Virus record (IMG/VR): IMGVR_UViG_3300005611_000001
Source of the DNA: a virus
Lineage: Duplodnaviria > Caudoviricetes
Length of the DNA stretch: 64,000 nucleotides
Strand: one strand, 5' to 3'
Positions 1 through 64,000 of the stretch are shown here, piece by piece. The position numbers were made by a program, and so were the translations under genes. The notes under the pieces were generated by a model. It made no database searches. It was not told the origin of the DNA and saw only the letters and a program-made list of their open reading frames with translations. The first letter of the stretch is position 1; every line of letters begins with the position of its first letter.

Positions 1-2
1 CC

Positions 3-329
3 GATGGTTCTGAATGCCCCATGTACAAAGAAGTTGTTCAAACTTGGGGCATTCAAAAAATCGATGAGAATACAAATGAGCGCAAAAAAAGAAAAGAAAC
101 AGAAGCGCGCGAAGCTAGAGCAAAGCACGAGCAAAAGAAAAAGTCTGTTGAACTAGAACAGCTTTTCAATCTGAAACTCCAGGCTTTTGAAATCGAAGAA
201 GTAAAAAATTCTGATGATCGTGCTATGAGATCCAAAATTCGTCGAGCAAAAAACGTGATTGAAATGCAAGCTTTGACCTCTATTTTGATTGCAAAAGAAC
301 TTGGTTATTTTGGAGAAAAAAATGAGTGA
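3..329 (+). CDS. Hypothetical protein, 5'-partial (frame open to window edge)
   Basis: Open frame from position 3; charged helical sequence; stop overlaps next ATG. Confidence 0.6.
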   Translation, partial: DGSECPMYKEVVQTWGIQKIDENTNERKKRKETEAREARAKHEQKKKSVELEQLFNLKLQAFEIEEVKNSDDRAMRSKIRRAKNVIEMQALTSILIAKELGYFGEKNE

Positions 330-1059
330 GCCGACTAAAGGTTATGTGATTGTAGCATCAAGAAGAGAAGTTTTTTATGTTTTTGCAATGAATCTTATGG
401 AGTCGATTCTAGAGTTTTATCCTGATGCAAAATTCTGTCTTGTCACCGAAGAACGCTTTCTTGATGGGCGTGAAAAGATGGCGGATAAAGTAATTTTTTG
501 TAATGATCATAAAAGAGCAAAGTTGTGGGGAATGGCGCAATCTCCCTATGATATCACTTTTTATATTGATGCAGACACAGAATGTGAACATGGCGATATC
601 GAACATGTCTTTGACGAACTAGGCGATTATGATGTTCTGTTTACGGGTCTTCCCGAAGAAAGATCGTATTGTTATGCACAGCTTAAATTCCCGGGTGGTC
701 AATTCTATCTTTGTGGAGCAGTTTGTCTCTACGATATGAGAAATCCCCTTGTAAAAGAATTTATGCAAGATTGGTACGATCTTACAGTAAAGCAATATGC
801 GGGAACTTGGTGGCCGACAAAAGAAGACGGTTCTTGGGATGAAGACTTGTATCCAAGATCACTTGCAAGATGGGATCAGTTCACGCTTTGGTGGCTTACG
901 CAGAAAGAACCAAAATACAAAGACCTAAAAGTAGGTGTGTTTGAAGATGATGCTAGGTGGAATTATTTTTCTAGATATAAATATGACCACAATATAAAGC
1001 CAGTGGTTCTCAGACACTGGTCGGCAGCAGATGTTAAGCACATGGAGTTTACGCTATGA
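322..1059 (+). CDS. GT-A fold glycosyltransferase-like protein
   Basis: GGAG RBS before ATG 322; DxD motif in TFYIDADTE; AKL and WDQFTLW segments typical of GT8/nucleotide-diphospho-sugar transferases. Confidence 0.65.
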   Translation: MSEPTKGYVIVASRREVFYVFAMNLMESILEFYPDAKFCLVTEERFLDGREKMADKVIFCNDHKRAKLWGMAQSPYDITFYIDADTECEHGDIEHVFDELGDYDVLFTGLPEERSYCYAQLKFPGGQFYLCGAVCLYDMRNPLVKEFMQDWYDLTVKQYAGTWWPTKEDGSWDEDLYPRSLARWDQFTLWWLTQKEPKYKDLKVGVFEDDARWNYFSRYKYDHNIKPVVLRHWSAADVKHMEFTL

Positions 1060-1754
1060 CAGAAAAATTAGTGCCTCTTATGAGAGATATACCCTTAAAC
1101 GATTTTGCAAAAGACATTCTTAATGAATCTCTTTGGTTTGTGCAAGACGAAAATTATAAAACAGTGCAAATGGCACAAGAGAAAAGATTTACTCCTGAAC
1201 TGGCTGATTGGTACACAAGTCACGAATATTTTGAGAAGATTAAAGCTATGGGTCCAGCACATGCTGGTTTCCCAGAAGTAAATGCTCTTTATTCGTATAC
1301 TTTAGGTCATCTTAGATTTAGCAAAGAAGAGAATCATCAAGCAAAAATCCCGCATGTAACAGAAAAACAAAACGGGTTTTTTGAAAAGATACAAAGAACG
1401 TTTAACTTAAAAAGAAGCGCACTATTTGCAATTTATCATCCAGGTTGCTACATCTCTTGGCATAACAATGCAAACGCTTCTGCATATAATTTTATTTTTA
1501 CATGGTCAGAAACAGGTGATGGCTATTGGGAACACTACGACAATCGAACAAAAGAATTCGTAAAAATTCCTGATAAGCCTGGTTGGCAGTGTAAAGCTGG
1601 ATACTTTGGTGCATATGAAGACGGTGAAGATAAGCTAGTTTATCACACAGCAAGAACATACAGTTCATTACGAATGACTGTCGCATTTATTCTTGATCGA
1701 TCAGAAATGTCTCAAGGCATTCAAGATTGGATTATTGACGATATTCACGCCTAA
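1056..1754 (+). CDS. Jelly-roll (2OG-Fe(II) oxygenase-like) protein, WHNN type
   Basis: YHPGCYISWHNNANA...YHTA...RMTVAF pattern; paralogue of 49119..49745. Confidence 0.55.
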   Translation: MTEKLVPLMRDIPLNDFAKDILNESLWFVQDENYKTVQMAQEKRFTPELADWYTSHEYFEKIKAMGPAHAGFPEVNALYSYTLGHLRFSKEENHQAKIPHVTEKQNGFFEKIQRTFNLKRSALFAIYHPGCYISWHNNANASAYNFIFTWSETGDGYWEHYDNRTKEFVKIPDKPGWQCKAGYFGAYEDGEDKLVYHTARTYSSLRMTVAFILDRSEMSQGIQDWIIDDIHA

Positions 1755-1759
1755 ATTCT

Positions 1760-1767
1760 TATAAATA
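1760..1767 (+). promoter_or_regulatory. T4-type late promoter
   Basis: TATAAATA in intergenic gap before structural genes. Confidence 0.8.
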
Positions 1768-1800
1768 GTGCCATAGGGTTTTTTTCTGGACAGAAGACTT

Positions 1801-2154
1801 ATGGCACGATATGAAGAATTAACAATTGATCAGGGTACAGACGTTTCAATTGATCTGTACCTGACAAACAAAGATGGCTCTGTGAAAGACTTGTCTGGTT
1901 TTTCTGCTGCTGCAAAAATGAGTACGCGGTACGGCACTTCAGATTCAGATAAAGTTGCATTTGCTGCGTATGTCACTGTTCCTCCAACTGATGGTATCGT
2001 GAACTTATCGTTAACAAACGTAGTCACAAATGCGCTAAATACTAGAAAAAGATATGTTTATGATGTTGAAATATCTTATGTAGACAGCGACTCAAACACC
2101 ATCGTAGAAAGGGTACTTGAAGGATTGATTACAGTTAATCCTTCTGTCACATGA
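1801..2154 (+). CDS. Virion structural protein (small baseplate-associated beta-sandwich)
   Basis: LTIDQGTD...DLSGFSAAAKM...YVYDVEI...RVLEGLITVNPSVT pattern common in T4-like marine phage structural modules; follows late promoter. Confidence 0.7.
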   Translation: MARYEELTIDQGTDVSIDLYLTNKDGSVKDLSGFSAAAKMSTRYGTSDSDKVAFAAYVTVPPTDGIVNLSLTNVVTNALNTRKRYVYDVEISYVDSDSNTIVERVLEGLITVNPSVT

Positions 2155-2161
2155 GGTCAGC

Positions 2162-3289
2162 ATGACAGATCAAATAGTACAAGCTGGTAATGTAACGCTA
2201 GTTAGCAAAATAACTTACGGCACTCCTTTGCGTACGGCTGTGATATCTTCTAGTGCTGACATCGATGCTATTGTGGGGCTAAGCACTACTGGTGCTGTTG
2301 ATGGTTCTTTGTTCGTCTACGATTCTGATGCAGGCGAATGGCGCGCTTCTAATATTTTAAACAATCAAATAATCGATGGGCGTGTTTATCCATCTGATTC
2401 TGATCGCGCTCAGATTCTTATTCGTCGTTCTGGTACTCAAGGCGATCCTCTTGTTCTTAGAACAGGAGAGCTAGCGTATTCGTGGCTTCAAGACTCTGGA
2501 AGCCCCGTTGATGGATTTGGTAACGGCGGCGACAGGCTCTTTATTGGTGTAGGCACAGAAACAGATAGTAATGGTGTTGTTTACGCTGAACGCATCGAAG
2601 TTATCGGCGGTAAATACTTTACCGATCTTCTAAATCACGCTCACGGTACACTTACAGCATCTAGCGCTCTGATAGTAGACTCTGCAAAAAGAATAGATGA
2701 GTTTTATGCTGATGCAATCTTCATTGATAGTGCAAGCATCACAAGACTTTATATTAGCGACTCTGCAACTGCTCAAGACCTCAAAGTAACAAATCTTTTC
2801 ATTGCAAATGATATCTTAGCGACTGGCACTTCGACGTTCAACACAATCAATGTAAATCGATTGTCAACGTTCGACTCTGCAGTTACCATTGACGCTGCGC
2901 TTTCTGTTACTGAAACTCTGAATGTTACCGGGTTGACGACGCTTGATTCTGCGAACATCAATCGTCTGCAAGTTGATTCAAGTCTTTCGATTCTTGGTGA
3001 TCTTAGCATTAGTGGTGCAACAACTTTTGATTCTTCTGCGACATTTAACGGCGATATTTTTGTCGGTGATAGAGTTCTTAGAGAATTCATCGACAGCAGT
3101 GTTTTCAATCTTTTGATTGGTGGTCAATCAATCACACTAACATACAATGACTCTGCAAACACTTTGACGGTTGATGCTGATGTTGCTACAGTTTCTTTAC
3201 CTGGTGTTGCTTCTTTTGATTCGTCGCAGTTTTCGATTACTGGAGCTGGGCAAGTGTCTGTCATAGAATTAAATGGTGGGACTTATTAA
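2162..3289 (+). CDS. Tail fibre/virion protein with Mtd_N-like segment
   Basis: ILIRRSGTQGDPLVLRTGELAYS motif; beta-rich; 14 DS dipeptides. Confidence 0.65.
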   Translation: MTDQIVQAGNVTLVSKITYGTPLRTAVISSSADIDAIVGLSTTGAVDGSLFVYDSDAGEWRASNILNNQIIDGRVYPSDSDRAQILIRRSGTQGDPLVLRTGELAYSWLQDSGSPVDGFGNGGDRLFIGVGTETDSNGVVYAERIEVIGGKYFTDLLNHAHGTLTASSALIVDSAKRIDEFYADAIFIDSASITRLYISDSATAQDLKVTNLFIANDILATGTSTFNTINVNRLSTFDSAVTIDAALSVTETLNVTGLTTLDSANINRLQVDSSLSILGDLSISGATTFDSSATFNGDIFVGDRVLREFIDSSVFNLLIGGQSITLTYNDSANTLTVDADVATVSLPGVASFDSSQFSITGAGQVSVIELNGGTY

Positions 3290-3330
3290 AATGCGCACTA
3301 AATATAATATTACCTCAGTAGAGATTTAAA

Positions 3331-5667
3331 ATGGTAGACACAAGATTAATTAATAAACAATCTTCTGTACCTGGTAAAAGACCCGGCATTTCCGATCTGC
3401 AACTTGGTGAAATTGCTATCAATACGCATGATGGCAAAATGTTCATCAAGCAAGACAGAAACGGAAATATCGAAGTTGTTCAGGTCGGTGACGATCCCAC
3501 TGAAAACGTATACTATGTGTCAAAGGGCGGTAAAAAAGGTAATGCGGGAACATCACTTTCAGATGCTTTTGCTACGCTAGATTCTGCAGTAACAACGCTT
3601 CAGACTCTGGAAGCTTTTACTTTTAATGAAGGCACTTGCACTAGAGACCTAGGGCTTATCTTAGATGGTCTTCAATACGACATTGCTTTCGGTACAAACT
3701 ATAATGCAGTGACTTCTGGTCTTGCATATCAGCGCGCGGGCTCTGTAAAAGTAATCGATGAGCAACTGGTAGCTACAAGAAGCGCGTTCAATGAAGTGAA
3801 GGGTGCCATAGCGTCTGACCCTATTGTAAAACTCAGCACAGGCTATGACGGTGCGCTAGAAAGAAGTAATCGGCATTGGTCGGAAGTTGTTGACATTCTT
3901 GTTAATGGCGTACAAAGCACAGAGACTGCAGCAGACGATCTCGTTTTTCCTGCGCCTGCAGTTCTTCCTACTCCAGACGCTGATGATGCTGCAGTTATTC
4001 TACAAAACAACCGTGAATGGTTTAAGACAGAAGTTGTAGAATATATTTCTACAAACGTTCCTGGTCTAGTTTACGACAGTGTAAGATGTCGCCGTGACGT
4101 TGGTTTTATTATCGACGGTCTTACGTTCGATATTCTTTATGGCGGTACGTTTGCAATTGATATAAACACTCGCGCATATTTCTCGTTCGGTTCGAATCAG
4201 CTAGGTGATAGCGCAAACGATCCTGAAGTTGTTGCGACAACACAAACTTATACACACCTTTCTAACATCATAGAAGAAGTTGTTCAGGGCAGTTTGACAT
4301 CGAATCTATCGTCCGGTGCAGACGAAACCGGTAACGGCGGGCAGTATGCTACAGCCACAGAATCTGTTATTCTTGCTAACAACTTCAGTATTCTAATTGA
4401 TGCTGTTACGGCAGGAAATCTTGACAGTGTTCCTGCAGTTGTTTTGCCAAATCTAACTTCTAGAGGTGTTGGATCTGATCTTGTAGCAGCTATCAATTCT
4501 ATAAACGATCAAAGAGATTTGTTTATTCTGCAAGGGGTGAAAAGAGCAACTGCAACTGGCGACGCAACAATTTTCTTGAAGAGCGGCGATTATGTAGTTA
4601 ACAATCCTCTGACACTGCCTGCCAAAACTTCTGTGATTGGTGACAACTTAAGAACAACTACTATTCGCCCGCAAAACGTCGATTCAGATATTTTCTACGT
4701 TAATACAGGTTGCTATATTAGAGACATTACTTTTAGGGATCATCAGAATGGTGCTGCGTGTGTTGCGTTCGATCCCAATGTAGATAGCCCTGGTGCAGGT
4801 CCTTTTATTATTCAGTCACCCTATATTCAAAACTGCACATCTATTACCACAAATGGTACTGGTCTGAAAGTAGATGGATCTAAAGCGACAGGGCTTAGAT
4901 CGATGGTTGCTGATGCATTTACTCAATACAATGCAGCAGGAATTGGGGTTCATATTCTCAATCGGGGTTATGCTCAGCTAGTTTCTATCTTCACAATTTC
5001 TACACAAACTGGAATTCTAGCTGAAGATGGTGGGCAATGCTCACTGACTAACTCTAACTCTAGCTTTGGTGATCGTGGGCTTGTTGCAACAGGTAGTAGT
5101 AAAGTTCTTTATTCTGGTACTTTGGATTCTGATTATTTCATATTTGACGATGTTATGATCGTTAATGAAATTACAAATCTGGATTCTACAGATTACTTAA
5201 ATCCATTTGGTCAGTATAAGCGCCCGAACTATGGTGACGCAATACTTTTCGATTCAGAAAATTATTACTACACAGTTCTTGATGTTGATTCGGTTGCTCC
5301 TGGGAAATATACAATTACATTTGAGCCACCTTTGAATCAGGACAAGTTAAGAAATCAAACGATTTCTTTTAAACAAAGATCAAATATCGTTACAAGTTCT
5401 CACACTTTCGAATTTGTGGGTGCTGGTACGAACACGTTTACAGCAATTCCTCAAAATGGTGGTATACCAGATCAAACAAAAGAAGTTGTTTTTGATTCAG
5501 CAAATAACGAAGGGCTTGTGGTATTCACAAGTACCGACCAACTTGGTGATTTTAGAATTGGTAGTGAATTGACAATTCGTAGACAGCTCGGTCGAATCGA
5601 AGGTGAAACTTTCGAAAGATCGCTGTATCAAATCTTAACTCCGTATATCCTAGCACTTGAGGGTTGA
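3331..5667 (+). CDS. Large virion protein (Mtd_N-like N-terminus, repeats, pectin-lyase-like beta-helix)
   Basis: KQSSVPGKRP...LQLGEIAINTHDGKMF; two C.RD.G.I.DGL..D..GTN/GGT repeats; IFLKSGDY...VIGDNLR beta-helix start. Confidence 0.7.
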   Translation: MVDTRLINKQSSVPGKRPGISDLQLGEIAINTHDGKMFIKQDRNGNIEVVQVGDDPTENVYYVSKGGKKGNAGTSLSDAFATLDSAVTTLQTLEAFTFNEGTCTRDLGLILDGLQYDIAFGTNYNAVTSGLAYQRAGSVKVIDEQLVATRSAFNEVKGAIASDPIVKLSTGYDGALERSNRHWSEVVDILVNGVQSTETAADDLVFPAPAVLPTPDADDAAVILQNNREWFKTEVVEYISTNVPGLVYDSVRCRRDVGFIIDGLTFDILYGGTFAIDINTRAYFSFGSNQLGDSANDPEVVATTQTYTHLSNIIEEVVQGSLTSNLSSGADETGNGGQYATATESVILANNFSILIDAVTAGNLDSVPAVVLPNLTSRGVGSDLVAAINSINDQRDLFILQGVKRATATGDATIFLKSGDYVVNNPLTLPAKTSVIGDNLRTTTIRPQNVDSDIFYVNTGCYIRDITFRDHQNGAACVAFDPNVDSPGAGPFIIQSPYIQNCTSITTNGTGLKVDGSKATGLRSMVADAFTQYNAAGIGVHILNRGYAQLVSIFTISTQTGILAEDGGQCSLTNSNSSFGDRGLVATGSSKVLYSGTLDSDYFIFDDVMIVNEITNLDSTDYLNPFGQYKRPNYGDAILFDSENYYYTVLDVDSVAPGKYTITFEPPLNQDKLRNQTISFKQRSNIVTSSHTFEFVGAGTNTFTAIPQNGGIPDQTKEVVFDSANNEGLVVFTSTDQLGDFRIGSELTIRRQLGRIEGETFERSLYQILTPYILALEG

Positions 5668-5670
5668 TAA

Positions 5671-6039
5671 ATGGCTATTCCATTAAACGTATTTAAAACG
5701 ACAACTGCGGTTATTGCAGAAGAACCCTCTGGTGGGTTCATCGGCGATAGTGATCTTGTATACACTGTGCCTTCTGGAATTACCACAATTGTTCTGATGG
5801 CTCAGGTTGCTAACACTGATAGCGCTGAGCATACAGTTACATTCCAACATTATAATAACGTAAGCCTTGTTGCGACAGAGCTTGTGAAAGATTTTCCTAT
5901 ACCTCCAAAAGATGCAACTGGCTTGATTACAGGAAAATTAATTGTCGAACAAGGCAACAGAGTTCGCGCTTCTGTATCTGCAGGATCTGGCAGCACGATG
6001 AAACTCACATTAAGTTATCTGGAATCTCTAAATGGCTAG
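5671..6039 (+). CDS. Virion structural protein
   Basis: MAIPLNVFKT...YTVPSGITTIVLMAQVAN...LSYLESLNG; tight coupling in late operon. Confidence 0.65.
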   Translation: MAIPLNVFKTTTAVIAEEPSGGFIGDSDLVYTVPSGITTIVLMAQVANTDSAEHTVTFQHYNNVSLVATELVKDFPIPPKDATGLITGKLIVEQGNRVRASVSAGSGSTMKLTLSYLESLNG

Positions 6040-7240
6040 ATTGATAAGGACCCTTAGTGGTCGAGTAAAAAGAACTGATCCAACTCAGTTAGACTCTGGC
6101 AGATTTGAGTATCTAACTCTTGATCAGGCTGAACCGGGCTTAGGTGTTCCTGAGTCAGACGGGGCCGTTCTTATTTCTAATACGGATGGAACACGTTCTT
6201 TTACTAACGAACTTATCATCAAGGGTCTTGCATTTCAATCTGGTCAGCTAGATTCTGCTGATTCTTCAAGTCTTTATGCGTTGTTTGTTAAGGGCAATCC
6301 TTTTGATGCTTCGGTTGATAGCATTGGGTTTCGTCGGATTAGCGACACTATTTTTGAAGCTGACACTCTTGACACAGTAACAAGTCGCGGCGCACAGACA
6401 GGAAATAATATTCAAGTCGGTGGGCTTATTGCTGACAGTGTGTCGATTCTAGGTAATCTTACCGTTCAAGGTACGACTACCACAATCAATTCGACAGTTC
6501 TGACAATCAATGACAAGAATATTGTTATTGCGGATGGTGCAGGAAGCGCAGCAGCAGCAGACAGCGCTGGTATTACCGTTGCGGGCGCAAACGCAAACAT
6601 CTACTATAAAGCAGGTACGAATAGCTGGAATATTGATCGGGCGTTAAATGTAGATTCGAATGTTGTTGTTGGTGGTAAACTTTTTATTAATGTTACTGAA
6701 ACACAGCAAACTTCGCTGGCTCTTTACATCGACGAAGTTACAGGTGAAGTGTACGCAGGAGCTCCTACGGGTGACAGTGCTGGTGAAGCGACATTTGCAA
6801 GACAAATTCAAATTACAAAAACTGATGACAGCGGAACATTCTATCCGCTGTTTGCTGGTGTCAATGCCGGCATTGATAGTGTAAATGCTGATTCGAATTT
6901 CTCTTATGATCCTTCTATTAATCAGCTAACACTTGGTAGACTTGTTCTAAATCAACTTGCAAACTATCCTACAGCAAGTAACTTCCTTGTCATTGACTCA
7001 AGCAACAATGTTGGATTTAGAGACGCAGGAAGCCTTCCGTTCTTAGACTCTGAACAAGACACTCTTGATACAGTAACGACAAGAGGGGACTCTACAAACA
7101 ATGCTATTACAGTGGGTAAAGTTACCACTGTTGACAGCGTGAGTGTAGGCAGCACACTTCAATTTGCAGATCAATTCTTAGATGGTTCGGGTAGAAGATT
7201 GGTAATTTACGATTCTACAGGTTCGGTTCTTTGGGGTTAA
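6032..7240 (+). CDS. Tail fibre-like virion protein
   Basis: Internal repeat DTLDTVT.RG..T.N.I.VG (x2); 16 DS dipeptides. Confidence 0.65.
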   Translation: MARLIRTLSGRVKRTDPTQLDSGRFEYLTLDQAEPGLGVPESDGAVLISNTDGTRSFTNELIIKGLAFQSGQLDSADSSSLYALFVKGNPFDASVDSIGFRRISDTIFEADTLDTVTSRGAQTGNNIQVGGLIADSVSILGNLTVQGTTTTINSTVLTINDKNIVIADGAGSAAAADSAGITVAGANANIYYKAGTNSWNIDRALNVDSNVVVGGKLFINVTETQQTSLALYIDEVTGEVYAGAPTGDSAGEATFARQIQITKTDDSGTFYPLFAGVNAGIDSVNADSNFSYDPSINQLTLGRLVLNQLANYPTASNFLVIDSSNNVGFRDAGSLPFLDSEQDTLDTVTTRGDSTNNAITVGKVTTVDSVSVGSTLQFADQFLDGSGRRLVIYDSTGSVLWG

Positions 7241-7245
7241 AATAA

Positions 7246-8001
7246 ATGGCATCACCAGCATCAAGACAAGAACTGATTGATTTTTGCTTGCGCAGACTCG
7301 GAGAGCCTGTCATTGAAATTAATGTCGATACTGATCAGGTAGAAGATAAAGTAGATGATGCAATTCAAAAATATCAAGAGTTTCACAGCGATGCGACCAT
7401 TCGCACCTATCTGAAATATCAAGTGACTGCGGACGATGTTACGAACGGGTATGTTCCTATTTCGTCGAACATTATTTTTATTTCGAAAGTGTTTCCGTTC
7501 TCTTCTACATTTGGTTCCTCTGGTAATCTGTTTGACATTCGTTATCAGATGTTTTTGAATAACATGGGCGACTTCATTAACTTCGCCGGCGATCTTGCGT
7601 ATCTGTATCAGATGGAGCAATATCTGAGCATGATCGATCTTCAGCTTCACGGGCATCCTACTGTGAAGTTTTCACGCCGTCAGAATCGTCTGTATATTTG
7701 GGGCGACTTTGAAGACAAAGACCTGCAAGCTGGTGACTATCTGGTTGCAGAAGTTTTTCAAACAATCGATCCTGAGACGCACACAAGCATCTACAATGAC
7801 ATGTTTATCAAAGACTACACCACCGCTTTAATCAAGCAGCAATGGGGTGCGAATCTTAGCAAGTTTGAAGGAATGCAATTACCTGGTGGTGTAACGATGA
7901 ATGGTCGTCAAATTTTTGAAGATGCGACCGCTGATATTGAACGTCTAGAAGAGAAGCTGAGAACAGAGCAAGAGCTACCTGTCGACTTCTTCGTGGGTTA
8001 A
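7246..8001 (+). CDS. gp13: Neck protein (head-tail adaptor)
   Basis: RQELIDFCLRRLGEPVIEINV...QQWGANLSKFEGMQLPGGVTMNG signature. Confidence 0.93.
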   Translation: MASPASRQELIDFCLRRLGEPVIEINVDTDQVEDKVDDAIQKYQEFHSDATIRTYLKYQVTADDVTNGYVPISSNIIFISKVFPFSSTFGSSGNLFDIRYQMFLNNMGDFINFAGDLAYLYQMEQYLSMIDLQLHGHPTVKFSRRQNRLYIWGDFEDKDLQAGDYLVAEVFQTIDPETHTSIYNDMFIKDYTTALIKQQWGANLSKFEGMQLPGGVTMNGRQIFEDATADIERLEEKLRTEQELPVDFFVG

Positions 8002-8002
8002 C

Positions 8003-8893
8003 ATGGCTATAAATCGATATTTCAGTCAAGGAACAGCATCAGAACAGCGACTCTACGAAGATATTATAATTGAGTCACTGAAAATCTATGGGCAAGATGT
8101 TTACTATTTACCTCGTGAAATAGTTAATCGCGATACTATTTTTAGCGATGACTCTACTTCTAGATTCAAAGATGCGTATCGTATTGAAATGTACATTGAA
8201 AACGTCGAAGGTTTTGACGGTGAAGGCGATCTGTTTACCAAGTTTGGTGTAGAAATTCGTGATGCTGCTACATTTATTGTAGCGCGTCGTCGATGGAATT
8301 CTAAAGTTGCTTTTTATGAAAACACTGACACTCAGTCATTTTATCGCCCGCGCGAAGGTGACTTGATCTATCTTACTTTGTCAAGGTCTTTCTTTGAGAT
8401 TACAAAAGTCGAAACAGAAAATCCGTTTTATCAATTGAAAGACTTGCCTGTGTTTCGCATTCGCGCAGAGTTGTTTGAGTACAATGATGAAGATTTTGAT
8501 ACGAGTCTCAATCTTGATACCATCGAATCTAATCATGCTTATCAAACAATTCTCACATTTGATTTAGCACAAATGACAGGCAAATTTGAGATTGGTGATA
8601 CAATTACTCAGACAAATCCAAACGGATTTACAATTACAGGTGATGTTGTTAAGACTGACGCAACCGTTTCAAGCGCGTATAAAGTTTATGTTGCTCACGC
8701 TGGAGCGAGCGATGGCGAGTTTCATAACTTTTCGACATTGTACAGAATTGAAAATGAAAATGGAATTGGTGGTAAGCCGTCAGCAGTAGGCGAAGAAGAT
8801 TTGCAAGACAGTCAACAGAATGCAGACTTCGATACTGAAGCAACAAATATCATTGATTTCAGTGAGCAGAATCCCTTTGGAGATCCAGTCTAA
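8003..8893 (+). CDS. gp14: Neck protein (head closure)
   Basis: EDIIIESLKIYGQDVYYLPRE, PREGDLIY, FSEQNPFG signatures. Confidence 0.93.
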   Translation: MAINRYFSQGTASEQRLYEDIIIESLKIYGQDVYYLPREIVNRDTIFSDDSTSRFKDAYRIEMYIENVEGFDGEGDLFTKFGVEIRDAATFIVARRRWNSKVAFYENTDTQSFYRPREGDLIYLTLSRSFFEITKVETENPFYQLKDLPVFRIRAELFEYNDEDFDTSLNLDTIESNHAYQTILTFDLAQMTGKFEIGDTITQTNPNGFTITGDVVKTDATVSSAYKVYVAHAGASDGEFHNFSTLYRIENENGIGGKPSAVGEEDLQDSQQNADFDTEATNIIDFSEQNPFGDPV

Positions 8894-10275
8894 TGTTTGG
8901 CACTTATTTTTATCACCAAAGGATTCGCAAAGCAGTAGCGGTGTTTGGCTCTCTGTTTAATAACATTAATGTTGTTCGAACAAACAGCGCTGGTGCTGTA
9001 ATGAGTCAAGTTAAAGTACCTTTGTCTTACGCACCAAAAAGAGATTTTCTAGCTAGAATCGATGCAACACAAGATGGTGAAGAAGCAGAGCGTCAGGTAG
9101 CAATTAAATTGCCAAGAATGTCTTTTGAAATTACGAATATGCAATATGATCCTGCAAGACAATTGCCTAAGATGAATAAGTGTGTGACTTTTCCCACGAA
9201 CTTCGAAGGTGGTGCGCGAGAGCTTTACACACCCGTTCCTTATCTAATTGGCTTTCAGTTGAATGTTTATGCAAAATCACAAGATGATGCATTACAAATT
9301 GTCGAACAGATTTTACCATATTTTACACCACAGTATACGGTGACTGTCAAGCCTTTATCTGATTTTGATACAAAAGAAGATACGCCAATTTCTTTGGTAG
9401 GTATTACTTTTAGTGATGACTATGAAGGGTTGATTGAGGCAAGAAGATCGATCATCTACACACTTGACTTTGAAATGAAACTCAGTCTCTATAAAAACAT
9501 TGCTGCAACAAGTGCGGTTATTACTTCTGCCGATGTTAATATCTACGACTATGACGACACAGATAATTTATACTCTACAGTCGAAGTTCGAACATTTTCG
9601 AAAGCGGGTCTTTCAGGTTCTCTTCTGTTCGAAGACGGTGGCACAATTACCAATTCCAATTTCAAAATAGATAATGTACCAGCAGAAGTTTCTTCGCTTG
9701 AAATATTGACAGCACCGTCAAACGGTACAGCAACAGCAACTTTGACTACGAACACTACAACAGCGCTTGGTAAAATTACGTCAACAGGCACTTGGACGTA
9801 TACGCCAAACGCAGACTGGTATGGATCAGATTCGTTTGTGATCAAAGCTAATTTTGTTGGTGGTGGATCGATCAATTCTACGATTACTGTCTCTGTACAG
9901 AATCCTGAAAAAGATGCGATCAATGATGCATTTACGTTTGATCTTGCTTTCGACAATTATATTGATTTCAACGTAGCATCAAACGATGATTTTGAAACAA
10001 CAGGCGGTGTTACATATTCTATTTCTGCTGGCGGTTACCCATCGAATGGTTCGGTGCAAGTTTTAAATGCGAATACAGGTGCGTTTAGATACACTCCAAA
10101 CGCAGGATTTACAGGAACAGATACTTTTCTTTACAGGGCAACACCAGCAACGGGTCAATCAGAAACGGGAATTGTTACGATAACAGTTAATGATACCGCA
10201 AGTACTATGATTGCAGAATCTGGTGCATTAATTGCAATAGAACAAGACATTGACACTATTATCGCTTACGAATAG
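8893..10275 (+). CDS. gp15: Tail sheath stabiliser/terminator with C-terminal Ig-like (cadherin/Big_9-type) domains
   Basis: MFGTYFYHQRIRKAVAVFGSLFNNI...VPLSYAPK...EQILPYFTP; C-terminal P.NG...YTPNA.[WF].G.D[ST]F repeats. Confidence 0.9.
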   Translation: MFGTYFYHQRIRKAVAVFGSLFNNINVVRTNSAGAVMSQVKVPLSYAPKRDFLARIDATQDGEEAERQVAIKLPRMSFEITNMQYDPARQLPKMNKCVTFPTNFEGGARELYTPVPYLIGFQLNVYAKSQDDALQIVEQILPYFTPQYTVTVKPLSDFDTKEDTPISLVGITFSDDYEGLIEARRSIIYTLDFEMKLSLYKNIAATSAVITSADVNIYDYDDTDNLYSTVEVRTFSKAGLSGSLLFEDGGTITNSNFKIDNVPAEVSSLEILTAPSNGTATATLTTNTTTALGKITSTGTWTYTPNADWYGSDSFVIKANFVGGGSINSTITVSVQNPEKDAINDAFTFDLAFDNYIDFNVASNDDFETTGGVTYSISAGGYPSNGSVQVLNANTGAFRYTPNAGFTGTDTFLYRATPATGQSETGIVTITVNDTASTMIAESGALIAIEQDIDTIIAYE

Positions 10276-10283
10276 GAACGATC

Positions 10284-10598
10284 ATGCCAACTATAAAAAT
10301 TTCTCAGTTAGACGAGTTTTCTGGAACACCAGATAGTTCTGATTTGCTTCCACTTGTAGATTTAAGTGAAACGCAAACTAAAAGAATCTCAATACGAGAT
10401 TTAGCCTCTTATATGGACAGCGCAGAAAACGCGACTAATGCAATTGTGGCTTTAAGAGCAGACACAACTGAAAATGCAATTTATGTTTCAGGAGACTCGT
10501 CTGGCATCTGGAGTGGTGATCCACCAGAAACTGTAAATGATGCAATTGATAGACTGGCTGCACTTATTCAATCTTTGAATGGTGGTACTGGCGCATAA
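10284..10598 (+). CDS. Small virion protein with KISQL N-terminal module
   Basis: N-terminus shared with 10636, 11344 and 12826. Confidence 0.65.
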   Translation: MPTIKISQLDEFSGTPDSSDLLPLVDLSETQTKRISIRDLASYMDSAENATNAIVALRADTTENAIYVSGDSSGIWSGDPPETVNDAIDRLAALIQSLNGGTGA

Positions 10599-10602
10599 TC
10601 AG

Positions 10603-10610
10603 TATAAATA
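10603..10610 (+). promoter_or_regulatory. T4-type late promoter
   Basis: Intergenic TATAAATA. Confidence 0.8.
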
Positions 10611-10635
10611 AAGAAAACTCTTTTGAGGAATTACG

Positions 10636-11340
10636 ATGGCTATAGCAGGCGTACCAATATCGACTCTTAGGGAACTTGTCATACCCGCGAGCGATGATTA
10701 TCTAGTCATTAATGACCAAAGCACTTTTACAACAAAAAGAATTACATTCGCTAATCTTTTTGCTGATTATGCTAGCAATCTTAGAGATTCTGCTACGGGT
10801 GCGTTCGTCGATAATTTTACAACTAACAGTCTTAACGTAAAAGGAAATGCGTCAGTTACGGGTGATGCTACGATCTTAGGCACAATCAATTTCGAAAATC
10901 TCTATGATGTTGTTGAAGGTATTACGATAAGTAAGTTTGTTGATGAAGCTGATGGTATTGCAAGTAATGATAATGATACTTCGATCCCAACATCAGCAGC
11001 AATAAAAGCATATGTTGACGGAGCTGTTTCTGACTATCGTGCAAAAGAAAACATCAAGCCATTTGGTGAGGCGTTAAAAAAACTAAATGGTATTAAAGCG
11101 TATGAGTACAACCTGATTGCAGAACCTGGCGTCACCGAAGTTGGTTTCATTGCACACGAACTACAAGAAAGATTGCCTACTTTAGTCAATGGCGAAAAAG
11201 ATGCAGTTTACGAAGGTGGTAAGCCGAAATATCAAACAGTGAATTACGCTAAAATGGTTCCCATTTTGTTCACCGCAATTCGTGAACTAGAAAAGCAAGT
11301 AAGAGACTTAAGAGATCAACTTGCAGAGATTAAAGGATAA
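10636..11340 (+). CDS. Short fibre with C-terminal intramolecular chaperone (peptidase S74) domain
   Basis: DYRAKENIK..ALKKL....YEY...GFIAHELQE..P.LV...VNYAKMVPIL..AIREL. Confidence 0.8.
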   Translation: MAIAGVPISTLRELVIPASDDYLVINDQSTFTTKRITFANLFADYASNLRDSATGAFVDNFTTNSLNVKGNASVTGDATILGTINFENLYDVVEGITISKFVDEADGIASNDNDTSIPTSAAIKAYVDGAVSDYRAKENIKPFGEALKKLNGIKAYEYNLIAEPGVTEVGFIAHELQERLPTLVNGEKDAVYEGGKPKYQTVNYAKMVPILFTAIRELEKQVRDLRDQLAEIKG

Positions 11341-11343
11341 ATC

Positions 11344-12798
11344 ATGGCTGGAGTAAAAATAACAGACTTAGATCAGCTGATTGGTCAACCTGCGGATGAT
11401 GATGTTCTTATTGTCGTAGACACAAGTGATAATGTCACAAAACAGATTACTGTTGCTGATCTTATTACTGCAACCGAAGATGCTACGACAGCACAGGTCG
11501 CTGATCAATTTAAAGTTGCCACAGAAAGTACGAATGCTTCTTTTTATGTTACCTTCGTAGCTTCTACTTCTGGGCAAGATTCAGCTAAAGTCGATACAGC
11601 TTTAAGTTATAATCCTGCTACGAATATTCTGACTGCTGGTCAGTTCACTGGAAGTGGTGCTGGGCTTACAAACGTAAATGCTGACAGCGCTCTGAATGCG
11701 GCTAATGCTGTCTTAGCGACCACTGCAATTACTGCTTTAAATGCTCTAGCAGCTGACAGTGCGACCACAGCAACTTCTTCTATTACTGCTTTGCGCGCCA
11801 CTTCTGCAGATAGTGCTACTAATGCCACGAACGCAATTGTTGCCCTTCGCGCGACAACTGCTGACAGTGCAGCAAATGCAACAAATGCATTGTTTGCAAC
11901 TACTGCCACTTCTGCTCTGACTGCTGACAGTGCCACTAACGCCACAAATGCCAATAATGCAATTAGAGCATTGACTGCTGCTGGTGCTGATAGTGCTGCG
12001 TTTGCTACTTCTGCTTTGACTGCTCAGACTGCGCAAATTTCTATTTTTTCTGACAGTGCAGGAAATGCAACCAATGCGCTTCATGCTTTAAATGCTGATG
12101 CTGCTTTGATTGCAGATAGTGCATTTAATGCTGCAAATGCTTTGCTCGCAACTCTTGCTATAGAATCTTTGGGCGATTTGGACAACATTAGAGATTCTGC
12201 TAATGGTGTAACAGCGACTGGTGATCTAACCGTTGATAGCGATCTTATCGTTCGCGGTGTTTTGTTCGGTGATGGTTCAGGTCTAACAGGTGTAACAAGT
12301 ACTTCTGTCGCAACTGCTGCAGAAAAAGTCGATGCGAAAGCTGCGGATTCGACCGGTACACACTATCTTATGTTGCGTACAACGCAAACTGGTTATGATA
12401 GTGTTTCAACTAAAGCTAATTTAACTTATGATCCTGTTACTGGTATTTTAGCGTCTGGTGGATTTTCTGGAGACGGGTCGAACATCAGCAACGTTGCTGC
12501 CGTTAGCGCAACAAATGCGTCAAACGTTGTAATTACAACAGTAGCAGACAGTTCGACATATTTCCCTTTGCTTTCAAGCACATCTTCTGGTAATGATAAT
12601 GTTCATGTTAGTGTGAATATGCAAGTCAATCCGTTTAGGGGAAGATTAAAGCTTAATATTTTTGCCACAGATAATTGGGAAATGTTTGAAAGCGCAAACG
12701 AACTATTCTTCTCATATAACGGAGTTAAGAAAGTTAAATTTGATTCGTCTGGCAATGTGTTCATGACAGGAACCCTTACTCAAAGCGCTTCGTTATAA
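11344..12798 (+). CDS. Tail fibre with Ala/Thr/Asn tripeptide repeats
   Basis: Repeated ADSA-TNA-TNA units; C-terminal LFFSYNGVKKVKFDSSGN fibre tip motif. Confidence 0.7.
   Translation: MAGVKITDLDQLIGQPADDDVLIVVDTSDNVTKQITVADLITATEDATTAQVADQFKVATESTNASFYVTFVASTSGQDSAKVDTALSYNPATNILTAGQFTGSGAGLTNVNADSALNAANAVLATTAITALNALAADSATTATSSITALRATSADSATNATNAIVALRATTADSAANATNALFATTATSALTADSATNATNANNAIRALTAAGADSAAFATSALTAQTAQISIFSDSAGNATNALHALNADAALIADSAFNAANALLATLAIESLGDLDNIRDSANGVTATGDLTVDSDLIVRGVLFGDGSGLTGVTSTSVATAAEKVDAKAADSTGTHYLMLRTTQTGYDSVSTKANLTYDPVTGILASGGFSGDGSNISNVAAVSATNASNVVITTVADSSTYFPLLSSTSSGNDNVHVSVNMQVNPFRGRLKLNIFATDNWEMFESANELFFSYNGVKKVKFDSSGNVFMTGTLTQSASL
11680..12150 (+). repeat. Degenerate coding repeat, DSA units spaced 18-24 aa
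   Basis: DSA spacings 24,18,18,21,21,21,21 aa, all multiples of 3. Confidence 0.8.
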
Positions 12799-12801
12799 AT
12801 A
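12794..12801 (+). promoter_or_regulatory. T4-type late promoter
   Basis: TATAAATA overlapping stop codon of 11344..12798. Confidence 0.75.
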
Positions 12802-12825
12802 TTGCTAGATTGCTGAGGAAACAAA

Positions 12826-13587
12826 ATGGCAGACATTAGAATTTCAGAGTTGTCCGAACTAATAAACATTGCGGCAGACGATGTTCTTGTCGTCAATGAT
12901 GTTTCGGCTGCGACGACGAAAAAAATCACTCGTGCAAACTTCTTAGTCGGTGTAACACAAAACGTTACGGACTCTGGCGATAATGCTGTTGTTGCTCAAG
13001 ATTTAACAGTAAACAATGATCTTTTCGTCGGTGGAAATATTGACACCACTGGTGATGTCAAGTTTGGTTCTTTAACAGATGCTGTTTCCGGTCTGACCGT
13101 AAATCGTATAATCAAAGATACCGATGGTTTGCAGAATCACGATAGCAACGGCGCTCTTCCTACTACTGGCTCTGTGATTGAATACTTAAATTATTACAAC
13201 ACTGACATTAATGTGCGCAATTCTTTTTCAGTGACTACGGCTTCACTTGCAAATAGTGATTCTGCAGAAGCGCTGATTGCTGGATACAAAGGCTACGCTC
13301 TGTACAAAATTCAAACAGACAAAGCTGCTTGGGTAAGAGTTTATACGGACTCGGCTTCAAGAACGGCTGATGAAGGAAGAGCTAAAGGAGTTACACCAGC
13401 AGACCACATAGGTCTTGTCTCTGAAGTTGTGACTTCTGGTGCGCAAACAATTAATCTTGCTCCAGCACCCGTTGGCTTTAATAATTCTTCACCTGTGAAA
13501 AGTTCGATCCCGCTTAAGATCGTGAATCTCAGCGGCTCTACGGACACTGTTCAAGTTACTCTTACGGCTATGAAGCTTGAAGGGTAA
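12826..13587 (+). CDS. Virion structural/fibre-associated protein
   Basis: RISEL N-terminal module; KGYALYKIQT..AAWVRVYTDSASR..D domain typical of marine T4-like virion proteins. Confidence 0.65.
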   Translation: MADIRISELSELINIAADDVLVVNDVSAATTKKITRANFLVGVTQNVTDSGDNAVVAQDLTVNNDLFVGGNIDTTGDVKFGSLTDAVSGLTVNRIIKDTDGLQNHDSNGALPTTGSVIEYLNYYNTDINVRNSFSVTTASLANSDSAEALIAGYKGYALYKIQTDKAAWVRVYTDSASRTADEGRAKGVTPADHIGLVSEVVTSGAQTINLAPAPVGFNNSSPVKSSIPLKIVNLSGSTDTVQVTLTAMKLEG

Positions 13588-13604
13588 AAAACAAGAAGAT
13601 TGTA

Positions 13605-16600
13605 ATGCATAAAGGCTTTCTCGACAAAAGAAGAAGATTCCTTAATCTGCGAGAAATGCAGATCGAAAATGTTTTGCCTGAACATTTTACACAGTCATAT
13701 CCAAAATTTATCAATCTTCTTTCTCGCTACTATGAGTGGCAAGATCAAAACAATCCTAATGAATTATTAAATCATCTTTTTGCGACTCGTGATATTAATG
13801 AAACTGATATCACGCTTCTCTCGTTTATTGAAGATGAGTTTCTTTTAGGCGAAGCATACTTCGAAGGCTTTGGTGACACCGAAGCAGAGAAAAGGGCTGC
13901 TGCAAATTTTTCAAATCAGATGTTTCGTTCAAAAGGCACAAAATTCGCAATCGAATGGTTTTTCAGATCATTCTATGGGCTAGACGCAGAAGTTCGTTAC
14001 ACAAAAGAAAATGTATTTACGCTCAACACACAGTCTTCTCAGATAGGACCAGATTCGCTACGCTATCTTACCAATGACGAACTATATCAGACATTTGCGC
14101 TTCTTGTTCGCGTAGGTGTTCCTATTGCAAAGTGGAGAGATATCTTTAAACTCTTTGCACATCCTGCGGGAATGTATCTCGGTGCTGAAGTTTCTATAAA
14201 TGATGCTGTGACTTCTGCCGTAAATTCTTTGATGCTTGATTCTGCAGTTGAACAAAGAGCCAACGAATCATATACAATTCTTGCAACGCCTGACAGCACA
14301 AACGAAGGCGCTATAATTAATTTTAAAGTTAACGGAACAAACATTCCTAACAATACTGGTTATATTTACTATCATGTTCTTGATCTCACTACAAGCGATT
14401 CAGATTTTGTGGGAACTGTTCCTCGATTAGACAGTTTGCAGTATCTTCCCATAAACGATAGTGCTGGTCAAGCGGTTGGAAGATTTACGATTACCACCAA
14501 GCTTGATAGTGTTGAAGGTGAAGGTGTTCATTCGTTTAATGTTATTTTGCGTGACGATGATTTGAGACCTCGAGGTGTTGAAAGAGTCAACTTAAACGAT
14601 GTTATTTCTTCGTATGTTATGACTCCTACGGCAACTACTATCGCTGAAGGTTCGCCTGTTACTTTTAATGTTGTGGGAACAAATGTCCCAAGCGGCGGTA
14701 GCACAACATTATATTATTATGTACAACACGTTACTACAAGTGATTCTGATTTTAAAGTTGCACCTCCAAGTGCTGCTGCGCCTGCTTCATTTTTTATTCG
14801 AGGAAGTACAGGGTCGTTTTCTATAACGCCTCAAATTGATAATGATCTTGTTGACAGTGACGAACAGTTTAAAGTAATTATTCAGACACTTGACGCTATC
14901 AAAAAAGATTCAGCAACAATTACAGTTTCACAGACCATTCCTCCCTTTGCTGTAAATGCAATTGATTCTGCGATTGAAGGCACGAGTATTGTTGCACCTC
15001 TTACAATTTCAGAACAAGATTTTGGCGACACTTTAACGTGGGCAATTACAGGCGCTGCAGCATCCGATAGTCGACTAGCTTTCAATACTTCAGGCACAAT
15101 TGTAGCGACTTCTGCAAGTCAAAATCTAGTAATACCTTTGGGCACTACTAAAGAATACACAGGTCCAGTTTCGGGAACCCTTACGGTCACAAATTCGAAC
15201 TATACTCCTACACCGTTAAGTACGAACAATACTTTCACGATTTTTGATTCTGCACCTACATATTCTATTCTTATGAATCCTGCAGTTGCTGGAGAAGGCG
15301 ACACCGTAACATTTAAACTAGCTGGCAGAAACATTCAAGACAGCACTTTTTATTTTTATATCGACAATGTAACAACTAACGATTTAGATTTTCTTGGTGG
15401 GCGACCAAAAAACACTAGCAGAGAAGCAGTCTCAGTTGTTAACGACTCTGGTACCACCAATTCAATCACTTTTGCTGACAGTGGTGAAGTTGTAGATCAA
15501 AATTTCATTGCTTACATGTATAATACAGTATCTGGTGGATCGGTGCTTGCGTCGAAGCAATTTACGATTGCGGGCATTACTTATACACTTACACCAAATA
15601 CGAGTTCTGTTAACGAAGGCGGTACAGTAACGTTTACGTTTATTGGTCCGGACGGAACTTATTATTACTGGCTTGAAGGGCAGCGGCTACCAGGACAGAC
15701 TCAGCTTTTCTCACAAGGCGATTTTACTAGTGGTTTTGCAAATATAAACAGTCGTTTGGCATTTAACGTAACCGGAGGCAGTGGATCTTTTTCAGTAACA
15801 CTCGCAAATGATATTCGATCAGAAGGTACAGAAGCTTTCATTGCAAGCGTGTCAACAAGCCCAACAAGCGGAGCTATAGCTGTTTCGCCACAGATTACAA
15901 TTAATGATACTTCTAAGCAAGAATATACGATGACGATTCAAAACATTCTTGAAGGTGACGATTTGCTTGTTAATGTAGCATCAAATGCAGGACCTTCAGA
16001 GCCTTTGTTTTATGAAATTTCTGGGGCGGCCGCGGCTAAATTCAGTTCAACACAAATTTATAGATTATACACTGGGGCTCAGACTTCTTTTAATGTAAAT
16101 CTTGGAACTTCGACAACAAACTCAGCTTTTGATGGTGTGTTATCTGGTACTGTAACACTGTCGCGTGGCGGTTATGTTGGAAGCGGCGGTACACTAATCG
16201 ACACCGCGAACTTTACTTTAAGCGATCTTGCTGCTACGTTTACGCTTGCTGCAAGCACAACTACACCAAACGAAGGCGGAACTATTACTTGGACTGTAGG
16301 CGGCTCAAGTATTGAAGACGGCACTTACTATTATAGAGTATCTGATGTTAAAAGAGCATCAGTATCTTCGGCTGTTTCATCCGGAACTTCTGTTATTAAT
16401 CTTGCAAGCACAGCTGGAATTACAGTTGGCATGGCATGCGATAACGCTTCAATATCTGGGACAGTCACAGGTGTTTGGGATACTCAAGTTACAATGAGTT
16501 CACCAGTCACATCTACGATAGGCGCAGGAACAATTTTGAATTTTGCAAATCAATCGGTGTTTGATGATTTTACAAGTGGCTATGCAGGATCAGTCAGTGT

Positions 16601-17687
16601 GACATCGAATGCAGGTGCTTTCAACACTGTCACTGCAATTAACGCAGACACTAAGAACGATGCGTATACGATGGGATTATACACCACATCAACTGGTGCT
16701 TCTCCTGTAGCGTCTGTAGGATTTACGACAACAGATGCAACTCCAGCTTCGATAGTTAATATTCTTATCGATGCTGGTAAAGACTTTGTTTACGATATTA
16801 ATCCTGATCCACCTGCGTATGATGCGGGCGTGGCAAGATCGATTATCAGATTTGAAAACGATGGTAAAGTATATGCTATTGGCAGCGAGAATCCAGGAGG
16901 AGGTGACCGCAGCAGTGGCGAGTTGATTGGCACTTGGGTGTCTAGTGGGCCCGTTGGTAACTTTAACATATCAGCACAGGTCGTTTCAGGACCTACACCA
17001 AAAGGCACGTTTATTGGTTCTACAGGAACGCAATTGTCTCTGTCGACGAACAGAGGCTGGTATCTTGAAGTGCCAGCGCCGACATCTGGTAGCAATGAAG
17101 GAACGTTAAGAGTTGACATTACAATTACAGACGTAGAAGATCCTTCGAACACAGACACACAACGCTTTGAGCTATATGCCGTTGCGAATGCTTTGCCTGT
17201 AACAGCACCTGTTGATCCGCCTCCTCCAGGCTCAAGTAGTCAGCTTGACGAAGACTGTTTTACAGAAAATTCTTTTGTCACGTTAACTGATGGAACTAGA
17301 AAAGAAATTCGATTAATTGAAGTTGGTGATAAAGTACTTGGTGCAGACAAGTCGATCAATGAAGTTACGCGCAATCATTCTATCGAAAAAACTTCTGCTC
17401 TGTATGGATGGGGCAGCACAGTACCGTTTGTGACTGGCGCTCATCCATTCTTAACAACACAAGGTTGGAAATGTTTTAATTTAGAAGCAGGGCGTAAACT
17501 ACATCCTGAGCTTGACCTGACAGAAATACAAGAAAACGATAAATTAATTGTTTGGAATGGAACAGAATATACGACTTCGACAGTTCAAAATATTGCCATT
17601 GAAATCAAAAACGTTAAAATCAATAGCTTGAGTGTGACGGGTAATGACACTTACATTGCGAATGGATTTGTTGTTCACAACAAATAA
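13605..17687 (+). CDS. Baseplate wedge subunit (gp7-like N-terminus) with Calx-beta/Ig-like repeats and C-terminal Hint domain
   Basis: ENVLPEHF...PKFINLL..YYEW, YRSKGT-like FRSKGT, HPAGMY; EG..VTF repeats; Hint CFT...HPF...VHNK at 17256-17684. Confidence 0.75.
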   Translation: MHKGFLDKRRRFLNLREMQIENVLPEHFTQSYPKFINLLSRYYEWQDQNNPNELLNHLFATRDINETDITLLSFIEDEFLLGEAYFEGFGDTEAEKRAAANFSNQMFRSKGTKFAIEWFFRSFYGLDAEVRYTKENVFTLNTQSSQIGPDSLRYLTNDELYQTFALLVRVGVPIAKWRDIFKLFAHPAGMYLGAEVSINDAVTSAVNSLMLDSAVEQRANESYTILATPDSTNEGAIINFKVNGTNIPNNTGYIYYHVLDLTTSDSDFVGTVPRLDSLQYLPINDSAGQAVGRFTITTKLDSVEGEGVHSFNVILRDDDLRPRGVERVNLNDVISSYVMTPTATTIAEGSPVTFNVVGTNVPSGGSTTLYYYVQHVTTSDSDFKVAPPSAAAPASFFIRGSTGSFSITPQIDNDLVDSDEQFKVIIQTLDAIKKDSATITVSQTIPPFAVNAIDSAIEGTSIVAPLTISEQDFGDTLTWAITGAAASDSRLAFNTSGTIVATSASQNLVIPLGTTKEYTGPVSGTLTVTNSNYTPTPLSTNNTFTIFDSAPTYSILMNPAVAGEGDTVTFKLAGRNIQDSTFYFYIDNVTTNDLDFLGGRPKNTSREAVSVVNDSGTTNSITFADSGEVVDQNFIAYMYNTVSGGSVLASKQFTIAGITYTLTPNTSSVNEGGTVTFTFIGPDGTYYYWLEGQRLPGQTQLFSQGDFTSGFANINSRLAFNVTGGSGSFSVTLANDIRSEGTEAFIASVSTSPTSGAIAVSPQITINDTSKQEYTMTIQNILEGDDLLVNVASNAGPSEPLFYEISGAAAAKFSSTQIYRLYTGAQTSFNVNLGTSTTNSAFDGVLSGTVTLSRGGYVGSGGTLIDTANFTLSDLAATFTLAASTTTPNEGGTITWTVGGSSIEDGTYYYRVSDVKRASVSSAVSSGTSVINLASTAGITVGMACDNASISGTVTGVWDTQVTMSSPVTSTIGAGTILNFANQSVFDDFTSGYAGSVSVTSNAGAFNTVTAINADTKNDAYTMGLYTTSTGASPVASVGFTTTDATPASIVNILIDAGKDFVYDINPDPPAYDAGVARSIIRFENDGKVYAIGSENPGGGDRSSGELIGTWVSSGPVGNFNISAQVVSGPTPKGTFIGSTGTQLSLSTNRGWYLEVPAPTSGSNEGTLRVDITITDVEDPSNTDTQRFELYAVANALPVTAPVDPPPPGSSSQLDEDCFTENSFVTLTDGTRKEIRLIEVGDKVLGADKSINEVTRNHSIEKTSALYGWGSTVPFVTGAHPFLTTQGWKCFNLEAGRKLHPELDLTEIQENDKLIVWNGTEYTTSTVQNIAIEIKNVKINSLSVTGNDTYIANGFVVHNK

Positions 17688-17694
17688 CGGTTAG

Positions 17695-17702
17695 TATAAA
17701 TA
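17695..17702 (+). promoter_or_regulatory. T4-type late promoter
   Basis: Intergenic TATAAATA before terminase genes. Confidence 0.8.
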
Positions 17703-17707
17703 ACAGT

Positions 17708-18064
17708 ATGAAAGATGATGATCCGAATATCAAGTCAGACTACGATTATTCCCGCGCAACCTATTACGAACTAATAGACAAGGGAAGAGAGTCACTTGAT
17801 CTGATGATTGAAGTCGCTCGCGAATCAGAACATCCTCGCGCGTTCGAAGTTCTTTCGAACATGATCAAAAACATCTCTGATGTTAATGATAAGCTTATGG
17901 AGCTTAACAAAAAGACGCGAGAAGTTACTCAACACGAAAAGAAACAAGACCAAAAGGCAATCACCAATAACAATGTGTTTATTGGCAGCACTACTGACTT
18001 GCAAAGATTATTAATGAAACATGATGATGAAAAGGTGATTGATGTTAGCCCTGCGGATGAATGA
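17708..18064 (+). CDS. gp16: Terminase small subunit
   Basis: DYDYSR...SEHPRAFEV...NNNVFIGSTTDLQ; precedes large terminase. Confidence 0.88.
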   Translation: MKDDDPNIKSDYDYSRATYYELIDKGRESLDLMIEVARESEHPRAFEVLSNMIKNISDVNDKLMELNKKTREVTQHEKKQDQKAITNNNVFIGSTTDLQRLLMKHDDEKVIDVSPADE

Positions 18065-19658
18065 TCAAAGACACTACTTAGGCAATATCAATGTAAAAGC
18101 GGACGGTGTTCAACAGCAATGGACTGAACACGAAGTTCGTGAGTATGCGAAGTGTATGCGTGATCCTGCATATTTTGCAAGAAATTATGTAAAGATTATA
18201 TCACTTGACAATGGTCTTGTCAATTTCAACTTGTATCCTTACCAAGAAAAGATGTTCGATCACTTCAACGGTAATCGATTCTCTATTGTTCTTGCTTGTC
18301 GTCAGTCTGGTAAATCTATCTCTTCTGTTGTCTATCTGCTTTGGTATGCAATCTTTCACCCCGAAAAAACTATCGCCGTGTTAGCAAACAAAGGTGCTAC
18401 TGCGAGGGAGATGCTTGCTCGTGTTACATTGGCTCTGGAAAACTTACCCTTCTTTTTGCAACCAGGTTGTAGGGCTCTTAACAAAGGTAGTATTGAGTTT
18501 TCAAATAATTCTCGGATTATTGCTGCTGCTACTTCTGGCAGTTCTATTCGTGGTATGTCTGTTAACTTACTATTTCTTGATGAGTTTGCTTTTGTTGAGC
18601 GAGCAAATGAGTTTTATACTTCGACGTATCCCGTTATATCGGCGGGTAGAGACACCAAAGTTATTATCACATCTACGGCGAACGGAATAGGTAATACTTT
18701 TCACAAGATTTGGGAAGGTGCGGTTCAGAAGACAAACGAATACAAAGCGTTTACAGTCAACTGGTGGGACGTACCTGGAAGAGACGAAGAGTGGAAGCGT
18801 CAAACAATCGCGAACACTTCACAAATGCAGTTTGACCAAGAGTTTGGTAACACCTTCTTTGGGACAGGCGATACTCTGATCAATGCAGAAACTCTGCTTG
18901 GTCTGAGAGCAAAACCACCTAAGAAAATTCTTGAAGGGGGTGATGTAAAAATCTACGAAGAGACCAAAGAGAAGCACGAATATCTCATGATGGTCGACGT
19001 AGCGAAAGGAAGAGGACAGGACTATTCGACATTTAATGTCATCGATATATCTGAGCGACCTTTTAAACAGGTAGCAGTGTATCGGAATAACCGTATCTCT
19101 CCAATACTCTTCCCTGATATTATCTATAAGTTTGCGAAAGTCTACAATAATGCATATGTGATCATTGAGTCAAACGATCAAGGTTCCGTAGTGTGTAATG
19201 GATTGTATTACGACCTTGAATATGAGAATGTTCACGTTGAGTCTGCTGTCAAAGCAAACGCAATTGGTATTGAAATGAATCGTAAAGTCAAGCGGCTTGG
19301 TTGCTCAGGTATTAAAGACTTACTTGAAGAACAGAAACTTGATATATGTGACGAGGAAACTATTCTAGAAGTCTCTACTTTCGTCTCGAAAGGGCAATCA
19401 TACGAAGCAAGTGATGGCAACCATGACGATCTGATGATGAATCTTGTCATGCTTGGTTATTTTGTCGCCACTCAAATGTTTGCAGATATGACAGACATCA
19501 ATCTAAAACAAATGATGTTTGAAAACCAAATGAGAGAAATTGAAGACGCAATCGTGCCTTTTGGTTTTGTTGATGACGGAAGCGATGCGATAAAAGAAAT
19601 TGAAGAGCAGGATAAAATGAAATACGATCCATGGCAAATATGGGAAGATGTGTACTGA
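18057..19658 (+). CDS. gp17: Terminase large subunit
   Basis: Walker A ACRQSGKS, Walker B LFLDEFAF, ITSTANG, nuclease MVDVAKGRGQDYS and HDDLMM. Confidence 0.97.
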   Translation: MNDQRHYLGNINVKADGVQQQWTEHEVREYAKCMRDPAYFARNYVKIISLDNGLVNFNLYPYQEKMFDHFNGNRFSIVLACRQSGKSISSVVYLLWYAIFHPEKTIAVLANKGATAREMLARVTLALENLPFFLQPGCRALNKGSIEFSNNSRIIAAATSGSSIRGMSVNLLFLDEFAFVERANEFYTSTYPVISAGRDTKVIITSTANGIGNTFHKIWEGAVQKTNEYKAFTVNWWDVPGRDEEWKRQTIANTSQMQFDQEFGNTFFGTGDTLINAETLLGLRAKPPKKILEGGDVKIYEETKEKHEYLMMVDVAKGRGQDYSTFNVIDISERPFKQVAVYRNNRISPILFPDIIYKFAKVYNNAYVIIESNDQGSVVCNGLYYDLEYENVHVESAVKANAIGIEMNRKVKRLGCSGIKDLLEEQKLDICDEETILEVSTFVSKGQSYEASDGNHDDLMMNLVMLGYFVATQMFADMTDINLKQMMFENQMREIEDAIVPFGFVDDGSDAIKEIEEQDKMKYDPWQIWEDVY

Positions 19659-19670
19659 AAACATACATTT

Positions 19671-19678
19671 TATAAATA
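19671..19678 (+). promoter_or_regulatory. T4-type late promoter
   Basis: Intergenic TATAAATA before tail sheath gene. Confidence 0.85.
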
Positions 19679-19740
19679 AATAATGTGAATCTTCCGTATT
19701 ATGTTCTCTTATCATATGTTAACGAAAAAAGGACACGACC

Positions 19741-21465
19741 ATGGCATTAATACCATCTGAGTCTCCCAACATTATCGTAAAGGAATTCGACCTGTCAGGT
19801 GTTGTGCCGGCAGTGACAACCACTACGGGCGCGTTGGTAGGAGACTTCAATTGGGGTCCTGTTGAACAGCCTATTCGTATAGGTAACGAAGCAGAGCTTG
19901 TTTCAACTTTTGGATCTCCTTCTACAGATTCTGCAGCAGATGTCTCTGACTTTCTGTCTGCGGCTATGTTCCTCAAATATTCTGGCAGTTCTTTTGTCAC
20001 TCGCGTAATCGGCGATTCTGACACCAATGCGTGTGCTGCTGGTTCTGCACCTGTTGTCAGGAATCTTGATAACTGGAACGCTCAGACTCTGACGGCTAAC
20101 AAGATTGTTGCTAAGTATCCTGGCACACTAGGAAACAGCATCAAGGTTTCTATCTGCCCGCAGTCTACAAGCGACAGCGCGTTTGAAAACTGGACTGTCG
20201 ACGGTGTGAATATGTTTGCACTCTTTGATGGTGCACCATCAACATCTTCTTATGTGTCTGCGCTTAGCTCTGCTACAGCATACGACGAAGTTCACGCAGT
20301 TGTTTACGACGAAGACGGTAAAATCACAGGTACTCCTGGCACGATTCTTGAAACGTTCCCTTACCTGTCTCTCGCAACTGACGCGAAAAAATCAGATGGT
20401 TCTACAAACTATATTTTGGATGTTCTGAACAACCAATCTGATTATGTTTGGGGAGCTAGTCTCGCGACTGAGTTTACGGGCATTACTGGAGCTGCTTCTT
20501 TTAGTGGGCCTGGTTCTACAAATGTTCAAAACTACTCGCTGGGCGGTGGTGTTCATGTTGCACTAGATGTTGGCGATTATCAAACTGGTTTTGATCTGTA
20601 CAATGATCCCGATAACATTCAGGTAGATTTCTTGATTGCTCCTGGTTTGCAAGCAGACGCTGATCAAACAACGATAATTAACTATCTTGCTACAATCGCT
20701 AGCACTCAGAGAAAAGACTGCGTGGTGGTAGCATCGCCTTCTCGTAACATTGTCGTGAATCAGACAAATACTAATACACTTGTGACAAACACGAAGACAT
20801 GGTCTAGCACAATAAATTCTTCTTCATATGTTATTCTAGACAATAATTACATTAAAGTCTATGATAAGTATAGAGACCAATATGTGTTTATCCCTGCTGC
20901 TCCCGCAACTGCTGGTATTATGGCTGCTTCTGACAACAGTAGCGCACCATGGTTCTCGCCTGCAGGTCAGCGTCGTGGGCAATACTTCGGTGTAACTTCG
21001 CTTGCGTACAATGCTTCTAAGTCTCAAAGAGACACGCTGTACAAAGCGGGGGTCAACCCGATTGTGAATCTGCCTGGTCAGGGTATTCTGCTATTTGGTG
21101 ATAAGACTAAACTTGGTCGCCCATCTGCATTTGATCGCATCAACGTTCGTCGCCTGTTCTTGGTGATGGAACGCGCAATCAAAGCAGCTGCACAGAATGT
21201 TATGTTCGAATTTAATGATGAATTCACAAGAGCAGAGTTCGTTAACATTGTCGAGCCTTTCTTGAGAGAGATTAAGGGTCGACGCGGTATCACTGATTTC
21301 CGTGTGGTGTGTGATGAAACAAACAACACACCGAATATCATTGATAACAACCAATTTGTCGCTTCGGTCTTCGTGAAGCCTGCACGTTCTATCAACTACG
21401 TTACTTTGAACTTCGTAGCGGTTAGAACTGGCGTAGACTTCGATGAAGTCGTCGGGATTGTTTAA
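19741..21465 (+). CDS. gp18: Contractile tail sheath protein
   Basis: SP.IIVKEFDLS, WFSPAGQRRG, SAFDRINVRRLF, KPARSINYVTLNFVAVRTGV. Confidence 0.97.
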   Translation: MALIPSESPNIIVKEFDLSGVVPAVTTTTGALVGDFNWGPVEQPIRIGNEAELVSTFGSPSTDSAADVSDFLSAAMFLKYSGSSFVTRVIGDSDTNACAAGSAPVVRNLDNWNAQTLTANKIVAKYPGTLGNSIKVSICPQSTSDSAFENWTVDGVNMFALFDGAPSTSSYVSALSSATAYDEVHAVVYDEDGKITGTPGTILETFPYLSLATDAKKSDGSTNYILDVLNNQSDYVWGASLATEFTGITGAASFSGPGSTNVQNYSLGGGVHVALDVGDYQTGFDLYNDPDNIQVDFLIAPGLQADADQTTIINYLATIASTQRKDCVVVASPSRNIVVNQTNTNTLVTNTKTWSSTINSSSYVILDNNYIKVYDKYRDQYVFIPAAPATAGIMAASDNSSAPWFSPAGQRRGQYFGVTSLAYNASKSQRDTLYKAGVNPIVNLPGQGILLFGDKTKLGRPSAFDRINVRRLFLVMERAIKAAAQNVMFEFNDEFTRAEFVNIVEPFLREIKGRRGITDFRVVCDETNNTPNIIDNNQFVASVFVKPARSINYVTLNFVAVRTGVDFDEVVGIV

Positions 21466-21484
21466 GCGCACAGGAGTATAAGAA

Positions 21485-22012
21485 ATGGCATTACTAGGAA
21501 TTGATGATTTTAAATCAAAGCTGAGAGGTGGTGGTGCGCGCCCGAACATGTTCAAGGCGACCATCAACTTTCCAGCATATGCGGGGGGCGATGTCGAATT
21601 GACATCGTTCCTTTGCAAAACTGCTCAGCTTCCGCAATCTCAGACTAACTCTTTTCCCGTACCGTTTCGCGGTCGTGAACTGAAGGTAGCAGGAGATCGC
21701 ACGTTCGAAGATTGGACAGTCACCATCATTAACGATACTGACTTCGAAGTTCGTGACGCAATGGAGCGCTGGATGAATGGTATCAATGCTCACGCAGCAA
21801 ATACCGGTCTGACGAATCCGATTGACTATCAAGCGGACCTGCTTGTTGATCAACTGGATCGTGACGAGTCTGTAATCAAGCGTTACACTTTCAGAGGTGC
21901 ATTCCCGACCACTGTTGGTACTATCGCTCTTGACTATGACACTCGTGATCAGATCGAAGTTTTTGATGTTACGTTTGCTTACCAGTATTGGGAAAGCAAT
22001 ACCACATCTTAA
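21485..22012 (+). CDS. gp19: Tail tube protein
   Basis: GGARPNMF, FRGRELKVAGDRTFEDWTVTIIND, FDVTFAYQYW. Confidence 0.96.
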   Translation: MALLGIDDFKSKLRGGGARPNMFKATINFPAYAGGDVELTSFLCKTAQLPQSQTNSFPVPFRGRELKVAGDRTFEDWTVTIINDTDFEVRDAMERWMNGINAHAANTGLTNPIDYQADLLVDQLDRDESVIKRYTFRGAFPTTVGTIALDYDTRDQIEVFDVTFAYQYWESNTTS

Positions 22013-22023
22013 GGTCGGTCTAA

Positions 22024-22062
22024 ATACTGAGGAGTCTTCACGGGCTCCTCAGTATATTTTTT
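22024..22062 (+). terminator. Intrinsic terminator after gp19
   Basis: atactgaggagtc-loop-ggctcctcagtat stem followed by T-run. Confidence 0.75.
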
Positions 22063-22072
22063 AGGGAAAATC

Positions 22073-23659
22073 ATGGCAGAATACGATAATGGTATAAGAC
22101 TCTTTGGTTTTGAAATCAAAAGAGCGAAAAAAGATGATAAGGGCAAACAGGAGCTCCAATCTGTCGTGCCCCCAACTGACCCAGACGGTTCTGGATATGT
22201 CACTGCGACAGCCGGACACTTTGGGCAGTATATTAATATGGAAGGTGATGAGGCGAAAGATAACCATCATCTAATTTCGCGTTATCGTGGTGTTGCAATG
22301 CATCCCGAAGTCGATATGGCTATCGACGAAATTGTAAACGAAACTATTTCGGCATCTGAACTTCAGTCATCTGTAGAAATTTCTCTTGACGATATCGAAG
22401 CAGGCGAAAAGATTAAAGATCAAATTCGCGAAGAATTTGAAACCATTGTAGGTATGCTTCGCTTTAATGAAATTGGTCACGAGATTTTTAGATCGTGGTA
22501 TGTTGATGGAAGAATCTATCACCATCTGCTTGTTAACGAAGCAAGCCCCAAAGCGGGTATTCAAGAAATTCGTAACATTGATTCTGTCAAGATTCGTAAG
22601 GTTCGCCAAGTCAAGTACAAAAAAGATCCGCAAACTGGTGTAAAGATTGTTGACAGTGTTGATGAGTATTATATCTACGAAGACAAGCCTGGTCAGACAC
22701 AGACAGGTGTTAAGCTGTCGAACGATTCGATTAGCTATGTAACTTCTGGTCTTCTAGACGAAACTAAAAAGAAAGTTGTCTCGCATCTGCACAAAGCGCT
22801 GAAGCCTATTAACCAGCTTCGCATGATGGAAGACTCCTTGGTCATCTATCGTCTTGCTCGCGCACCCGAGCGTCGTATCTTCTATATTGATGTCGGTAAC
22901 TTGCCTCGCGGTAAAGCTGAGCAGTACATGAAAGATATCATGACTCAGTATCGCAATAAGCTTGTGTATGACGCGACGACTGGTCAGATTAAAGATGATC
23001 GCAAGCACATGTCAATGCTTGAAGACTTCTGGCTACCTCGCCGTGAGAACGGGCGTGGCACTGAGATTAGCACACTGCCTGGTGGTGAAAATCTTGGGCA
23101 GATTGATGACATCATTTATTTCCAGAAAAGATTATATCGTTCTTTGAATGTGCCTGTCAATAGGCTAGAGCAAGAAGCCCAGTTTTCGCTTGGTCGTTCT
23201 ACTGAAATTAGCAGAGACGAAGTAAAGTTCCAGAAATTTGTTGATAGACTTCGTAGACGATTCTCATGGGTTTTCCTTGGAATTCTTAAGAAGCAACTTA
23301 TTCTCAAGGGTGTTATCACTGAGCAAGACTGGGAAGAGTGGAAAGATAACATCTATATCGACTTCATAAAAGACAATCACTTTACTGAGTTGAAAGAGAT
23401 GGAAATTCTTCGTGAGCGTATTGGTGTGATGAACGAAATCACACAATATGTTGGCGAATACTACTCAAAAGATTGGGTAATGAGAAATGTTATGCGACTG
23501 TCTGACGAAGACATCGATAACATGAAAAAAGAAATAGACAAAGAAATGAAGTCTGGTGAAATCCCAGACGAAGAAGAGAAGGCGCAGCAAGCGGCTCCAC
23601 CCGAGCCCAAGCCTGTTCCCGTTCAAGTAGTACCTGATGATAACAAAAAAGAGGAATAG
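22073..23659 (+). CDS. gp20: Portal vertex protein
   Basis: WYVDGRIY, MMEDSLVIYRLARAPERRIFYIDVGNLP, MLEDFWLPRRENGRGTEISTLPGG. Confidence 0.98.
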   Translation: MAEYDNGIRLFGFEIKRAKKDDKGKQELQSVVPPTDPDGSGYVTATAGHFGQYINMEGDEAKDNHHLISRYRGVAMHPEVDMAIDEIVNETISASELQSSVEISLDDIEAGEKIKDQIREEFETIVGMLRFNEIGHEIFRSWYVDGRIYHHLLVNEASPKAGIQEIRNIDSVKIRKVRQVKYKKDPQTGVKIVDSVDEYYIYEDKPGQTQTGVKLSNDSISYVTSGLLDETKKKVVSHLHKALKPINQLRMMEDSLVIYRLARAPERRIFYIDVGNLPRGKAEQYMKDIMTQYRNKLVYDATTGQIKDDRKHMSMLEDFWLPRRENGRGTEISTLPGGENLGQIDDIIYFQKRLYRSLNVPVNRLEQEAQFSLGRSTEISRDEVKFQKFVDRLRRRFSWVFLGILKKQLILKGVITEQDWEEWKDNIYIDFIKDNHFTELKEMEILRERIGVMNEITQYVGEYYSKDWVMRNVMRLSDEDIDNMKKEIDKEMKSGEIPDEEEKAQQAAPPEPKPVPVQVVPDDNKKEE

Positions 23660-23661
23660 TT

Positions 23662-23973
23662 ATGAGTGAAGCACAAGATACTGTAATTGATGAACTTGAG
23701 GCAGAGCCTATCCAAACCGATTCGCAACCAATTGCTGATCTAATAAAAGCAATTGAAGATCAAAATTTTACACAAGCTGAGCGTCATTTTAACGATGTCG
23801 TTGGCGACCGTTTGCAAGATACGCTTGATCAAGCAAAATCAAGAATTGCCGCTTCACTGGGTCAAGAACCTGAAGAAGCGTCTGCTGATGAGTATGAAGT
23901 TGAAAATGATGACGAAGAAATCGATCTTGATGATGAAGACTTCGACGACGAAGAAGAAGACACTGAAAAATAA
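23662..23973 (+). CDS. Prohead core protein (gp67-like, acidic tail)
   Basis: Position after portal; highly acidic C-terminus. Confidence 0.7.
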   Translation: MSEAQDTVIDELEAEPIQTDSQPIADLIKAIEDQNFTQAERHFNDVVGDRLQDTLDQAKSRIAASLGQEPEEASADEYEVENDDEEIDLDDEDFDDEEEDTEK

Positions 23974-23978
23974 ATTTT

Positions 23979-23986
23979 TATAAATA
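23979..23986 (+). promoter_or_regulatory. T4-type late promoter
   Basis: Intergenic TATAAATA. Confidence 0.75.
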
Positions 23987-23998
23987 ATTAATAACATT

Positions 23999-24646
23999 AT
24001 GAATATAGATGAAAAATTTATAACTAAAGTTGCCAATGCTCATATGTACGAAGTTATGGCAAATAAAAGTCGGTATCTTGAGCCCGACAACTTTAGTACA
24101 GTTCAATATATGAATCCTCGTGTACATATTGATCTGATTAAATTTAAAGAAATGGTAATTAGAACGTTACATAAATTTGACAAGGCGGGGGCTTACTTAA
24201 ATATAGGTAGTGCAGCAGGTCATTTAGAATATGTGAACAATCTAATTCCTTCTGCTCCTCACAGAGCTTCAAGAATTATCATGAGTTCTGTTGAGTGGGT
24301 TGATCAGTATGATTGTTGTAAAGCAATCAGAGAGCAACTTGGGGTAGATATACATTACATTTGCAATGACGTTTTACAAGACGATTTTGAAATTTTCAAT
24401 TGTAAAACTTATTTTGATAATGTAATTTTAGAAAGATTTTTTCCTGTGTATAGAAGTATGACTTATCACAGGATAGAAGAAGTTTTAAGAAAGTTTGTGC
24501 CATATGGAAGAAATGCAGTTGTAGTCGAAAGTGAAGGTAATTTGAGCAAAGATCAAGTAAATTACTTTAACAGAATTGCAACAGACAAAATGCATATTTC
24601 TGGAAAATGGCATTGTTTTGTAGTTAAACTGGAACAATTTAAATGA
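23999..24646 (+). CDS. Class I SAM-dependent methyltransferase-like protein
   Basis: YLNIGSAAGHLE motif I-like, SSVEW, FDNVILER; AT-rich insert in head operon. Confidence 0.5.
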   Translation: MNIDEKFITKVANAHMYEVMANKSRYLEPDNFSTVQYMNPRVHIDLIKFKEMVIRTLHKFDKAGAYLNIGSAAGHLEYVNNLIPSAPHRASRIIMSSVEWVDQYDCCKAIREQLGVDIHYICNDVLQDDFEIFNCKTYFDNVILERFFPVYRSMTYHRIEEVLRKFVPYGRNAVVVESEGNLSKDQVNYFNRIATDKMHISGKWHCFVVKLEQFK

Positions 24647-24849
24647 AGACATTTAAACAACTTCGCGAAGCAAAGGGCAAAATGCCGCCAGGCGAACATG
24701 TCTTCGATAAAAAAGTGAATCGTCATTCTGTGATGGTTCACAAAGATAGTAAAGGATTCACTGTTTATATTGACGGTGACAAACTGGACACCTATCGTTC
24801 TCAAAAAGAAGCAGAGAAGATGGGTGTGGCTTTTGCAAAGGAAATGTAG
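24643..24849 (+). CDS. Small prohead core/internal protein (gp68 position)
   Basis: MKTFKQLRE N-terminus resembling T4 capsid-targeting sequence; immediately before gp21. Confidence 0.7.
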   Translation: MKTFKQLREAKGKMPPGEHVFDKKVNRHSVMVHKDSKGFTVYIDGDKLDTYRSQKEAEKMGVAFAKEM

Positions 24850-25515
24850 ATGAAACTCATTGCTGAATACATTGACAACGGACTAGAAGTTATTACCGAA
24901 GCGAAGAGCGACGGTACTAAGTCCTATATGATTGAAGGCATCTTTGCACAAGCGGAACAAAAGAATCGTAACGGTCGTGTATACCCTCGCACAATCATGG
25001 AGCGAGCAGTAGAAAAATACATGACCGATCAAGTTGCTAAAAAGCGTTCGGTGGGTGAGTTGAATCACCCCGACGGACCTACTATCAACTTGGACAAAGT
25101 TTCTCACCTCATCACTGGGCTTCAATGGGAAGGCAATGATGTGGTTGGAAAGGCACAAATATTGGATACTCCAATGGGTAAGATTGTAAAAGGTCTACTT
25201 GATGGCGGTGTTCAACTAGGTGTGTCAACTCGTGGTATGGGTAGTCTTGAGCAAAGAAATGGCACTATGTATGTGCGTGACGACTTTATTTTAAATACTG
25301 TCGATATCGTACAAGATCCTTCTGCACCTGCAGCCTTTGTTAATGGAATTATGGAAGGTGTCGAATGGGTATGGAATAACGGTGTCATTCAAGCACAAGA
25401 AATTGAGAAGATGGAGACTGAAATTAAAGCCGCTCCGAAAAAGCATCTCTACGAGACGCAAGTTCGCGAGTACAAGAATTTCCTCTCACAGCTCAAATCA
25501 AACTTTAAGGAGTAA
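24850..25515 (+). CDS. gp21: Prohead protease
   Basis: KNRNGRVY, GELNHP, GVSTRGMGS, DIVQDPSAP.AFV. Confidence 0.97.
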   Translation: MKLIAEYIDNGLEVITEAKSDGTKSYMIEGIFAQAEQKNRNGRVYPRTIMERAVEKYMTDQVAKKRSVGELNHPDGPTINLDKVSHLITGLQWEGNDVVGKAQILDTPMGKIVKGLLDGGVQLGVSTRGMGSLEQRNGTMYVRDDFILNTVDIVQDPSAPAAFVNGIMEGVEWVWNNGVIQAQEIEKMETEIKAAPKKHLYETQVREYKNFLSQLKSNFKE

Positions 25516-25520
25516 AACAT

Positions 25521-26549
25521 ATGTCTGATCAAGACCAACATGTTGAGCTTCCGGTCGATGAGTCTATCGAGGAAGCTAGTGCTGCGAAGATGCCTGTAGG
25601 TACTGAGGCAGATTCAATTGCGTCTGTAGACAAGACGGATACTACTAAGAAGGCTCCCGCTCGTAAAGGGGATACCGGAAAGCAAGATCCGATGCCGAAG
25701 ACCAAAGCAGGAATGCTCAACGCTATGTATGGCAAGATGGCTGGTATGAAAAAAGACCAACTGACTGCTATGTACAGCAAGATGCAAGAAGAAGTCGATC
25801 TGGATGACGAAGAAGCCATTGAGCTTCCTGAGTTCTCTTACACCGACGAGCTTGATGCACTTGTTGAAAGCGAAGCAACATTGTCTGATGAGTTCAAAGC
25901 GAAGACTGCTGTGATCTTTGAAACGGCTATTCGTTCTAAGCTGTCTGAAGAAATTCAGCGCTTGGAAGATGAATATCAAACTCGCCTCGACGAAGAACTG
26001 GACGCTACGCGCACAGACCTTGTTGAGAAAGTTGATAGCTACCTCAACTACGTTGTTGAAAATTGGATGGAGCAAAACAAACTCGCTGTTGAGACTGGTC
26101 TGCGCACTGAAATCGCTGAAGATTTCATGGGCAAACTGAAGGACCTGTTCCTTGAGTCTTACATCGAAGTGCCTGAGTCCAAGATTGACCTAGTTGATGA
26201 ACTTGCTGAGCAAGTTGAAGAGCTTGAAGAAAAACTCAATGCTCAAACTGCTGACGTTCTTGCAATGAACGAAACGCTTGAGGCTTACATGCGCGAAGCT
26301 GTAATCCGTGAAGCTGCTCGTGACCTTGCAGAAACTCAAGTAGAAAAACTCAAGTCTCTTGTTGAGTCTCTTGACTTTGAAGACGAAGAAACTTTCGCAC
26401 AAAAGGTGAAAACTGTGAAAGAGTCTTACTTCAAGAAAGAAGTGAAGAGTGAAGAAGAGATTGTTGAAGATTGGGAAGCAGATCAATCGCGCGAAGTTTC
26501 TAGCGTGATGGATATGTACCTTAACGCAATTAAGAAATCCAATAAGTAA
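25521..26549 (+). CDS. gp22: Prohead core scaffolding protein
   Basis: LSDEFKAKTAVIFE, KVDSYLNYVVENW, GLRTEIAEDF; acidic coiled coil. Confidence 0.93.
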   Translation: MSDQDQHVELPVDESIEEASAAKMPVGTEADSIASVDKTDTTKKAPARKGDTGKQDPMPKTKAGMLNAMYGKMAGMKKDQLTAMYSKMQEEVDLDDEEAIELPEFSYTDELDALVESEATLSDEFKAKTAVIFETAIRSKLSEEIQRLEDEYQTRLDEELDATRTDLVEKVDSYLNYVVENWMEQNKLAVETGLRTEIAEDFMGKLKDLFLESYIEVPESKIDLVDELAEQVEELEEKLNAQTADVLAMNETLEAYMREAVIREAARDLAETQVEKLKSLVESLDFEDEETFAQKVKTVKESYFKKEVKSEEEIVEDWEADQSREVSSVMDMYLNAIKKSNK

Positions 26550-26560
26550 GGAGTACAACA

Positions 26561-27943
26561 ATGACTGTACAAGTGTCTTATGACAAACTGATGGAGAAGT
26601 GGGCTCCCGTTCTGAACGAAGAGTCTGCTGGCGCCATCAAAGATAACCATCGTCGCGCTGTGACGGCTGCTATTCTTGAGAACCAAGAAATGGCATTCCG
26701 TGAAGAAGCCGGCATGCTGGCCGAAGCCCCCACCAACACCAACTTCACCGCTACTGGTGCTGCTGCTGGCGTGACGGGTGCTAACTGGAACCCCGTGCTT
26801 ATCGCCCTCGTGCGTCGCGCTATGCCTAACCTCATGGCTTATGACCTCGCTGGTGTGCAGCCGATGACGGGTCCGACTGGTCTTATCTTCGCAATGAAGA
26901 GCCGTTACAAGACGACTCGTGGCGGTGCAACTGACGGTGCAGAAGCACTTGGTCTCCAAGAGCCTCACACTCCGTTCTCTGGCGACTCTTCTGTGTCGCA
27001 AGATTCTCAGTTTGCTTCCGGCAACAAGGGTCCTTCTGGTCTCTCTGGTGTGACCGACACAGACGACGATTCTTCTATCGTTGACTCTGGTTCGACTTAT
27101 GTGCCTGGCGTGGGCGGTGGTATGCCTACTGCTGACGCAGAAGCACTCGGTTCGACCGGTTCTGCATTCGCAGAAATGGGCTTCACCATTGAGAAAGCAA
27201 CTGTGACTGCTAAGAGCCGCGCTCTGAAAGCAGAATACAGCCTTGAGCTTGCTCAAGACCTCAAAGCAATCCACGGGCTTGACGCCGAGACGGAACTTGC
27301 GAACATTCTCAGCACAGAAATTCTTGCTGAAATCAACCGTGAGATCGTCCGTACGATCAATGCTCAAGCTAAGATCGGTTGCCGGACTGCAAACGTTCAA
27401 ACTCAAGGTATCTTCGACCTCAGCACCGACGCTGATGGCCGTTGGTCCGTTGAGAAGTTCAAGGGTCTCCTCGTGCAACTTGAGCGTGAAGCCAATGTTA
27501 TCGCGAAAGAAACTCGTCGCGGTAAGGGCAACATCGTGGTTTGCTCCTCGGATGTTGCTACGGCTCTCGTGGCTGCTGGCATGCTCGACTATTCGCCTGC
27601 TCTCAGCACGAACCTGCAAGTGGACGACACAGGCAACACCTTTGCTGGTGTGCTGAATGGTCGTACTCGTGTGTACATCGACCCCTATGCAGTTGCAGAC
27701 TATGTGACTGTGGGCTACAAGGGCACGAACCCTTACGACGCCGGTGTGTTCTACTGCCCCTATGTGCCGCTCCAAATGGTGCGCGCTGTGGGCGAGAACG
27801 ACTTCCAGCCTCGCATCGGGTTCAAGACTCGCTACGGCATGGCTTCCAACCCCTTCGTTGGTTCCACTCCCGCAGACGGTCTTGCCACGAACCGCACGAA
27901 CCAGTACTATCGCATCTTCCGCGTGGACAACATCCTCGCCTAA
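26561..27943 (+). CDS. gp23: Major capsid protein
   Basis: LVRRAMPNLMAYDLAGVQPMTGPTGLIFAM, KSRALKAEYSLELAQDL, FQPRIGFKTRYGM. Confidence 0.99.
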   Translation: MTVQVSYDKLMEKWAPVLNEESAGAIKDNHRRAVTAAILENQEMAFREEAGMLAEAPTNTNFTATGAAAGVTGANWNPVLIALVRRAMPNLMAYDLAGVQPMTGPTGLIFAMKSRYKTTRGGATDGAEALGLQEPHTPFSGDSSVSQDSQFASGNKGPSGLSGVTDTDDDSSIVDSGSTYVPGVGGGMPTADAEALGSTGSAFAEMGFTIEKATVTAKSRALKAEYSLELAQDLKAIHGLDAETELANILSTEILAEINREIVRTINAQAKIGCRTANVQTQGIFDLSTDADGRWSVEKFKGLLVQLEREANVIAKETRRGKGNIVVCSSDVATALVAAGMLDYSPALSTNLQVDDTGNTFAGVLNGRTRVYIDPYAVADYVTVGYKGTNPYDAGVFYCPYVPLQMVRAVGENDFQPRIGFKTRYGMASNPFVGSTPADGLATNRTNQYYRIFRVDNILA

Positions 27944-27980
27944 GCGATATAAAAAGAGCGAGGTTCACTCGCCACTTTCA

Positions 27981-28005
27981 AGGGGCTCTTCGGAGCCCCT
28001 TTTTT
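27981..28005 (+). terminator. Intrinsic terminator with cUUCGg tetraloop after gp23
   Basis: aggggctc-ttcg-gagcccct followed by T-run. Confidence 0.92.
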
Positions 28006-28011
28006 GTGCAG

Positions 28012-28019
28012 TATAAATA
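28012..28019 (+). promoter_or_regulatory. T4-type late promoter
   Basis: TATAAATA directly after terminator. Confidence 0.85.
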
Positions 28020-28049
28020 CAGTCATCACTTTCTTATTGGTGTTTTAAA

Positions 28050-28559
28050 ATGGCAGACTTTACATGCGATCCGACATATCTTGCTCCTACAGGATTTAAA
28101 ATTCTCATTGATAGAGAAAATTATCCTAACATACAATTTTTTGCGCAGCAAGTTTTACACCCTTCTATGGATATTAATCCGTCTGAACAGAATTATAGAA
28201 GAGTTGGTTCGGTTGTCACACCAGGCGATACAATCACTTTTGGCACAGTCACCATGGACGTTCTTATGGACGAAAACATGAATGTCTATCAAGAAATGTA
28301 TGATTGGATAAAAAGACTTGTAGAAACGAATCATCGTCAAAATACAGGCAGACTGTACACTCGTGATACTGATGCTTTAGCGTCTTATTCTGATATTACT
28401 GTCTCTGTATTGACAAGCCACAACAACGTTTCTAGATCGTTCAAATATGTCAATGCGCTACCTGTTTCTTTGGGCGATATAACCTTTGCTGCAACTCAAG
28501 ATGCACAATACATAACATTCCCGGTGTCTTTTAGGTTTGACTATTTTGATTTCGTTTGA
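28050..28559 (+). CDS. gp3: Tail tube terminator/completion protein
   Basis: YLAPTGFK, TPGDTITFG...LMDENM.VYQEMYDW, FPVSFRFDYF. Confidence 0.85.
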   Translation: MADFTCDPTYLAPTGFKILIDRENYPNIQFFAQQVLHPSMDINPSEQNYRRVGSVVTPGDTITFGTVTMDVLMDENMNVYQEMYDWIKRLVETNHRQNTGRLYTRDTDALASYSDITVSVLTSHNNVSRSFKYVNALPVSLGDITFAATQDAQYITFPVSFRFDYFDFV

Positions 28560-28600
28560 TATACTATATTAGATTATGAATTTAAATTATGGAGTGTACT

Positions 28601-29044
28601 ATGAACTTGGACGATATTTTAAACGAATGGAAAAAAGATTCGCACATCGAATTTAATAAGCTTGATGTTACTTCTCAAGAGACTCCTAAGCTACATGCTA
28701 AGTATCTTGAAATGTATACTAATGCAAAGCTAAAGCTGAAAGATGCAGAGTTTAAGCAGAAAATTTTACTCAAAGATAAATGGCTATATTACAACGGTAA
28801 GATGCCAATAGAAACTGTTATAGAAAAAGGCTGGAATCCTGATCCGTTTGATGGCCTTAAAATTCTCAAAGGTGAAATGGACTACTACTATAATAGCGAT
28901 CCAGAAATAATTTCTAGTGAAGCAAAAATTGCTTATGTAAAAGAAGTTGTTGATACGCTGAAAGAAATTATGGATCACATCAAGTGGAGACATTCTACGA
29001 TCAAAAACATGATCGACTGGAAAAAATTTGAAGCTGGATTTTAA
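28601..29044 (+). CDS. uvsY: Recombination mediator
   Basis: GGAG RBS; EWKKDSHI, PKLHAKYL, WNPDPF, IKNMIDWKKF. Confidence 0.9.
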   Translation: MNLDDILNEWKKDSHIEFNKLDVTSQETPKLHAKYLEMYTNAKLKLKDAEFKQKILLKDKWLYYNGKMPIETVIEKGWNPDPFDGLKILKGEMDYYYNSDPEIISSEAKIAYVKEVVDTLKEIMDHIKWRHSTIKNMIDWKKFEAGF

Positions 29045-30519
29045 TGGAAATAATCAAATTCAAAATGAAAGATCATGCGTTTCTTCAGTTAACGGAATGC
29101 TCACCACATGTCGTCGCTGAAATGTCACAGCATTTTACTTTCGAAGTGCCTGGTGCTAAGTTCATGCCTGCTGTTAAGAAAAGACTGTGGGATGGTAAGA
29201 TTCGCATGCTGGATCGTAACACTGGGCAAATCAATGCGGGCTTATACTGGGCGATTAAAAAGTTCGCGATGGAGCGTGGCTACGGCGTCAAGGTAGAAGA
29301 GAGTGAGTACGGCTATCCATATGATAAAAACAAAGTCAATCACATGGAGACGATGCAGTGGCTTGAAACGCTAGACGCGCCCTACAAGCCTCGCGACTAT
29401 CAGTACGATGCGTTTACGCACGGTGTAGAAAATAAGCGTTCTATTCTACTCTCTCCTACAGGTTCTGGTAAATCTTTTATCATCTATCTACTCATGCGAT
29501 GGTATCTACAGAATCATGACGATAAAGTGCTTGTCATCGTGCCCACAACATCTCTGGTAGAGCAGCTATATTCAGACTTCGAAGACTACGGTTTTGATGT
29601 CGAACAAAACTGTCATCGAATTTATTCAGGCAAAGACAAAGAGACTGAGAAGCGCATCATCATATCAACTTGGCAGTCCATCTACAAGTTACACCCCAAT
29701 TGGTTCTGGCAGTTTGGCGCAATTTTTGGTGACGAAGTGCATGGCTTCAAGTCGAAATCTCTTTCGTCGATCATGAACAAAGCAAAGAACGCAGAGTATC
29801 GATGGGGAACGACTGGTACGCTTGACGGTACGCAAGTTCACAAACTTGTGCTTGAGGGTCTGTTCGGTCCTGTGAAGCGCGTGACTACAACTCATGAACT
29901 ACAGCAAGAAGATACCCTTGCTAAACTGAAGATAAATATTATACTGCTAGAGTATGCTAAAGAAATTTGTAAGTCAATGGAAGGTAAATCATATCATGAC
30001 GAAATCGACTTCATTGTCTCAAACGAAAAACGAAACAAGTTCATCGCAAACCTCGCTGTTGACAGAACTGGAAATACGCTTGTTCTATTCAACTTGGTGG
30101 ATCGTCATGGCAAGGTGCTTCGGGATTTAATTCAAGATAGATTAAAAGAAGGGCAACGTCTATTTTATGTTAGCGGTGAAACTAAAACAAGTGATCGAGA
30201 GCAAATACGAAACATTGTTGAGAATCAAAAAAACTCTATTATTCTCGCTAGTCTGGGTACTTTTTCCACTGGCATTAATATCAAAAACATTCACAACATT
30301 ATATTTGCATCTCCTTCGAAGAGTCAAATACGAGTGCTACAGTCCATCGGCAGAGGCTTAAGAAAGTCAGACGATGGTAGCGACACAATATTGTACGATA
30401 TAGCAGACGATTTACATGTAGGTGGAAAGAAGAATTTTACACTACTACATAGTGGTGAGAGAATACGAATATATAATAATGAGAAGTTTCCTTACCATAT
30501 TATTAAAATTGGGATGTAA
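29044..30519 (+). CDS. uvsW: SF2 DNA helicase
   Basis: LLSPTGSGKS, GDEVHGF, GTTGT, QSIGRGLR. Confidence 0.96.
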   Translation: MEIIKFKMKDHAFLQLTECSPHVVAEMSQHFTFEVPGAKFMPAVKKRLWDGKIRMLDRNTGQINAGLYWAIKKFAMERGYGVKVEESEYGYPYDKNKVNHMETMQWLETLDAPYKPRDYQYDAFTHGVENKRSILLSPTGSGKSFIIYLLMRWYLQNHDDKVLVIVPTTSLVEQLYSDFEDYGFDVEQNCHRIYSGKDKETEKRIIISTWQSIYKLHPNWFWQFGAIFGDEVHGFKSKSLSSIMNKAKNAEYRWGTTGTLDGTQVHKLVLEGLFGPVKRVTTTHELQQEDTLAKLKINIILLEYAKEICKSMEGKSYHDEIDFIVSNEKRNKFIANLAVDRTGNTLVLFNLVDRHGKVLRDLIQDRLKEGQRLFYVSGETKTSDREQIRNIVENQKNSIILASLGTFSTGINIKNIHNIIFASPSKSQIRVLQSIGRGLRKSDDGSDTILYDIADDLHVGGKKNFTLLHSGERIRIYNNEKFPYHIIKIGM

Positions 30520-30521
30520 TT

Positions 30522-30974
30522 ATGCATGTACACGATTTAGCACAATTTAAATTTAGTAGTGGTCAGGAAATTGTTTGTGAAGTTATGGAATGGCCTACCG
30601 ATGGTGAAAAAGATATTATAGTGCGAAACGCTATGTCTATAGTGATGGGCGAAACTTCTGATGGTGAAAGAATTTATGTTTTTAAGCCTTGGGTACATTT
30701 TCTTGCAAAGAACGATGAATATATTGTAATTAATTCATTTCATGTTGTAAGTCAAAATCGCCCCAACGAACATCTGATTACAGAATATATTTACGCTGTA
30801 AAAGAAATGCACAATCAAGCAATTGAACGTGACGAAGACTATAAAAACGACGAGAGAGAAAAACTCAATAAAATACAAAACGCCTTAAATTTATATACCA
30901 AGCAGAAAGTTAGTTACGATAGCGCTGAGTCGAATGTAGTACGCTTCCCTCGCAAAGATGATACTCTACATTAA
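30522..30974 (+). CDS. Conserved hypothetical protein (Sm-like fold possible)
   Basis: QFKFSSGQEIVCEV N-terminus; conserved position between uvsW and gp55. Confidence 0.7.
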   Translation: MHVHDLAQFKFSSGQEIVCEVMEWPTDGEKDIIVRNAMSIVMGETSDGERIYVFKPWVHFLAKNDEYIVINSFHVVSQNRPNEHLITEYIYAVKEMHNQAIERDEDYKNDEREKLNKIQNALNLYTKQKVSYDSAESNVVRFPRKDDTLH

Positions 30975-31004
30975 TATTCTCTGTTCCCTGGCGCGTGGAG
31001 TTTT

Positions 31005-31033
31005 ATTTTAGCACGAATTTTTTGATTTGTCAA
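31005..31033 (-). promoter_or_regulatory. Minus-strand sigma70-type promoter
   Basis: TTGACA-17 nt-TAAAAT with extended TG on minus strand. Confidence 0.6.
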
Positions 31034-31083
31034 TATGTTTTTGATTTTAATTTTAGTTTATAATGTAAACCGAAAGTTAACTA

Positions 31084-31680
31084 ATGAGTAATATTATGAA
31101 AGAAGAAAAGCCACACTACGTCAACAATGCACAGTTTTCTCAAGCGGTTGTCAATTATGTCGAACATGCTAGCCGAGAAGTCGCTGCAGGTCGTGACAAG
31201 CCTATCATACCAGATTATGTGGCTATGTGCTTTTTGCGGATCGCAGAAGGATTATCTCACAAAGCAAACTTCGTTCGCTACACCTATCGCGAAGAGATGG
31301 TGATGGATGCTGTGGAAAACTGTCTCAAAGCCATTGAGAATTATAATCTAGAAACAGCGACTCGCACAGGCAAACCTAACGCATTTGCATACTTCACACA
31401 GATTGCATGGTACGCTTTTCTTCGTCGTATCGAAAAAGAAAAGAAGCAGCAAGATGTCAAACTGAAGTTCATTGCTGAAGCAGGCATTGAACACTTCTTT
31501 GATACATCTTCGCCCGAAGACTTCGATGACGCATCTGCCCTCCCCTTCCTTGATGAGTTGCGCGGTCGCATCGATCTTGTGAAAGAAAATGATCGCACGT
31601 TCAAAGAGTACTACAAGAAAGAAAAGCGTCGCCGCAAAGCAAAAGTTGATTCTGATCTATCAGAGTTTCTTGAAGATTGA
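31084..31680 (+). CDS. gp55: Late-transcription sigma factor
   Basis: HYVNN, LSHKANF..YTYREEMVMDAVENC, NAFAYFTQIAW.AFLRRIEKEK. Confidence 0.96.
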   Translation: MSNIMKEEKPHYVNNAQFSQAVVNYVEHASREVAAGRDKPIIPDYVAMCFLRIAEGLSHKANFVRYTYREEMVMDAVENCLKAIENYNLETATRTGKPNAFAYFTQIAWYAFLRRIEKEKKQQDVKLKFIAEAGIEHFFDTSSPEDFDDASALPFLDELRGRIDLVKENDRTFKEYYKKEKRRRKAKVDSDLSEFLED

Positions 31681-31727
31681 TGTTGGTTTGTGTATAATAC
31701 ACATTAAACCACAACTATAGGTTTATT

Positions 31728-32801
31728 ATGAAAGTAGCAATACTGAATGATACGCATTGCGGAATTCGCAATTCTGCTGAGATTATGATGCAGTATCAAG
31801 AGCGCTTCTATTCTGAAGTGTTCTTTCCACACCTGCTGAAGAATGGTATCACCAAGATTCTACACCTTGGTGACTACTATGACAATCGCAAGTTCATCAA
31901 CTTCAAAGCGCTAGAACACAATCGCAAAATCTTTTTAGAGAAACTGCGTGAACATAAGATTCACATGGATATCATTCCAGGTAACCATGATGTGTTCTAT
32001 AAGAATACCAATGACCTAAACGCTTTGAAAGAACTGCTCGGTCACTACATGGCAGAAGTTCGAATCATCGAAAAACCTACTGTCGTAGACTATGACGGCA
32101 TGCCTATGGCTCTCGTTCCCTGGATCAATGACGAGAATGAGAAAGAAACTTACGAGTTTCTGTCAAAGTGTAAAGCGTCAATTGTTGGCGCGCATCTAGA
32201 ACTAGAAGGCTTTGAAATGCAAGCAGGCATTCCATGTACGCATGGCATGAGTTCTGATATCTTCAAGCGATTCGACATGGTGCTGACTGGTCACTTCCAT
32301 TCAAAGTCGAACATGGGCAACATTCACTATCTTGGTTCGCAGATGGAGTTTTTCTGGTCAGACGCGCACGAACCAAAATACTTCCATGTACTTGATACGA
32401 ATACTCGCGAACTGACTGCAGTTCACAATCCCATCACATTGTTCCAGCGACTCTACTATGATGATACCGTAGAGAAAGCAGAGTATAAGTACCGCACTGG
32501 GCAGCTACCAGATATCACTGACAAGTTTGTGAAAGTCGTGGTTGTTAACAAATCGAATCCTAAACTGTTTGATCATTGGCTAGACCGCATTCAATCAAAG
32601 CGCATTCATGAGCTTAAGATTGCTGAGAACTTCGAAGAGTTTGTGGGTACATCAGTCGAAGATGAAAAAGTTTCTGTTGAATCTACAGAACAACTTCTCG
32701 CTAGTTATATCGATGCAGTTGAAACACCGTTAGACAAAGCGCGTATCAAAAACATGATGCACGAATTAATGATTGAAGCACAGACAATGGATATTGTATG
32801 A
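31728..32801 (+). CDS. gp47: Recombination endonuclease subunit (Mre11/SbcD-like)
   Basis: DTH, HLGDYYD, PGNHD, GAHLE, TGHFH. Confidence 0.96.
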   Translation: MKVAILNDTHCGIRNSAEIMMQYQERFYSEVFFPHLLKNGITKILHLGDYYDNRKFINFKALEHNRKIFLEKLREHKIHMDIIPGNHDVFYKNTNDLNALKELLGHYMAEVRIIEKPTVVDYDGMPMALVPWINDENEKETYEFLSKCKASIVGAHLELEGFEMQAGIPCTHGMSSDIFKRFDMVLTGHFHSKSNMGNIHYLGSQMEFFWSDAHEPKYFHVLDTNTRELTAVHNPITLFQRLYYDDTVEKAEYKYRTGQLPDITDKFVKVVVVNKSNPKLFDHWLDRIQSKRIHELKIAENFEEFVGTSVEDEKVSVESTEQLLASYIDAVETPLDKARIKNMMHELMIEAQTMDIV

Positions 32802-33346
32802 CATGGTATGACTCTAAGTTTCCAAAACCGGAAATGACTGAAGAAGAATTTCAATTTCTCACAGCAAACTTTACCAAAGACGATGTGGTAATCGAATACG
32901 GTAGCGGGCATTCTACACCAAATTTAGCACCTCTAGTCGGTGAGCTTTGGACTGTTGATCATCACGAGCAATGGTACAACAAGGTAAAAGACATGTGTTC
33001 TGGTTTTACTAATGTCAGACACATCCATGTACCTTTCGACGCGCCACGCCGCCCACCAGCCGTCTGGCGACGCAATCCAGAGGCAGTGTACGGATTTCCT
33101 ACGCCCTTTGAGTGCGTCAAATCTTACTCAACCTGGATACTGACTCAAGAACAGAAGTTTGATAAAGTGTTTCTTGACGGTCGAGGAAGACAATGGGTGG
33201 CTCAGATGATTATTAACAATCTCAAAGAAGATCATGAACTGTTTGTACATGACTACATTGACCGCAAAAGATACTTTACAATTGAACGCTTCTATGATAA
33301 GATAGAGGTCGTTGGTTCTATGGCAAAGTTTAAGTGTAAAATATGA
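32798..33346 (+). CDS. Class I SAM-dependent methyltransferase-like protein
   Basis: VIEYGSGHST, WTVDH, KFDKVFLDGR. Confidence 0.75.
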   Translation: MTWYDSKFPKPEMTEEEFQFLTANFTKDDVVIEYGSGHSTPNLAPLVGELWTVDHHEQWYNKVKDMCSGFTNVRHIHVPFDAPRRPPAVWRRNPEAVYGFPTPFECVKSYSTWILTQEQKFDKVFLDGRGRQWVAQMIINNLKEDHELFVHDYIDRKRYFTIERFYDKIEVVGSMAKFKCKI

Positions 33347-35058
33347 TCGTATTTAAAAATCTGCGGTACCGTAACTTTCTAAGTACGGGCGATAACTTCA
33401 CAGAAATTGCGCTGAACAAGTCCCGCTCTACGCTGATTATAGGTCAGAATGGTGCGGGCAAGTCAACCATGCTTGACGCGCTATCGTTCGCGTTATTTGG
33501 TAAAGCACACCGTAATATCAATAAGAACCAGTTGATCAACTCTATCAATAACAAAGCAATGCTTGTCGAAGTAGAGTTTGATATTGGTCCCGCTTCGTAT
33601 AAGATTGTGCGTGGTGTGAAGCCCAACAAGTTTGAGATTTGGAAAGATGGTAATCTGATTAATCAAGATAGCCACAATAAAGAATATCAAAAGGTTTTAG
33701 AGCAGAACATTTTAAAACTAAATCACAAATCGTTTCATCAGATTGTTGTATTGGGTAGCAGCAGTTTTATTCCGTTTATGCAACTGCCTGCACAGCACCG
33801 TCGCGAGGTGATCGAAGACCTACTAGACATCAATGTGTTCTCTAAGATGAATCAGATTCTCAAAGAGAAAGCATCGGTGCTCAAGGAGAATCTAAAACAA
33901 AATGAACACTTTATCGAACTTGTCGAAACAAGACTCCTCTCTCAATCTAAGTATCTCCGTGACATACAGGCGATCAATACGGCGCAGCGAGAAGAAAAGA
34001 GATCCGAAATTGCCAAGGCTCAAGAGGAGTGCGCGGCGCTCAGTGCTGAAGTTGAAATCTTGGAACAACAAGTACACCTCCTTCTACCAAGTGCCGAGGC
34101 TGCACTCAACTCCGCCCGAAAACAAATCGAAAAAATTAAAGAGTATGAAACGGCATTTAAAACAAAAGCAAAGTCTATTGCGAAAGAGGTCAAGTTTTTT
34201 GCGGAAAATACGGATTGTCCTACCTGCGGGCAGCATATCGAGGATTCGCTTCGTAGACAGAAGACTGATCTGGGTACCGAGAAAGCAAAGGAACTTAACG
34301 AAGCCATCGCCAAAGCGAGTGATGCGAAACGCGCTCTGGAAAATTCAGAAACCGAAGCGTTATCTGAGATCCAACAAGTATCTGATTGGCATAATCAGAC
34401 ACTGGTAAAGAATCAGGTCATTTCTAGACTGCAGAGCAGCGTGGCAAAACTGCAGAAAGAAATCGAAGAAATGGACAATACTGGTACTGATCTTGAAGAA
34501 GCGCAACGCCAGTTAGAGCAATTGCAAGAAGAAAAGAACAATCTTTTCGAAGCAAAGCATGAGCAAAACGAGCAGTTTTCTTATCACATGATTTGCTCTG
34601 AGTTGCTGAAAGATACGGGTATCAAGACCAAGATCATCAAGCAGTATCTACCTGTGATCAATAATCTTGTAAACAAGTATCTACAAGTGCTAGACTTCTA
34701 TGTGTCGTTTCATCTGGACGATACTTTCAAAGAGTCTATTCGCTCGCGCTATCGTGATGAGTTTTCATACGATTCGTTCAGCGAAGGTGAGAAACAGCGG
34801 ATTGACCTTGCGCTACTGTTTACATGGCGCATGGTAGCGAAGATGAAGAATAGCATTGCAACCAATCTGCTGATTCTTGACGAAACCTTTGATAGTAGTC
34901 TAGACGCTGATGGCGTGGACAATCTAACGAAAATTCTCGAAACACTTGATGATGAGACCCGCGTCTTTATAATTTCTCACAAAGGAGACTTGCTTGACGG
35001 TAAATTTGATGATAAGATAGAATTTGTGAAACACAAAAACTTTAGCAAAATTGCTTGA
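33343..35058 (+). CDS. gp46: Recombination ATPase subunit (Rad50/SbcC-like)
   Basis: GQNGAGKST, zinc hook CPTCGQ, FSEGEKQRIDL, LILDETFD. Confidence 0.97.
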   Translation: MIVFKNLRYRNFLSTGDNFTEIALNKSRSTLIIGQNGAGKSTMLDALSFALFGKAHRNINKNQLINSINNKAMLVEVEFDIGPASYKIVRGVKPNKFEIWKDGNLINQDSHNKEYQKVLEQNILKLNHKSFHQIVVLGSSSFIPFMQLPAQHRREVIEDLLDINVFSKMNQILKEKASVLKENLKQNEHFIELVETRLLSQSKYLRDIQAINTAQREEKRSEIAKAQEECAALSAEVEILEQQVHLLLPSAEAALNSARKQIEKIKEYETAFKTKAKSIAKEVKFFAENTDCPTCGQHIEDSLRRQKTDLGTEKAKELNEAIAKASDAKRALENSETEALSEIQQVSDWHNQTLVKNQVISRLQSSVAKLQKEIEEMDNTGTDLEEAQRQLEQLQEEKNNLFEAKHEQNEQFSYHMICSELLKDTGIKTKIIKQYLPVINNLVNKYLQVLDFYVSFHLDDTFKESIRSRYRDEFSYDSFSEGEKQRIDLALLFTWRMVAKMKNSIATNLLILDETFDSSLDADGVDNLTKILETLDDETRVFIISHKGDLLDGKFDDKIEFVKHKNFSKIA

Positions 35059-35118
35059 CTTAATGGGTACTTCGTGATACCTTATCTACACTTTATGTAA
35101 CTTGAAGGGTACATTATT

Positions 35119-35796
35119 ATGGAACTATCTGAAAAAGCGTCGACCGTTCTCAAGAACTTTGCGACGATCAATCCCAACATTGTACTTACCAAAGGCAACA
35201 CTATCAAGACCATCTCGGAAGCAAAGAATGTCCTTGCTACTGCGACCCTTGATGTTGAGTTTCCAAAGACTGTCGGTGTCTATGATCTGAACGAATTTCT
35301 TAGTGTTCTGTCTTTGATCGATAGCCCTACGCTGTCTTTCTCGGACGACAACTTTGTGACGATTAGCGATTCGTCTTTGCGTACTAATGTTAAGTACTTT
35401 TATTCTGATATAAGTATGCTTACTGTTCCTAACAAAGACATTGTAATGCCCGAAGCTGAAGTGACTTTTACTCTTGATCGTGATACACTTTCGCGCGTCA
35501 AGCGAGCCGCTTCTGTTCTTGGTCATACTGAAATGTCTCTGTCTGTAGTGGACGGTGCATTAGAACTGCGTGTCATTGATCATAATGATCCTACTTCGAA
35601 TGCATATTCGACTCTGGTTCAAGGCACGTTTAAAGATCCAAACTTCAACTTTGTTTTCAATATTTCAAACTTGAAGATGGTAGAAGGCGATTATCAAGTT
35701 GATATTTCGTCGAAGCTGATTTCTCAGTTCACCAATGAAACTGCAGGAATTAAATACTGGGTTGCACTTGAAAAAAACAGTAAATACGGAGAATAG
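35119..35796 (+). CDS. gp45: Sliding clamp
   Basis: LKNFATINPNI, GVYDLNEFLSVL, YWVALE. Confidence 0.95.
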   Translation: MELSEKASTVLKNFATINPNIVLTKGNTIKTISEAKNVLATATLDVEFPKTVGVYDLNEFLSVLSLIDSPTLSFSDDNFVTISDSSLRTNVKYFYSDISMLTVPNKDIVMPEAEVTFTLDRDTLSRVKRAASVLGHTEMSLSVVDGALELRVIDHNDPTSNAYSTLVQGTFKDPNFNFVFNISNLKMVEGDYQVDISSKLISQFTNETAGIKYWVALEKNSKYGE

Positions 35797-35798
35797 TA

Positions 35799-35990
35799 AT
35801 GGCAAATAATGAAATGGTCGATCTGACAAATCGTGTTACGCGAAGCACGGTCGCTGTAATTGACACTGTAACTTCTCGTGGTGGTTTCCGCGGCGAAGAA
35901 CTTTCTACGATTGGGCAACTGCGTGATCAATGCATTCAATTAATCCAATTGGTTGAACAAGCACAATCCGAAGCTGAATCTGAGTCGTAA
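35799..35990 (+). CDS. Small conserved hypothetical protein
   Basis: GGAG RBS; RGGFRGEELSTIGQLRD. Confidence 0.7.
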   Translation: MANNEMVDLTNRVTRSTVAVIDTVTSRGGFRGEELSTIGQLRDQCIQLIQLVEQAQSEAESES

Positions 35991-36010
35991 GTGTGATATA
36001 ATCTACTCCA

Positions 36011-36172
36011 ATGAAACGCATATGGACTGTATGGAAATATGCTATTGGCAGTTATAGCGACGAAAAAACTGCCGACTATGATGATGTAGTTGCGATTATT
36101 CGATCAGTATTTGTGACTGTGAACTTTGTGACATGTTTCTTTATTATGTCCAATATCATTCACAACTGGTAA
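36011..36172 (+). CDS. Small membrane protein (53 aa, below ORF-track cutoff)
   Basis: MKRIWTVWKYAIGSYSDEKTADYDDVVAIIRSVFVTVNFVTCFFIMSNIIHNW; fills the gap exactly. Confidence 0.75.
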   Translation: MKRIWTVWKYAIGSYSDEKTADYDDVVAIIRSVFVTVNFVTCFFIMSNIIHNW

Positions 36173-36193
36173 CTTTATTATGTGGAGTAAATT

Positions 36194-37132
36194 ATGTCAA
36201 ACGATTTTCTGTGGGTCGAGAAGTATCGCCCGCGCAAGGTAGAAGATGCTATTCTACCGAAGCCTCTCAAAGAAGTCTTTACCAAGATCGTGCAGTCTGG
36301 TGAATTGCCTAACATGCTTTTCACTGGCACTGCAGGTCTTGGCAAGACTACAGTCGCGCGCGCTCTGTGTGACGAATTGGGATACGATTACATTGTGATC
36401 AATGGCTCTGAAGAGGGCAACATTGATACTTTGCGAGGCAAGATCAAGCGCTTCGCTTCTACTGTTTCTCTCAGTGGTGATCTGAAGGTTGTCATTCTAG
36501 ATGAAGCAGATTACTTGAATCCACAATCGACTCAGCCTGCTCTTCGTGGCTTCATCGAAGAGTTTTCGAACAACTGTCGGTTCATTCTGACCTGTAACTT
36601 CAAGAATCGTATCATTGAACCTCTACACTCTCGCTGTGGTGTGTACGAGTTTAATACGACCAAGAAAGAGATGCAGGCTCTCTGCGCAGATTTCTTTGTC
36701 CGTCTCATTCATATTCTTGAAAGTGAAGGCGTATCCTTTAATAAAGACCTGATCGCTCAATTGATCATGAAGCATGCGCCTGACTGGCGCCGTGTGATCA
36801 ATGAGTGTCAGCGCTACTCTATTGGCGGGCAACTAGAAACTACAGTTCTCAATAATGACGTTTCGGGCAACTATAGTGTTCTTTTCAAGGCTCTGAAAGA
36901 CAAAGACTTTAAAAAGATGCGTAGTTGGGTTGCGCAGAATGTTGATGTCGATGTTTCTGCAATTTTTCGACATATATACGATAGTATGTACGATTGTGTT
37001 TCACCTTCGTCCATACCACAGTTAATATTAATCCTTGCAGATTATCAGTACAAAAACGCATTTGTTGCTGATCACGAACTAAACGTGGTTGCGTGTATGA
37101 CTGAAATAATGGCAAATGTGGAGTTTACATGA
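36194..37132 (+). CDS. gp44: Clamp loader large subunit
   Basis: WVEKYRP, GTAGLGKTT, VILDEAD, IIEPLHSRC. Confidence 0.97.
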   Translation: MSNDFLWVEKYRPRKVEDAILPKPLKEVFTKIVQSGELPNMLFTGTAGLGKTTVARALCDELGYDYIVINGSEEGNIDTLRGKIKRFASTVSLSGDLKVVILDEADYLNPQSTQPALRGFIEEFSNNCRFILTCNFKNRIIEPLHSRCGVYEFNTTKKEMQALCADFFVRLIHILESEGVSFNKDLIAQLIMKHAPDWRRVINECQRYSIGGQLETTVLNNDVSGNYSVLFKALKDKDFKKMRSWVAQNVDVDVSAIFRHIYDSMYDCVSPSSIPQLILILADYQYKNAFVADHELNVVACMTEIMANVEFT

Positions 37133-37135
37133 CAA

Positions 37136-37930
37136 ATGTATCGCGACAATATTTTCTATTTTAATGGATATAGAAAAGAGTTTATAGATTTTAGAACTTG
37201 CCCAAAAAATGGATCAACTTCGATCAAAGAACTTTATTTAAAAACTTTGAGCCCTAAAGAATTGTATAATTATGAAAATTATGTAAAAACAAGCACGCAC
37301 GAGCCGCTGAATTGGAGACAAAGATTGATCTGGTTTTACGCTGATCAATTTGATATGCCTTTTCGCAAAAATTCAATTCGTTTTGCAATAAGAAGAGATC
37401 CTCTAGATAGATTTAAGTCCGCAGTTGAAATGTTACAGGCCCAATCAAAAATTGCAAAAGTTGATCCTGATATCAATGTCGATGGTTTTGACAAATCGTA
37501 TAAAGGCTATTCATCAGTAAAAGAAGTCTTAGACAAACTAGAATCAAATGAAATTGTAAATGCTCATTTTTGGACTCAGACATATTATATGGGTCATCCT
37601 TCTCAATATGATTATGTTTATGATATTTCAGAAATGGGCGCTTGTTTGACGCATGTGACGAATTTTGTTAGCTTGCGAGATTTACAGCTTGACAAATACC
37701 CAATCCACTTGCTGATGTCAAATAATTCTTCTGATGAAGATTTGGCAAAAGTAAAGTCGGAAGAATACAATTTTAAGAAGCGCATGGGTACACATTTTGA
37801 TTTTGTGAAAATATCAGAAGAAGAAAAAATAACAAGGCATATGACATCAATGGATTATGCAAGAGTCCGTAAACTTTACAAAATCGACTACGAAAATGGT
37901 TGGGGAATTCCCGCAAATGTATATCGTTGA
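37136..37930 (+). CDS. Sulfotransferase (family 2-like)
   Basis: 5'-PSB CPKNGSTS, 3'-PB FAIRRDPLDRFKSA, HFWTQ. Confidence 0.8.
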   Translation: MYRDNIFYFNGYRKEFIDFRTCPKNGSTSIKELYLKTLSPKELYNYENYVKTSTHEPLNWRQRLIWFYADQFDMPFRKNSIRFAIRRDPLDRFKSAVEMLQAQSKIAKVDPDINVDGFDKSYKGYSSVKEVLDKLESNEIVNAHFWTQTYYMGHPSQYDYVYDISEMGACLTHVTNFVSLRDLQLDKYPIHLLMSNNSSDEDLAKVKSEEYNFKKRMGTHFDFVKISEEEKITRHMTSMDYARVRKLYKIDYENGWGIPANVYR

Positions 37931-38540
37931 AAAAACAACTCCCTGGCCTCATTGGGTAATAGACGATTTTTTGCCCAAGCACGAATTTGAATATCTTCAG
38001 ATGCTCACAAAAAATTGGCCAAAACCTAGGGACACAATCGATAAGTTGAATTGCAGATTAGATTGGTTTAAATTCTATGATCAAACTTATAAATTCGATG
38101 ACGAAGCTATTGAAGTTCGAAAAATTTTAAAACGGTCTGCAAAAAGACTAGAAAAAAGATTCGATATAAAGAATAAGTACAAGTCTTTGCATCTTGAATA
38201 TGCAAACTGTGGGCGCGATTATTATTACAGGGTGCATGTTGATGCACAAACAAAGTTCATGAGCAATGTTCTTTATGTCTCTCCTGACGGTGATGGCACC
38301 AGACTTTTTTCAGATAAAAACATGAATGATGTTGTATATGTTGACTGGAAGCCAAATCGTTTAGTATCATTCTTGGTAGACGATTACAAATATCATGACT
38401 ATTACTCTACAGTTGATGATAGAATTACGTTTAATATTTGCTTTATGAATAGCAGTATAAACTCAAAAAATCCACCGAAAAGATTTGAAGGTGGTGATGT
38501 TTTAACTTTGAGGGACATCTATAATAATGAATCCATTTGA
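37917..38540 (+). CDS. 2OG-Fe(II) oxygenase (prolyl-hydroxylase-like)
   Basis: PWPHWVIDDFL, HVD, GTRLF, WKPNRL, YH...RITFN. Confidence 0.8.
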   Translation: MYIVEKTTPWPHWVIDDFLPKHEFEYLQMLTKNWPKPRDTIDKLNCRLDWFKFYDQTYKFDDEAIEVRKILKRSAKRLEKRFDIKNKYKSLHLEYANCGRDYYYRVHVDAQTKFMSNVLYVSPDGDGTRLFSDKNMNDVVYVDWKPNRLVSFLVDDYKYHDYYSTVDDRITFNICFMNSSINSKNPPKRFEGGDVLTLRDIYNNESI

Positions 38541-38904
38541 TTATGTAAACGCGATCAATTACGACAAAAAAGACATCATGAAAGACGATCTTGACGAAAA
38601 AGCATACAACACTTTTTTGACCAATCGTTCTCTATCTTATTTTCCTGACACCGTGGCTGCAGCCAATGCAATCAATCAGTATCATCATCTTGATAAAAAA
38701 CTGCAATTCCATTTTTTACTAAATATAGTAAGAAAGCGAAAGCGCTTCTCTAAATGGGAAAAGCCAGAAGTTTTCGATGATGTGACCGCGGTAAAGGAGT
38801 ATTATGGATACAGCAACGAAAAAGCACGTTCTGCTTTGTCCCTCCTTTCACCAGATCAAATAGAAGAATTAAAAAGAAGGATCTATAAAGGTGGAAGAAA
38901 ATAA
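38527..38904 (+). CDS. gp62: Clamp loader small subunit
   Basis: NPFDYVNAIN, NRSLSYFPDT, RKRKRFSKW, YYGYSNEKA. Confidence 0.93.
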   Translation: MNPFDYVNAINYDKKDIMKDDLDEKAYNTFLTNRSLSYFPDTVAAANAINQYHHLDKKLQFHFLLNIVRKRKRFSKWEKPEVFDDVTAVKEYYGYSNEKARSALSLLSPDQIEELKRRIYKGGRK

Positions 38905-39298
38905 AGTTTGGAAGTCTACAGATATGTTGGAGATCGTCTTGAACGAGCCAGACGATTTCCTAAAAGTGCGTGAAACGCTAACACGAATGGGCGTCGCTTC
39001 GCGCAGAGAAAATAAACTTTTTCAGTCCTGTCATATTTTACACAAACAAGGTCGATATTTTATCGTTCATTTTAAAGAGCTATTTCTCCTTGATGGTAAA
39101 AAATCTAATCTTGAAGAAGCTGATGTATTAAGAAGAAATACGATTGCTACTTTGCTTGCAGACTGGGGCTTGATAAAAATCATCGATAAAACAAAAGTGG
39201 CAGAATGTGCGCCATTGCGTCAAGTCAAGATCATTTCTCACAAAGAAAAAGATCAGTGGGAACTTTGCCCCAAATATAATATCGGTAATAAGTCTTGA
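38891..39298 (+). CDS. regA: Translational repressor
   Basis: PDDFLKVRETLTRMGVASR...LFQSCHILHKQGRYFIVHFKELF. Confidence 0.98.
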   Translation: MEENKVWKSTDMLEIVLNEPDDFLKVRETLTRMGVASRRENKLFQSCHILHKQGRYFIVHFKELFLLDGKKSNLEEADVLRRNTIATLLADWGLIKIIDKTKVAECAPLRQVKIISHKEKDQWELCPKYNIGNKS

Positions 39299-39317
39299 TA
39301 TTGTAGGTCATATAGTG

Positions 39318-39325
39318 TATAAATA
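39318..39325 (+). promoter_or_regulatory. T4-type late promoter before hsp20
   Basis: TATAAATA. Confidence 0.8.
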
Positions 39326-39386
39326 GATGTGCGATGCGGATGGTCCGGTCGCACTTCAATCTTGCTTAATTTAAGGAGATACACTC

Positions 39387-39818
39387 ATGACTACTCATGA
39401 AATCGTGCCTTTTGGCGCTGCACTGCCTCGTTTTGTTGGTTTCGATAATCTGTTCCGCGACATGGAGCTGTTGACGAAACCTTCGAATCAACAGAACTAT
39501 CCCCCTCATAATATCGTCAAGTACGACGATGAAACTTATCAATTAGAAATCGCTGCTGCTGGCTTTGCGAAAGACGAGCTAAAAGTTGAACATCACAATA
39601 CTGATCTAGTGGTCAGTGGTGAACAACACGGCGCTCGTGATGACGAGCCTTTGACATTCATTCACAAGGGTATTTCGTCTAAGAAGTTTCAGAAAGCGTT
39701 CAAGATTGCAGAGCATATGAATGTCGTCAGTGCTTCTTACACTGATGGTATTCTGTACATTCTTCTGAAGCTTGAACTTCCTGAAGAGAAAAAGCCAAAA
39801 GTGGTTTCGATTCAGTAA
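39387..39818 (+). CDS. hsp20: Small heat-shock protein (IbpA/Hsp20)
   Basis: VGFD, NYPPHNI, LEIAAAGF, HKGIS...F...F, DGIL. Confidence 0.95.
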   Translation: MTTHEIVPFGAALPRFVGFDNLFRDMELLTKPSNQQNYPPHNIVKYDDETYQLEIAAAGFAKDELKVEHHNTDLVVSGEQHGARDDEPLTFIHKGISSKKFQKAFKIAEHMNVVSASYTDGILYILLKLELPEEKKPKVVSIQ

Positions 39819-39869
39819 TAAATAAAAGGGTTCGCGGGCACCCTAAGCCCGCATTTAGAGGTAACGTGT

Positions 39870-40019
39870 ATGAACAGAAATCTTGTAAAGGGGTTTGCAG
39901 AAATGATCAAATTTATAGGCGACAAGGTAAAAGATTTCTTTATGGGTTTGACACATGTTCAAGCTGGCTGGGTCACAGTTGCTACTGTTTCCGTTATTGT
40001 GCTTCTAGCAATCGTTTAA
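39870..40019 (+). CDS. Small membrane protein (49 aa)
   Basis: GAGG RBS; MNRNLVKGFAEMIKFIGDKVKDFFMGLTHVQAGWVTVATVSVIVLLAIV with hydrophobic C-terminus. Confidence 0.6.
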   Translation: MNRNLVKGFAEMIKFIGDKVKDFFMGLTHVQAGWVTVATVSVIVLLAIV

Positions 40020-40031
40020 AGAAATTTTGTT

Positions 40032-40763
40032 ATGATTAAAGCCATAATGCAAATTGATCTCAATAATGCTTTGGCTTTAAGATATCACGAAGTTGCATTA
40101 AAATCTTTTGAAAGAGTCTCAGACATATTTGAGATTGAAGTGGTGCAATGTGTTTTGCCCACCACTCTTCTTCCTGAACTAAAAGACATACCTAATGCAT
40201 TGACGAAAAGATCGCCGCAAGAGTTAGCATCACTACACTCTAATTATCGCATGGCAAAAAGAATTTCAGAAGGCGAAAGATTCTGGGTTCTTGAACATGA
40301 TGCGTATCTTCGCCCACAACACGAAGACGTTTTTCGCATGATTATGTCCAAGTGGCTCACAAAAGATTCTACTTTTCAACTAGGTATGGCAAACGAATTT
40401 TGGACTACCGTACCTGCAATTGCAAAGATGTATTGTGAGCAAGTGCAAAAAGGATGGGACATTGGCCCTATGTCGCTTTTGCATCGTGTCACAGACGCAT
40501 ACTGCAGAACAAAAAAACACAATCATCGAGACACCTATTGGCCCATGAATCGATTTAAAAATCCAGAATGGCGCAACAAAACAGGTGTAGACATTAACGT
40601 AAGTATAGCGTATAATAGACCCAGCATTGTCATTGACTCTCCTATCACTCAAATTTTGGATGAGAAATATGGCGGCACTGTACGCGACAGAAAACGCCCA
40701 AATAAAATATATGTCAGGGAAGCACACCCTGACGTTGAATGGATAAAACTTGATAACGAATGA
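40032..40763 (+). CDS. Glycosyltransferase (GT25-like)
   Basis: [12 protein letters not shown]...[10 protein letters not shown] resembles GT25 C..SH..W...vlEDD motif. Confidence 0.6.
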
Positions 40764-43195
40764 AATTCTATACTAATGTTCTTCGATATGGTAACAAAAT
40801 CCTCTATCGCGGCTACGAAGATGGCGTAGCAGTCGCGCGTAAAATTCCTTATGCTCCTACTCTCTTCGTAGAGAGCCCGAAAGCTACAGGCAAATATCAC
40901 ACACTCTTTGGCAAAGCTGTCGAGCCCATGAAGTTTGACAGCATGTCGGACGCTGCTGACTTCATGAAACAGTACGAAGGTGTGCCTAACTTCTCTGTTC
41001 ATGGGCAGACGAACTATGTGACTCAGTTTATTGGTGAAGCCTTTCCTCGTGATATCAAATTCAATCGTGATCAGATTAATGTCTGTACGATTGACATCGA
41101 GGTCGCTTCTGACGCTGGCTTTCCAAAGCCAAACGAAGCAAAGCATCCCGTAATCTCAATTGCCGTCAAGTCGAACCAGTCGATGCTCTATCATGTATGG
41201 GGCATGGGTGAGTACGATCCGACTCTGAACGATCACCACATTCAATACTATCACTGCTCAGACGAAGAGAATCTGCTGCAGTCTTTCATGTTCTGGTGGG
41301 CAAAGAACTATCCCGATGTGCTGACTGGCTGGAATAGCAAGATGTTCGATATTCCATATCTGGTCAATCGGGCTCAGCAAGTACTAGGCTTTGAAGCGAT
41401 CAAGAAGTTCTCGCCGTGGGGGCTCGTGCGCGAGCGCGAGATTCGTATGATCAACGGCACTGAAATTGCCTATGATCTTGAAGGCATTTCGCAATTAGAC
41501 TATCTGGATCTTTTCAAAAAGTTTGGTAAGCAGACCTGGGGCGAGCAAGAATCATATAAACTTGACCACATTGCACATGTTGTGCTGGGTGAGCGCAAGC
41601 TATCATATGATGAATACGGTTCGCTTCATTCTCTGTACAAGCATGATTTTCAAAAGTTTATTGACTATAACATCAAAGACGTTGAGTTAGTAGATCGTTT
41701 CGAAGAGAAGATGGGTCTGATTTCTCTAGCAATGACCATGGCGTATCAAGCGAAGACCAATTATCAAGAAACGTTTGGCACGACCGCAATCTGGGATTCT
41801 ATTATCTACAACCAGTTGATCCAAAAGAATATCGTGATCCCTGGTAAGCCACCGATTGATCACGATGCTGGTAAGATTGTCGGCGGCTATGTGAAAGACC
41901 CTATGGTCGGTGCACATGACTGGGTGCTTTCGTTTGACTTAAACTCTCTGTACCCAAACATCATCGTGCAATATAACATGTCGCCCGAGACGATGTGCTA
42001 TGAAGAGAATGCAGACACGACCAAGTGCGCGAATGGTGCTATGTTCCGAAAAGATTTCGAAGGCATTATTCCAAATGTCATTCGTAAGTTCTACGACGAC
42101 CGTGTAAGCATCAAGCGAAGCATGCTTGATGCCAAGCAGCAGTACGAGAATGCACCTACAAAGAAACTAGAGAATGAAATTGCTACGCTTGATAATCAGC
42201 AGATGGCAATTAAGATTCTTATGAACAGCCTCTACGGTGCGCTAGCGAACAAATACTTCCGCTACTTCGATCAGAAGATTGCTGAGGGTGTGACCACAAA
42301 CGGGCAGCGGGCGATCAAGGCTGCAGAGAAAGCAGTGAACGATGAAATGCAGGAGATTCTTGGCACCAAAGACGACTATGTGATTGCAATCGATACCGAT
42401 TCGGTATACATTAACTTCGCACCGCTAGTTACTCTGCACAAGCCAGCTAATCCTGTTAACTTTCTGAGTAAAGTCGCAGAACACTTTGAGCAAAAGATTG
42501 CCGACGCATATGCAAAGCTAGCGAAAGACACCAACGCATACGAGAATCGCATGGTGATGAAGCGAGAAGCAATCGCTGATCGTGGTATCTGGATGGCGAA
42601 GAAGCGCTACATTCTAAACGTCCACGATAACGAAGGCGTTCGCTATGCTACGCCTAAGCTGAAGATGATGGGCATTGAGGCGATCAAGTCGAGTACGCCT
42701 CAAGTTGTTCGTGATAAGTTCAAAGAGGTGTTCCAGGTTATCATCGAAGGCACCGAAGCAGATACTCAGAAGTTTATTGCAAACTTCAAGAGTGAGTTTA
42801 AGACTCTCACACCCGAAGACATTGCGTTTCCTCGGGGTGTCTCTGAGATTACGAAGTGGAAAGATCGACACACGATCTACAGCAAAGGCACTCCGATCCA
42901 TGTTCGTGGTTCTCTGCTATATAATCATTATGTAAAACAAGAAGCACTGCAAGATAAGTATGAATCGATTCAAGATGGCGAAAAGATTAAGTTTCTCTAT
43001 CTCAAGCAGCCAAATCGGATCAAAGAAAATGTTATCGCATTTCCTGGTCAGTTGCCAAAAGAGCTTGGCTTGCACAATGCTGTAGATTATGATAATATGT
43101 TCGTTAAGACATTTCTTGATCCATTAGAACCAATTCTTGCTGCTGTTGGCTGGTCAGCAGAACCTAGAGCATCACTTGAGGACTTTTTTGGATGA
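40760..43195 (+). CDS. gp43: Family B DNA polymerase
   Basis: Exo DIEV, SYKLD; Pol [22 protein letters not shown]. Confidence 0.99.
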
Positions 43196-43815
43196 AACTA
43201 GATCATCTTTCTTTTCCTGATATTGGGTGGGGATATATGCCTGCCACAGAAGAAATATATTCTGCATTTAATTGGTGCCAAGAAAGAATTAACCCTAAGC
43301 ATGTTTTAGAAATCGGCTATCACATGGGACATTCTACGACATATCAATTAGAAATATTTAAAAACGCACACGTTCTTTCTATTTCTCCTTATAACGATCT
43401 TTCGGGTAGAAAAGCAGGTGATCGCGTTGATCAATCTGATCGACACAGAATGGCAATTACGTTAAAAGAAATATATGGTAATAGATGGGATTGGCTTCCG
43501 GGAAGAACAAAACATCTAAAAGATTGTCTTATAGAGTATAATGATCAGCAGAAAGTTAAATTTGATTTTGCATTAGTTGATGGAAATCATTCAGAAGCTA
43601 ATGCTACGCTTGATATACAAACATGTATTGATTTGGGAATCAGGTTTATGCTGATTGATAACCACGAACTTAAAACTGTTCAAAGAGCGGTCAAAAGTTT
43701 TTCAGAAATTGTTCCAGTTAAACCTTTTTATTATGAACAAACGTTTAAAGGCAAGAAAAATAATGGTGAAATTCTTTTAGCCCAGGTTAGAAATCCTCAA
43801 AAAAATATGCTATAA
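43192..43815 (+). CDS. Class I SAM-dependent methyltransferase (Methyltransf_24-like)
   Basis: [22 protein letters not shown]. Confidence 0.8.
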
Positions 43816-43825
43816 TATCTTCATT

Positions 43826-44752
43826 ATGAAAACTGAACTGACGATTTTCAAGAATCGATTCGACAACAAAACTCACAAGCAAGTCTCCCTGAAGTCATGG
43901 TCTGATTTCAAAGACTTGCTTTATTCGCTGTCGAAAATTCCTGAAACAAAAAAGACTGCTTCTCTAATCAGCCCAGCGATATATACTACTGGCACAACCC
44001 GTTCAAATGATAATGTTGAATATTGGGGCAAGTGGGCTGCTGTCGATGTAGATGATTTCGACACGGGAGGATATCCTCTAGATGAGCTACTTGTTTCTAA
44101 GTTTCACAATTATAATTATGTTTGTTATTCTACAGCAAGCAGTACAGTCGACCTACCGAAGTTTCGAATCGTCTTCGAACTTACACGCCGAGTTGAGAGA
44201 GAAGAGATACGACACTTCTGGCATGCCCTCAATACAGAACTTGGAGAAATCGGAGATCAACAAACTAAAGATTTATCACGAATGTATTATGTGCCTGCGG
44301 CGTACATTGACGCTCACAATTTTATCTTTTCTAACACTGGCGAGCCTGTTGATCCTGACTATCTAAAAGCAAAGCATCCTTACAAAGAAAAAGAAGGCAA
44401 GAACTTTCTTGATCGTCTGCCGCCCGAACTACAAGCAGCAGTGATTCAGCATCGTAAGGAATCGCTAGATAAGACTAACGTTTCTTGGACAGATTATACA
44501 AACTGCCCTTTCTGGCCAAGAATGTTGGCCGTTCAGTACAAGACTATTAGTGAAACTGGATGGTATCATAAGATGTATCAGATTATGGTTGCAACTGCGG
44601 GCAATGCAATAAAATGTGGATATCCAATCACAGCAAATCAAATTGCGGAACTTTGCAGAAAATTTGACATTGACAATGGAAATTGGTATACTAATCGTCC
44701 GTTAGAGAAAGAAGCGGACCGTGCAGTTGAATATGCTTATCGTAACATTTAG
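43826..44752 (+). CDS. Primase-polymerase (AEP-like) protein
   Basis: AAVDVDD acidic motif, YSTAS...PKFRIV, DLSRMYYVP, helical C-terminal domain. Confidence 0.65.
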   Translation: MKTELTIFKNRFDNKTHKQVSLKSWSDFKDLLYSLSKIPETKKTASLISPAIYTTGTTRSNDNVEYWGKWAAVDVDDFDTGGYPLDELLVSKFHNYNYVCYSTASSTVDLPKFRIVFELTRRVEREEIRHFWHALNTELGEIGDQQTKDLSRMYYVPAAYIDAHNFIFSNTGEPVDPDYLKAKHPYKEKEGKNFLDRLPPELQAAVIQHRKESLDKTNVSWTDYTNCPFWPRMLAVQYKTISETGWYHKMYQIMVATAGNAIKCGYPITANQIAELCRKFDIDNGNWYTNRPLEKEADRAVEYAYRNI

Positions 44753-44758
44753 GAGAAA

Positions 44759-45682
44759 ATGATGAGTGAAAAAGAAAAAGTGATTGAATTAGAGAATGCA
44801 AAGGTAATTCAACCTGACGATGCTGACTCTGAAAAACAATCTGCAGCACCACCTCCCGGCGCAGTTGCTAAGTTTCGTGTCGGAATTATTGGTGATAATG
44901 CACTAGGTCGTGCCGCTGATGTGGCTTTTAATACCAAGACGACCGAACGCAAAATGGTTTCCGGTTTTCAAGACGTTGATGAACTGATCGCATGGAAGCC
45001 TCAGATTGCAATTATCTGCGCTGACGTGCCTCTTCTGAAAAACGATACTCTTGATGACGCTGAGCTTCTTGATACCGTCAACAAGCTTATTCGTCAAATT
45101 GAGTGTGCTGTCTGCATTCGTTCGACGATGAATATCGAAACAATTGAGCGCATGATTCTTTCTATGGGTCCTCAAGCATTTGATGCTAAAGTGATCTACA
45201 TGCCCGAAGTTGCTGATCCCAACAATCTGGGAAGTGTTCTGTCTGCTGATTACGCTCTGATTGGTGGTGCAGAAAAAACAATTCCTGCATTTTTGAAGAT
45301 CATTCGTGATACAAGTCAGCTATCTGCACAAGAAGTTGTGGCGGGTACTGTTTTCGAAGTTGCGTATGCGAAGCTTGGTATCGCTGGTTTTAAAGCTGTA
45401 AAACAAACCTACTTTAATCAACTATATGATACGATTCTTGATGTTAAGAATGCTAATCCCATCAACGTTCGTCGCATGATGGAAAAGTCTTCTGAATTGA
45501 CTGATCGTACTACAATGGTGCCTACATTTATTCGTGCGCAGGCTGAAGAAGGTGTGACCTATAAGCAAGCGAGAGCTTACTCGGGCGAATATCTTAATGA
45601 TGATGCCCGACTACTTATCGGTATGACCGATAAACTGCCTGTTCTTGACGAGTGTGTTAACTTCAAAAACCTGAAGGACTAG
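44759..45682 (+). CDS. Degenerate UDP-glucose dehydrogenase-like protein
   Basis: RVGIIG Rossmann start, IRSTM, YMPE, IGG, YAKL...FKAVKQTYFNQ; catalytic GGxCFPKD replaced by GEYLNDD. Confidence 0.65.
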   Translation: MMSEKEKVIELENAKVIQPDDADSEKQSAAPPPGAVAKFRVGIIGDNALGRAADVAFNTKTTERKMVSGFQDVDELIAWKPQIAIICADVPLLKNDTLDDAELLDTVNKLIRQIECAVCIRSTMNIETIERMILSMGPQAFDAKVIYMPEVADPNNLGSVLSADYALIGGAEKTIPAFLKIIRDTSQLSAQEVVAGTVFEVAYAKLGIAGFKAVKQTYFNQLYDTILDVKNANPINVRRMMEKSSELTDRTTMVPTFIRAQAEEGVTYKQARAYSGEYLNDDARLLIGMTDKLPVLDECVNFKNLKD

Positions 45683-45688
45683 TATAAT

Positions 45689-46738
45689 ATGTCTGTTATG
45701 AATAAACTCAAAAAGAATTCGAAAGTCAAGTTTACTGCTGTGCTTTCTGATTCTGAGTTTTTCCAAGAGCGCGAGATTACCAGAATGGACGTTCCCCTGC
45801 TGAATGTCGCGCTGTCTGGTAGTTTGAAAGGAGGGCTAGCATCTGGTCTGACAGTGCTAGCTGGTCCTTCGAAGCACTTCAAGACTTCGTTTGCGCTCAA
45901 GATGGCAGCAGAGTTTCTGAAGTCTGATCCAGAAGCTGTAATGTTGTTCTATGATTCTGAGTTTGGTTCGCCTCAAGCATACTTCGAAACATTTGGTATT
46001 GATGTGTCTCGTGTGCTGCACACACCTATCACCAATGTCGAAGAATTAAAGTTTGATCTGATTGGTCAGCTAGAGCAGCTAGACAAAGAAGACAAGGTAA
46101 TTATTGTCATTGACTCTATCGGCAATCTTGCGTCAAAGAAAGAGCTTGAAGACGCGCTAGACGAAAAGTCTGTGGCTGATATGTCACGAGCAAAAGCACT
46201 CAAGGGCTTGTTCCGTATGGCGACTCCATATCTGACCATGAAGAACATTCCTCTGCTTGCAATCAATCACACTTACAAAGAGATTGGTCTGTTTCCGAAA
46301 GATATCGTCGGTGGTGGTACTGGTATCTACTATTCTGCTGATAATATCTGGATTCTTGGTCGTCGTCAGAACAAGACTGGCACTGAGGTAACTGGTTATG
46401 ATTTCATCATCAATGTTGAGAAGTCTAGATTTGTTAAAGAGAAGTCTAAGATCCCTATTAGTGTTTCTTGGGACGGTGGCATTGAGCGTTTTAGCGGTTT
46501 ACTTGACATTGGCCTTGCTTCTGGTTTTGTTACTAAGCCTTCCAATGGTTGGTATCAGCGTGTTGACACTAGCACTGGCGAAGTCATTGGAAACAAAATC
46601 AGAGAAAAAGACACTCTGAGCGAAGACTTCTGGGCAGACATTCTGTCTGATGCTAGGTTTCAAGAGTTTGTTGAGAAGCAATACAAGATTGGTGCAGGCA
46701 GTACCGGCATTGAACTTGAACTTGAAATGGAAGAATAA
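45689..46738 (+). CDS. uvsX: RecA-like recombinase
   Basis: LAGPSKHFKTS, FYDSEFG, IDSIGNL, ADMSRAK, INHTY. Confidence 0.97.
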   Translation: MSVMNKLKKNSKVKFTAVLSDSEFFQEREITRMDVPLLNVALSGSLKGGLASGLTVLAGPSKHFKTSFALKMAAEFLKSDPEAVMLFYDSEFGSPQAYFETFGIDVSRVLHTPITNVEELKFDLIGQLEQLDKEDKVIIVIDSIGNLASKKELEDALDEKSVADMSRAKALKGLFRMATPYLTMKNIPLLAINHTYKEIGLFPKDIVGGGTGIYYSADNIWILGRRQNKTGTEVTGYDFIINVEKSRFVKEKSKIPISVSWDGGIERFSGLLDIGLASGFVTKPSNGWYQRVDTSTGEVIGNKIREKDTLSEDFWADILSDARFQEFVEKQYKIGAGSTGIELELEMEE

Positions 46739-47055
46739 TGGATAGAATGATCGAAGGGCAAGACTACGCGCTGGTTCCGGCTAGCGCTGTAGAAAATGAT
46801 CAAGCTTGGGATGTGCGTATTCTTGAGGGCAATTTTGCAGAGACTGTAATTCGATTTGGTAACATTGCATTTGATGGAGAAAGCGATTGCTTGACATTCA
46901 ATTTTGTGATAGTATCAACTCCTGACGGTGAATTAACTACCGAATCTGTTGAACTGCAAAACCGTGCTGCTGATATTCTTGCAAGTGTGCTAGAAGAAGC
47001 AGCAGCATCTGGCTCTCTCGTATTAGGCGATCCCGAGGAAAAAAGTGAAGATTGA
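46738..47055 (+). CDS. Head vertex assembly chaperone-like protein (gp40 position)
   Basis: Between uvsX and gp41; ETVIRFGNI.F...LTFNF. Confidence 0.6.
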   Translation: MDRMIEGQDYALVPASAVENDQAWDVRILEGNFAETVIRFGNIAFDGESDCLTFNFVIVSTPDGELTTESVELQNRAADILASVLEEAAASGSLVLGDPEEKSED

Positions 47056-48418
47056 TCTAGAACAAATCATTCTGCGTAATCTATTAACGAACGAGCCTTA
47101 CATGCGTAAGGTCGTTCCGTTTCTTAAGAAAGAATATTTTGAGGGTGTCTACCAACATATCTTTACCGAAGTAACTAAGTTTGTTCAGAAGTACAATAAA
47201 CTGCCTACGCTTGAAGCATTTAAAATTGAGATTGATCAGTCTGATCGAATCAGTGATCAGATGTACACTCATGCTATGGATATTCTCCCTAATATTTTCG
47301 AAAGAAAAGAAGAGAATGATCAATGGCTGCTTGATACTACAGAAAAGTGGTGTCAGGACCGCGCAGTCTATCGTGCAATCATGGAGTCTATCTCCATCAT
47401 TGACGGCAAGCACGAGAAGCTTACAAAGAATGCGCTGCCTGACATACTGCAGAATGCACTAGCCGTATCGTTTGATACCAACATCGGGCACGACTACCTT
47501 GAAAATGTTGATGAGCGATACGCTTTCTATCATGCACAAGAAGAGCGCATACCCTTTGATCTTGATTACTTCAATCGGATCACAAAAGGCGGGCTACCAA
47601 ATAAGACCCTTAATATTGCGCTCGCTGGTACAGGCGTCGGTAAGTCGCTGTTCATGTGCCACGTTGCGGCTAGTGCCCTATCGCAGGGTCGTAATGTTCT
47701 GTACATTACGATGGAGATGGCAGAGGAGCGCATTGCTGAACGCATTGACGCAAATCTGCTGAATGTGCCAATCGATCAGTTAGAGAATATGTCGAAAGAT
47801 ATGTTTTCGAACCGTGTGCGTAAGATTGCAGAAAGCACAAATGGTAAGCTGATCATCAAGGAGTACCCGACCGGGCAAGCACACTCTGGTCATTTTCGGG
47901 CGTTGCTAATGGAACTGAAGTTAAAGAAGAAGTTTGTTCCTGAATTGATATTCATTGATTATCTGAATATCTGTGCATCCTCGCGAATGAAATCCATGGG
48001 TGGTGCCATCAACTCTTACACCTATATCAAAGCGATTGCTGAAGAGCTTCGCGGTTTGGCTGTAGAGTTTGATGTTCCGATTGTGTCAGCGACACAGACT
48101 ACTCGGTCGGGGTATGGCAATTCTGATCCTGGGCTTGAAGACACTTCGGAGTCTTTCGGCCTTCCTGCAACCGCTGATCTGATGTTTGCTCTGGTGTCAA
48201 ACGATGAACTGAGCAGCCTTGGTCAGATTATGGTCAAGCAGCTAAAGAATCGCTATAACGATCCTAATGTTGATAAAAGATTCGTCATAGGGGTTGACAG
48301 GTCGAAGATGAAGCTGTATGATGTAGATGAGTCGCAGCAAGACCTTGTTGATGACGATGTGCCAGTCTTTGATAAATCGACTTCTGGCGAAAAGCTGAAA
48401 GGCATTAAAATCTTCTAG
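47045..48418 (+). CDS. gp41: Replicative DNA helicase
   Basis: LAGTGVGKS, ITMEMAEE, IFIDYLNI, SESFGLPATAD, KQLKNRY. Confidence 0.97.
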   Translation: MKIDLEQIILRNLLTNEPYMRKVVPFLKKEYFEGVYQHIFTEVTKFVQKYNKLPTLEAFKIEIDQSDRISDQMYTHAMDILPNIFERKEENDQWLLDTTEKWCQDRAVYRAIMESISIIDGKHEKLTKNALPDILQNALAVSFDTNIGHDYLENVDERYAFYHAQEERIPFDLDYFNRITKGGLPNKTLNIALAGTGVGKSLFMCHVAASALSQGRNVLYITMEMAEERIAERIDANLLNVPIDQLENMSKDMFSNRVRKIAESTNGKLIIKEYPTGQAHSGHFRALLMELKLKKKFVPELIFIDYLNICASSRMKSMGGAINSYTYIKAIAEELRGLAVEFDVPIVSATQTTRSGYGNSDPGLEDTSESFGLPATADLMFALVSNDELSSLGQIMVKQLKNRYNDPNVDKRFVIGVDRSKMKLYDVDESQQDLVDDDVPVFDKSTSGEKLKGIKIF

Positions 48419-48426
48419 GAATTGAC

Positions 48427-48630
48427 ATGGATGCAACTACGCATACAATTCTATCGACCGCTCTGCTCTTCGTAGCATACAAGGTCGGTAGACACTTTGG
48501 CTATCGTGACGGGCTTATCGATGTCTGGATTACGCTGCTGAATGTCTTCGATGCTAAGAAGATGATCATCAATGATAATGGCGAGTTGATTATTATAGAC
48601 AAAAATGGTAATGAGAGGAAAATTAATTGA
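48427..48630 (+). CDS. Small membrane-anchored hypothetical protein
   Basis: RBS AGGA; N-terminal hydrophobic helix; overlaps next gene by 4 nt. Confidence 0.65.
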   Translation: MDATTHTILSTALLFVAYKVGRHFGYRDGLIDVWITLLNVFDAKKMIINDNGELIIIDKNGNERKIN

Positions 48631-48905
48631 CAGTTAAGTATAAGTTTCGTGAAGACGAGTTGTTGAAAGAGTTTAAAGAATATATCGACTCTACCTATAG
48701 TGGTCATTATGGGCAAGGCGGGCTGCAGTCTGCTGAAGTCATTGTTGACCGTGGGCATGGTTTGGGATTCTTCTCTGGCAATGTCGATAAGTACAACGGT
48801 CGCTACGGCAAGAAAGGCGAGCCTAGCGAGCATCGCAAAGACATTCTGAAGATCATTCACTATGGGTTTCTCATGCTATATGAGCATGACAGGTTGCACA
48901 GCTAA
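48627..48905 (+). CDS. DUF3310-like protein
   Basis: TYSGHY, GNVDKY..RYGKKG, DILKIIHY. Confidence 0.7.
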   Translation: MTVKYKFREDELLKEFKEYIDSTYSGHYGQGGLQSAEVIVDRGHGLGFFSGNVDKYNGRYGKKGEPSEHRKDILKIIHYGFLMLYEHDRLHS

Positions 48906-49138
48906 TGGCTTTTAATGCGAAGATAGCAAAGACTGCTGTCAGCGACACCATAGTTGCAACACCGATCAATCTTGTGTTAAACTATGTTCTGTTGAAAATC
49001 TTTCTACCATTCGAACTGAGCGCAGAGGTGATGACAATCGTCTTTACCTCTGTGTTTTTTGTTGTAGCATGTGTAAGAAAATACATTGTGTTTTCGTATT
49101 TTACTAGGAAACAAAACAATGCAACTTTACGCAATTAA
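48905..49138 (+). CDS. Small two-helix membrane protein
   Basis: Two hydrophobic segments; coupled start and stop. Confidence 0.65.
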   Translation: MAFNAKIAKTAVSDTIVATPINLVLNYVLLKIFLPFELSAEVMTIVFTSVFFVVACVRKYIVFSYFTRKQNNATLRN

Positions 49139-49745
49139 CAATAAAAAGATTCTTGACATATTAGAGGAAATTCGTTACACTTTTCTTGAAAAATATGACA
49201 TAGCTGAAATATTAAAACTTGAAGGCTATGAAAAATACAATGATCTTTGTACGTCTGATGATTATCTTAAAAAAATAATCTCTCTAAACAAAGATCATGT
49301 TGGATTACCAAATTTATTTTATGGGTATCAAGCAAAAACTTTCAAAGACAATAATTCAGAATATAAAAAAGATTTCTCAAATCTGACGAACAAAATGAGT
49401 GTTTTTCTTAATAGTGCTAGGTCTGCTTTATGGGCAATTTATCCTCCAAAAGGTTATATCGACTGGCATAATAATGCTAATGCCCCTGGTTATAATATTA
49501 TTTTTACATACAGCGAAACTGGAGAAGGATGTTTTAAATATTATCACGGAAGCGCAGAGCAAAAAGTAACTATTCATGATAAAAAAGGGTGGTCTTTTAA
49601 AGCAGGTTATTTTGGTAGTTATGAAGACAAAAAACCGCTGTATCATTGCGCTTCAACAGATTGTTGGAGAATCACAATTTCTCACGTTATAAAAGATGTT
49701 TCAACCTGGAACAAAATAATACAATTAATTAATCAAGGAGAGTAA
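49119..49745 (+). CDS. Jelly-roll (2OG-Fe(II) oxygenase-like) protein, WHNN type
   Basis: YPPKGYIDWHNNANAPGYNIIFTYSETGEG...KAGYFG.YED...YHCA...RITI; paralogue of 1056..1754. Confidence 0.6.
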   Translation: MQLYAINNKKILDILEEIRYTFLEKYDIAEILKLEGYEKYNDLCTSDDYLKKIISLNKDHVGLPNLFYGYQAKTFKDNNSEYKKDFSNLTNKMSVFLNSARSALWAIYPPKGYIDWHNNANAPGYNIIFTYSETGEGCFKYYHGSAEQKVTIHDKKGWSFKAGYFGSYEDKKPLYHCASTDCWRITISHVIKDVSTWNKIIQLINQGE

Positions 49746-49746
49746 A

Positions 49747-50277
49747 ATGAGTACGCATGAACCTGTTCCGTTTGTAACTTTTAAGACTCGCGTTCGCGAC
49801 GAGTCTGTCGGTGGCGATAATCCTTATCGCTGGCAAGATGTGACCACTGACGATCTGTTCAGTGGCAAGCGCGTGGTTGTCTTCTCGCTGCCTGGTGCGT
49901 TTACGCCTACCTGCTCTACTATGCAGCTGCCTGGCTTTGAAGAGAACGCACAGAAGTTCTATGACGCAGGCATTGACGAGATTTACTGCATTTCTGTTAA
50001 TGACTCGTTTGTGATGAACGCATGGGCGAAGGCTCAGAATCTTAAGCATGTTAAAGTGATTCCTGATGGTTCGGGTTACTTCACTGACGACATGGGCATG
50101 CTTGTCAATAAAGACAATCTCGGCTTTGGTAAGCGCTCTTGGCGCTATGCAATGGTCGTAGACAACGGCATCGTCGAAAAGTACTTTGTCGAGCCTGGGC
50201 GTAAAAATGATTGCGCCGATGATCCCTACGGCGAGACGACTCCCGAAAAAATCATGGCTTACTTAGGTATTGAATAA
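49747..50277 (+). CDS. Peroxiredoxin (Prx5 family)
   Basis: FSLPGAFTPTCS, SVNDSFVMNAW, PDGSG, RSWRYAMVV. Confidence 0.95.
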   Translation: MSTHEPVPFVTFKTRVRDESVGGDNPYRWQDVTTDDLFSGKRVVVFSLPGAFTPTCSTMQLPGFEENAQKFYDAGIDEIYCISVNDSFVMNAWAKAQNLKHVKVIPDGSGYFTDDMGMLVNKDNLGFGKRSWRYAMVVDNGIVEKYFVEPGRKNDCADDPYGETTPEKIMAYLGIE

Positions 50278-50594
50278 TGGCTGTTGAGCATGAGTTTATG
50301 CTGACCTGGGTCGAGCGTATCAAGCAGTGGCATCATGATCGCAACTTGATCGATGGTGCTACTGACAAAGATCAGGTCTGCAAGTTGATCCAAGAAGTTG
50401 GTGAGTTGAGCGATAATGTTTGCAAGAATCGTGACATCCGTGACGACATTGGGGACATTATCGTGGTCCTAATTAATATTGTTGAGAGGCACAATCTAAG
50501 CTTGACAGAGTGTCTTGAAGTAGCATATAATGATATCAAAGATCGGAAAGGTCGAATGGTCGACGGTATTTTTGTGAAAGAGGATGATTTATAA
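50277..50594 (+). CDS. mazG: MazG-like NTP pyrophosphohydrolase
   Basis: KLIQEVGEL, DDIGD, AYNDIKDRKG. Confidence 0.88.
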   Translation: MAVEHEFMLTWVERIKQWHHDRNLIDGATDKDQVCKLIQEVGELSDNVCKNRDIRDDIGDIIVVLINIVERHNLSLTECLEVAYNDIKDRKGRMVDGIFVKEDDL

Positions 50595-50863
50595 TGAGTA
50601 TGAAGGGCTTTCTCGCTGCTGCTCGCGCTGGCGTTGTGACTGTCGAGTTTCGTAAGGTCAAGACTGGTGAGTTTCGCCGTATGCCTTGCACTCTTAATAA
50701 TGTCTTAAGTGAAGGTAATGTTCCTGAAATTTTACCGAACGATCTAAACGAAGAAGGTTCACACTTCGCAGTGTGGGCAGTAGATGTCAAAGGTTGGCGT
50801 TCGTTCCGTCTTGATACGGTTGAGCGTTGGTATGTTGGCTACCCGGAGGTACAAGACGAATGA
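50594..50863 (+). CDS. SH3-like/WYL_2-like (DUF2693-like) protein
   Basis: VTVEFRKVKTGE.R.M.CTL, VWAVDVKGWRSFR. Confidence 0.75.
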   Translation: MSMKGFLAAARAGVVTVEFRKVKTGEFRRMPCTLNNVLSEGNVPEILPNDLNEEGSHFAVWAVDVKGWRSFRLDTVERWYVGYPEVQDE

Positions 50864-51066
50864 AAGAGTTTAGAGACGAAATGCTTCAGGTTGCAAAGGC
50901 ACACTTCGAAGCACACATTCACAAGCATCGCATGAATATCGAAGTGTTTCTGAATAACACCGTTGGTGTTGCAGAGCATCCCGATATCATGGAAACGATT
51001 GAAAAAGAACTAAGTGAGATGGCACACTATCATGATCTTCTTGAGGCTCTTGAAACTTACTTCTAG
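50860..51066 (+). CDS. Conserved hypothetical protein
   Basis: GGAGG RBS; NIEVFLNNTVGVAEHPDIMETIEKEL. Confidence 0.7.
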   Translation: MKEFRDEMLQVAKAHFEAHIHKHRMNIEVFLNNTVGVAEHPDIMETIEKELSEMAHYHDLLEALETYF

Positions 51067-51214
51067 TCTTGCTATACTTGCGGGCTGTACAAGTGTTCCA
51101 CCTGATGAGTGCGAGCAGGCTCTAGAATTTCCTCTAGAACTGACCGCCTACATACAAGGCATCGGCGGTATTGTCGATGCCGATATGTTACCCTCAATCT
51201 GTTTGGACAAGTGA
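51050..51214 (+). CDS. Small lipoprotein
   Basis: GAGG RBS and TTG start; lipobox LAGC. Confidence 0.55.
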   Translation: MKLTSSLAILAGCTSVPPDECEQALEFPLELTAYIQGIGGIVDADMLPSICLDK

Positions 51215-51215
51215 T

Positions 51216-51419
51216 ATGTTTATTTCAAAACTTTGGAACAAGGCAATTGATTCTGCGAAGAGCGCAAACTACAAGCGTAGTTTGAAAGTCGCTCTTGTAC
51301 TAGCACCCTTGGTGGTCTGGGAAGTGTTCTTTTATCTTGTGCAGAAGCTGATGGCTGTTTCTGTTTTTGTTGATGATAAGATTGCGCAATTTCTGCGCGA
51401 TTTCGTGGAGAATAACTAA
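51216..51419 (+). CDS. Small membrane protein
   Basis: Central hydrophobic helix; coupled to next gene. Confidence 0.55.
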   Translation: MFISKLWNKAIDSAKSANYKRSLKVALVLAPLVVWEVFFYLVQKLMAVSVFVDDKIAQFLRDFVENN

Positions 51420-52195
51420 TGACTACGATTGTAGTTGCGGGTCTTGGTCCTGTTGGTACTGCTGTATCTACAGCGCTTAAGAATCATCCCGATGTAGAAG
51501 TGTTTCTTGACGATCCCTACAAAGGGCATGCGTTTCCCGATGATCGCGTCGAGACTGTCGATGCTGTTGTGGTCTGTGTTGCTACTCCCATGGACGAAGA
51601 CGGCTCTTGTTATACTCAAAACATTTCTGATGTTTTTCGTAAGTATGGCAATGTGAAGTATCTGGTGAAGTCTACGACTAATCCGCTGTTCTTCCGCCAC
51701 TACAATCATCTTGATATCACCTTCAGCCCTGAGTATCTGCGTGGTACGACTGGTGCTGATCCGACTCAGGAGTTTATTCACTCTGAGTTTGCAGTGTATG
51801 GTGGCGGTTCTATGCGCTGGTGGCACGAAGTTTTCGTACCTGTGCTGCCTAATCTAAAAGATGTGCGCTTCATGACTGCAGAGCAGGCTGCGTTTGCAAA
51901 GTATTTCATGAACTGCTTCCTTGCGACTAAGGTGACTTTCTTTAACCAAGCATTTGAGATTTACTCTAAGTGCGGTGGCAAAGACTTCGATATTGTGATC
52001 GACGGGCTGTGTCTTGATCCTCGTGTGGGGCGTTCACATACGCAAGTGCCTGGTCCTGATGGCGCGTTTGGTTTTGGGGGTCACTGCTTTCCGAAAGACA
52101 TGAATGCTCTGATGCGTCTTGGCGAGAAAGCTGGTGCAAATGTTGACTTTATGAAAGCGACGCTTGAGACAAATGAACGACAGCGAAACTCGTAG
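51419..52195 (+). CDS. UDP-glucose/GDP-mannose dehydrogenase (short form)
   Basis: VAGLGPVG, VCVATP, VKST, SPEYL, AKYFMNCFLATKVTFFN, GPDG.FGFGGHCFPKD. Confidence 0.9.
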   Translation: MTTIVVAGLGPVGTAVSTALKNHPDVEVFLDDPYKGHAFPDDRVETVDAVVVCVATPMDEDGSCYTQNISDVFRKYGNVKYLVKSTTNPLFFRHYNHLDITFSPEYLRGTTGADPTQEFIHSEFAVYGGGSMRWWHEVFVPVLPNLKDVRFMTAEQAAFAKYFMNCFLATKVTFFNQAFEIYSKCGGKDFDIVIDGLCLDPRVGRSHTQVPGPDGAFGFGGHCFPKDMNALMRLGEKAGANVDFMKATLETNERQRNS

Positions 52196-52343
52196 TTACA
52201 CTCTAGAAGTTCAAGAAGATTCTGACGGGCAATTTCTAGTTCTGCCCGAAGAAGAACTGAAAGCGCTTGACTGGAAAGAGGGTGATGAGATAGAATGGAT
52301 TGATAATTCAAACGGTACATGGACTCTTCGTAAAAAGGTATAA
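52173..52343 (+). CDS. AbrB/MazE-like DNA-binding protein (56 aa, below cutoff)
   Basis: FLVLPEEELKALDWKEGDEIEWIDNSNGTWTLRK. Confidence 0.75.
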   Translation: MNDSETRSYTLEVQEDSDGQFLVLPEEELKALDWKEGDEIEWIDNSNGTWTLRKKV

Positions 52344-52346
52344 GTT

Positions 52347-52571
52347 ATGAGCGATACAAGCGATTACAGTTTGAGAGTTACTTGGGATCAAGTTGATCAT
52401 ATTATCACCAGCGAACTTCGCTGGTCTTATGATAGCATGAAGGCCGATCTTGAAAGGCGTCGAGAAGGTGGAGGTACAGCGATCTTCCATACTGATCTTG
52501 AGCAAGATGTCAAAGCAATAGAAGAGCATGTTCATGCGCTGAAACTTATTCTTGATTGGTTTGGTGGTTAA
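52347..52571 (+). CDS. Hypothetical protein
   Basis: Fills operon gap. Confidence 0.6.
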   Translation: MSDTSDYSLRVTWDQVDHIITSELRWSYDSMKADLERRREGGGTAIFHTDLEQDVKAIEEHVHALKLILDWFGG

Positions 52572-52573
52572 AA

Positions 52574-52581
52574 TATAAATA
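52574..52581 (+). promoter_or_regulatory. T4-type late promoter overlapped by RBS-occluding hairpin
   Basis: TATAAATA; inverted repeat 52578-52608. Confidence 0.75.
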
Positions 52582-52610
52582 GTCTTAAGTTCTTCACTTA
52601 AGGCTGTTCT

Positions 52611-53201
52611 ATGTCTATTGCAGATTTTTTTGAAAAAAATAGATATGCTTATATCAAAAATGCCCTGCCTTTACATAAGTGTGATCAGTATGTAAAGGCA
52701 TTGTGGGCTTCAAAATCAATGAAAAATTGTGCTCAATGTCCAGGCTCTACATCATCATATACCGAGTGGCCGTTGGCTAGAGTACACTACAAAATGGTTC
52801 CTGAACTATCAAGCATTTTAGGCATTGATCTTGCACCAACATACGTTTTTTCTAGAATATATAAAAAGGGCTCTGATTTGGAAAAACACAAAGACCGCCC
52901 TTCTTGTGAGATATCTACAACTTTGACTTTGGGTGTTTCAAATCCAAATTCAAATTGGCCAATATACTTTCAAACAAAAGACGGCAACAAGGCATTTAAT
53001 ATTTCTGTCGGTGATATGGTCGCGTACAGAGGAGAAGAATTGTGGCATTGGCGCGATCCATTACAAGATGATTGGCAAGTACAAGTCTTTTTTCATTTCA
53101 TTGACAAGAACGGTCCTCATTATCCAAAATTTTTAAATGATCGAGGAAGAAACGATAGAATGTATGAATTGGTTGCTGAAAGTTTAAAATTAAATACTTG
53201 A
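52611..53201 (+). CDS. 2OG-Fe(II) oxygenase
   Basis: RIYKKGSDLEKHKDRPSCEISTTL, GDMVAYRG...HWR, QVFFH. Confidence 0.85.
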   Translation: MSIADFFEKNRYAYIKNALPLHKCDQYVKALWASKSMKNCAQCPGSTSSYTEWPLARVHYKMVPELSSILGIDLAPTYVFSRIYKKGSDLEKHKDRPSCEISTTLTLGVSNPNSNWPIYFQTKDGNKAFNISVGDMVAYRGEELWHWRDPLQDDWQVQVFFHFIDKNGPHYPKFLNDRGRNDRMYELVAESLKLNT

Positions 53202-53217
53202 AAAGAGATGGATTGAT

Positions 53218-53475
53218 ATGGCGATTAGTGAACATGAAAGTGCAAATTATCATGCAATTACTGATGCGATAGTATCTCGTCGTTCTAAAATTAAATGGTT
53301 ATTAAAAATTCATAATGATAATGCATCGAAGTATTTTGATAGTCTTCTTTCTTATGAGTTTCGAAATGAGTTACAAGAGTACGCTGAAGAAATAAAAGAA
53401 TTAGAGATCCTTCTTTGGAAATTTGAATTGCCCTTACCTCCGGAAAAAATTAATCCAGTGGGATACGAAGCTTAA
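53218..53475 (+). CDS. Hypothetical protein
   Basis: RBS and plausible ORF. Confidence 0.55.
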   Translation: MAISEHESANYHAITDAIVSRRSKIKWLLKIHNDNASKYFDSLLSYEFRNELQEYAEEIKELEILLWKFELPLPPEKINPVGYEA

Positions 53476-53499
53476 TCTTTTTTAACATGGAAATAAATT

Positions 53500-53571
53500 A
53501 TGAAAGCAGGTAAAGTTTGGGGTACTACTGATGACATTGTTCGGAGAACCGTTGGACAAAAAATCGATTGA
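53500..53571 (+). pseudogene. Truncated cupin-like gene remnant (MKAGKVWGTT...)
   Basis: Good RBS; N-terminus recalled from marine phage cupin proteins; frame closes after 23 aa. Confidence 0.45.
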
Positions 53572-53800
53572 CTCTGATCTAAAAGCCCTGTACTCTTCTG
53601 TGCAGGGCAAAGTTGATCGTCATCTAGTCGAAGCGCTGGCTGATATTCGAAATGGTAAAGACCCCGAGGTTGTGCTGCGTAAGTTCAGCCGACTTGCAAC
53701 AAACACTCTTATTCATGGCCCCACAAAAGTAATTCGCGATCAAGACAATCCTGAACTGATCAAAAAAATCATAGGTATTGAAAATGAAGATAAATCATAG
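53531..53800 (+). CDS. Stand-alone glutamyl-tRNA reductase dimerisation-like domain
   Basis: EALADIRNGKDPEVVLRKFSRLATNTLIHGPTKVIR matches HemA C-terminal L..G.DP..VL...A..LTNKLLH.PT..L. Confidence 0.65.
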   Translation: MTLFGEPLDKKSIDSDLKALYSSVQGKVDRHLVEALADIRNGKDPEVVLRKFSRLATNTLIHGPTKVIRDQDNPELIKKIIGIENEDKS

Positions 53801-54077
53801 TAATGCAATTTTTGACCTTGAGCAAGAATTTATTAACTGCTGGGAAATCATCGATGATGTGAAAATGATTACAGATTACTTCACAGATGATCCGAAGTGG
53901 AAAGAGATGGATCCTGTTCTTGCAGATGCTCTGATGAATAAATACTATGGGCTTGCAGAAGTCTATGAACTTAGAATGCAGAAAGCATGGAACACCTTTG
54001 AAACTGTCTGCCGTGAATATCACGCAGCCAGACGCGCATCAAAACAAACTTACGGAGTCGAGCATGAAAGCGATTAA
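53784..54077 (+). CDS. Conserved hypothetical protein
   Basis: FDLEQEFINCWEIIDD...YELRMQKAW. Confidence 0.7.
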   Translation: MKINHSNAIFDLEQEFINCWEIIDDVKMITDYFTDDPKWKEMDPVLADALMNKYYGLAEVYELRMQKAWNTFETVCREYHAARRASKQTYGVEHESD

Positions 54078-54276
54078 GAACTATTTCAAGACCCTCTTTC
54101 TTGAAGAGTATCAGGTTGTCATTTGGAATGACGGCGCTGATGATCGCACCATTTATGCTCTGAAAAAGATTGAGAAGATCGATTCGAACAATCTGGTCGG
54201 CGTTCTCACCACCGGTGAAAGATTCGAAATGTGTGTCCAAACACCTTTCAATTTCACCGTTAAAAAGATTCATTGA
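54064..54276 (+). CDS. Hypothetical protein
   Basis: GGAG RBS before ATG 54064. Confidence 0.6.
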   Translation: MKAIKNYFKTLFLEEYQVVIWNDGADDRTIYALKKIEKIDSNNLVGVLTTGERFEMCVQTPFNFTVKKIH

Positions 54277-54418
54277 TATCGATATATCAAAATATTCTAA
54301 ACTTTTTTATGAATATTTCATGAAAGTCTAAGACAACCTTTATACATAATTGCGTGTAGAAAAGTAACACTACACACCGCCATCCCCCACAAACAAATAT
54401 TTTTGGAGAATTTTTCAA

Positions 54419-54619
54419 ATGAAAAATCTAGTTGCGTTCGTCTGTCTTTTTGCCTCTGCTGGTGCTCTTGCTGTCACTGATTCTTATGTTGCTCGCCTGA
54501 ATGACCAAGGTGAGTACTGCGCTAAAATTAATGTTGGTATCGTTACCCCCTACTTCAAGACCAAGTGCTATACGCTTGAGCAGTGGGAAGAGAACGGTTT
54601 CACGGTCGAAGTTAAATAA
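54419..54619 (+). CDS. Small secreted protein with two Cys
   Basis: GGAGA RBS; signal peptide MKNLVAFVCLFASAGALA; YCAK...TKC.TLEQWE. Confidence 0.75.
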   Translation: MKNLVAFVCLFASAGALAVTDSYVARLNDQGEYCAKINVGIVTPYFKTKCYTLEQWEENGFTVEVK

Positions 54620-54640
54620 GAGGTTGCGATCAGATAATCA

Positions 54641-54874
54641 ATGGCAAACACATTTAAGTTTTATCTTCCTTTAATAGTAATTTTTGCTCTTTGCGTTTTC
54701 GGTCTGTTCGCGCCTGTAATCTACAGCGATGTGTACGGTGAGATTCTGAACAACTCACCAACGCTTTACATGCCGATGGTGAATGTTGATTATCTGACCA
54801 ATGAAATGTGCAATGATCCCACCAAACTGCACTATGTTCTTTGCGGTCTTGATGACTTGAATACTGTAGCATAA
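54641..54874 (+). CDS. Small membrane-anchored protein
   Basis: N-terminal hydrophobic helix. Confidence 0.6.
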   Translation: MANTFKFYLPLIVIFALCVFGLFAPVIYSDVYGEILNNSPTLYMPMVNVDYLTNEMCNDPTKLHYVLCGLDDLNTVA

Positions 54875-54884
54875 TCGGTTATAC

Positions 54885-55008
54885 TATATACTATAGAACG
54901 CACTGCTTTGATCTAGAAGTGGCAAAGGCTACAATCAGACTAAGATCCCTCCATTAGGAGGGTACGCGGGGGAGGATCCCGCAGGCAGTGCGTCTCTTTA
55001 GAGTATAG
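54885..55008 (+). ncRNA. Unassigned multi-stem structured element 1
   Basis: Closing stem acgcactgc(54898-906)/gcagtgcgt(54985-993); inner hairpins gtggc-aaag-gctac, ccctcc-atta-ggaggg, gcggg-ggaggat-cccgc. Confidence 0.55.
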
Positions 55009-55102
55009 ATTGGGCAGAGCGAACATAACTTGGAACATAAACTCGTTGCTTCCAAGTGACTGACCGATTCCTAAGCGAGGTGCGGAATCCTAGCAATCTA
55101 TA
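55004..55102 (+). ncRNA. Unassigned structured element 2 (junction with possible kissing loops)
   Basis: Closing stem tatagattg/caatctata; hairpins acttggaa/ttccaagt and gattcc/ggaatc; loops ctcgtt and agcgag complementary. Confidence 0.55.
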
Positions 55103-55104
55103 AA

Positions 55105-55197
55105 GTCCTAAGGATTTAAAATCCTGGGCAGATTAATCACCGTGCGTGAAACTCGTTTCGGTTTGATTAGCAGCGGGTGGAAGCCCCGCACCTTTTT
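55105..55197 (+). ncRNA. Unassigned structured element 3
   Basis: gtcc-aggat/atcct-gggc hairpin, taatca/tgatta arm, gcggg-tggaagc-cccgc T-arm-like hairpin followed by T-run. Confidence 0.4.
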
Positions 55198-55272
55198 AGA
55201 ATAGGCACTGAGTATGCTTAAGCATCAGTTAGTCCTGTAGAGTCGCAATCTTGGGCAACAGTGTCTGTTCTA
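55197..55272 (+). ncRNA. Unassigned structured element 4 (76 nt)
   Basis: 14-bp closing stem tagaataggcactg/cagtgtctgttcta with G-U pairs; inner atgc-ttaa-gcat and gtcc/gggc arms. Confidence 0.5.
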
Positions 55273-55274
55273 AT

Positions 55275-55580
55275 TTATTCGATGAAGCGGAGAGAAAGGT
55301 GATCTGGACAGAGGTTCAACTCCTCTCACCTCCACCAAAAGCACATACGCTGGATATGCAGATAGCATATTGAGACATAAGAAACATCAGGTATGTGCTT
55401 TTGATGGGGGTGTACTGGTTTCGACAGGTGCTAAGTATCAAAGTGGAGAATCGTCAAGCGCTGACGCTAAACAGAGCAACCTAAAATAAACGCAAACGAT
55501 GACGTTTATACCGAGGACTTTGCGCTAGCAGCGTAAACCTCGCGGGGTTCGCCGGAGCCTTGTTACCCAAGTCCGGCACT
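55275..55580 (+). ncRNA. ssrA: Circularly permuted (two-piece) tmRNA
   Basis: T-arm agagg-TTCAACT-cctct and CACCUCC-A-CCA end at 55337; hairpin intervening segment; 5' end GGGGGUG at 55406 giving G3-U70; pk1; tag ANDDVYTEDFALAA* at 55492-55536. Confidence 0.93.
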
Positions 55581-55599
55581 AATTCGGAGAAATCTACAA

Positions 55600-55866
55600 A
55601 TGAAACCATTCAGTCAATACATTACAGAGTATAATGATGAAACTCTTGTGAAGAAGATAAAGCACCCTAGTGGGACCGTTTTAATGATCTCTCGCTACAA
55701 GAACGGACCCGATGAAGGTAAGTACATTGTTCGTGTATCCAAGAGTAATTATGAACGTGGAAAGCAGAATCGCACGATGCGAGCTATACACGATAAGCCT
55801 CTCGATGCAGAAGCAGCCGTCGCCCTTTTTAATAAAAGAAAGAAATCGATCTGGAAGAAAAAATGA
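55600..55866 (+). CDS. Basic protein with capsid-targeting-like N-terminus (putative internal head protein)
   Basis: GGAGA RBS; MKPFSQYITE resembles T4 IP leader MKTYQEFIAE; Lys/Arg-rich. Confidence 0.6.
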   Translation: MKPFSQYITEYNDETLVKKIKHPSGTVLMISRYKNGPDEGKYIVRVSKSNYERGKQNRTMRAIHDKPLDAEAAVALFNKRKKSIWKKK

Positions 55867-55880
55867 AATCATTTCGACAG

Positions 55881-55929
55881 TTCTTCGCCTGGCGGCGTAA
55901 ACTTCGCGGGGTCGGCACTAATTCGGAGA
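55881..55929 (+). repeat. Degenerate, internally deleted second copy of tmRNA tag end and 3' tail
   Basis: gcgtaaac[c/t]tcgcggggt and cggcactaattcggaga repeat 55531-55548 and 55574-55590. Confidence 0.9.
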
Positions 55930-55935
55930 GAGTGA

Positions 55936-56625
55936 GTGCGAACATTACTGATTAGTGATGTACATATTGGGTTCAAGTTTTCTAGAGCCAAAGATGCAGT
56001 GACTGTTCTTGAAAAAGAAAAGTTTGACAGACTGATATTAGTTGGTGACATTTTTGATATTCAAAATATGATGCATCGTGCATACTGGGATGAACATCAC
56101 ACTGCCTTCCTTAAGAAAATCCTCAAACTGGCTAAGAAAAAAGAAGTCATTTATGTAATTGGCAATCACGATTATCCTCTCTATCATCTACAAGAATACA
56201 CCAAGAAAATAGCAGGCATTCATCTATGCCGAGAGTACACTTACACTTCGGGTGACAAGACAATTCACTGTGTTCACGGTGACCAGTTTGATTCTGTCTC
56301 GCGCAAGATTCAAGTTCTTGGTGATTTCTTCTATAATATGCTTCTGCATCTAAATCGTTTGATTGGCAGAATTCAGACACTGTTCGGATTCAAGTATCGC
56401 TCTTTTAGCAAGTGGTGCAAAGACAAGGTTAAGAACACGATCAGCAAAGCATTCTCAATTGAAGAGAAACTGCATGCAATAGATAATGTTGATGTTGTGA
56501 TTTACGGGCATACTCATATGCCTTATATTAGCGACACTCTTATCAACACGGGCACCTTTGTTGAGATTGCAACTTATGTCATTGAAGAGAACGGTGTGTT
56601 CGAACTAAAGGATTTGGATAAATGA
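55936..56625 (+). CDS. Metallophosphoesterase, PlcP/LpxH-like
   Basis: ISDVHIG, LVGDIFD, YW...H, IGNHD, HGDQFD, YGHTH. Confidence 0.85.
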   Translation: MRTLLISDVHIGFKFSRAKDAVTVLEKEKFDRLILVGDIFDIQNMMHRAYWDEHHTAFLKKILKLAKKKEVIYVIGNHDYPLYHLQEYTKKIAGIHLCREYTYTSGDKTIHCVHGDQFDSVSRKIQVLGDFFYNMLLHLNRLIGRIQTLFGFKYRSFSKWCKDKVKNTISKAFSIEEKLHAIDNVDVVIYGHTHMPYISDTLINTGTFVEIATYVIEENGVFELKDLDK

Positions 56626-57335
56626 AAGATTTGGTGACTATTGTAGTCCCTTGTAAGAACGAAGAAAAGTATATTCAATACTTGCTGTGTCATTTAGCCT
56701 CACAAGAAGATGCAAAGGGTGTTCGGATTATCATTGCGGATGCTTCGACCGATTCTACGCGTAGAATCATAAAAGAGTACGGTAAACTGTACGAGTTGAA
56801 TTATGAGATTATCGAAGGCGGTCCTGTGTCTGTCGCGAAGAATAATGGTGCTGCGCTGGTCAAGACTCCATATACTTTGTTTATCGACGCTGATGTACAA
56901 TTCTTTTCAAGAACAGTAATCAAAGATACTATTGCTCAGATGATCGACGAAGACCTTGATTTAATTGGTCTGAATATCAAATGCTACGATAAAGACATTG
57001 TGGCTAAGATTGGATTCTTCTCTTTCAATATCGTCAATCGTATTATGTCGAACTTTATTCCGTTCGCAGTAGGCGCTTACTTTCTTACGAAAACATCAAA
57101 GTTCCGTGAACTAGGTGGATTCCCAAATAAGTATGTTACGAGCGAAGATTTCTTTTTAAGTAAGATGTACGATCATAAACGATTTAGAATCGCAAAACAT
57201 TATTTTGGGCAAGATAGTAGGCGATTCAAGAAGATGGGATATTTTGGTATGCTAGGATATCTTATCCAAAACTTCTTGAATCGCAACAATAAAAAGTATT
57301 GGGAAGAGAAAGACTTCTCTAAGTACTGGGACTAA
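56622..57335 (+). CDS. Glycosyltransferase family 2
   Basis: TIVVPCKNEE, ADASTD, AKNNGA, LFIDADV, FRELGGF, SEDFFLS. Confidence 0.92.
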   Translation: MKDLVTIVVPCKNEEKYIQYLLCHLASQEDAKGVRIIIADASTDSTRRIIKEYGKLYELNYEIIEGGPVSVAKNNGAALVKTPYTLFIDADVQFFSRTVIKDTIAQMIDEDLDLIGLNIKCYDKDIVAKIGFFSFNIVNRIMSNFIPFAVGAYFLTKTSKFRELGGFPNKYVTSEDFFLSKMYDHKRFRIAKHYFGQDSRRFKKMGYFGMLGYLIQNFLNRNNKKYWEEKDFSKYWD

Positions 57336-57641
57336 CTATTTGAGATAAGTTACTTGCTCAACTCTACACATTTGAGTTTCGCCATTTACGCTCATTTCGA
57401 AATGTGCATTCTTATGAACTCTGCTTTGCTTAATGCCAAACTTCGTTCTTTCATCAAAAACGATTGACACAGAAGCACCTTCTAAGTTATGATTGTTGCA
57501 TGTATGATCAATTTCCCACGCAGCATTTCGATCCGAAACATATATCTTTTCTGATCCAACTTGCCAAGTTTGCGATTGTTTTACGGGAAAGTTTGCATAT
57601 GCGCACGGTGTTAAGAGTAATATAAGTAGTAATGCTTTCAT
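57336..57641 (-). CDS. Secreted protein (only confident minus-strand gene)
   Basis: GGAG RBS; signal peptide MKALLLILLLTPCAYA; two Cys. Confidence 0.7.
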   Translation of the reverse strand: MKALLLILLLTPCAYANFPVKQSQTWQVGSEKIYVSDRNAAWEIDHTCNNHNLEGASVSIVFDERTKFGIKQSRVHKNAHFEMSVNGETQMCRVEQVTYLK

Positions 57642-57699
57642 GGTTATACTCCATATTAACTGAGTGTATATAGTATATATACGAAATGAGACTTTCATA

Positions 57700-57855
57700 A
57701 TGCATAAAAAAGAAAAAAATGACCAATTACTGGTCAAGATCAATAAAGAGACGAAGAAGAAGTTTATCGAACTTTGTGAGAAAGACGATACTACTGCGAG
57801 CCGAGAAGTTCGAAAGTTTATCGAACGATACATTGAAGGCTTTATTGACGAATGA
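57700..57855 (+). CDS. Ribbon-helix-helix (CopG-like) regulator
   Basis: QLLVKINKETKKKFIELCEKDDTTASREVRKFIERY. Confidence 0.75.
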   Translation: MHKKEKNDQLLVKINKETKKKFIELCEKDDTTASREVRKFIERYIEGFIDE

Positions 57856-58079
57856 CTTTAGAGCAACTGATCGAAATAGCCAAAGAAGTCGAGGTTGCTG
57901 ATCCCTTTGACTGGGCGGATGTGGCTATCGGCGAAGACGAAGCGTACCGTCTCATGGCGATGAATTTGATAGGCGAAGACTTGACACCAGAGATCATGCT
58001 TGCTACAATTGTGAAGTTGTGTGTTGAGAACCTTGTGCTGAATCTGAGACTGTTGCAAAATGAAACCAAAGTTCCTTAA
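57852..58079 (+). CDS. Hypothetical protein
   Basis: Coupled ATGA overlap. Confidence 0.65.
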   Translation: MTLEQLIEIAKEVEVADPFDWADVAIGEDEAYRLMAMNLIGEDLTPEIMLATIVKLCVENLVLNLRLLQNETKVP

Positions 58080-58545
58080 TGCTTTTATGGATACCGCGCA
58101 TCGCTTTGCGCAACTGAGTACTGCTCGCCGCGCCAAAGTCGGCGCTATTATCGTCAAAGACTCTCGGATCATATCCATCGGCTACAACGGCATGCCTGCA
58201 GGCTGGGACAACAACTGCGAGCATGAAGACTGGCCAGACTGGATCGAAAACAACCCCAAAGCACTCCGTGACCCGGCTTACCTGCGTCTCCAGACGAAGG
58301 ACGAGGTACTTCATGCTGAGACTAATGCTATTGCAAAGGTAGCGCGTAGCGCTGAATCCTGTGAGGGTGCGACGATGTTCTGCACTCACCTACCCTGCAT
58401 TCAGTGTGCCAAACTGATCTACCAGAGCGGCATCGCATGTGTCTATTATGATAACGATTATCATTCAGCGGTAGGTGTCGGCAAAGAGTTTCTGCTACGC
58501 TCAGGCGTACGCACGATCCACTGGCCAATGAAATCAATGACTTAG
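58060..58545 (+). CDS. cd: dCMP deaminase
   Basis: KVGAIIVKD.RIISIGYNG, HAETNAI, PCIQC. Confidence 0.95.
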   Translation: MKPKFLNAFMDTAHRFAQLSTARRAKVGAIIVKDSRIISIGYNGMPAGWDNNCEHEDWPDWIENNPKALRDPAYLRLQTKDEVLHAETNAIAKVARSAESCEGATMFCTHLPCIQCAKLIYQSGIACVYYDNDYHSAVGVGKEFLLRSGVRTIHWPMKSMT

Positions 58546-58593
58546 CGGGCTGACGAACGGGCATTGACAATCCATGGTCGGATATGAGATAAT
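58531..58593 (+). promoter_or_regulatory. Early sigma70-type promoter with upstream AAATCAAnnACTTAGC motif
   Basis: TTGACA 58564-69, TG-n-GATAAT 58588-93. Confidence 0.7.
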
Positions 58594-58620
58594 TCTCATG
58601 TATTTGGTCTGGAGATACCT

Positions 58621-59061
58621 ATGATCGATATCACCATTCAAGGTCGGATCAAGAACAAGTCTCTTGTCCGATTCTATATCGAATCCCTCATTCACGAGCT
58701 TGGCATGGGTAAGATGCGCAAGCCTGAGATTCTGGTCAAGTTTCGTACTAACGCTGGTGGCGCGTTCGGGCTGTGTGACGGCGCGAAGGGTGAGTACGCT
58801 GTCATCCACATCGCTCGTACCTGCCCTATCACTCAGCGCAAGCTTGGCTTTCTTGAAATGATGCAGACTCTCGCCCACGAAATGGTGCATGCGCGCCAGT
58901 TCATTCGTGGTGAGTTAAAGAACGAGTGTGGCTGGGCATGGAAGGGGCGCAGGGCTGACGGCTACAACTATGACAATCAGCCCTGGGAAAAAGAAGCGTT
59001 TCGTCTTGAAAAGAAACTATTCATGAAGTGCTTCCCTCACTTTGCAGACTTCACTAACTAA
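58621..59061 (+). CDS. HEXXH zinc metallopeptidase-like protein
   Basis: TLAHEMVHARQ, PWEKEA. Confidence 0.75.
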   Translation: MIDITIQGRIKNKSLVRFYIESLIHELGMGKMRKPEILVKFRTNAGGAFGLCDGAKGEYAVIHIARTCPITQRKLGFLEMMQTLAHEMVHARQFIRGELKNECGWAWKGRRADGYNYDNQPWEKEAFRLEKKLFMKCFPHFADFTN

Positions 59062-59369
59062 TGCTCTATCACACCAACACCACCAGTTATGACTACAGCG
59101 GGCGTAAGCGTAAGAAGCGTAAAGCAAAGGGCGAAGTGTACGAGAAGTTCACACCGTCGTTTCGCCCTCTCACCAAGCCGCTGTACAGTTATCGTAGCAA
59201 TCGCGACCAGTATCAGTCGTTTGATAGTGGCAAAATGAATGTTGAAAAGAAAGAGAATACCAAGTATACTGGTACTCTAGTCAAGGGCATTTCGACTCTT
59301 CACAAGTCTAATGCTGTGCCCATCATTGATGAGCGAGAAGCAAAAGAACATGCAAGCATGCGGAGATAA
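59061..59369 (+). CDS. Conserved basic hypothetical protein
   Basis: YTGTLVKGISTLHKSNAVPI. Confidence 0.7.
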   Translation: MLYHTNTTSYDYSGRKRKKRKAKGEVYEKFTPSFRPLTKPLYSYRSNRDQYQSFDSGKMNVEKKENTKYTGTLVKGISTLHKSNAVPIIDEREAKEHASMRR

Positions 59370-59371
59370 TT

Positions 59372-59617
59372 ATGGCTGAGCGATATCGTCAAGAAATTAC
59401 TGAGTGGGGCTGTGCGAATCACATATATATTACTGAAGGCCGAGTGCTTTTAGGCTATATACCGCGCGGTTCTAATCAAGAGATTCGATTCATGGCTCCC
59501 AAGAAGCAATGGTCTCCCTCTCATCGTAAGTTCCGCGATCTTTCTAAAACTGAAGTGAGACAGATTAAGGATACTTTCGATGTACGAATACAGGAGCAAA
59601 CTTTTAAAAGTAATTGA
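59372..59617 (+). CDS. Hypothetical protein
   Basis: EITEW...NHIY...W....RKFR. Confidence 0.6.
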   Translation: MAERYRQEITEWGCANHIYITEGRVLLGYIPRGSNQEIRFMAPKKQWSPSHRKFRDLSKTEVRQIKDTFDVRIQEQTFKSN

Positions 59618-60065
59618 CGGTGACACCGTTGATGTGGATATCGAACTAGGCTTTGGCATTGTTCTAGCCAATGAGCGCGTTCGAATCATGGGGATTGACA
59701 CACCCGAGTCTAGAACATCTGACAAGGTAGAGAAGCTGTTTGGGCTTGCTGCAAAGAATCGGCTCAAACAGCTTCTTGGGAAGAATCCCGTTCTCAAGAC
59801 GCAAATTGCTAAAGACGGCGAAGACATGAAGGGTAAGTTCGGGCGAGTGCTTGGTGACTTTGATGTCTATGACGCTAAGAATGACGCCTGGCGCCCAGTC
59901 ACGGATGTCATGATCGAAGAGGGTCACTGCGTACCTTACTTTGGCGGTAGCAAAGAAGAGGTTCAAGCGAAGCACATGGTGAATCGTGAGAAACTGCTCC
60001 GCGAAGGCGTGGTTGACCGTGCTGAGTACGACAAGGCTGTCGCTCTTCTGGAAAAGCGTAAGTGA
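59580..60065 (+). CDS. Thermonuclease (SNase-like) family nuclease
   Basis: KVIDGDTVDV, RVRIMGIDTPE, GKFGRVLG. Confidence 0.9.
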   Translation: MYEYRSKLLKVIDGDTVDVDIELGFGIVLANERVRIMGIDTPESRTSDKVEKLFGLAAKNRLKQLLGKNPVLKTQIAKDGEDMKGKFGRVLGDFDVYDAKNDAWRPVTDVMIEEGHCVPYFGGSKEEVQAKHMVNREKLLREGVVDRAEYDKAVALLEKRK

Positions 60066-60129
60066 TTCAATAAGTTATAAGCTTATAACAAAATATTCTA
60101 AAAACGTTCTATTTTTTTCTCAAAACATC

Positions 60130-60158
60130 TTGTGGTCCTCTCTCGGCTGTGATACCAT
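60130..60158 (+). promoter_or_regulatory. Early sigma70-type promoter
   Basis: TTGTGG-17-TACCAT with extended TG and AT-rich upstream region. Confidence 0.55.
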
Positions 60159-60185
60159 TGTATTGTAGCTGAGAGAGGACACTAC

Positions 60186-60788
60186 ATGAAAGACCATGTA
60201 CTTTACTCCAACTATCTAGTTCGCCATCGCCTCAAGCAAAACAGAGGTTCTCTCGGGCAACGCGATAGTGAAATGACCAAGACCTATCGTGCCGAGTGGG
60301 TTGCTCAAGCCGACATGCGTATGATGGATCTCTATCCCACCTTTTCTGATATCAAAGAAGCGCAGCGCTTCACGAAGAAAGTCTGTCGGTCCAAGACCTG
60401 GGCTAAACTCTACGAAGAGAATCGTGCTTCCAAGCCTACGAGTGAACTGCCCGTGCGTCTCAAGATGACGGGGCACGGTCGTAAGACTGCAGGCTTCACC
60501 AACGGGCGCCGTATTGTGCTTGACCCTCACTCTGGTATGAATGTCTATGTGCTGCTGCACGAGATGACTCACTGCCTTGGGCATATGCACCATGGTCGGT
60601 CGTTCCGCCGTGACCTGCTGAAGCTGGTGAGTCGCTTCATGGGTCGCCCTCAAGCGAATGCTCTGAAGAATGCATTCAAGGCACACAAGCTGCCCTGCGG
60701 CGATGCTCGCAAGCCTCTGACCTTCGAACAGTGGAAAGCGGCTCGTGATCGCATGGTAAATGCTCGCAAAAAAATGCTTGACTGTTAG
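60186..60788 (+). CDS. SprT-like/HEXXH metallopeptidase-like protein
   Basis: VLLHEMTHCLGHMHHGRSF. Confidence 0.7.
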   Translation: MKDHVLYSNYLVRHRLKQNRGSLGQRDSEMTKTYRAEWVAQADMRMMDLYPTFSDIKEAQRFTKKVCRSKTWAKLYEENRASKPTSELPVRLKMTGHGRKTAGFTNGRRIVLDPHSGMNVYVLLHEMTHCLGHMHHGRSFRRDLLKLVSRFMGRPQANALKNAFKAHKLPCGDARKPLTFEQWKAARDRMVNARKKMLDC

Positions 60789-60806
60789 ATTAAAATAGAT
60801 TAAGCT
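60778..60806 (+). promoter_or_regulatory. Early sigma70-type promoter
   Basis: TTGACT-17-TAAGCT. Confidence 0.6.
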
Positions 60807-60894
60807 TTACTCGTAACGTTGTGTTACACCTAATCGAGGCGTTGATGCCTCACAACCAAGAGTCGTAGATGACTCACACTAAGGAGAAGTAACT

Positions 60895-62301
60895 ATGATT
60901 TTCAATACCGAAAAGAAGTACACCTACTCGTCCCTCCCTGGCGCTGAGCGTTCCGTCACTATCCGTGACTTTCTGTTCAACTATCTGCCTACCATTAATT
61001 GCATTCCCGAAGGTCAGCGCCTTGAGACTGAACCCAATATGATTGGTATCAGCCAGCCTTCGAAGGCGCAGGGCATCATCCAGTCTCTGTTTATGGGCAT
61101 GGATCTTGGTACTATCGTTCTTTGTCAGTCTCAGGACGGTAAATGGTCTTTTGATTCCGTAGACGGCGGTCACCGCAAGCGAGCCATCAAGGCGTTCATC
61201 AACAACGAATTTCCCATGTTCAGCGACGGTCGCTACTTCCGAGACCTGACTGAGGAAGAGCGAGCCCGTTTCCTTTCGTCCGAGCTAACCGTGATCGTCT
61301 ATGAAGGACTGACTCCCGAAGATATCGCCTTTATCTTCCAGTCCTTGAACAAGACTACTGACGTTAATCACATGGAGATGCTCAACTCATACAACGTGAT
61401 TCCCGTTGCAAAGATCATTCGCGAAACAGCGCGAGTAGTCTACGGCGTGAATAACGACTGCCATCCTCTCTTTGGAAATTACGAAAAGAATGGCACAGTC
61501 AAGTATGATTATCTCAACTTCGATAACGCTCGGTTGAAGATTGACAAGAAAGTGGCTCGTATCTTCTATCGCTACTATAATGGCGGCGGCCTTGGTCCGT
61601 GCGCTGAAGAAAATCTTGAAGAAATGTACAATGCATATCCTGACCTTCAGACTATGCTCAATCTGAAAAAGAAAGTAAACAAGTGTCTGTCTTTCATTCG
61701 CGATATGGCTGAGGTAGTCAACAAGACCTTGAGGCGTGGGCTGACAGAGAAAGAGTTTCGTATCTTCGAACGGCTCTACATGTTCATGGAAACTGAGTTT
61801 GGCGATTTTAAGATCAATGATAAGACTGAGTTCGGTAAAGCAGTCATTTCCGCTTACCTGCCGTTCTTCAAGATGCCGTACGATTCACAGATTCCAGCGC
61901 TTCTTAAGAAGAGCCCGTTCGACAGCACGAAGACCATCGGCAAGCAGTTTAATGATGCTCTGAACGTATACGACACTCTAGAACACGTTGAGTTTCCGAT
62001 TGTCGAATTGATCAAGCGTCCAGAACTGAAGATTGAGCAACTGATCACGATCAAAGACAAGAATCGCTTGTTCAGCCGTACTGATCGTGAAGCCAAGCTT
62101 GCTGAGCAGGGATTTGTCTGCGCCATCGATGGCAAGCCGCTGTCTTTCGAAGAAGCTGAAGCTGCACACATCATCGCACACAGCGTTGGCGGCCGTACCG
62201 TCTACAAGAACCTTGCGATGGTGCGAGCCAAGTACAATAAGATGATGGGCTCTATGTCAGTAGACGATTTTAAGAAAGTGTATATGCCTGTAGCTGCTTA
62301 G
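60895..62301 (+). CDS. GmrSD-like protein (DUF262 ParB-like domain plus C-terminal HNH)
   Basis: IIQSLF.G, SVDGGHR, IFQSLNKT, C-terminal HIIAHSVGG.T..KNL...AKYN. Confidence 0.8.
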   Translation: MIFNTEKKYTYSSLPGAERSVTIRDFLFNYLPTINCIPEGQRLETEPNMIGISQPSKAQGIIQSLFMGMDLGTIVLCQSQDGKWSFDSVDGGHRKRAIKAFINNEFPMFSDGRYFRDLTEEERARFLSSELTVIVYEGLTPEDIAFIFQSLNKTTDVNHMEMLNSYNVIPVAKIIRETARVVYGVNNDCHPLFGNYEKNGTVKYDYLNFDNARLKIDKKVARIFYRYYNGGGLGPCAEENLEEMYNAYPDLQTMLNLKKKVNKCLSFIRDMAEVVNKTLRRGLTEKEFRIFERLYMFMETEFGDFKINDKTEFGKAVISAYLPFFKMPYDSQIPALLKKSPFDSTKTIGKQFNDALNVYDTLEHVEFPIVELIKRPELKIEQLITIKDKNRLFSRTDREAKLAEQGFVCAIDGKPLSFEEAEAAHIIAHSVGGRTVYKNLAMVRAKYNKMMGSMSVDDFKKVYMPVAA

Positions 62302-62324
62302 AACAAAATGTTCTGAAAAAGTTC

Positions 62325-62353
62325 TTGTATTTTGTTTCGAAATCGTTTATTCT
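62325..62353 (+). promoter_or_regulatory. Early sigma70-type promoter
   Basis: TTGTAT-17-TATTCT; leader hairpin ggtggggag/ctccccacc at 62365-62387. Confidence 0.55.
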
Positions 62354-62409
62354 GGTACTTGTCAGGTGGGGAGAAGCGCTCCCCACCACTTCAAACTCGG
62401 AGATATATC

Positions 62410-63357
62410 ATGGCACATATGGTTGAAACGATGGCTTACGCAGGTGAGCTTCCCTGGCACGGTCTCGGTACGAAAGTGCCCGCTGACCTCACCCCTCGTC
62501 AGATGATGGACAAAGCTGGTGTTGACTGGCGCGTCAATCTGGTACCCACTTACGCTGATGTGAACGGGTCGAAAGTTTCGACTGGTCAGAAGGCTCTCGT
62601 GCGCGAGACTGACAATCGTGTACTGACCAACGTCGGTGGCAACTGGAACCCCGTGCAGAACGAAGAAGCGTTTGACTTCTTCACTGAGTACTGCCTTGCA
62701 GGTGATATGGAAATGCACACTGCTGGCTCTCTTGCTGACGGCAAGATCGTCTGGGCTCTCGCTAAAGTGAACGAGTCGTTTGATGTGCTTGGCGAAGACC
62801 GTGTAGACTCTTACCTGCTCTTCTCTAACCCGCACCAGTACGGCAAGTCGCTGAACGTGCGCTTCACGCCCATCCGTGTGGTGTGCAACAACACGCTGAC
62901 TCTCTCGCTGAGCCAGAGCGCTAAGAACGAGGTGACGCTGAATCACCGTCGGGCGTTCGATCCTCAGATGGTCAAAGATCAGCTTGGCATCGCCCACGAG
63001 AAGTTCGCTATGTACCGCGAAATGGCTCGGTTCCTGTCTAAGAAGCGCGCCAAGAATGGTGATGTGATTGCGTACTTCAACAATGTCTTCCCGCTGGCGA
63101 ACAGCAAGACCGAGGTGCGTGACTACGCTGACCTCTCTCGCACCGCTAAGCAAGCGTATGATGTGCTTGAGACGCAGCCTGGCGCTGACATGGCGATGGG
63201 CACGTGGTGGAACGCAGTGAACGCTGTGACCTACCTGACCGATCACCAGCTGGGTCGCTCTGCTGACACTCGGATGCAGTCTGCATGGTTCGGTGCGAAC
63301 CAAGCGAAGAAAGTCCGTGCAATGAACCTTGCTGTGGAGATGGCCGAAGCCGCGTAA
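62410..63357 (+). CDS. DUF932 family phage/plasmid protein
   Basis: MAHMVETMAY.GELPWHGLG, PVQNEEAFDFF, HTAGSL.DG..VW.LA, FTPIRVVCNNTL. Confidence 0.9.
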   Translation: MAHMVETMAYAGELPWHGLGTKVPADLTPRQMMDKAGVDWRVNLVPTYADVNGSKVSTGQKALVRETDNRVLTNVGGNWNPVQNEEAFDFFTEYCLAGDMEMHTAGSLADGKIVWALAKVNESFDVLGEDRVDSYLLFSNPHQYGKSLNVRFTPIRVVCNNTLTLSLSQSAKNEVTLNHRRAFDPQMVKDQLGIAHEKFAMYREMARFLSKKRAKNGDVIAYFNNVFPLANSKTEVRDYADLSRTAKQAYDVLETQPGADMAMGTWWNAVNAVTYLTDHQLGRSADTRMQSAWFGANQAKKVRAMNLAVEMAEAA

Positions 63358-63365
63358 GCGGCTTC
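63346..63365 (+). terminator. GC-rich hairpin spanning the stop codon
   Basis: gaagccgc-gtaa-gcggcttc (GNRA loop); weak T-tract. Confidence 0.45.
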
Positions 63366-63374
63366 ACCTCTTAT

Positions 63375-63447
63375 AAATCAACCACTTAGCCGAGCCGACA
63401 GCCGGTAGTTTTTAGGGGTTGACAGTAGTGCTGGATCGTGGTATTAT
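63375..63447 (+). promoter_or_regulatory. Early sigma70-type promoter with upstream AAATCAAnnACTTAGC motif
   Basis: TTGACA 63419-24, 17 nt, TATTAT 63442-47, extended TG. Confidence 0.75.
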
Positions 63448-63478
63448 ACGCTTGTCAACTGAGAAGAGAGATAGAAAT

Positions 63479-63847
63479 ATGGCTTATGTTACGCAAGAAG
63501 AGAAGAAAGAAATCGCTCCGGTCGTCAAAAGCATCCTCGCTGAGTACGGTCTCAAGGGTACGCTTGGCATCAACAACCACAGCACTCTTGTTCTCAAGAT
63601 CAAGAACGCTGTTGCGATGTTCGCCCCTTACTTCCGCGATGACTTCGACCGTAAGTGGGGTCTTGATGTCAATGAGTACTGGATTGACCGTGACTACGCT
63701 GACAATCCGACCATTGTCGAAATGCTGACCCGTGTGGCTGACGCCATGAAGGGCAAGAACTACTTCAACAACGATGATTTCATGACCGACTACTTCCATC
63801 GTAAGCACTACATCGACATCAAAGTTCTTGGTGAAGAGGGCAAGTAA
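63479..63847 (+). CDS. Conserved early hypothetical protein
   Basis: MAYVTQEEKKEIAP...NNHSTLV...VNEYW...DDFMTDYFH. Confidence 0.75.
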   Translation: MAYVTQEEKKEIAPVVKSILAEYGLKGTLGINNHSTLVLKIKNAVAMFAPYFRDDFDRKWGLDVNEYWIDRDYADNPTIVEMLTRVADAMKGKNYFNNDDFMTDYFHRKHYIDIKVLGEEGK

Positions 63848-63872
63848 AAGATAGACCTCAAAGCAGTACCTT

Positions 63873-63880
63873 TATAAATA
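63873..63880 (+). promoter_or_regulatory. T4-type late promoter overlapped by RBS-occluding hairpin
   Basis: TATAAATA; 13-bp perfect inverted repeat 63876-63914. Confidence 0.8.
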
Positions 63881-63917
63881 CCCATACATTAGTCATTCTT
63901 TTGTATGGGTATTTGCT

Positions 63918-64000
63918 ATGCGTAAAATATTATTCTTTGCTTTGTTTGCACTGAGCTATGCTGCTCAAGCTGCTGAAGTGGGTCCGATCATCACTGAAGC
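63918..64000 (+). CDS. Secreted/exported protein, 3'-partial
   Basis: Signal peptide MRKILFFALFALSYAAQA. Confidence 0.65.
   Translation, partial: MRKILFFALFALSYAAQAAEVGPIITE

What the first reader, a model, noticed from the sequence alone, without database searches (positions are those of the whole stretch)
55516..55955. tmRNA 3' tail acts as a cassette-exchange site for MKxFxQ genes
Seen: the end of the tag plus the 3' tail and RBS recurs at 55881-55929. It has near-synonymous differences (ttc/ttt, ctg/cta, gcg/gca), a 1-nt deletion and a 25-nt internal deletion, and is fused to a relic start MKSFRQF. The two copies flank one gene starting MKPFSQY. Established: T4 internal protein IPI, a GmrSD inhibitor, is hypervariable and lies by the tRNA cluster. 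Inference: recombination between related phages at the tmRNA tail swaps capsid-packaged effector genes, the second copy coming from another phage's tmRNA.
Basis: partly seen in the sequence, partly recalled or inferred. Interest (0 to 1): 0.7.

Follow-up and report, generated by a model that had tools for sequence, protein, structure and literature searches.

The report
Recombination scar behind a phage tmRNA
In an uncultured aquatic T4-like phage, one small gene for a probable capsid-packaged protein was spliced in behind the phage's own tmRNA gene, leaving a broken second copy of the tmRNA's end; this is a clear footprint of gene shuffling between phages, not a dedicated exchange site.

Summary
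The end of a phage-encoded two-piece tmRNA (tag end, tail and Shine-Dalgarno, 55525-55590) recurs at 55889-55929. The second copy lacks the conserved hairpin. The two copies bracket an 88-aa gene plus the first 9 codons of a second gene.

Relatives explain the structure:
- At least four tmRNA variants, on many contigs, have the tmRNA tail joined directly to the phosphoesterase gene (the empty site).
- The 88-aa gene normally sits elsewhere, in late-promoter-headed arrays after uvsX/gene 41. Every gene in those arrays starts with a decapeptide that matches the T4 capsid targeting sequence at its four critical residues.
- The window's tmRNA is 98-100% identical to one lineage (L006). Its phosphoesterase gene is about 97% identical to another (L054). 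The cassette is 89% identical to a third (L012), whose core genes are only about 70% identical.

The locus is therefore a three-parent recombinant with short-homology junctions (GGAGA, TTCGC). Copy 2 is most likely the resident phage's old tail, not the imported one.

A general cassette-exchange role for the tail is only weakly supported. About four different right-hand neighbours exist, no other tmRNA locus carries a relic, and most relatives keep tmRNA-phosphoesterase. Packaging and anti-restriction activity are untested.

The parts
55275..55337 (+). tmRNA acceptor piece (T-arm, 3' acceptor strand, CCA)
   Evidence: Rfam RF04321 alignment; ARAGORN. It is 98% identical to L006 but only 84% to L054.
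55338..55406 (+). Intervening segment of the permuted tmRNA gene, closed by a 22-nt inverted repeat
   Evidence: the repeat finder I1. It is 69/69 identical to L006 and 48-61% to L054, L055 and L009.
55407..55590 (+). tmRNA coding piece: 5' acceptor strand, tag ORF 55492-55536 (ANDDVYTEDFALAA*), post-tag hairpin 55551-55577, then the 17-mer ending in the Shine-Dalgarno GGAGA (tail copy 1 = 55525-55590)
   Evidence: In the hairpin, 5 of 6 pairs show compensatory changes across 8 phage tmRNAs. The minimum-energy fold pairs the bases just after the stop codon with UUCGGAG.
55591..55599 (+). 9-nt spacer (AATCTACAA) that came in with the cassette
   Evidence: L047 has TAATCTA directly before the same gene's ATG. 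A Logan contig of the cassette matches from 55586 but not further upstream (record 7).
55600..55866 (+). 88-aa cargo gene: CTS-like leader MKPFSQYITE followed by a basic 78-aa body
   Evidence: It is 89.4% nt identical to L012 over 55599-55882. Only 5 protein clusters are known. pI 10.1. The AF2 model has a disordered leader, 4 strands and a C-terminal helix, pLDDT 78. No Pfam, PHROG or fold match.
55863..55889 (+). Relic leader of the next array gene (MKSFRQFFA), cut off at the string TTCGC (55884-55888) that it shares with the tag
55889..55929 (+). Tail copy 2: relic tag end (L-A-A-stop), post-stop stretch, hairpin deleted, then an intact 17-mer with GGAGA that now serves the phosphoesterase gene
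   Evidence: It no longer folds. The sequence GAGTGA-GTG after it is shared with L054.
55863..55955 (+). 30-aa chimeric ORF (leader relic read on through the tail relic), which overlaps the phosphoesterase start
   Evidence: It is a by-product of the fusion, and no homologue is expected.
55936..56625 (+). Metallophosphoesterase gene, the usual right-hand neighbour of this tmRNA
   Evidence: Pfam Metallophos. It is 96.5-100% identical to L054 outside the patch and about 79-85% to L006, L055 and L063.
55962..56091 (+). 130-nt gene-conversion patch inside the phosphoesterase gene
   Evidence: All 22 differences between the window and L046 fall here. In this patch the window is 94-95% like L006/L055 but 80-83% like L054/L046.

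Best explanation
The locus is a scar of illegitimate recombination between co-infecting T4-like phages. The resident phage carried the common arrangement, tmRNA then tail then phosphoesterase, as L054 still does. An incoming stretch carried an L006-type tmRNA with its tail. Behind the Shine-Dalgarno of that tail sat one gene from a leader-gene array: the 88-aa gene plus 9 codons of its neighbour. This stretch was joined to the resident genome at a 5-nt string, TTCGC, that the neighbour's leader (F-A-E) shares with the tmRNA tag (F-A-L-A-A). The join fell about 70 nt upstream of the resident tail's end, so the resident tail survived as a second copy. That copy has no function as RNA. It lost its hairpin by slippage between TCG repeats and picked up three transitions, but kept the 17-mer whose GGAGA still drives the phosphoesterase gene. 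The cargo is probably a prohead-targeted internal protein, cleaved after Glu10 by the gp21-type protease and injected with the DNA. Shown: the repeat, the empty sites, the three-way identity discordance, the origin of the cassette, and the fit of the leader to the T4 motif. Inferred: a single event, the direction (copy 2 = resident), the microhomology mechanism, packaging, and any anti-defence role.
For: Empty sites: L006, L054, L055-L062 and L063, and Logan contigs that join 55573>55912 and 55590>55937. Discordant identities: against L006 the tmRNA is 98-100% identical but the phosphoesterase 79-82%; against L054 the tmRNA is 57-93% but the phosphoesterase 96.5-100%. Cassette origin: it matches L012 at 89.4% exactly over 55599-55882, while L012's polymerase and helicase genes are 68-74% identical. 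All other homologues sit after uvsX, gene 41 and a 277-aa gene. Junctions: TTCGC is shared by leader (L050 TTTTTCGCCGAG) and tag, and the 9-nt spacer resembles L047. Copy 2 is contiguous with the L054-type GAGTGA-GTG junction, and its deletion fits TCG...TCG in an L054-type stem. Its 3-5 changes in 41 nt match the 8.6% third-position divergence between the window and L054. Real in nature: L046 and runs X2 and X3. Leader: residues 4, 7, 8 and 10 (F, Y/F, I/L, E) match the residues critical in T4's MKTYQEFIAE (PMC9026906). gp21-type protease and gp22 scaffold genes are in the window. The native arrays are headed by TATAAATA.
Against: No donor with the 88-aa gene already behind an L006-type tmRNA has been found, so a two-step history (insertion with duplication, then tmRNA replacement) is equally possible. 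Microhomologies of 5 nt are short enough to be coincidental. Copy 2 is no closer to L054's tail (5 differences) than to copy 1 (3 differences), so calling it resident rests on contiguity and on the deletion end-points. At the new site no late-promoter motif lies between 52581 and 63873, so the protein may not be made when proheads assemble. The fold search found nothing resembling T4 IPI*.
Confidence: 0.72

Rival explanations
1. One reading: the tmRNA tail (hairpin, 17-mer and SD) is a recurrent recombination anchor, comparable to a PeSL or an attC site, at which related phages routinely swap capsid-packaged effector genes by homologous exchange.
For: Closely related tails have at least four different right-hand neighbours: phosphoesterase, the cassette, a 70-aa gene in L009/L020, and an unrelated sequence in run X1. 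Homology breaks fall right after the hairpin or the 17-mer in several tmRNA lineages, for example L003 against L011. Short-patch recombination is intense just downstream. A conserved tail followed by an SD is a plausible portable homology.
Against: Among the PE-linked contigs retrieved (found through a PE protein query, so adjacency is partly by design), all keep the tmRNA directly upstream of the phosphoesterase gene. None of 12 other tmRNA loci carries a tail relic. The cassette's own junctions are a 5-nt microhomology and an SD, not the tail repeat. Homology breaks at the end of a gene are expected in any mosaic phage genome. The natural home and shuffling site of these genes is the leader array after gene 41, where the leaders themselves look exchanged (P0004).
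Confidence: 0.17
2. Site-specific integration: a small mobile element inserted at the 3' end of the tmRNA gene, as genomic islands do in bacteria, duplicating the target as attL and attR.
For: tmRNA genes are classic integration sites, and integration leaves a direct repeat of the gene's 3' end (PMC11915505 abstract; PMC9004378).
Against: The 0.3-kb insert encodes only the 88-aa protein and no integrase. In a permuted tmRNA gene the 3' end is the coding piece, not the tRNA-like end that integrases use. The right boundary cuts through another gene's leader, which a site-specific event would not do. The flanks come from different phage lineages.
Confidence: 0.03
3. Local tandem duplication of the tail within one genome followed by decay, or a chimeric metagenome assembly, with no inter-phage exchange.
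For: Both copies share an identical 17-mer. The three substitutions in copy 2 could be simple decay.
Against: A duplication does not explain foreign DNA between the copies at 89% identity to a distant phage. Nor does it explain the 98% against 82% identity step. Two assemblies and separate runs show the same junctions, and repeats of 17-24 nt cannot mislead a k=141 assembly.
Confidence: 0.03

Closest known systems
Polymorphic internal-protein (IP) genes of T-even phages, which share only the capsid targeting sequence (T4 ipI, ipII, ipIII; Repoila et al. 1994 as cited in PMC3012670 and PMC9026906)
   Same: They are small basic proteins with unrelated bodies behind a shared N-terminal decapeptide. 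Here that is M-K/L-x-F-x-x-Y/F-I/L-x-E, against T4's MKTYQEFIAE and MKTFKEF.... The genes are arrayed in tandem, vary between related phages, and occur in a phage that encodes a gp21-type protease and a gp22 scaffold. In T4, ipI lies about 1 kb from the tRNA cluster. Here the gene lies next to the tmRNA and a block of small RNAs.
   Different: There is no sequence or fold similarity to IPI*, IPII or IPIII. The leader in this clade also heads large enzyme-like proteins: DUF6267, a P-loop kinase, a cytidylyltransferase-like protein. Packaging, cleavage and any anti-restriction activity are untested.
PeSL-mediated modular shuffling in hyperplastic regions of T4-type phages (Arbiol et al. 2010, PMC2839356; PMC4122927)
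   Same: A single small ORFan-type gene is gained in a variable region, bracketed by direct repeats of a short regulatory element that contains a stem-loop. Closely related phages differ by its presence or absence.
   Different: A PeSL is a sigma-70 early promoter plus a terminator stem-loop. Here the repeat is the 3' tail of a structural RNA plus an SD, with no promoter and no U-tract. The second copy has lost its stem-loop, and the cassette's junctions are microhomologies rather than repeat-to-repeat exchange. No mini-circles have been shown.
Phage-encoded two-piece tmRNA (for example Methylophilales phage Melnitz; PMC9004378)
   Same: It is a T4-like aquatic myovirus of the Kyanoviridae type with a permuted ssrA that is followed at once by a protein gene in the same apparent operon. 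Melnitz carries the same kind of leader-gene array after its DnaB-like helicase.
   Different: The Melnitz tmRNA is of the alphaproteobacterial type. This one scores as the betaproteobacterial type (RF01850), and its 5' coding-piece start is identical to that of Rhodocyclaceae tmRNAs. No tail duplication has been described for Melnitz.

Membership tests
Two-piece (permuted) tmRNA, betaproteobacterial type | The acceptor piece with T-arm and CCA lies upstream of the coding piece, which has the 5' acceptor strand, a tag ORF ending in ALAA-stop and a post-tag hairpin. | tested here: met
   ARAGORN permuted tmRNA. RF04321 scores 113.9 bits against a gathering score of 47. RF01850 scores 81.9 bits, just under its gathering score of 84, and aligns the post-tag hairpin. 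The hairpin covaries.
T4-type capsid-targeted internal proteins (CTS proteins) | An N-terminal propeptide of about 10 residues with aromatic residues at positions 4 and 7 (targeting) and I/L at 8 plus Glu at 10 (gp21 processing). | tested here: met
   MKPFSQYITE and all relatives' leaders have F4, Y/F7, I/L8 and E10. T4 ipII and ipIII read MKTYQEFIAE. The critical positions are taken from PMC9026906.
T4-type capsid-targeted internal proteins (CTS proteins) | The phage has the gp21 prohead protease and the gp22 scaffolding core into which CTS proteins are loaded. | tested here: met
   Peptidase_S77 at 24850-25515 and T4_CASP at 25521-26549. Portal and major head protein are also present.
T4-type capsid-targeted internal proteins (CTS proteins) | Late expression, so that the protein is present when proheads assemble. 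| tested here: inconclusive
   The native arrays in L012, L047, L015, Melnitz and C48C1 have TATAAATA 10-50 nt before the first gene of the unit. At the window's site the nearest such motif is 3 kb upstream, at 52574.
T4-type capsid-targeted internal proteins (CTS proteins) | Physical presence of the cleaved protein in the capsid and its injection into the host. | not testable with these tools
   This needs virion proteomics.
T4 IPI* (GmrSD inhibitor) | Sequence or fold similarity to IPI*. | tested here: not met
   No tblastn hit in 50,697 phage records. IPI* is not among the Foldseek hits in PDB or BFVD, where the best E-values are 0.16 and 0.008, the latter to uncharacterised phage proteins.
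PeSL regulatory cassette | A sigma-70-like early promoter joined to a terminator stem-loop, repeated in hyperplastic regions. | tested here: not met
   The scan finds no promoter-like site in 55540-55600 and no terminator-like site in the tail. The repeat occurs only twice in 64 kb.
Integrase-mediated island at a tmRNA gene | An integrase gene and identical att cores flanking the insert. | tested here: not met
   The insert holds one 88-aa ORF with no family match. The flanking copies differ, and the right end cuts through a gene's leader.

The most novel reading that the evidence does not exclude
The tmRNA tail together with the SD is a portable expression and recombination platform. The SD of whatever gene follows is locked in a helix with the bases just 3' of the tag's stop codon. 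Cargo translation would then be coupled to tmRNA processing, or even to ribosomes finishing trans-translation. Phages of this clade would use the site to try out injected, CTS-tagged counter-defence proteins taken from each other's leader arrays.
Probability: 0.1. Interest if true: 0.7.

Novelty: new variant of a known kind. Interest (0 to 1): 0.4.

Why it matters
This is an unusually legible example of how T4-like phages move single accessory genes. Both junctions, the empty site, the donor context and three parental lineages can all be read from public data. The case shows that a structural RNA gene's 3' end can be duplicated and survive as a relic that still supplies a ribosome-binding site.

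It also points to something broader. Uncultured and cultured aquatic T4-like phages (Melnitz, C48C1, cyanophage relatives) carry late-promoter-headed arrays of genes, enzyme-like ones included. All of these genes begin with a decapeptide that fits the T4 capsid targeting sequence. If those proteins are really packaged and injected, they form a large, unexplored pool of candidate early-acting or counter-defence proteins.

Tried and rejected
- blastn of the locus against 50,697 GenBank phage records found nothing, and tblastn of the 88-aa protein found nothing.
- PHROGs and Pfam give no family for the 88-aa protein.
- Foldseek of a fair AF2 model (pLDDT 78) against PDB and BFVD gave no hit at E<=0.001, so no function can be read from the fold.
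- The metagenome scan for the tail motif returned mostly chance hits in bacterial coding DNA. Only L020 (= L009) and L026 were relevant.
- No intact tmRNA with copy 2's exact variants was found. L026 shares only the 21 nt GCGGCGTAAACTTCGCGGGGT.
- A search for tail relics around 12 other phage tmRNA genes found none.
- The idea that copy 2's differences are synonymous, and therefore come from a selected foreign tmRNA, was dropped. The leader FFAE variant removed two of the five differences, and L054 showed that the rest fit neutral divergence.
- The genome scan for the 5' coding-piece motif mostly hit Rhodocyclaceae, but also Firmicutes. It is too conserved a string to name a host.
- The run search found no run holding more than 31% of the sampled words, so habitat and expression are not claimed.
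- No whole genome is held for this window.
- Repoila et al. 1994 (PMC395341) could not be read.

Full report
**What is there.**
- The window is part of a T4-like myovirus genome. It encodes a tail sheath, a gp20-type portal, a gp23-type head protein, UvsW, gp46, gp43 and gp41 homologues, and a gp21-type prohead protease with a gp22-type scaffold.
- The T4 late-promoter motif TATAAATA occurs 11 times, all on the + strand, against 2.6 expected.
- At 55245-55595 lies a circularly permuted (two-piece) tmRNA gene with the tag ANDDVYTEDFALAA* (ARAGORN; RF04321, 113.9 bits).
- The betaproteobacterial model RF01850 aligns it as far as 55595, including a conserved hairpin after the tag.
- That hairpin is a working part of the RNA. 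Across eight phage tmRNA tails, 5 of its 6 pairs show compensatory changes while the loop stays constant.
- Phage-borne two-piece tmRNAs are already known (PMC9004378), so the tmRNA itself is not new.

- The last codons of the tag and the stretch after the stop (55525-55548) recur at 55889-55912, with 21 of 24 bases identical.
- The 17-mer CGGCACTAATTCGGAGA (55574-55590) recurs exactly at 55913-55929.
- The 25 nt between these two pieces, most of the hairpin, are missing in the second copy.
- Each half occurs only twice in the window and in none of 100 shuffles.
- Between the copies lie an 88-aa ORF (55600-55866) and a 30-aa ORF starting MKSFRQF.
- An independent ENA contig (L046) matches 52600-56201 without a gap. 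Logan contigs from two further runs cover the left and right junctions. The arrangement therefore exists in nature.

**Empty sites.**
- In L006 the same tmRNA runs through the tail and GGAGA straight into the metallophosphoesterase gene. L006's 17-mer aligns to both copies in the window.
- The same adjacency is found with three further tmRNA variants: L054, L055-L062 and L063, from many samples.
- It is also found in two Logan contigs that skip 55573>55912 and 55590>55937.
- tmRNA-phosphoesterase is thus the common state of this clade, and the window lineage carries an insertion.
- More distant relatives have the phosphoesterase gene behind a UvsY-like gene with no tmRNA.

**Where the insert came from.**
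- The 88-aa protein has only five known clusters.
- Everywhere else the gene sits in a tandem array downstream of uvsX, the gene-41 helicase and a 277-aa gene.
- The window matches L012 at 89.4% over exactly 55599-55882: the gene plus the first 20 nt of the next one. L012's polymerase and helicase genes match the window at only 68-74%. The cassette has therefore moved between lineages.
- In L012 the next gene begins MKSFSQFISE with the same ATGA overlap. The window's MKSFRQF is thus a true stub of that neighbour.
- In L050 and L051 the neighbour's leader reads MLRFSEFFAE (...TTTTTCGCCGAG). The stub in the window is therefore probably nine codons, MKSFRQFFA, and it meets the tag (F-A-L-A-A) within a shared TTCGC.
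- On the left, the 9 nt before the ATG resemble the native upstream of L047. A Logan contig of the cassette matches the window only from 55586, the G of GGAGA. This hints that the left join used the Shine-Dalgarno itself.

**Three parents.**

| Compared with | tmRNA | Phosphoesterase gene |
|---|---|---|
| L006 | 98-100% identical, including 69/69 in the excised intervening segment | 79-82% |
| L054 | 84% (acceptor piece), 57% (intervening segment) | 96.5-100% outside one patch; third-position divergence 8.6% |

- The break between the two histories lies in the cassette and relic region.
- Copy 2 is continuous with the L054-type junction GAGTGA-GTG.
- Its missing hairpin is neatly derived from an L054-type stem by loss of 27 nt between TCG repeats.
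- Its three to five changes in 41 nt are what neutral drift at the flank's rate predicts.
- I therefore read copy 2 as the resident phage's own former tail, and the intact tmRNA upstream as the import.
- One event suffices: an incoming piece of tmRNA, tail, cassette and leader stub, joined at TTCGC to the resident tag. A two-step history cannot be excluded, and the predicted donor has not been found.

**Ongoing recombination.**
- The window and L046 are identical over 3.3 kb except for 22 differences, all inside 55962-56091 and nearly all at third codon positions.
- In that patch the window is 94-95% like L006/L055 but only 80-83% like L054/L046.
- Short-patch gene conversion between co-circulating lineages is therefore active right beside the scar.

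**Is the tail an exchange site?** Only weakly.

In favour:
- Near-identical tails are followed by the phosphoesterase, the cassette, a 70-aa gene (L009/L020, which break after CGGCACTA) and an unrelated sequence in run X1.
- In other tmRNA lineages, homology also ends just after the hairpin (L003 against L011).

Against:
- Most relatives keep the same neighbour.
- No other tmRNA locus of the 12 examined has a relic.
- The cassette's junctions are microhomologies.
- Breaks at gene ends are the rule in mosaic phages.
- The tail is not a PeSL: it has no promoter and no terminator. Nothing suggests an integrase.

**What the cargo is.**
- All array genes begin M-K/L-x-F-x-x-Y/F-I/L-x-E.
- T4 ipII and ipIII begin MKTYQEFIAE, and ipI begins MKTFKEF....
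- In T4, residues 4 and 7 of this capsid targeting sequence direct packaging, and residues 8 and 10 direct cleavage (PMC9026906; PMC8442874). These are exactly the conserved positions here.
- The predicted mature protein has 78 residues and pI 10.2. It has a disordered leader and a compact four-strand-plus-helix body.
- The native arrays are headed by late-promoter motifs.
- The window itself holds only this one leader gene.
- This is good sequence-level support for a prohead-targeted, injected protein.
- There is no similarity to IPI* or to any known fold, and no evidence for any anti-restriction activity.
- At its new site the gene has no late-promoter motif within 3 kb.

**Verdict.** It records a three-lineage recombination that parked a CTS-type gene behind a phage tmRNA and left the old tail as a relic. 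It is a new variant of well-known T4-family gene shuffling, of moderate interest. The broader lead is the leader-gene arrays.

Noticed in passing
L012:4270-7012; L047:2163-3731; L015:737-5965; L066 (Melnitz-3):1917-6580; L065 (phage C48C1):2998-6300: Tandem arrays of genes after the gene-41 helicase all start with the CTS-like decapeptide. They include large enzyme-like proteins: 408-aa DUF6267, a 232-aa P-loop AAA_33/zeta-like kinase, and a 650-aa cytidylyltransferase-like protein in Melnitz. The arrays are headed by TATAAATA. If the leader really targets the prohead, these phages package enzymes.
   Followed up: partly
L050:793-1059 against L047:3001-3267: The same 88-aa body carries either an MKSF-type or an MLRF-type leader. 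The MLRF type is the one used by the neighbouring DUF6267 gene. This suggests leaders are exchanged between array genes by recombination.
   Followed up: no
window 55962-56091: A 130-nt gene-conversion patch lies in the phosphoesterase gene. It holds the only 22 differences between the window and contig L046, and here the window resembles the L006/L055 lineage instead of its own.
   Followed up: yes
window 55539-55546 with 55583-55589: The minimum-energy fold pairs the bases just after the tag's stop codon (CUCGCGG) with UUCGGAG, the Shine-Dalgarno of the downstream gene, enclosing the conserved hairpin. Variants in L054 and in copy 2 keep the pairing only through G-U wobbles, so covariation does not yet support it.
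   Followed up: partly
L006:537-626: A 90-nt insertion with 12-nt terminal inverted repeats (AAACACACTAG.../...CTAGTGTGTTT) sits between the upstream RNA module and the tmRNA in L006. It is absent from the window.
   Followed up: no
window 54875-55275: A gene-free stretch lies upstream of the tmRNA. It contains a conserved stem-closed element (89% identical in L009) and a terminator-like hairpin at 55173-55189. The middle 275 nt are replaced by an unrelated 90 nt in L009.
   Followed up: no
window 53947-54276; L009:5021-5236 (- strand); L006:1722-1963: Homologues of one small gene (..FKTLFLEEYQVV.W..) lie upstream of the tmRNA in the window, directly behind the tmRNA in L009, and behind the phosphoesterase in L006. 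Gene order around the tmRNA is fluid.
   Followed up: no
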